Origin: an uncultured Verrucomicrobiae bacterium
Lineage (GTDB): Bacteria; Chlamydiota; Chlamydiia; Chlamydiales; Rhabdochlamydiaceae
Length of the DNA: 64,000 bases
Reading direction: 5' to 3'
NCBI GenBank assembly: GCA_963707995.1
Contig: OY970179.1
Location: forward strand, 1,424,266 to 1,488,265
The position numbers and the translations under genes were made by a program. Shown here in pieces: positions 1-64,000 of this stretch. The notes under the pieces were generated by a model that was not told the DNA's origin, made no database searches, and saw only the letters and a program-made list of their open reading frames with translations. Within the stretch, counting starts at the first letter, position 1. Each line of letters starts with the position of its first letter.

Positions 1-9391: not shown

Positions 9392-10306
9392 CTAGTGTGT
9401 GGCCCATGCGCCATCATCTGCCTTTGCAGTCATGTTTAAAGTGCCGAAGAAGCGATCCCCAAAATCCCCAAGGCCTGGAGAGATGAATTTTTTTTCGTTG
9501 AGCTTTTCATCCAAAATGGTCATGACCACTTTAATCTTCGGAAATCTTTGATTGAGGTAGAGGATCCCTTCAGGAGAGGCGCAAATCGCAGCGACAATGA
9601 TATTTTCTTCTTGTACCCCTTTTTCCTTAAGTAGTGTAATCACCATTTCTAAAGTTCCCCCTGTCGCGATCATCGGCTCAGTGATGACGACGTAACTTCC
9701 TGAGCCAATACTCGAAGAGACTCTCATGTATTTGAATTGAGGTTTTGCCGTTTTTTCATCTCGCTGAATCAAAAACTTACTCACATTCGACTCGGGAAAG
9801 TGTTTTAAGAAAATATCGAGCAAAGCATCCCCTGCGCGCATGATAGAAACCAGTTCAACTTTACATGTGAGTGCCTTTCCTTGACATCTTGCCACCGGAG
9901 TCTCAATTTCTATATTTTTCGTCGGTAAGCAATCGATCACTTTACTGATCAGCAAATTACCGATTTTTTCTGAGACGATCCGAAATTGGTCTGTAGAAAT
10001 TTTCGTATTGCGTAACTGGGAAATGAGAATCTCTTCATATTTGCTCGGTTTCAAAGAACAACGGACAATCGGAATCATCTCTATAACAGCCTTTTCATCA
10101 TTCCGTTTGAGCTGAATCCTTTCCAAAAGCTGGGATGTCTTCTCTATATTACTTTCCTCATCTCCCCAAGATGTGGAGATTGCGGTGATGCTCAGAATAA
10201 TCCCTAACATAGCATTTCTTAGCACGTGGGCAGTTTGATTTTTCATTTTCCCCCTAAAATTCAACATTTGATGTGAGATTCTGACATGAATTCGAACAGT
10301 TTGCAA
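9392..10306 (-). CDS. upp: Uracil phosphoribosyltransferase with an unusual ~90-aa N-terminal extension carrying a hydrophobic segment
   Basis: The C-terminal ~210 aa carry the UPRTase PRPP-binding region 'YVVITEPMIATGGTLEMVITLLKEKG' and the C-terminal 'SPGLGDFGDRFFGT'. The N-terminal extension 'MKNQTAHVLRNAMLGIILSITAISTSWGDEE' looks like a signal peptide or TM helix. The true start is ambiguous between 10306 and 10246. Confidence 0.8.
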   Translation of the reverse strand: MQTVRIHVRISHQMLNFRGKMKNQTAHVLRNAMLGIILSITAISTSWGDEESNIEKTSQLLERIQLKRNDEKAVIEMIPIVRCSLKPSKYEEILISQLRNTKISTDQFRIVSEKIGNLLISKVIDCLPTKNIEIETPVARCQGKALTCKVELVSIMRAGDALLDIFLKHFPESNVSKFLIQRDEKTAKPQFKYMRVSSSIGSGSYVVITEPMIATGGTLEMVITLLKEKGVQEENIIVAAICASPEGILYLNQRFPKIKVVMTILDEKLNEKKFISPGLGDFGDRFFGTLNMTAKADDGAWATH

Positions 10307-10372
10307 GTAAAACCGTTTTTTAATTTGACAACATCATGTTGACTTAATACACAGGCTGACTTAATCTAGAGC

Positions 10373-11707
10373 GTGTTTGTGAAAAAAGGGTTTGTTATGT
10401 CTAAGGAAAGTGTTCAAAGACCGTTAACGCGCAAAAGAGATCCCCACTTAATACATGCATGGTTTATCTGGCTCCTCAGCGCGCTCTTCATGTTTTATAA
10501 ATATACCCTTGAAGTTTCCCCTAGCGTGATGACTTCGACCTTGATGAGCACCTTTAATATTAGTGGCACAGCATTAGGAAATCTTGCAGCTTGTTATTTT
10601 TATGCCTATCTTTTACTCCAAATCCCCGCAGGAGTGCTATTAGATAAGATCGGTCCCAGAAAAGTCACCTCTCTTGCAATTGCCCTCTGCGCACTCGGAA
10701 GTTTAATTTTTGCAAATGCAGACTCTTTATGGGTTGCTGGGATCGGCCGCTTCATTACAGGCGCAGGAGCGGCTTTTGCTGCTGTCAACTGCTTAAAGTT
10801 GATCGCGAACTGGTTTCCGATGAAACAGTTTGCCTTCATGGCAGGCTTGATGATGACAGTGGCAATGCTCGGCGCTGTCGGAGGGCAAGCTCCTCTGGCC
10901 GCTTTTATCGATGCCATGGATTGGCGTCATGCGCTAGAGATCATCGGGATTGCTGGCCTGGTGCTCGCAGGAATTTTTTGGTTCGTCGTTCGCGATATCT
11001 CGCCGAGCCACAAAAAAGAGCGGCATATCGTTTCCCAAAACATCTCTTTTTTAGAGAGTTTGAGAAGAATCTTAAAGAACCCTCAAACATGGTGGCTTTC
11101 GATCTACAGCGGTTTTGCATTTGCTCCTGTCATGATCTTCGGTGGGTTATGGGGTGTTTCGTTTATCTCTGAAGCCTTTGAAGTTTCTAGTAACATCTCT
11201 GCTCAAGCTGTCTCACTCATTTTCATCGGTTTTGGAGTCGGCGCTCCTTTTTTTGGCTGGTTCTCAGATTGGCTAGGGCGGAGAAAAGTGGTCATGTTCT
11301 GGGGAACACTCCTCGCTTTGATCACAATTTCCAGCGTGATCTACGCACCAGGTTTGACGCGTAGTACGATCACACTTCTATTATTTCTATTCGGATTTTC
11401 CATTAGCAGCTTCCTCCTCTGTTTTACAATGATTCGAGAGATCAGTTTGCCCATCTTGGCTGCGACAGCGATTGGCTTTATGAACGCCTTTGATGCTCTT
11501 TTTGGGGCTTTTTCCGATCCTTTGACAGGAAAATTTCTCGATCTAGGGTGGGATGGAAAATTAATCGACGGGGCAAGGGTATTTTCGGTACAGGCATATA
11601 AAGCAGCCTTTTTAACCCTGCCAGTTTATTTGATCATTTCCCTATTCACTCTGCTGCGCATTAAAGAGACCTATTGCAAGCCCTCCATTCCGGCGTCTCT
11701 TCCTTGA
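10373..11707 (+). CDS. MFS transporter
   Basis: 444 aa with 12 hydrophobic helices. The loop motifs 'LLDKIGPRKV' and 'DWLGRRKV' (D-R/K-x-G-R-R/K) lie between TM2/3 and TM8/9. Confidence 0.75.
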   Translation: MFVKKGFVMSKESVQRPLTRKRDPHLIHAWFIWLLSALFMFYKYTLEVSPSVMTSTLMSTFNISGTALGNLAACYFYAYLLLQIPAGVLLDKIGPRKVTSLAIALCALGSLIFANADSLWVAGIGRFITGAGAAFAAVNCLKLIANWFPMKQFAFMAGLMMTVAMLGAVGGQAPLAAFIDAMDWRHALEIIGIAGLVLAGIFWFVVRDISPSHKKERHIVSQNISFLESLRRILKNPQTWWLSIYSGFAFAPVMIFGGLWGVSFISEAFEVSSNISAQAVSLIFIGFGVGAPFFGWFSDWLGRRKVVMFWGTLLALITISSVIYAPGLTRSTITLLLFLFGFSISSFLLCFTMIREISLPILAATAIGFMNAFDALFGAFSDPLTGKFLDLGWDGKLIDGARVFSVQAYKAAFLTLPVYLIISLFTLLRIKETYCKPSIPASLP

Positions 11708-12696
11708 TATACCAAAGGGACCATGGCTGATTTCCATTTTTCCAAGTATTTGATCATGCCTGTAAAGCTGGAAGTATCGAGAACTTCGATGAGTGATCCT
11801 CCGATTTGTGCGACAGCAGAAGCATTCATATACGATTGATGATAAAAGTAAGTATCAGAAACGAGAACTTTAGCCTTTGAAGAGAGATAATTGCGGTCGA
11901 TCAAGGCATTCATAAATTTTTCCACTTGAGTCAGCTCTTTTTCCCCATGCGTTTGAATCACAATTAATTGCAAATTTTCCCTGGGAAATTTGAGAAAAGG
12001 GGTCAGATTCATCGCTCGGGACATCCCCGAAATGATTCCATTCAAATAAGTAAATCGGCTAGGAGTCTCATCCTCGACTAAAAGATAGAGATGATGAAAA
12101 AGGTGGCTGCGGGGGACCGGATTGATAAATGAAGGGTTATTTATCTGAAAATGGCATGAGGGCGTGAGGATTAATTTAGCTGTGGTGTATTGCATATCGC
12201 CGAGGAACAGATCGATGCTCTCCCGAGACGAATCGATAAAAATGCTCTCTAATTTTCTATGGAGCAAAACAGCGTTATTGTGAGATTGAATTACAGCTAG
12301 CAAACGGGAAATCAGTTCATAGCACCCTTCAGAAAAATAATATCCAGTAGCACATTTTGCATGAGAATTAACCGCTTCTTGGTCAGGGTGCGCTAAACAG
12401 GTAAACCTGCAACCAAAATACTGTTTGAAAAAATCTTTAAGTCGAGAATCTGACCCTATCAAATGGCAGCCGAGATCAGCATTGGCAATTCCACAAATAT
12501 CGATACTCTTCCATGCTCCGCCACATTTCTCATCCGCTTCGAGGATTAAAACTCTCTCCCCCTTTGAAATATGATAGATCGCTTCAAGCATCGCAATCGG
12601 ACTTGTCCCCACTAAAGCGACATCATAATCGGTCTGGATGGCAAACAACCATCCTTTGAGAAAAAGAAGAATGATCAAGACAGTACGCATCACCAA
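11671..12696 (-). CDS. Hypothetical secreted protein with an N-terminal FAD/NAD(P)-binding-like segment
   Basis: A signal-like N-terminus 'MVMRTVLIILLFLKGWLFA' is followed by 'DYDVALVGTSPIAMLEAIYHISKGERVLILEADEKCGGAW'. This is a degenerate GxGxxG dinucleotide-binding pattern with the 'hLEA.d..GG' pattern of amine-oxidase or GMC flavoproteins. The rest is unrecognised. Confidence 0.4.
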   Translation of the reverse strand: MVMRTVLIILLFLKGWLFAIQTDYDVALVGTSPIAMLEAIYHISKGERVLILEADEKCGGAWKSIDICGIANADLGCHLIGSDSRLKDFFKQYFGCRFTCLAHPDQEAVNSHAKCATGYYFSEGCYELISRLLAVIQSHNNAVLLHRKLESIFIDSSRESIDLFLGDMQYTTAKLILTPSCHFQINNPSFINPVPRSHLFHHLYLLVEDETPSRFTYLNGIISGMSRAMNLTPFLKFPRENLQLIVIQTHGEKELTQVEKFMNALIDRNYLSSKAKVLVSDTYFYHQSYMNASAVAQIGGSLIEVLDTSSFTGMIKYLEKWKSAMVPLVYQGRDAGMEGLQ

Positions 12697-12757
12697 CTCC
12701 AGTGTAAAAGAGGGAACAAAAAACTATATCTTTTCGAATCATTCCCTTGCACCTAAG

Positions 12758-12830
12758 AACCTGCCTGAGTAAAAAGTTTCAGTCGATTTTCGGGTTCTGA
12801 CGAAAAATTTTACTGAGGTAGGTTCAATTG
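12758..12830. repeat. Compact copy of a nested palindromic repeat (arms 'gaacct..ctcagtaaaa..ttcgtcgattttcggg'), overlapping the 3' end of the ABC-F gene
   Basis: 'gaacctgcctgagtaaaaagtttcagtcgattttcgggttc' + 'tgacgaaaaattttactgaggtaggttca' matches the arms of the element at 14626-14800. Confidence 0.6.
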
Positions 12831-14609
12831 CTTCTTCTCTTCCTCCAATTTGATGAGCGTCTCATAGAGCTTTTGCAGCTCTTTCTCCCTTTGTCCGCAT
12901 GATTTTAAAAGCTCTTGAATCTTTTCCACTTCTGCACGATGGGAAGCTTCGATGAGCTGTTGATTCTCACGCGCTTGCTCCTCTTCCAACTCCATGATTT
13001 TCTTTTCAGTTTTACCTATCTCATTCTCGAGTGGTCTTATCCTTGCTCTCATCGCCATCAGTTCTTCATGTTTCTTTTTGCGGCTTTCAGAACCACCCGA
13101 CTTTGCCTTCATAGAAATCGCTTCTTCTTCCCAACCCACCTTTTCGAGAAAATCTTCATAATGGCCTAAAAAAAGTTCCTGCCTACTCACATGGCAGACA
13201 ATCAGTTTATGGAGCGCCAGCCGCTTCAAGATCAATTCGCTATGCGTAACGATCACAACAGCCCCTTCGAAATCCTCTAGAGCATCGATCAGCGCTTCGA
13301 TCGATTCAACGTCGAGATGATGGGTCGGCTCATCGAGCAGAAGCAGGTTGCATGGCTTAGCTAGAATTTTCCCAAGGAGGACCCGACTCTTTTCTCCTCC
13401 AGAAAGGACAGAAATTTTCTTTTTTGCGGCATCTCCACCAAACATCATTTGCCCACAAATGCTTTTCACATCCGTTAAATTTAAAGTCGGGTTTGCCACA
13501 GAGATCTCTTCTTCAATGGTCGCCGAGTCCTTTAGTCTTTGGATATTCGTCTGGCCGAAATAGCCGATCGATGCCGCTTCAGAGACACGGACCTCCCCTT
13601 TAAGCGGCCCCAATTCCCCAGAGATCAGACGCAAAAGAGTCGACTTGCCATAACCATTTTTTCCAATGATCGCAATTCTCTCTCCCTTCTCGATGGCGAG
13701 CGAAAATTCGTGAATGATCGGTTTTTCCATCTCATAAGAAAAAACGATCTCTTTCACTTCCACCATTTTCTTCCCCATGAATGGACGTTCATGGAAATTG
13801 AAATTGAGATTGTATAGATTCTTAAGTTCTTCTAATGCAGGGATTCTCCCTAGCATCTTTTGTCGTGATTGCGCCTGTGCCGCCTTCGATGCCTTAGCGC
13901 CAAAACGATCGATGTACGACTGAAGATGGGCCTTTTTCTTCTCCAAGTTTTGACGAGTCCGTGCATAAATCTCTTCTTCTTGAATGACCCGCTCAAAAAA
14001 AACGGTGGTTCCCCCTTTGACTTTTTTGACTTTTTTCCGATGAACTCCCAACGTGTGGGTCGTCACATCATCCATGAACTCCCGATCGTGAGAGATCAAA
14101 ATCAGTTCCCCTTTCCATTGCTTTAGGAAGCGAGAAAGAAAACGGATCGAAAGAATATCTAGATAGTTAGTCGGCTCATCCAAAAGCAAACAATCAGGTT
14201 CAGAGAGTAAAACTTTAGCCAAATGAAGCCTTAACTGGAACCCACCCGACATTTGCTGAGGTGAAAGCTCCATCTCTTCCTCTTTAAACCCCAGCCCGGA
14301 AAGGATCGCTTCAGCTCGGTAGGTCTCTTCCCGCTCCTCAGCTTTCAAACCCAGGCACGCCTCCTCTAAAACTGTCGGCAGTGAAAAACGGATATGCTGA
14401 TCGAGATATCCCAACTGATATCCTTTGGAGAAAGAGATCGTCCCCCGATCTGCCGTTTCCTGACCCACGAGAAGGCGGAGCAGCGTCGTTTTACCCGAGC
14501 CATTCCGTCCGATCAGACCACACCGCTCTTTTGGGTTGATGGTGAACGAAACATTTTCAAGGACTGGCTCGCCACTATAGGAGAGTGTTAGATCATCAAT
14601 TTGAATCAT
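12810..14609 (-). CDS. ABC-F family ATPase (two ABC domains, no TM domain, C-terminal coiled coil; Uup/EttA-like)
   Basis: 599 aa. Two Walker A motifs, 'GRNGSGKTTLL' and 'GKNGYGKSTLL'. Two ABC signatures, 'LSGGFQLRL' and 'LSGGEKSRV'. The C-terminal tail 'MELEEEQARENQQL...' is charged and helical. Confidence 0.85.
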   Translation of the reverse strand: MIQIDDLTLSYSGEPVLENVSFTINPKERCGLIGRNGSGKTTLLRLLVGQETADRGTISFSKGYQLGYLDQHIRFSLPTVLEEACLGLKAEEREETYRAEAILSGLGFKEEEMELSPQQMSGGFQLRLHLAKVLLSEPDCLLLDEPTNYLDILSIRFLSRFLKQWKGELILISHDREFMDDVTTHTLGVHRKKVKKVKGGTTVFFERVIQEEEIYARTRQNLEKKKAHLQSYIDRFGAKASKAAQAQSRQKMLGRIPALEELKNLYNLNFNFHERPFMGKKMVEVKEIVFSYEMEKPIIHEFSLAIEKGERIAIIGKNGYGKSTLLRLISGELGPLKGEVRVSEAASIGYFGQTNIQRLKDSATIEEEISVANPTLNLTDVKSICGQMMFGGDAAKKKISVLSGGEKSRVLLGKILAKPCNLLLLDEPTHHLDVESIEALIDALEDFEGAVVIVTHSELILKRLALHKLIVCHVSRQELFLGHYEDFLEKVGWEEEAISMKAKSGGSESRKKKHEELMAMRARIRPLENEIGKTEKKIMELEEEQARENQQLIEASHRAEVEKIQELLKSCGQREKELQKLYETLIKLEEEKKQLNLPQ

Positions 14610-14625
14610 CGAATCAGATTACCAT

Positions 14626-14800
14626 AAGAACCTATCTCAGTAAAATTTTTCGTCGATTTTCGGGATTATTTTGGCCGATTTTCGATCCAAATTCGGGGGG
14701 TAATATCAAACATGCGTATATTACCCCCCGAATTTGGATCGAAAATCGGCTCAAAAGAACCCGAAAATCGACTGAAACTTTTTACTGAGATAGGTTCAGC
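14626..14800. repeat. ~175-bp nested palindrome in the divergent promoter region between the ABC-F gene and ORF 14821
   Basis: The outer arms are 'gaacctatctcagtaaaatttttcgtcgattttcggg' and its reverse complement at 14756-14798. The inner arms 'ccgattttcgatccaaattcggggggtaatat' / 'atattaccccccgaatttggatcgaaaatcgg' form a perfect 32-bp pair around 14706-14711. Confidence 0.7.
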
Positions 14801-14820
14801 GTCCAAGAAGGAATAAATCA

Positions 14821-15735
14821 TTGAAATTATTTGATTTTTCCAGTGAGATGGTCTACATGCAAAAAAGAGTTCTTTTCAAAGCATTGTTGTGCATGCCTGC
14901 CATTCTTTTGGGACATGAGATTGAGAAGGCGGAGGCTCTCCCGATAGGAAATTTCTCTGTTCCCTTCATGACCCAAGTTGGCCCCTTGATCAGTTTTGGC
15001 CAGCTTCTCATCGGCGAAAAGGCCCTTCTTCCTCAGTTGACGGGAGCTTATACTCGAGGAGATCACAGCTATTCTAATCTGATCGCACCGAGTGTTACCT
15101 ATGGGATTCTAGACGATCTTTCCGTTTTTTTCTTCGTCCCCTTCACCCCCAGAAGCCGATCGGGCTCATCACATTCTTCGGGGATCGAGGACATTTTACT
15201 TCAATTCGAATATGGATTCTATAACAAGAGCCGTACAGACTACACCCTGGAAGCAACCGTAGTTGCTAATGTGCAATTTCCCACAGGATCGAGTTCGAAA
15301 ACTCCCCCGACTGGAATTGGATCATTCGGTTATTTCTTAGGAACGACATATGTTTACATGTCGTCTAATTGGTATGCCTTTGTTTCCCCTGGCGTGAACC
15401 TAACGACAACCCATCACGGCACAAAATTTGGGAATTCCTATCTCTATCAATGGGGCTTTGCACGGTATATCAAGCAGCTCAGCCCACGGGGATGGATCTT
15501 TGATTTGATGATCGAATTCGATGGAACCTATGCCGAAAAAAGCAAAATTCATGGCGTAACAGACTCCGATTCGGGTGGAAATATCATTTTTGTAACCCCT
15601 AGTATCTGGTTGTCATCCAAACGATGGATTTTCCAATGGGGTATCGGTTTTCCTCTAGTGCAGAACTTGAACGGACATCAGAACAAAATCAGATATTCGA
15701 TCGATTATAATTTAGGGATAGCCGTGCAATTCTAA
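14821..15735 (+). CDS. Hypothetical outer-membrane beta-barrel-like protein (terminal Phe)
   Basis: 304 aa with a signal-like 'MQKRVLFKALLCMPAILLG'. It shows the alternating aromatic/polar content of a beta-barrel and ends '...GIAVQF', the C-terminal aromatic residue typical of outer-membrane proteins. The start may be the internal Met at 14857. Confidence 0.4.
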   Translation: MKLFDFSSEMVYMQKRVLFKALLCMPAILLGHEIEKAEALPIGNFSVPFMTQVGPLISFGQLLIGEKALLPQLTGAYTRGDHSYSNLIAPSVTYGILDDLSVFFFVPFTPRSRSGSSHSSGIEDILLQFEYGFYNKSRTDYTLEATVVANVQFPTGSSSKTPPTGIGSFGYFLGTTYVYMSSNWYAFVSPGVNLTTTHHGTKFGNSYLYQWGFARYIKQLSPRGWIFDLMIEFDGTYAEKSKIHGVTDSDSGGNIIFVTPSIWLSSKRWIFQWGIGFPLVQNLNGHQNKIRYSIDYNLGIAVQF

Positions 15736-15807
15736 TAAAAAAATTTTGATTGCCTCGAAATTGGGAAAAAGTTACTTGTTACAATAAGTTAAGAGGAAAC
15801 GGGAATT

Positions 15808-16023
15808 ATGAAAAAGTATACTTTGCTCGGATTGCTCATTTTATGCGCGTGTGGCGGCCGCAATTACTATTATGATGGTGACGGTCATCGCCATTATTAC
15901 CATGATCATGACCATGATCATGACCATGACCATGGCCATGGTCATGGAGATGGCTATCATGGAGAGGGCCATGGAGAAGGTCATCATGAAGGTGGAAGCG
16001 GCGGTGGGGGACATCACCACTAA
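15808..16023 (+). CDS. Small His-rich lipoprotein (putative metal-binding or storage protein)
   Basis: 71 aa. 'MKKYTLLGLLILCACGG' is a signal peptide plus lipobox Cys. The rest is (HD)n/(HG)n, 'HDHDHDHDHDHGHGHGDGYHGEGHGEGHHEGGSGGGGHHH'. There is an RBS-like 'aagaggaaacgg' upstream. Confidence 0.55.
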   Translation: MKKYTLLGLLILCACGGRNYYYDGDGHRHYYHDHDHDHDHDHGHGHGDGYHGEGHGEGHHEGGSGGGGHHH

Positions 16024-17009
16024 TCAAATCGTTTAGTCTCCCATCCTTCTTTCAGAAGTGGGAGACTAAAGTTCAGGAATTCCTCAAAATGGGTATAGGT
16101 GGTCGTCAACATCGTTTGGCGTTGGATCATCGATGCTGCATTGGCCTTAAATAGAAAACCCATCAATTGTTTCATTTTATTGATCTTGAGCCGGATTGAA
16201 CTCTCTGGTGGAATTTGAGAGATGTAGACTTCGAGATAGCGCACAAGATCGTCCCACTGGGGTCGGTAAGGTTTTTTAGCAAAATGGGCGCGAATTTGAT
16301 GAAAAATGAAAGGATTGATCACACCTCCTCTGCCGATCATGAGCGCGTCACAACGCGTCTCTTTTAACATTTTGAGCGCATCTTCAATAGTGAGAATATC
16401 CCCATTGCCCACCAATGGAATCTTCAAAAATGATTTAGCTTCTCCGATTAAGTCCCATCTGGCGGGAGGACCATACCCATCCACTTTTGTCCTTGGGTGT
16501 AAAGTGATGAACTTCACCCCACTTTCCTCTGCAGCGAGAAGATTTTCCTTAAATCGGGAAGTATCCTCATAACCTGAACGCATCTTGATGGTGACAGGAA
16601 TAGAAACCGCCTTGACCATGGCCTTTGCCACCTGATGCAAAAGATCGGGATCTTTGAGAAGGCTAGAACCAGCTCCTCGTCCCGTCACCGTATTCGAAGG
16701 GCATCCACAGTTCAAATCGATCCGAGGAGCTCCCCTCCTTTCTACCTCCACCGCCATGGCAGCCATCAGCTCACAGTCTGATCCCATCAGCTGAACGGCG
16801 AGTGGAATGGGGGCTATTTCATTAGCCTCGTAAGCTTTAGCCAAGCTTTGAACGTGGGCATTCGATGGGACACGAAGAAAATCGGTCACCCCTTCATCAA
16901 AACCACCGACTGTGGCCATCGCCTTGCGAAAACAGCGATCTCCCACTCCCTCCATAGGAGCGAGAAAAAGATAAGGACATCCATTGAGATCTTTAGGCAA
17001 AAAGGTCAT
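16020..17009 (-). CDS. tRNA-dihydrouridine synthase (Dus family)
   Basis: 'LAPMEGVGDRCFR', 'IDLNCGCP' and 'ITLHPRT' are Dus/TIM-barrel FMN motifs. Confidence 0.85.
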   Translation of the reverse strand: MTFLPKDLNGCPYLFLAPMEGVGDRCFRKAMATVGGFDEGVTDFLRVPSNAHVQSLAKAYEANEIAPIPLAVQLMGSDCELMAAMAVEVERRGAPRIDLNCGCPSNTVTGRGAGSSLLKDPDLLHQVAKAMVKAVSIPVTIKMRSGYEDTSRFKENLLAAEESGVKFITLHPRTKVDGYGPPARWDLIGEAKSFLKIPLVGNGDILTIEDALKMLKETRCDALMIGRGGVINPFIFHQIRAHFAKKPYRPQWDDLVRYLEVYISQIPPESSIRLKINKMKQLMGFLFKANAASMIQRQTMLTTTYTHFEEFLNFSLPLLKEGWETKRFD

Positions 17010-17043
17010 AATGAGGAGAGAGATTTTACGCGAAAAAAAGGAA

Positions 17044-17070
17044 TATATCCAAGTGAATTCAAAATTTGAT
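17044..17070. repeat. Solo terminal inverted repeat of MITE family A
   Basis: 'atatccaagtgaattcaaaatttgatc' resembles the family A end 'atacccaagtgaattcaaaaatcgg'. Confidence 0.4.
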
Positions 17071-18447
17071 CAGGTACTCTAGAGCCTTTTTTTGTTCCTC
17101 ATGAGCTAAAGAACAAACGGCATAAAGCGGCCTGGAATCGATTTTTTGCCATTGAGAATAGCTTTGTTCAGAGAATCGTATGCCGTAAGATGAGTCAGGA
17201 TGTGCCTCCAAAAACATAAGCATGCTTCTTAGCGTTCTCCCATCGCCACTTTTAACTTCAATCGGAACAATCTTTCGATTGTACTCATAGAGAAAATCAA
17301 CTTCTGCCGTGCTGCTTTTTGCCTGACGCTTCCAAAAATATAGATCTGATTTTTGATAAGGATTGGAATAACAAAGCAATTCTTGCCCAACAAACGCCTC
17401 TGCTATTGGTCCGCGATTGATAAACTCAGGTCCAGGCTGTAAAAACCATGTCGACAAATCAAATCCCAAAGCTGCCTGAGAAAGCGCAATATCAACCAAG
17501 ATGAGTTTAAACCATTCCAAATTCGCCTCAGCTCCGAGAGGAATGCCATTGCCAGCGCTATGATGAATTTTATGTACCACATTGGCTTTGCATAGCAAAT
17601 CCAGACAAGGAGCGAGATCCCTTTTTCTGAATTCACCATGAATGTTGCTATATCGAAATTCTTCTCCAATCATGTGGGGTATTTGACGAAAAAGTGTCTC
17701 AACGAACTCTGTCTGATGTTTAGTTGCATATTTTTCAATATCTTGTCGATATGATGTAATCAGGTTGTGATGAATCTGAAAACTCTCTTTTGGATTTTTC
17801 TCATCCACCCATTTTGCTATCGCTTCTGGCATGCCACCAATGGCAAAATATTCACCAATCAAATCAATCAGCAATTGATGAATTGGCTCAGAAAATGATT
17901 CGTTATGAATATTCTCCAAAATAGCCTTTGCACTTCCTATATTCCCGCTCGCAGCTAAATACTCTAGAAACGACATCGGATACATATACATACTCGAAAC
18001 ACGTCCAACAGGAAGCCCCACTTTTTCCAGAGCAAAATCGAAAAGCGAACCTGCCGCAATAACATGCAATTGAGGCATCTGTTCATAAAAATAACGGAGT
18101 GCCAAAATCGCTTCTGGAGCTTCTTGAATCTCATCAAAAAACAGCAATGTTTCTCCAGGAATGATTTTAGCCCTACCAGCAAATACGGCAAGTTCTCGTA
18201 AAATCCTTTCTGGATTAAGATCTTTCTCAAAAATCAACTTTATGTCTTTTGCCAGTTCAAAATTAACCTCGATTACATGGTCAAAACGTTTTCCCAACTG
18301 CCTCACTGCATGCGTTTTTCCTACCTGACGAGCACCACGAAGCAGCAAAGGTTTGCGGTATTTATGATCCTTCCAGTTCTCAAGATGCCAATCGATCAGA
18401 CGCTTAAACATTGTTTCTCCTGTCAACTTACAAGGTAATTTTATCAC
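17059..18447 (-). CDS. AAA+ ATPase of the AAA_14/DUF4143 family
   Basis: 'LLLRGARQVGKTHAV' is a Walker A motif and 'LLFFDEIQ' a Walker B motif. The C-terminal region has a DUF4143-like layout. Confidence 0.75.
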   Translation of the reverse strand: MIKLPCKLTGETMFKRLIDWHLENWKDHKYRKPLLLRGARQVGKTHAVRQLGKRFDHVIEVNFELAKDIKLIFEKDLNPERILRELAVFAGRAKIIPGETLLFFDEIQEAPEAILALRYFYEQMPQLHVIAAGSLFDFALEKVGLPVGRVSSMYMYPMSFLEYLAASGNIGSAKAILENIHNESFSEPIHQLLIDLIGEYFAIGGMPEAIAKWVDEKNPKESFQIHHNLITSYRQDIEKYATKHQTEFVETLFRQIPHMIGEEFRYSNIHGEFRKRDLAPCLDLLCKANVVHKIHHSAGNGIPLGAEANLEWFKLILVDIALSQAALGFDLSTWFLQPGPEFINRGPIAEAFVGQELLCYSNPYQKSDLYFWKRQAKSSTAEVDFLYEYNRKIVPIEVKSGDGRTLRSMLMFLEAHPDSSYGIRFSEQSYSQWQKIDSRPLYAVCSLAHEEQKKALEYLIKF

Positions 18448-18652
18448 AAAAATGGTCTAAAAGAAAGGATAATTTTCTAAGAGACTTATTATAAACAAGT
18501 TAACTATAATTTTTACCTTTCAAAAAGACTAAAATTACGTAAAATTAATGGTTTTTTCCTAAAAGGAAAGGTAATTTTCATCGTTTTTCTGTCAAATGGC
18601 AAGATCAGAGCCTGTCTAGGCTATTTCTCGAGGTAGTTTCTGTATAAAACCA

Positions 18653-36848: not shown

Positions 36849-37022
36849 ATACCCAAGTGGGTTCAAAAATCGGGAATTTGGCAAAGTTGGCGCCTTGAAT
36901 TTTCATCAGGCCGCAGGCCGGCGTCGAAGCAGGCGCTATTGACTAATAGCGTCGATGCAGAGGGATGAAAAGTCTAGGATGCCAACGCAGCCAAAAACCG
37001 ATTTTTGAATCCACTTGGGTAT
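36849..37022. mobile_element. MITE family A, copy 1 (174 bp), inserted 11 bp after tRNA-His
   Basis: Perfect 25-bp TIR 'atacccaagtgggttcaaaaatcgg' / 'ccgatttttgaatccacttgggtat'. The core is ~90% identical to the copy at 48583-48755. Confidence 0.75.
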
Positions 37023-37117
37023 AAATCATCGAAATTTTCGAGCAGAGCTGCTCACATCTATTCGCAGAAAATAGGCAAAGTCGCTATTTTCAAGAATGGG
37101 CTAAAGGATCGAGGCAT

Positions 37118-37915
37118 ATGACCCTTATCGAAGCATTTATTTTTGGGCTGCTGCAAGGACTGACAGAATTTCTTCCGATCAGCTCTTCAGCCCATGTGAA
37201 GCTCGCAAAGCTCTTTTTCAATGTCGAAAGTTCTGAAGCGCAGGTCCTCTTCGATCTGATCTGCCATCTAGGCACCCTCCTCGCCCTTCTGATTTTCTTA
37301 AGAGAAGAGATCGGTCAGATCCTACGTCGTGATCGACAAAAATTGGTTCGTCTATTGATCGCAACTCTTCCACTGATCCCCTGCTATTTTTTGTTAAAGC
37401 CCTTGCGGGATTACGTTTCCAATCCCCAATTTTTAGGGATCTGCCTCATCTGCACCTCGATGATTTTATTCTCTGGGCAAAAGTGGAAAGTGCGCAGAGA
37501 ACATCCTCCCCGATCAAAGCATCGGATCAGCGACGTTCTGTGGATTGGAGCGATGCAATCTGCGGCCCTCATCCCAGGGATCTCACGCAGCGCTTCGACA
37601 ATTTCTTGTGCAAAAATTCTCGGTTGGGAAGCGGGAGAAGCGACCCGTTTTTCCTTTCTCCTTTCGATCCCCACCATCATTGGGGGCAATTGTCTGGAAC
37701 TGATCAAAATTTATCTCTCTCATGAAAAGACCCCCTTTGTTTCTCTGCCTGTATGCGCTGTTGGTCTGATCACTTCTTTTGTTTTTGGACTCGTGATCAT
37801 CCGTTTTGCCTTTTCTTTCTTGGAACGGGGCAATCTGAAGCCATTCGCTTGGTATTGTCTTAGCTTTGGGGCGATTGTCACCCTATTCCTGAACTTTTTT
37901 CCCGGAGCAAAATAA
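37118..37915 (+). CDS. uppP: Undecaprenyl-diphosphate phosphatase
   Basis: 'GLLQGLTEFLPISSSAHV' and 'GISRSASTI' are UppP/BacA signatures. The protein has 8 TM helices. Confidence 0.85.
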   Translation: MTLIEAFIFGLLQGLTEFLPISSSAHVKLAKLFFNVESSEAQVLFDLICHLGTLLALLIFLREEIGQILRRDRQKLVRLLIATLPLIPCYFLLKPLRDYVSNPQFLGICLICTSMILFSGQKWKVRREHPPRSKHRISDVLWIGAMQSAALIPGISRSASTISCAKILGWEAGEATRFSFLLSIPTIIGGNCLELIKIYLSHEKTPFVSLPVCAVGLITSFVFGLVIIRFAFSFLERGNLKPFAWYCLSFGAIVTLFLNFFPGAK

Positions 37916-37916
37916 G

Positions 37917-40304
37917 ATGGCGAAGAACACTGAGGTGGCAAAGAAAAAGTCGGGACTCCCAGCAGAAGTAAAAGGATTGCTTCTCCTCGGTTTTTCTCTG
38001 TTCCTTTTGCTGAGCTTGCTGAGCTTCCATAGCCTGGATGCTGGCAAAAACTGGCTGGGTCTCATCGGCTGGGGCGTGGCTTGGGGATTTAATTACTTTT
38101 TTGGATTGACAAGCTATTTGATCATCCTTTTTTTGGGCTGGCTCGGTTGGCAATTTCTTTTGAGGCGGGAGATCCCAACACTCACTTCCAAGACGATCTA
38201 CTTTGGAATTTTACTCGTCTCCTCCGCTTTGCTGTTAAATCTTTTTGCCGAATTGGGTTTGCCCTTAGTGTCCCTTCTTGAGAATAAGATCTATTCAGAA
38301 ACACACCTTTTCGATTTCCCTTACCCCCATCACACAAGCCGTTATAACTTAGGTGGAGTTCCCTTTTATTACCTTTATCGCGATCTTCCAACTTTCAACC
38401 TGCAACGGCTGTTCAGCGATGTCGGGATCGGGCTGACTTTTTCGATCACTGCGATTGTCTCTTTCCTTTTGCTCACTGAAATCGAGCTGATCCCTATTTT
38501 GACTGCAATCAAGGAAAAATTCAGATCTTCTAAAACAAAGATCACCGATCTTCTGAATAAGCCTCAGCAAGAGAAGGAATTTTCACGATCCTCTCCAAAA
38601 ACGGCAGACGAAATCGAAAATGCTCTTCTCAAACGACTTCCTCAGCCGATTTACCAGCCTCGCAAAGAAAAAGAGGATCAGGTGAAAATCTGGACAATGC
38701 ATGACAAGAGCGATGGGGAGAAAAAAATAACGCCCGACCCAAAATCTTCCCCTCTGAATAAACGGCAAGCAGCGCTGAGTGCCCAAAAAGTTGTGAATGG
38801 AGATTTCACTACCTATCAGTTACCCCCCCCTTCTCTGCTGAACAATCCTAAAAAAGTCGATCAACCCTCTCTAAAAAAGGATCTCAAGCGGCAAGCGGAG
38901 ATCCTCGAAGAGACTCTGATGAGCTTCGGGATTGAAGCTAAAGTCGGAGAGATCAATTGCGGACCGACGATCACCTCTTTTGAAGTCCATCCTGCGGTGG
39001 GTGTCAAAGTGCAAAAGATAAAAACACTCGAAAATGACATCGCACTCAACCTTCAAGCTAAATCGATCCGGATTATCGCCCCTATCCCTGGCAAAGCTGC
39101 CATCGGCGTCGAGGTCCCCTCTCTCTATCCACAAGAGGTTAGCTTCAAAGAGCTGCATTTGGGTTATCATCAAAGTCCCCGCAAAATGATGGTCCCTCTT
39201 TTGCTTGGAAAGACTGTCTCCGGTGACAACGTCATCAGCGACCTCAGCAAAATGCCCCATTGCCTGATCGCAGGAGCAACCGGATCTGGAAAATCGGTCT
39301 GTATCAACACTGTGATCATGTCGATTCTGATGAACGCTCGGCCAGATGAAATTAAACTGGTGATGATCGATCCTAAAAAAGTTGAATTGACACCCTACAC
39401 CCACCTCCCTCACATGATCGCGCCCGTGATCACTGAAGCGCATGGGGCTTATGCAGCGCTCAGTTGGCTTGTGAAGGAGATGCAAACCCGTTACGACATT
39501 TTAAAGCAGCTCGGCCTGCGCAATATCACTGCTTTTAACAATCGGCACATCAATGCCGAGCTTGAGTCCTCTTTAAGTATCCCTGTCCCGATTAAAATGT
39601 ATGCGATCGTAGCGATCATCGACGAGTTTGCCGATTTGATGATGGCCTCGAGCTCAGATCTAGAAACGCCGATCGCCCGTATTGCGCAAATGGCCCGCGC
39701 TGTGGGGATCCATTTGATCCTCGCCACCCAACGACCTTCTCGAGAAGTGATCACAGGTCTCATCAAAGCTAACTTCCCCACTCGGATCGCCTTTAAAGTC
39801 GCTAGCCGTATCAATTCACAAATCATTCTCGACGATGTGGGAGCAGAAAGCCTTCTGGGCAATGGGGACATGCTTTTCTTGCCGCCTGGGACCTCCACCC
39901 TGGTCCGTGCTCAAGGCGCCTATATCAGCGATGAAGAGATCAATCGGATCGTCTCTTTTATCTGCGCACAATCCCCTCCTAATTACCTGATCGAATCTTT
40001 CGACAAGATGCGCCTCGAAGATTCCCCTTCAGGTGACGGAGGGGAAGATAGTCCAAAGGACACTCTTTATGAGCAGGCATTTGCGATCGCTGTCGAAACG
40101 CGCACGGCATCCACGACTTACTTGCAGCGTAAGCTTAAAATCGGTTATCCTAGAGCTGCCTCATTGATGGATGAGCTCGAGGCCAAAGGCGTGATTGGAC
40201 CCCAAGAAGGAGCCAAGGCTCGGCGGATATTGGTCGATTCTAAAATTGCAATTCCTTCTTCCAAACCTGGGAACCCCTATGAAGAACAAGAGCTTTTTGA
40301 ATAA
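37917..40304 (+). CDS. ftsK: DNA translocase FtsK/SpoIIIE
   Basis: An N-terminal 4-TM domain and a Pro/Gln-rich linker are followed by 'LIAGATGSGKSV' (Walker A), 'VAIIDEFADL' (Walker B) and a C-terminal gamma domain 'YLQRKLKIGYPRAASLMDELE'. Confidence 0.9.
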   Translation: MAKNTEVAKKKSGLPAEVKGLLLLGFSLFLLLSLLSFHSLDAGKNWLGLIGWGVAWGFNYFFGLTSYLIILFLGWLGWQFLLRREIPTLTSKTIYFGILLVSSALLLNLFAELGLPLVSLLENKIYSETHLFDFPYPHHTSRYNLGGVPFYYLYRDLPTFNLQRLFSDVGIGLTFSITAIVSFLLLTEIELIPILTAIKEKFRSSKTKITDLLNKPQQEKEFSRSSPKTADEIENALLKRLPQPIYQPRKEKEDQVKIWTMHDKSDGEKKITPDPKSSPLNKRQAALSAQKVVNGDFTTYQLPPPSLLNNPKKVDQPSLKKDLKRQAEILEETLMSFGIEAKVGEINCGPTITSFEVHPAVGVKVQKIKTLENDIALNLQAKSIRIIAPIPGKAAIGVEVPSLYPQEVSFKELHLGYHQSPRKMMVPLLLGKTVSGDNVISDLSKMPHCLIAGATGSGKSVCINTVIMSILMNARPDEIKLVMIDPKKVELTPYTHLPHMIAPVITEAHGAYAALSWLVKEMQTRYDILKQLGLRNITAFNNRHINAELESSLSIPVPIKMYAIVAIIDEFADLMMASSSDLETPIARIAQMARAVGIHLILATQRPSREVITGLIKANFPTRIAFKVASRINSQIILDDVGAESLLGNGDMLFLPPGTSTLVRAQGAYISDEEINRIVSFICAQSPPNYLIESFDKMRLEDSPSGDGGEDSPKDTLYEQAFAIAVETRTASTTYLQRKLKIGYPRAASLMDELEAKGVIGPQEGAKARRILVDSKIAIPSSKPGNPYEEQELFE

Positions 40305-40689
40305 ACTTGAAAAACTTAAAGCCGAGGTTCCCGTCCAACTCGACACCGAGCGAAAGTTATTACCCCGCCTGAAATTCATGGGGTATGTGATGCTTGTCTT
40401 ATGTCTAACAACTGCCGTTTATGCCATGACGATCAAAGAGGAAACAGAGATCATTCAACCTTTGCCGCAGGAAGGATTGATTGAACCTGAACAGATGGAA
40501 GCAGTTTCTGGATTTGAATTGTTCCCTGAAGAGGGCGAACTCGAATTGACTCCTAATGAAGTGCTCAATTTTTATCTCGTCGCCTTTATCTTTGCTATCG
40601 TCGGCGCAACGTGCTTCCTTATCGTCTGGAAAAAAAAGAAAAGACTTTTTTTAAATTTACACAGAGATCACAGAGACACAGAGCTTTAA
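40279..40689 (+). CDS. Hypothetical small membrane protein
   Basis: I take the start at the internal 'MKNKSFLNKLEKL'. It has two hydrophobic segments. The 3' end runs into palindrome 40660-40759. It overlaps the ftsK stop. Confidence 0.3.
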   Translation: MKNKSFLNKLEKLKAEVPVQLDTERKLLPRLKFMGYVMLVLCLTTAVYAMTIKEETEIIQPLPQEGLIEPEQMEAVSGFELFPEEGELELTPNEVLNFYLVAFIFAIVGATCFLIVWKKKKRLFLNLHRDHRDTEL

Positions 40690-40759
40690 GTTTTTCATTT
40701 TTTGCGAGAGCAAAAAATGAGGTTGTTTTTTTAATCTCTGTGTCTCTGTGATCTCTGTG
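40660..40759. repeat. Perfect palindrome, CACAGAG-type family
   Basis: 'acacagagatcacagagacacagag' ... 'ctctgtgtctctgtgatctctgtg', with an AT-rich 50-bp spacer that is itself palindromic ('caaaaaatga'). Confidence 0.7.
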
Positions 40760-40878
40760 GTTGAAAATACTTTTCCAATGTCCAGTGCCCTGGAAGAATA
40801 AAATTAAAATTTTGCAAAATTCCCAGTGACGCTCTAACATGCAAAAAAGGAGGGAGTTCTCCTCCACCTCTCCAAAGT

Positions 40879-42216
40879 ATGCAAAAGACAAAAAAAAGAA
40901 TTCTCATTGCTGATTCCGATGAACAATTCAGCAAACTCCTAAAGAAATACAAAAATGCCGATCGTTATGTTTTTGAAACGGCAAAAACAGGGTTTGAATG
41001 TTTGTCAAAACTCGATCCGTTCAAACCAGATCTTGTCCTTGTCGACCTCATGCTCCCGCAAATTCATGGGATAGAAATCCTTCGCAAAATCAAGAGCGAT
41101 CCAAGTACCTTTCAGATCGGAGTGATTCTGACCTCTGCGCATGCCATGATTCAAAACTACAAAGCTGCGATCAATTTGCATTGCGACTATTTCCTGGAGA
41201 AACCGTTTGAAATGTCCCATATTTATTCCCTCTTCAAGCTGTTTTTTAGCAGTAAGCTACATCCCGATCCGTTCTCAGGAAAAGGATCTGCAATGCAAAG
41301 ACAAGGAAAACACTGTTACGTTCCAAAAATGCATTCTACCAATTCCTATATAAAATTTTGGGGCACACGCGGTTCCAACCCTGTTTCAGGGCCTGAATAT
41401 ATCCGTTTTGGCGGCAATACGTGTTGTCTGGAAATCCGCCATGCCCATGAGTTCATCATCGTCGATGCAGGCACGGGGATCCGACCCCTTGGGACATCTA
41501 TCGCCGAACCAAAGCCAAAACAAATCAATCTTCTTCTTAGCCACACTCACTGGGACCATCTCGCTGGATTTCCTTTTTTTGCCCCGATTTATGATCCAAA
41601 TTGCCAGATCATCATCTGGTCTCCGATCGGATTTGAAAAAACGACACGGGAGTTATTTACTGAAATGCTCGCCTATGCCTATTTTCCCGTGCGTCTCGAT
41701 GATATTCAAGCTAATCTCATTTTCAAAGATATCCATGAAGGAGTTCCATTCCAGATCGGCAACATCGAAATCAATACTCATTACTCGTTCCATCCTGGCG
41801 CGACAGTATGCTTCAAATTCAAAATCGAAAAACAACAATTTGCCTACACCACAGATAATGAATTTCTGATGGGGTATCACGGCGATCCCAATTTGATCGG
41901 TCAAAACCACCCTTTATTAATTCCCTATCGCAGCATGATCGAATTCTTTAAAAACTGTGATTTCCTCATCCATGAAGCGCAATACACCCCTATCGAATAT
42001 CAAACAAAGGTCGGTTGGGGACACTCTTCAGTCACCAATGCAGCGGCGCTGGTAAAACACGCAGAGGTCCGTGATTGGACATTGACACATCACGATCCAA
42101 AACACACCGATACGGAGATGATCAAAAAATTCCAAATGCAATACGATGTCTTAGACGAGATGAAAATGAAATGCCGTACCCGCGTCGCTTACGATGGAAT
42201 GACAATCCCTTTATGA
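40879..42216 (+). CDS. Response-regulator receiver domain fused to a metallo-beta-lactamase-fold hydrolase domain
   Basis: The receiver has 'ILIADSDE', the phospho-acceptor 'LVLVDLMLP', 'ILTSAH' and 'LEKPF'. The output domain carries 'LLLSHTHWDHLAGFPFF' (HxHxDH), and later 'HPGATV' and 'HHD'. Confidence 0.7.
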   Translation: MQKTKKRILIADSDEQFSKLLKKYKNADRYVFETAKTGFECLSKLDPFKPDLVLVDLMLPQIHGIEILRKIKSDPSTFQIGVILTSAHAMIQNYKAAINLHCDYFLEKPFEMSHIYSLFKLFFSSKLHPDPFSGKGSAMQRQGKHCYVPKMHSTNSYIKFWGTRGSNPVSGPEYIRFGGNTCCLEIRHAHEFIIVDAGTGIRPLGTSIAEPKPKQINLLLSHTHWDHLAGFPFFAPIYDPNCQIIIWSPIGFEKTTRELFTEMLAYAYFPVRLDDIQANLIFKDIHEGVPFQIGNIEINTHYSFHPGATVCFKFKIEKQQFAYTTDNEFLMGYHGDPNLIGQNHPLLIPYRSMIEFFKNCDFLIHEAQYTPIEYQTKVGWGHSSVTNAAALVKHAEVRDWTLTHHDPKHTDTEMIKKFQMQYDVLDEMKMKCRTRVAYDGMTIPL

Positions 42217-42503
42217 ACTTTGAAAAAATTCAGAAGCTCTCCCTCGAAGAGAAAAAGAGTTTACTAGAGCGGACGATCAAGCTCCAGGAAGAGGTGGGTG
42301 AACTCGCTCAGCAAGTTCTCATCCAAACCGGCTCCTCCGGATCCCACCACAAGAAAGCCCCAACGAATGATGTTAAGCAGGAAGTTGTCGACGTGACGCT
42401 CGTCGCCCTTTCTATTTTTTTCCTCGAGGGGGGAACTCCTCTAGAGCTCGAAAAGATCGTCGAAGCTAAAATGGGTAAATGGAAGAGCCAGTTCAAAAAG
42501 TGA
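42213..42503 (+). CDS. Small MazG-like nucleotide pyrophosphohydrolase
   Basis: The ATG overlaps the previous stop (ATGA). 'LQEEVGELAQQV' is the E-x-x-E metal-binding helix of MazG/NTP-PPase. The product is 96 aa. Confidence 0.5.
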   Translation: MNFEKIQKLSLEEKKSLLERTIKLQEEVGELAQQVLIQTGSSGSHHKKAPTNDVKQEVVDVTLVALSIFFLEGGTPLELEKIVEAKMGKWKSQFKK

Positions 42504-43266
42504 TCGAGCGGCTAATCATTTCCTGATAGGCGATCGAAACTTCTGTTTTTGCTTTCAGGGATTGGAGTTTATCAGTGATCGCCCTCAAAGCAACCTCCGG
42601 TGCATTGCATTCACTCGATAAATGGGCTAAATGAATATGTTTCAAATCGGTGTGGTAGACAAGTTCGATCAGTTTTGCACATTCTTGATTCGAAAGATGC
42701 CCTTGCCGGCTTAAAATCCGTTGCTTATTGATCGGTGGGCGACGTGAGGCATGGACCATCGAAGGTTCATGATTGGCTTCGACATACAAATAATCACATC
42801 CTTGCAACTCGCCGGAGACAAGTGTTGTCACGAAACCCAGATCGGTACAAAATCCGAGTTTTAGTCCTTTTGTACGCATCGTAAACGCCACGGGATCTAC
42901 AGCGTCGTGCTGAATGGTGAATGGACGCACTTCGAGATCGCCAAACTCAAATGTCTCACCCGTGGAAAAAATTTTAAACTTTGGGCACTCGTGTAAAATG
43001 GAATGGATCGCTTTTGCAGTGTCGCTGTTGGCAAAGACAGGAATCTGCATCTTGCAACCCAAAATATCGAGAGCCTGGATGTGGTCGCTATGTTCATGCG
43101 TGATGAGCACAGCATCGATCTCTTCCAAAGAGACACCAATCGCATGAAGCCGCTGTCGAATGACTTTTGCGCTGATTCCAGCATCGATCAAAATTTTAGT
43201 CGTCGATGTTCCTAAATAGATACAATTCCCTTTCGACCCCGACGCCAGTGGACAAAAACCTTCCAT
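42493..43266 (-). CDS. MBL-fold metallo-hydrolase (YycJ/PhnP-like)
   Basis: 'VLITHEHSDHIQAL' (HxHxDH), a later 'D...H' and a terminal 'HLS' are present. Confidence 0.7.
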   Translation of the reverse strand: MEGFCPLASGSKGNCIYLGTSTTKILIDAGISAKVIRQRLHAIGVSLEEIDAVLITHEHSDHIQALDILGCKMQIPVFANSDTAKAIHSILHECPKFKIFSTGETFEFGDLEVRPFTIQHDAVDPVAFTMRTKGLKLGFCTDLGFVTTLVSGELQGCDYLYVEANHEPSMVHASRRPPINKQRILSRQGHLSNQECAKLIELVYHTDLKHIHLAHLSSECNAPEVALRAITDKLQSLKAKTEVSIAYQEMISRSITF

Positions 43267-43366
43267 GTGTGATCATCCCAAATGAACGATGATAAGAAAA
43301 TGAGTTGTAGGATTGCAAGAAGATATGCTATTTTTTATCGAATCTCCTTCACGACTCGGGTAACCT

Positions 43367-44605
43367 ATGTTTCGATCTCCGAAAAATTACCGCACTTTCT
43401 TGACTGTACTTCTGACATATACCCTCGATCTGGTCGGATTTTCAATCGTGTTTCCTGTTCTTGCACCCCTTCTCCTCAATCCTGACCTGCACTATTTTGT
43501 CTCTGATGCACCAGAATCTCTCAGAACAACGCTACTCGGGGTTTTGTTTGCTGTTTTTGGCATCAGTCAATTTTTTGGAGCGCCGATTGCGGGAGTATTA
43601 GCGGATCACTATGGGAGATATAAAATATTTCTAGCGACCATTGGATTGAGTATCATCGGTTATGCGATCATGGCTTGGGGTGTTTATCTGCAAAGTCTGA
43701 GTTTTCTCTTTATCGGCCGTATTCTCACAGGTCTTTGTTCAGGCAATGTATCACTTGCTCAATCGGCAACCGCTGACCTTACCGATGTTCACCACCGGAG
43801 CAAGGCATTTGGTATTCTACTCGGCGTCGGGGGCTTAGGATTTGTCGCAGGTCCCTGGATCGGTGGCAAGCTCGCCAATCCCGATTGGCTATCTGGCTCT
43901 GGCGCATTCATTTTTGCAGCTGTTGCATCTCTGATCAATTTGGTCGTCGTCTATTTCTTCTTTGTCGAAACATGGCAGCGGAAAGCAGGTCATATTGAAA
44001 TTAACTTGTTTGACAGCTTCAAGGACATCGGCCGGGTTTTTCACCAAAAAACCTTACGCATCATTTTAATCACTTACCTTCTTTTTGGAATCGGTTGGGG
44101 TTTATTCCTTATTTTTTCTCCGACATTTCTAGTCCAAAGGTTTGCACTCGGATCGGATAGGATCGGAGATTTTTTTGCATACATGGCCATCGTCTGGTTC
44201 TTTGTCTCGATGTTCTTGAATAAAGAACTGGCAGGTAAATTTTCTGTCCGCACCCTCATTTTGACAGGAACTCTGTTCGCCACAGTGGGTGTTGCCCTTT
44301 TCTTATGTCCAAGCCAATTATGGCCCTACTGGTTTATCATTCCTATTGCCCTCTTGGGAGGAGCCCTCAGTTGGGTGAATATTGGCGCCATCCTCTCCAT
44401 AAGAGCCCCTGAACATATGCAAGGGAGAGTGCTCGGTGCCGGCGCATCGATGTGGTCGATTGGCCAGATCGTAGCCCCTCTCATTGCAGGCCCTCTTGCA
44501 GGTTGGAATATCTATTCCCCCCTTCTGCTCGGCTCCGTAGTTATCCTTATTAGCTTCATCTATTTCTTTATTTTCTACCGCGAAAAGCACACCAGCCGTG
44601 GATGA
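43367..44605 (+). CDS. MFS transporter (TetA-like)
   Basis: 412 aa, 12 TM, with 'GVLADHYGRYK'. It is a paralogue of ORF 3987-5237. Confidence 0.75.
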   Translation: MFRSPKNYRTFLTVLLTYTLDLVGFSIVFPVLAPLLLNPDLHYFVSDAPESLRTTLLGVLFAVFGISQFFGAPIAGVLADHYGRYKIFLATIGLSIIGYAIMAWGVYLQSLSFLFIGRILTGLCSGNVSLAQSATADLTDVHHRSKAFGILLGVGGLGFVAGPWIGGKLANPDWLSGSGAFIFAAVASLINLVVVYFFFVETWQRKAGHIEINLFDSFKDIGRVFHQKTLRIILITYLLFGIGWGLFLIFSPTFLVQRFALGSDRIGDFFAYMAIVWFFVSMFLNKELAGKFSVRTLILTGTLFATVGVALFLCPSQLWPYWFIIPIALLGGALSWVNIGAILSIRAPEHMQGRVLGAGASMWSIGQIVAPLIAGPLAGWNIYSPLLLGSVVILISFIYFFIFYREKHTSRG

Positions 44606-44620
44606 ATAAACATTATGAAT

Positions 44621-44752
44621 TTCTCTACCACCCGTTCGCTCCGCTCACTAGAGGGCACAGAGGACACAGAGAAAGAATCAAATACTGTAACAGTCTGACC
44701 CTCTCTGTGTCCTCTGTGCCCTCTAGTGAGCGGAGCGAACGGGTGGTGAAAA
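44621..44752. repeat. 132-bp near-perfect palindrome with ~48-bp arms, CACAGAG-type family
   Basis: 'ccacccgttcgctccgctcactagagggcacagaggacacagaga' ... 'ctctctgtgtcctctgtgccctctagtgagcggagcgaacgggtgg'. Confidence 0.75.
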
Positions 44753-44910
44753 TATTTTCTTAAATGTTTTGTAACCAGTTATAATGTCATTTTATTTTCT
44801 TCTTCAAGTTAAATTCTGTTCACAAATAATTGCTCAATCTCAACATAAAAATAAACATTTTGACAAAATTCATAAAAAAATGTTTTATACATTTAATAAA
44901 GGAGGAAACA

Positions 44911-45267
44911 ATGATTAGATCGGGTGAAGAAATATTGGCAGATATAGATGATACATTAGATCATCTTATTGAAAATGCTGATGTCATCAAGCAAGTTTCG
45001 CTGAGAACATTGTACAGTAGCGAAGTGGAAGCATTGCAAAAAACGCAAGAGAGTTTGCTCGCCAGGCTCGTCCATATGAATGATCTTTTAAAAGGTCATC
45101 AACAAATAGAAAAGGGTCAAGGATCTTTTAGTAGCATTGAACAGAAGATGATCCGATTTGGCAAATTGAATGCGCAGCTCATCAACCATGCCGCGGCAAA
45201 AATCAAACGGATAAAAAAAAGTCGACAACCCCGTGTCCGACCCCATCGGAGAAAAGTCAAGATTTAA
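44911..45267 (+). CDS. Hypothetical protein with a basic C-terminus
   Basis: Start at 'MIRSGEEIL', preceded by a strong RBS 'aaaggaggaaacaATG'. The track ORF begins earlier, at 44830. Confidence 0.4.
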   Translation: MIRSGEEILADIDDTLDHLIENADVIKQVSLRTLYSSEVEALQKTQESLLARLVHMNDLLKGHQQIEKGQGSFSSIEQKMIRFGKLNAQLINHAAAKIKRIKKSRQPRVRPHRRKVKI

Positions 45268-45296
45268 GAGACTGTCCACAAACTAAGCTTCTGTCT

Positions 45297-64000: not shown

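Follow-up and report, generated by a model that had tools for sequence, protein, structure and literature searches.

Results

Organisation of the locus

The 64-kb stretch of DNA analysed here (the window), from a Rhabdochlamydiaceae (Chlamydiota) genome, contains two strongly His-rich reading frames, ORF1 and ORF2; the remaining frames of such composition are alternative or antisense frames of these two. Both ORFs, together with the ribosome-binding-site-like sequences in front of them, exist as reported in a preliminary description of the window. The features that bear on them are as follows.

14857-15735, + strand: barrel gene, 292 aa; signal peptide, FPTG motif, C-terminal Phe; separated by 72 nt from the downstream ORF1, same strand
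15741-15797, + strand: conserved upstream block with the SD-like sequence AAGAGGA (15791-15797); candidate ORF1 promoter/operator
15808-16023, + strand: ORF1, putative prolipoprotein gene, 71 aa; Cys15 is encoded by 15850-15852
15901-15948, + strand: hexanucleotide tract (CATGAY)5(CATGGN)3, encoding (HD)5(HG)3; length variable between strains
20678-20825, no strand assigned: near-perfect hairpin of 148 nt (inverted repeat), directly 5' of the ORF2 SD
20847-21077, + strand: ORF2, 76-aa protein ending in HHWW, with a hydrophobic N-terminus and a strongly acidic His/Asp-rich tail
20943-21068, + strand: ORF2 His/Asp tract, about 2.6 copies of a 42-nt unit (14 aa, DDDDHHDDDYHHHH)
56707-57417 plus 57516-58733: split SPC-type P-type ATPase gene with the motifs SPC, DKTGT and GDGIND (motif scan)

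ORF1 encodes a putative His-rich lipoprotein

The translation of ORF1 is MKKYTLLGLLILCAC|GGRNYYYDGDGHRHYY(HD)5(HG)3DGYHGEGHGEGHHEGGSGGGGHHH, in which the N-terminal part before (HD)5(HG)3 corresponds to MKKYTLLGLLILCACGGRNYYYDGDGHRHYY. Signal peptides of bacterial lipoproteins combine a basic n-region with a hydrophobic h-region and the lipobox [LVI][ASTVI..][GAS]C, whose Cys is at about residues 15-35 (PROSITE PS51257). ORF1 starts with MKK-YTLLGLLIL-CAC and has each of these elements, with the lipobox L-C-A-C ending in Cys15, and a purine-rich SD-like sequence precedes it. From these features we infer that the product is exported and lipidated in vivo.

The predicted mature peptide comprises 57 residues, is rich in His, Gly, Asp, and Tyr, and contains only two Arg. 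The preliminary description put the His content at about 40%, but ORF1 has 17 His in 71 residues (24%), which corresponds to 30% of the mature peptide, and a value near 40% (about 38%) is reached in the tail only. Gly, with 19 residues, is on par with His. The mature peptide is predicted to be disordered; an AlphaFold2 (AF2) model from the single sequence has an ordered signal helix only (pLDDT 57, pTM 0.18) and is weak but consistent evidence for this. A his-operon-type leader peptide was also considered for ORF1, and is ruled out by the conserved lipoprotein signal and by the lack of his genes downstream.

Tandem Repeats Finder (TRF) assigns the hexanucleotide tract a period of 6/12 (15899-15946). 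Variation of its length between strains had been proposed as a check, and is found: otherwise near-identical strains carry (HD)5, (HD)3, and (HD)2 alleles that encode proteins of 71, 67, and 65 aa, respectively. The alleles observed differ by whole HD units only and are all in frame. ORF1 is intact in all conspecific and close strains, whose neighbouring proteins are 96-100% identical. As a separate observation, one AAA-14 gene near the ORF1 region of a close strain (L009) is disrupted.

ORF1 founds an unannotated protein family

ORF1 has no matches in protein libraries of 5.8 billion sequences and of 1.84 billion representatives, none of six sequence variants was present in a protein collection by exact look-up, and no family of Pfam or NCBIfam matches it. 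In a local phmmer control, the conspecific variants and the homologue of L071 would score significantly if they were in the library, indicating that the library nulls reflect missing entries and not absence in nature. Since the libraries yielded no distant relatives, homologues were sought on DNA, by synteny with barrel and HemB homologues, by contig look-ups, and by one degenerate-pattern scan of metagenome contigs.

This DNA-level search yields 13 distinct members from 11 lineages, all with the reading frame kept: the window, L063, L071, L072, L073, L074, L077, L078/L079, L081, L082, and L083, the last two with two tandem copies each. The lipobox Cys is invariant among the 13 homologues (variants LCAC, LSAC, LYAC, LCSC, LSSC, and VITC), in line with the lipoprotein signal that had been proposed for ORF1. 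Every member has the same architecture, consisting of a signal that begins with MKKY or MLKKY and runs to L-x-x-C, a Tyr/Asp-rich segment YYxDGYY, a middle part of His, Asp, Glu, and Arg (once Lys), and a tail of (Gly3-5 His1-2)n. SD-like motifs precede most of the homologues. Most members contain 30-40% His, with HxH and GGGH repeats and a net negative charge; two are far poorer in His (16-17%), and one tandem copy is Lys-rich.

Within the first 17 codons, ORF1 differs from the L074 homologue by seven synonymous and one non-synonymous changes, and from the L071 homologue by eight and two, respectively. Synonymous differences thus dominate, indicating purifying selection on the translated signal peptide. 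At the ORF1 locus the lipoprotein frame alone is conserved between species, and gene callers have chosen wrong and varying frames (in L002, L077, L082, and L083), which accounts for the family being unannotated. The antisense and alternative frames are therefore artefacts, as had been suggested. The data also speak against chance ORFs in repeat DNA, with ORF1 in frame across 11 lineages and ORF2 intact in all conspecific strains. By sequence conservation, ORF1 is certainly a genuine gene, and it founds a family known so far only from one Rhabdochlamydiaceae clade.

ORF1 lies next to a predicted outer-membrane barrel gene

Neither the ORF1 family nor the adjacent barrel gene (14857-15735) was mentioned in the preliminary description. 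The AF2 model of the barrel protein has a pLDDT of 81 and about 12 long strands. In Foldseek searches, its top match is FapF (5o68; E 1e-11, TM 0.64-0.74), and the COG4313 channel Pput2725 (4rl8) matches with an E of 5e-10 and TM of 0.67/0.73, so the protein is predicted to be a 12-stranded outer-membrane barrel of the FapF/COG4313 fold. A conserved segment of about 35 residues lies between the signal peptide and strand 1 (residues 18-33 have a pLDDT <50), and by analogy with COG4313 channels it may occlude the lumen. Pfam gives no match to the window barrel even at E <= 1, and the threshold of PF13557 is not reached. Homologues of the barrel number 146 and come from Chlamydiae, Legionella, Coxiellaceae, and Dependentiae; a few are flagged as PF13557 (P0062 and P0080 among them), and one carries the JGI name 'MetA-pathway of phenol degradation'.

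In 10 of the 11 lineages, the gene immediately before the ORF1 homologue, and on its strand, encodes such a barrel (about 300 aa); the exception is L081, which has kept ORF1 and has no barrel. The pairing persists while the flanking genes (Dus, AAA-14, DUF2608, GNAT, and hemB) vary, and the barrels themselves are of two very divergent types, one in the window and L063 and the other in all remaining lineages. The two types are weakly related (hhalign E 3e-4), and both have the FPTG motif. The adjacency could nevertheless be in part inherited synteny within one clade. Looking from the barrel side, a downstream scan of 57 barrel homologues in genomes finds a His-rich ORF in L063 only. For 53 barrel homologues, 100 adjacent genes were profiled with Pfam, which reveals no recurring family and no consistent metal context, with P-type ATPase domains in only about three cases; we rejected this survey as evidence either way on metal context. 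In L082, a P2-type cation ATPase gene immediately precedes the barrel gene and the two ORF1 copies, which is a single case.

The pairing raises the possibility that the two genes form a cargo-and-exporter module, in which the FapF-like barrel threads the ORF1 lipopeptide to the chlamydial surface. The role of the peptide there, and not in the periplasm, would be host contact, capture of metal at the surface or that of a variable antigen. Structurally, the barrel indeed matches FapF polypeptide-transporter chains best, and FapF exports unfolded substrates from the same operon and has conserved PTG motifs (PMC5557850), to which the FPTG of both barrel types corresponds. Disorder is predicted for the putative cargo, which adjoins the barrel gene in all lineages except L081, evolves fast, varies in length between strains, and is tandem-duplicated in L082 and L083. 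On the other hand, FapF has a long N-terminal coiled-coil domain that is missing from the barrel, in which only the 35 or so residues precede strand 1. The neighbours of the barrel gene in the window are ABC-F, ORF1, and Dus, with no fap-like genes nearby. The match to the small-molecule channel Pput2725 is equally good (TM 0.67-0.73), homologous barrels occur in at least 50 other genomes without such a neighbour, and L081 has the peptide without the barrel. We consider export by the barrel, the main rival of the function proposed below, unlikely. A specific form of this idea, a dedicated two-gene surface-display module in which the hypervariable and in places duplicated His-rich tail would be a protein-based metallophore tethered at the surface, or a host-contact element, strikes us as quite unlikely.

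The region upstream of ORF1 is conserved

A block of about 45 nt upstream of ORF1, with the elements TTGATTGCC, GAAATT, and AAAAAGTTAC in this order (the last at 15766-15775), aligns among the window, L073, L071, L074, and L077. Its AAAAAGTTAY element lies 26-33 nt 5' of the start codon, and the block is kept in most lineages. Because it is conserved also in the barrel-less L081, ORF1 may have a promoter or operator of its own.

Searches for regulatory signals give no link to metals. An Rfam scan of the whole window at gathering thresholds identifies one tRNA and no riboswitch, and a lenient scan of 14500-21200 gives only sub-threshold matches to generic hairpins and no metal riboswitch or leader (NiCo, M-box, and others). 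By eye, the upstream block has no dyad resembling the Fur box reported for Mycoplasma. No metal transporter gene, metalloregulator gene or recognisable Fur/Zur-type box is associated with ORF1 or ORF2. In a scan for promoter and terminator consensus sequences, the number of sites is not above that in shuffled sequence.

ORF2 is probably a young gene for a second exported His-rich protein

The product of ORF2 consists of MLNVCIMLGLLFVAPSLRAPANTGEKQDQRLV followed by a 44-residue His/Asp tail with terminal WW, and its start codon is preceded by a purine-rich SD-like sequence, GGAGAGG (20835-20841). Its N-terminus, MLNVCIMLGLLFVAPS, is hydrophobic, lacks a positively charged n-region and has a possible signal-peptidase I site after A-P-S. 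By sequence criteria, ORF2 would thus be exported by a signal-peptidase-I-type N-terminus. His and Asp had been estimated at about 60% of the protein; this value holds for the predicted mature part (63%) and not for the whole (50%). TRF finds a period of 42 with 83% matches in the tract (20943-21052).

Pfam and NCBIfam give only sub-threshold noise for ORF2 (DUF2946 and AtcA). The score against DUF2946 (PF11162) is 19.8 bits, below the cut-off of 23.7 (E 0.0014), and reflects the hydrophobic N-terminus and the His residues. The N-terminus resembles MLKKCSLIGLVILCAC of an ORF1-family member of L082. Within the surface-display reading, which we hold to be quite unlikely, ORF2 could be an ORF1 paralogue that no longer has the lipobox Cys and is released as a soluble protein.

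ORF2 is intact in five conspecific contigs, with six amino-acid substitutions. The strains differ by 11 nt (seven non-synonymous and four synonymous changes), 10 of which lie within the N-terminal third. The tract has one substitution in about 130 nt between strains, compared with about 12 in the 260 nt of intergenic DNA upstream.

A positional homologue of ORF2 is present in L078, whose HemB is 82% identical. This frame (5885-5586, - strand, 99 aa) has a strong SD and the N-terminus MLQLCAILGILFFTPA, and it follows the SWIB gene, convergent with it, at the equivalent of the ORF2 site. Eight of the first 16 residues are identical between the two proteins, and the rest are mostly hydrophobic substitutions; a cleavage-type A/T-P-S/A motif occurs at the same position in both. 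The L078 tail is also His-rich but basic (Lys, Arg, His, and Asp), whereas the ORF2 tail is acidic, giving the two tails opposite net charges. The similarity is non-significant in BLASTP. At the equivalent site, ORF2 is missing in L063, L073, L074, L077, and L080, as it is in the YbaK-hemB gap of L075.

These data bear on the question of whether the ORF2 frame, unlike that of ORF1, is spurious or of very recent origin within tandem-repeat DNA and yields no functional product. Between YbaK and hemB there are 86 nt in L074 and L075 and 690 nt in the window, where the spacer contains two hairpin elements plus ORF2, and inflation of the spacer by mobile hairpin elements would fit such an origin. 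So would the strain divergence of the N-terminal part, which is not clearly sub-neutral, the non-significant BLASTP result for the L078 protein, and the choice of an antisense frame at this locus by one annotation pipeline. Against it, no strain has the frame interrupted, a strong SD precedes it, divergence in the tract is about five times lower than in the adjacent intergenic DNA, and the L078 protein beside SWIB shares half of its first 16 residues, the cleavage position, an SD, and a His-rich tail. We consider a frame without a functional product unlikely, and ORF2 is probably a real gene that is young, fast-evolving, and lineage-restricted.

The hairpin directly upstream of the ORF2 SD has a predicted RNA folding energy of -96.7 kcal/mol (z = -13.6). 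It was considered as an ORF2-specific regulator and rejected, because at least eight similar palindromic intergenic elements occur in the window, one of them strain-polymorphic. The L078 homologue has no such hairpin upstream.

A split P-type ATPase gene lies far from both ORFs

The preliminary description placed a frameshifted P1B-4 exporter gene in the same window as the His-rich ORFs. An SPC-type P-type ATPase gene is indeed present at 56707-58733, but 36-41 kb separate it from the His-rich ORFs, with no link between them. The frame breaks near 57375, in an A/G-rich run, and could reflect a homopolymer sequencing error. Among the other large ORFs considered for this gene, 37917-40304 is FtsK and several more are unrelated enzymes.

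Discussion

A tethered metal binder as the proposed function

Peptides that are acidic, disordered, and exported, and that carry (His-X)n or Gly-His repeats, are good multivalent ligands for Zn2+, Ni2+, Co2+, and Cu2+. We propose that ORF1 is a lipid-anchored, disordered metal sponge or antenna beside the barrel, and that ORF2 is a second exported His/Asp-rich cation binder, a reading to which we give about an even chance of being right. ORF1 would be exported by Sec and then lipidated at Cys15, leaving a disordered 57-residue peptide rich in His, Gly, Asp, and Tyr anchored in the envelope. The (His-X)n and Gly(n)-His motifs of this peptide would bind divalent transition metals reversibly and multivalently, with Zn2+ as the first candidate and Ni2+, Co2+, and Cu2+ as further possibilities, and the peptide would buffer the metal or pass it on next to the barrel. 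ORF2 would provide a second, younger His/Asp-rich exported peptide, probably a cation binder of high capacity.

We infer metal binding by ORF1, the choice of metal, a role in uptake or detoxification, and physical coupling to the barrel from composition and analogy. Since no metal-related neighbours, riboswitch or metalloregulator box were found, the metal role of both ORFs stays a composition-based proposal. The basic tail of the L078 homologue of ORF2 suggests that the conserved property may be disorder plus His rather than a defined metal site. The His-poor and Lys-rich members of the ORF1 family also count against metal binding, as does the view that COG4313 channels take up hydrophobic molecules, not metals (PMC4493636).

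The same observations bear on a non-metal role, in which the His/Gly/Tyr-rich tails would be pH-responsive or structural elements of the envelope that, with a side-chain pKa of about 6, sense or buffer acidification of the vacuole or self-associate. The ORF1 family conserves composition and disorder and no fixed motif, the YYxDGYY and (GGGH)n segments keep Gly and Tyr no less than His, His is scarce in some members, and no metal genes are linked. Gly/His/Tyr-rich peptides of squid beak and the plant shepherins undergo pH-dependent self-association, which also speaks for this role. The argument is, however, purely analogical, identical chemistry binds metals well, and genes for envelope structure are not linked either. 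We judge a non-metal role to be improbable.

Comparison with known systems

Hpn and Hpn-2 of gastric Helicobacter are small His-rich Ni-binding proteins that store or buffer metal by many weak His sites (PMC4671568). The preliminary description had likened the two ORFs to this group, and the likeness holds for composition: ORF1 and ORF2 are similarly tiny (Hpn-like proteins have about 60-70 aa), very His-rich, of low complexity, and lineage-restricted. It does not extend to homology, as no Pfam or NCBIfam model connects them. In addition, Hpn and Hpn-2 lack a signal peptide and stay in the cytoplasm, whereas ORF1 and ORF2 have export-type N-termini and are rich in Gly, Asp, and Tyr. Cys pairs and Gln runs are found in Hpn and Hpn-2. 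No nickel enzyme (urease or hydrogenase) that an Hpn-like protein could serve is known from chlamydiae.

A further analogue is Hrl (MG149/MPN162) of Mycoplasma genitalium and M. pneumoniae, a His-rich lipoprotein that is regulated by Fur and metal and tied to Ni acquisition (PMC6968530, PMC8566771). Like the lipoprotein predicted for ORF1, Hrl contains a His-rich region and comes from a host-dependent bacterium of reduced genome; it is proposed to capture Ni for a transporter. Its host is wall-less and has no outer membrane, and Hrl goes with an ECF/CbiMNQO-type importer, whereas ORF1 goes with a barrel.

The His-rich loop of periplasmic ZnuA and the His-rich N-terminus of ZinT act in zinc uptake (PMC3872050 and references therein). 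Such segments are flexible, rich in His, Asp, and Glu, and recruit Zn2+ near a transporter, and the (HD)n(HG)n run of ORF1 resembles such a loop on its own. In ZnuA and ZinT the segment belongs to a folded binding protein that works with an ABC importer, whereas ORF1 consists of a tail plus a putative lipid anchor and has no znu genes nearby. As a metal binder, ORF1 would be a free-standing, lipid-anchored counterpart of the ZnuA loop or of Mycoplasma Hrl.

SilE/PcoE and ZraP are exported proteins of small size that are mostly disordered in the metal-free state and take up metal ions in the periplasm as first-line buffers. They are soluble, have Met/His motifs, and are encoded in metal-resistance operons under metal-sensing two-component systems. 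ORF1 differs from these soluble proteins in being lipidated by prediction, and it matches no family model.

With FapF and the COG4313 channels Pput2725 and SphA, the window barrel shares the predicted 12-stranded fold and the PTG motif (PMC5557850, PMC4493636). Genes for the unfolded substrates adjoin the barrel gene of the Fap system (PMC5557850). The hallmarks of FapF, a periplasmic N-terminal coiled-coil and a fapA-F operon, are absent from the window barrel, so that the barrel fold alone is shared.

Significance

ORF1 represents an unannotated family of the His-rich metal-binder type, as far as metal binding can be judged from composition. Its unusual features are the predicted lipid anchor and the near-constant pairing with a barrel of the FapF/COG4313 fold, and the repeated pairing hints at an unrecognised job for this barrel family. 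Such low-complexity micro-proteins are systematically missed, since both ORF1 and ORF2 are absent from large libraries, Pfam, and NCBIfam and are mis-framed by gene callers.

Little is known about how environmental chlamydiae acquire or resist transition metals in the vacuoles of amoebae or arthropods. An exported, lipid-anchored His-rich family paired with an outer-membrane channel would, if the proposal is correct, provide a concrete and testable component of this process. If, instead, the two genes formed a surface-display module, this would be a class of surface lipoprotein not described before, dependent on a barrel and different from both Slam/SLP and Fap. Cell culture is possible for at least one genus of the Rhabdochlamydiaceae, and the gene carriers known so far include no cultured strain. 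The ORF1 and ORF2 peptides are short enough to be synthesised.

Spread of the barrel gene

The gene directly upstream of ORF1 (the His-rich prolipoprotein gene) encodes a predicted outer-membrane beta-barrel (14857-15735(+)). The barrel family (that of the window and loci L014-L070) is common to Chlamydiae, Legionella, Coxiellaceae and Dependentiae/Babeliales, and is also found in some MAGs with proteobacterial labels. Many of the groups that carry it are intracellular in amoebae, which suggests that the gene has been exchanged among bacteria sharing this habitat. The barrels that the window and L063 carry at the syntenic site are only 46% identical, with the flanking ABC-F, MFS and HemB proteins at 79-86% identity; barrel copies up to 81% identical occur in non-syntenic genomes.

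Tandem lipoprotein genes and the upstream motif

In two lineages, L082 and L083, the His-rich lipoprotein gene is tandemly duplicated 3' of the barrel gene, and in L082 the barrel gene is immediately preceded by a P2-type cation ATPase gene.

Coordinates of the tandem regions
10135-12498, 9035-10036, 8972-8640, ~8630-8287 (-): ATPase-barrel-lipoprotein region, L082
~10583-10052 (-): tandem lipoprotein region, L083

The copies differ in the chemistry of their tails, one being acidic (His/Asp/Glu) and the other Gly/His in L082, and one Lys/His-rich and the other Gly/His in L083.

A motif, AAAAAGTTAY, is conserved 5' of the ORF1 homologues (window 15766-15775 and the equivalents in L071, L073, L074, L077, L078, and L081). 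It sits inside an upstream block of ~45 nt, 26-33 nt from the start codon in most homologues, and fits the sigma-70, sigma-28, and sigma-54 consensus sequences poorly.

Palindromic intergenic elements

Near-perfect palindromes of 100-170 nt, which look like MITEs, are scattered through the intergenic DNA of the genome.

Palindromic elements in the window
14628-14797: palindromic element
20416-20586: palindromic element
20678-20825: palindromic element
40660-40759: palindromic element
44618-44756: palindromic element
48578-48759: palindromic element
55655-55819: palindromic element
56593-56760: palindromic element

The element at 20416-20586 is missing from strains that are otherwise 95-99% identical, indicating that it was inserted recently. 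One arm (25 nt, gtcgattttcgggttcttttgagcc) of the element at 14628-14797 is also present in another species (L081), upstream of its ORF1 homologue.

The element at 56593-56760 overlaps the 5' end of a P-type ATPase gene (56707-58733) with SPC, DKTGT, and GDGIND motifs. A frameshift in a run rich in A and G near 57375 (between KKKG and DEV) divides this gene, which could be either a real pseudogene or the product of a homopolymer sequencing error.

Other neighbouring genes

Between Dus and DUF2608, an AAA_14/DUF4143 ATPase gene (17059-18447) is intact in the window and broken into three ORFs in the close strain L009 (5599-6951); it is missing at this position in L072, L073, L077, L078, L081, L082, and L083. 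HemB (porphobilinogen synthase; 19405-20397) is transcribed divergently from ORF2, the probable gene of a His/Asp-rich protein, and bears the Cys-rich motif DLCFCEYTDHGHCG, which is typical of zinc-dependent enzymes of its family. Its position next to ORF2 may be a coincidence.

Elsewhere in the window, an adjacent gene pair (29178-30230 and 30208-31488) encodes Legionella-type major outer-membrane proteins (PF05150). Two eukaryote-like proteins, a 712-aa WD40 beta-propeller protein (33279-35417) and a 485-aa protein with NADAR and protein-tyrosine-phosphatase domains (59665-61122), may act as host-interaction effectors. L063 and L080 likewise encode F-box/WD40 proteins close to the syntenic locus.

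Follow-up and report, generated by a model that had tools for sequence, protein, structure and literature searches.

Duplication of TA together with inverted repeats of 20–30 nt is the signature of IS630/Tc1-mariner transposases and also of orphan families such as the Correia elements. MITEs derived from IS630/Tc1-mariner elements, such as RUP of S. pneumoniae and Nezha of cyanobacteria, duplicate TA strictly, and a parent IS with matching ends has been identified for them; an autonomous partner is also missing for many accepted bacterial MITE families, Correia being one of them. Correia elements duplicate TA, pair mainly at their repeats and contain a TATAGT that acts as a -10 box, ERIC elements insert at TA, and the Rickettsia palindromic elements (RPE) insert in frame within genes and have no defined TIR/TSD signatures. 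Correia elements carry a 26-nt repeat starting with TATA and a directional core, are located mostly 5' of genes, leave remnants, have no known transposase and exert promoter, IHF and RNase III effects (PMC2649163; PMC5039591); a remnant of only 17 bp has been described upstream of a gene (PMC2649163). ERIC elements are co-transcribed with their neighbors and have orientation-dependent effects on mRNA, with an RNase E site unmasked in the 3' repeat (PMC10969869). REPs are hairpins of 20–40 nt with GTAG/CGTC heads, which are moved by the single-copy RAYT that they flank and make no target duplication (PMC3733652; bioRxiv 10.1101/2021.07.10.451892). The Chlamydiota go unmentioned in a 2024 review of prokaryotic MITEs, and full-text literature searches returned no report of MITEs in this phylum.

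The repeats considered here were found in a window of 64,000 nt (the whole stretch of DNA that was analyzed), which belongs to a Rhabdochlamydiaceae MAG according to the NCBI names of identical proteins. They very probably represent an undescribed family of TA-duplicating MITEs of environmental chlamydiae that has a conserved hairpin and is moved in trans. The family is dispersed in many copies at non-orthologous sites, has sharp ends, has undergone bursts in two genomes, is polymorphic for presence and absence between relatives and duplicates TA; additionally, its body is constrained to fold as a single long hairpin. The members found in the window and the adjacent tRNA gene are the following:

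36848..37023, plus strand: copy 1 including the flanking TAs (element proper 36850–37021), A-end on the left (TIR followed by GGGAATTTGGCAAAG)
48581..48756, plus strand: copy 2 including the flanking TA (element proper 48583–48754), A-end on the left
30266..30453, minus strand in the A-to-B direction: copy 3, a diverged full copy of 188 nt with a perfect 26-nt TIR, in the orientation opposite to copies 1 and 2
36764..36838, plus strand: tRNA-His(GTG), context only and not the target of the element
26152..26171, plus strand: ndh-proximal solo end TATACCCAAGTGAATTCAAA, zero mismatches, ending 3 nt before the ndh ATG at 26175
17044..17069, plus strand: second solo end TATATCCAAGTGAATTCAAAATTTGA, one mismatch over 17044–17063, also present at L099 3366–3391

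A preliminary description of the window had reported two full copies at 36849–37022 and 48583–48755 with perfect 25-bp TIRs, the first of them 11 bp after tRNA-His. Both copies are indeed present, ~90% identical and 176 nt long each with the flanking TA, at the slightly wider spans listed above; their TIRs are real, with a length of 26 nt and one (copy 1) or two (copy 2) mismatches, and copy 1 does adjoin the tRNA gene, at a distance of 9 nt. The diverged copy 3 had been overlooked; it shows ~67% identity to copies 1 and 2. TIR mismatches among the three window copies range from 0 to 2, counted over 26 nt with the TA. For the 25-nt repeat pattern the window has six matches against 0.01 expected by chance, and for its 20-nt version eight against 0.05. 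The two solo ends previously placed at 26153–26172 and 17044–17070 are also genuine, the first being 3 nt and not 2 bp from the ndh start, whereas the claim that solo ends abut gene starts does not apply consistently, since one points away from its neighboring gene and the other toward it. The gene following the ndh-proximal end is annotated as NADH dehydrogenase and has Pyr_redox_2/NDH2_C matches, and this solo end is found in related strains as well (L099 9978–10003). The second solo end overlaps the stop of ORF 17059–18447 while its terminus faces the start of a Dus-family gene (16020–17009) at a distance of 35 nt. Regarding the full copies, copy 1 is located 94 nt ahead of the uppP/bacA start at 37118 and occurs in related strains (e.g., L105 8932–9107), and short-read metagenome contigs of the same species break within it (L078); the A-end of copy 2 lies 84 nt upstream of the start of a UPF0158 gene (47354–48496, minus strand), and every same-species contig has this copy with a 248-nt spacer as well; and copy 3, also found in related strains, sits between two tandem Legionella_OMP-family genes. 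None of the related strains examined lacks any of the three copies, which are therefore probably old and fixed, and activity of their exact subfamily in the window genome finds no support here.

Outside the window, an exact-pattern scan covering one genome per species found the repeat TATACCCAAGTGAAYTCAAAAATTGG in 77 loci of approximately 20 assemblies, nearly all of them either labeled Chlamydiota or "Verrucomicrobia" MAGs with loci syntenic to the window. The richest carriers are Protochlamydia sp. MGR_bin260 (32 loci) and SZAS-1 (15 loci). Many loci lie ~100–126 nt from a contig end, as expected from a repeat that breaks short-read assemblies. The extracted set consists of 48 paired elements, mostly of 162–177 nt, and 55 unpaired ends that include truncated forms and mini-palindromes of 40–48 nt. 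The unit of the family is ~160–175 bp long and ends in 24-nt inverted repeats (TACCCAAGTGAAYTCAAAAATTGG); the TIR is conserved across 92 ends, and conservation begins sharply at TATA (TATACCCAAGT) in 87–91 of the 92, the flanks being unrelated. Lengths of 160–188 nt fall below the ~300–500 bp under which MITEs are recognized, and the elements contain no ORF of note. Copies within MGR_bin260 and within SZAS-1 are near-identical (median 94%, maximum 99%), which indicates recent bursts. A metagenome scan with the window-specific ...TCGG variant gave 7 short contigs only, and the family was absent from the viral, plasmid and phage collections searched. Mini-palindromes of 29–48 nt formed solely by the two family ends, e.g., TATACCCAAGTGAATTCAAATTTTTGAATTCACTTGGGTATA, were observed at L049 ~4700–4730 (reverse strand) and in L035, L041, L045, L054 and L066; these may be internal-deletion derivatives or a separate mobile mini-form. 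In Protochlamydia sp. MGR_bin260 (L032 2490–2660), the central loop of one family copy contains an unrelated nested element of ~167 nt with ends AACCTGAGTTTTGAG... and an apparent duplication of 4–5 nt (ATTA/TATTA).

Since both ends read TATA, the sequence of a copy alone cannot distinguish a duplication of TA from one of TATA or from none. Three comparisons of filled and empty sites were obtained (L012/L095, L099/window and L089/L094), of which the first two are clean. The L012 copy of Protochlamydia sp. MGR_bin260, among the youngest, is located 33 nt upstream of a clpV-like gene whose orthologue in L095, from another sample (93% protein identity), is without the element; the L012 flanks plus a single TA match L095 gap-free over 118 nt, whereas joining them with nothing or with TATA gives a 2-nt gap. 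The second comparison involves a site in the window itself:

26082..26083, no strand: empty TA target, filled in L099 and L100 (~97% identical strains) by a 159-nt element of a sister subfamily

The empty site reads AAAGT-TA-ACAG and the filled site AAAGT-TA[TACCG...CGGTA]TA-ACAG. The 159-nt element has the TIR TACCGAAAATGATTCAAAAGTTGG, and its ends and core align with the Protochlamydia-type members of the family, which assigns it to a sister subfamily whose presence varies within the species of the window; its insertion site is only 70 nt from the ndh-proximal solo end. In the third comparison, a family copy interrupts an IS605-type tnpB gene (OrfB_IS605/Cas12f-like, L089 455–1993, metagenome contig Ga0173480_10032932), while the intact, 99% identical tnpB (P0001/L094) reads AGCGCT-GGC-AACTGG, with no TA, and the filled copy is without the GGC (3 nt). 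This case proves insertion and does not fit a clean TA duplication; the TnpB beside the L089 copy was considered as a possible partner and rejected, tnpB being the gene that the element interrupts. The flanks show the same weak A-T-T/TA preference at both ends, which fits a symmetric cut. BLAST of joined or separate flanks against the fetched loci returned self-hits only and no empty sites. Two other candidate pairs were discarded: L004 against the window at serS is not a clean empty site as the window genes overlap there, and in L049 against L097 the latter is empty and the spacer too diverged to place the junction. The presence of only the window copies genome-wide, without target-site duplications, had been named in the preliminary description as an argument against a mobile origin; this argument fails, as the family is multi-copy in many genomes and TA is duplicated in filled/empty pairs.

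The proposal that the elements are non-autonomous and mobilized in trans is supported by their copy number, sharp boundaries, near-identical copies in two genomes and TA-duplicating filled/empty pairs; moreover, with no coding capacity the element must be moved in trans. The absence of a transposase ORF from the window was borne out: Pfam detected none among ten unannotated or suspicious ORFs, and the ORF list holds nothing alike. The cognate enzyme was to be sought through matching ends, and no autonomous element with the same ends turned up in the window, in fetched loci totaling ~600 kb or in the collections of viral, plasmid and phage sequences. ORFs lying between distant repeat pairs (L016, 2.9 kb; L069, 618 bp) included no transposase, and the ORFs present in multiple copies across all fetched loci yielded no candidate.

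A second MITE family is present in the window at 20414–20585, 51458–51624 and 56593–56760, with ends at ~33267 and ~35610; its termini are TACCGCGC...GCGCGGTA and contain GTGAATTT. Its copy at 20414–20585 is missing in L099, where the empty site reads TTTTGG-TA-GAACGG, and the one at ~56596–56757 is missing in L108. This family appears to target TA, and the TA/TACC terminus that it has in common with the studied family hints at a common transposase. Several other differences between strains were observed. L099 and L100, strains of ~98% identity elsewhere, have just 32 nt in place of a 2.5-kb window segment (22057–24573) that contains ORFs 22163–22504 and 22860–24524 (no Pfam match); a 155-nt palindromic element (55663–55817; 55655–55819) is missing in L108; L099 has an extra 241-nt element (TGTGTGATTCATGG...) at window position 29107/29109, and L105 an 80-nt palindrome at 42490–42493; and a DUF4258 toxin-like gene of L099 and L105 is missing from the window at 33008/33009. 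ORFs 56707–57417 and 57516–58733 match one continuous P-type ATPase gene of ~660 aa in L004, L075 and L108, and may together be a gene that is frameshifted or split in the genome of the window. With respect to SZAS-1 (L055), the window has ~5 kb extra between the UPF0158 gene and serS (48500–53400), with copy 2 at one edge, and near this segment second-family copies are inverted (51467–51624 and 56593–56750, 93% complementary). Histidine/aspartate-rich coding repeats (CAT/GAC runs) and tandem coding repeats of 126 and 120 nt are found at 15880–15940, 20943–21068, 2590–3642 and 34190–35095, those of 120 nt lying within a WD40 protein gene (33279–35417).

Every window copy folds as a single long hairpin, with RNA folding energies of -97.4 kcal/mol (z = -11.2) for copy 1, -98.2 kcal/mol (z = -13.8) for copy 2 and -104.4 kcal/mol (z = -16.1) for copy 3. 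A structure alignment of 19 elements, taken from the window plus six or seven further MAGs, gave a consensus of 59 pairs in 7 helices. In this alignment 94.7% of the cells are paired, against 27–50% when the partners are slid by 1–3 columns, and 29 of the 59 pairs show compensatory changes, against 7–13 when slid; none of 500 shuffles reached the observed values. Inner stems have been swapped wholesale between lineages with pairing retained, the core sequence itself not being conserved between genomes; in the window the central hairpin stems are GGCGCTATT/AATAGCGTC in copy 1, GGACCTATT/AATAGGTCC in copy 2 and GGCCATGTG/CACATGGCC in copy 3. The two ends can be distinguished, since the A-end is followed by a GGAATTTGGCAAAG-like and the B-end by a GGTTTTTGGCTKC-like sequence. 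A small RNA encoded by the core had also been proposed. There is no indication of a stand-alone sRNA gene, as only pairing is conserved, copies 1 and 2 contain no sigma-70-type promoter or terminator consensus and no Rfam family matches the element (tRNA-His alone passes, the weak hits being noise); a hairpin within a co-transcribed RNA is possible.

The following results on strand folding and orientation are graded as exploratory. When folded as RNA, the A-to-B strand is more stable than its complement in 36 of 37 elements (mean difference -9.7 kcal/mol), and the advantage is found in the core alone (31/35) as well as in the repeats alone (35/35). G-U pairs outnumber A-C by 48 to 15, or by 12 to 5 when counted by site; many of these sites are inherited within subfamilies, so that independent observations are few. 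Of the 19 elements located between co-directional genes, 16 have their A-to-B strand antisense to these genes (16:3; binomial p ~0.004), and a gene start is faced by 28 of 39 A-ends and 20 of 45 B-ends (Fisher p = 0.015); 16 elements are in divergent and 3 in convergent spacers, and the orientation bias comes mostly from the two burst genomes. Three explanations of these biases were tried and rejected. Orientation with respect to local GC skew is 22:15 (not significant), which does not suit a replication-strand effect; promoters or terminators are disfavored by the absence of consensus sites in copies 1 and 2, and a -35-like box "TTGCCA" of the A-end is missing from the Protochlamydia-type subfamily (ends compared by reading); and a mutation bias by deamination of the coding strand predicts G-U on the gene-sense strand, the opposite of what is observed. 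Double-strand cut-and-paste transposition predicts neither a strand nor an orientation bias, and both count against the MITE interpretation. The biases are compatible with selection against the orientation that places the stabler hairpin in the mRNA, and also with a strand-specific step of propagation.

Alternatively, the elements might be structured RNAs, either cis-regulatory hairpins or sRNAs, in which function explains conservation and the inverted repeats are simply the base of the stem. Whole-length pairing maintained by compensatory changes supports this reading, as do the preference for one strand, the gene-relative orientation bias and the retention of the ndh-proximal solo end in two distant genomes. 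On the other hand, conservation is highest in the terminal 26 nt, whose sharp boundary and TA duplication are the signature of transposition, while the core varies between lineages and brings neither promoter or terminator consensus (copies 1 and 2) nor an Rfam match; additionally, a read-through RNA would usually be the poorer folder, given that in most cases the strand with the better fold runs antisense to the flanking genes. Structured RNAs are an improbable primary explanation, and a role of this kind, which is compatible with the MITE reading, could only be a secondary, exapted one. The same hairpin and its one better-folding strand would also suit a top-strand, single-stranded DNA intermediate, as in relatives of REP/REPIN or IS200/IS605 elements moved by an HUH enzyme (RAYT/TnpA-Y1), and both the insertion without TA duplication and the location of that element within an IS605-type tnpB point in the same direction. 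We consider this route very unlikely: HUH transposition does not make the TA duplication seen in two clean pairs, the 26-nt repeats are true inverted repeats without hairpins of their own or GTAG/CGTC heads, the target preference is symmetric, orientation has no clear link to GC skew, no repeat-flanked RAYT-like gene was found in the loci, and the L089 tnpB is a victim of insertion and not a partner.

The solo ends and the tRNA gene give rise to two further readings. If a host protein bound the 26-nt motif, as an operator or an architectural site, the solo ends would be the functional units and the paired elements the carriers that spread them. The ndh-proximal end supports this, since all 11 of its 11 terminal bases recur at the corresponding position of a genome with ~72% identical DNA, within a poorly conserved spacer, as do the mini-palindromes reduced to the two ends in several genomes; yet the two window solo ends stand in opposite geometry to the adjacent gene start, no set of neighboring genes is shared, truncated ends are the usual debris of MITE decay (compare the 17-bp Correia remnant, PMC2649163) and no candidate binding protein is known, which leaves this reading with a very small chance of being correct. 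The proximity of copy 1 to tRNA-His, described earlier as a classical integration hotspot, could suggest the scar of an integrase-mediated insertion at an att site in the 3' end of the tRNA gene. The distribution of the copies refutes it, and practically no weight is given to it here: the tRNA 3' end is neither overlapped nor repeated, the other window copies are not at tRNAs, and no integrase was seen among the ORFs near tRNA-His. Across the family ~4 of ~55 elements have a tRNA gene no more than 70 nt away; they occur on both sides of such genes and next to five different tRNA species, with no overlap of a tRNA 3' end; those of other genomes lie 52–66 nt from different tRNAs and most are far from any. 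An element that targets TA needs no tRNA.

According to the favored reading, that of a TA-duplicating MITE family, an element of ~160–175 bp with 24-nt inverted repeats inserts at TA and duplicates it. Its mover is presumably a TA-duplicating, cut-and-paste DDE transposase, either IS630/Tc1-mariner-like or the one responsible for the movement of Correia elements. The three window copies, fixed among strains and 67–90% identical, would be old insertions that are now part of gene boundaries. Three features illustrate such boundaries:

30322..30344, plus strand: 10-bp hairpin followed by TTTTGATCC, within a 26-nt insertion unique to copy 3 (alignment columns 126–151)
30391..30453, plus strand: beginning of the downstream OMP gene as called by gene finders (start codon and 21 codons, MIKKLKRWDCQIPNFLSYLGI), lying inside copy 3
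48744..48756, minus strand: the four codons that end ORF 48744–49064 (106 aa; I P K stop), contributed by the B-end repeat of copy 2

The hairpin of copy 3 resembles an intrinsic terminator just past the upstream OMP gene and may function as such. The downstream OMP gene is called as 365 aa from the ATG at 30391, with its Pfam Legionella_OMP match beginning at residue 71, and beyond copy 3 no in-frame start codon is seen by eye until well into the gene; copy 3 would thus supply the charged start of the OMP signal peptide, a putative case of exaptation. The overlap of -13 between copy 2 and the end of an ORF recurs at other elements. Moreover, the chlamydial MAG L053 (ndh DNA ~72% identical, spacer poorly conserved) retains the ndh-proximal solo end in the orthologous position, which suggests either an old remnant under constraint or the repeated use of a hot spot.

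Copies that are co-transcribed with their neighbors would most likely form a long RNA hairpin affecting processing, stability or read-through, as reported for Correia and ERIC elements. A stronger version, in which the family is the chlamydial counterpart of Correia/ERIC in function too, with hairpin and orientation kept because they act on neighboring transcripts (processing, stability, insulation, termination), is rather unlikely. The hairpin, the strand asymmetry and the orientation bias nevertheless provide a lead to RNA-level regulation in chlamydiae, in which, to our knowledge, few regulators are known and which are genetically hard to work with. In practical terms, the family breaks short-read assemblies and shifts the calling of gene starts and stops (the OMP start in copy 3, the stop in copy 2). 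The sister families are polymorphic between strains of 97–98% identity and could serve as strain markers; this polymorphism could also indicate that these reduced, host-bound genomes have a transposase that is still active or was so until recently.

With respect to known systems, the likeness to IS630/Tc1-mariner-derived MITEs lies in the TA duplication, TIRs of 20–30 nt, a weak, symmetric AT-rich target and amplification in bursts; the family differs from them in that no parent IS was found here and its ends do not have the CAGT-like start common in Tc1-like elements. REP/REPIN-RAYT systems are likewise short, multi-copy extragenic palindromes with strand-specific folding; in contrast, the ends of the chlamydial element are not self-hairpins, TA is duplicated and no flanked Y1 gene was found in the loci. 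RPEs share the palindromic nature, an obligate intracellular host and the ability to enter coding sequence, whereas the copies of this family are intergenic or at gene edges and the 188 nt of copy 3 are not divisible by three. ERIC/IRU elements (Enterobacteriaceae, Vibrionaceae) and the palindromic MITEs of the Yersinia YPAL type are also whole-length imperfect palindromes of 127–170 bp located between genes; ERIC differs by the lack of sequence similarity and the host phylum, and here the better-folding strand is mostly antisense to its neighbors.

Correia elements (CREE/NEMIS, Neisseria) resemble the family in their size (~100–160 bp), 26-nt TIRs starting with TATA, location mostly just upstream of genes, directional core, two distinguishable ends and truncated remnants, and for neither is a cognate transposase known. 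A partial motif is shared as well: window copy 1 reads AGTGGATT..CAAAAA(T/C)CGG where Correia has TATAGTGGATTAACAAAAACCGGT. Aligned to the 26-nt Correia repeat, TATAGTGGATTAA(CAAAAA/ATTTAAA)(CCGGTACGG/TCAGGACAA), with the 5-, 2- and 1-nt gaps that this alignment needs, the family consensus is a weak match (shuffle p 0.02 for the A-end and 0.13–0.17 for the B-end), whereas the ends of window copy 1 gave p < 0.001; Correia was hand-picked for the comparison. The IHF site of the long-form Correia core (CTTCAGCACCTTA) has no match inside any copy. The host belongs to another phylum, the chlamydial element starts with TATACC and does not have the final T of TATAGT, and it pairs along its whole length, unlike Correia; RNase III cleavage and promoter activity have been shown for Correia. 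The similarity of the ends is therefore a lead and not proof of membership. Three families in the window genome have ends of the form TA/TACC...GTGAATT that partly resemble the Correia repeat, and such shared ends could reflect one widely distributed transposase lineage serving orphan MITEs in distant phyla. The closest analogues of the family are the Correia and ERIC elements.
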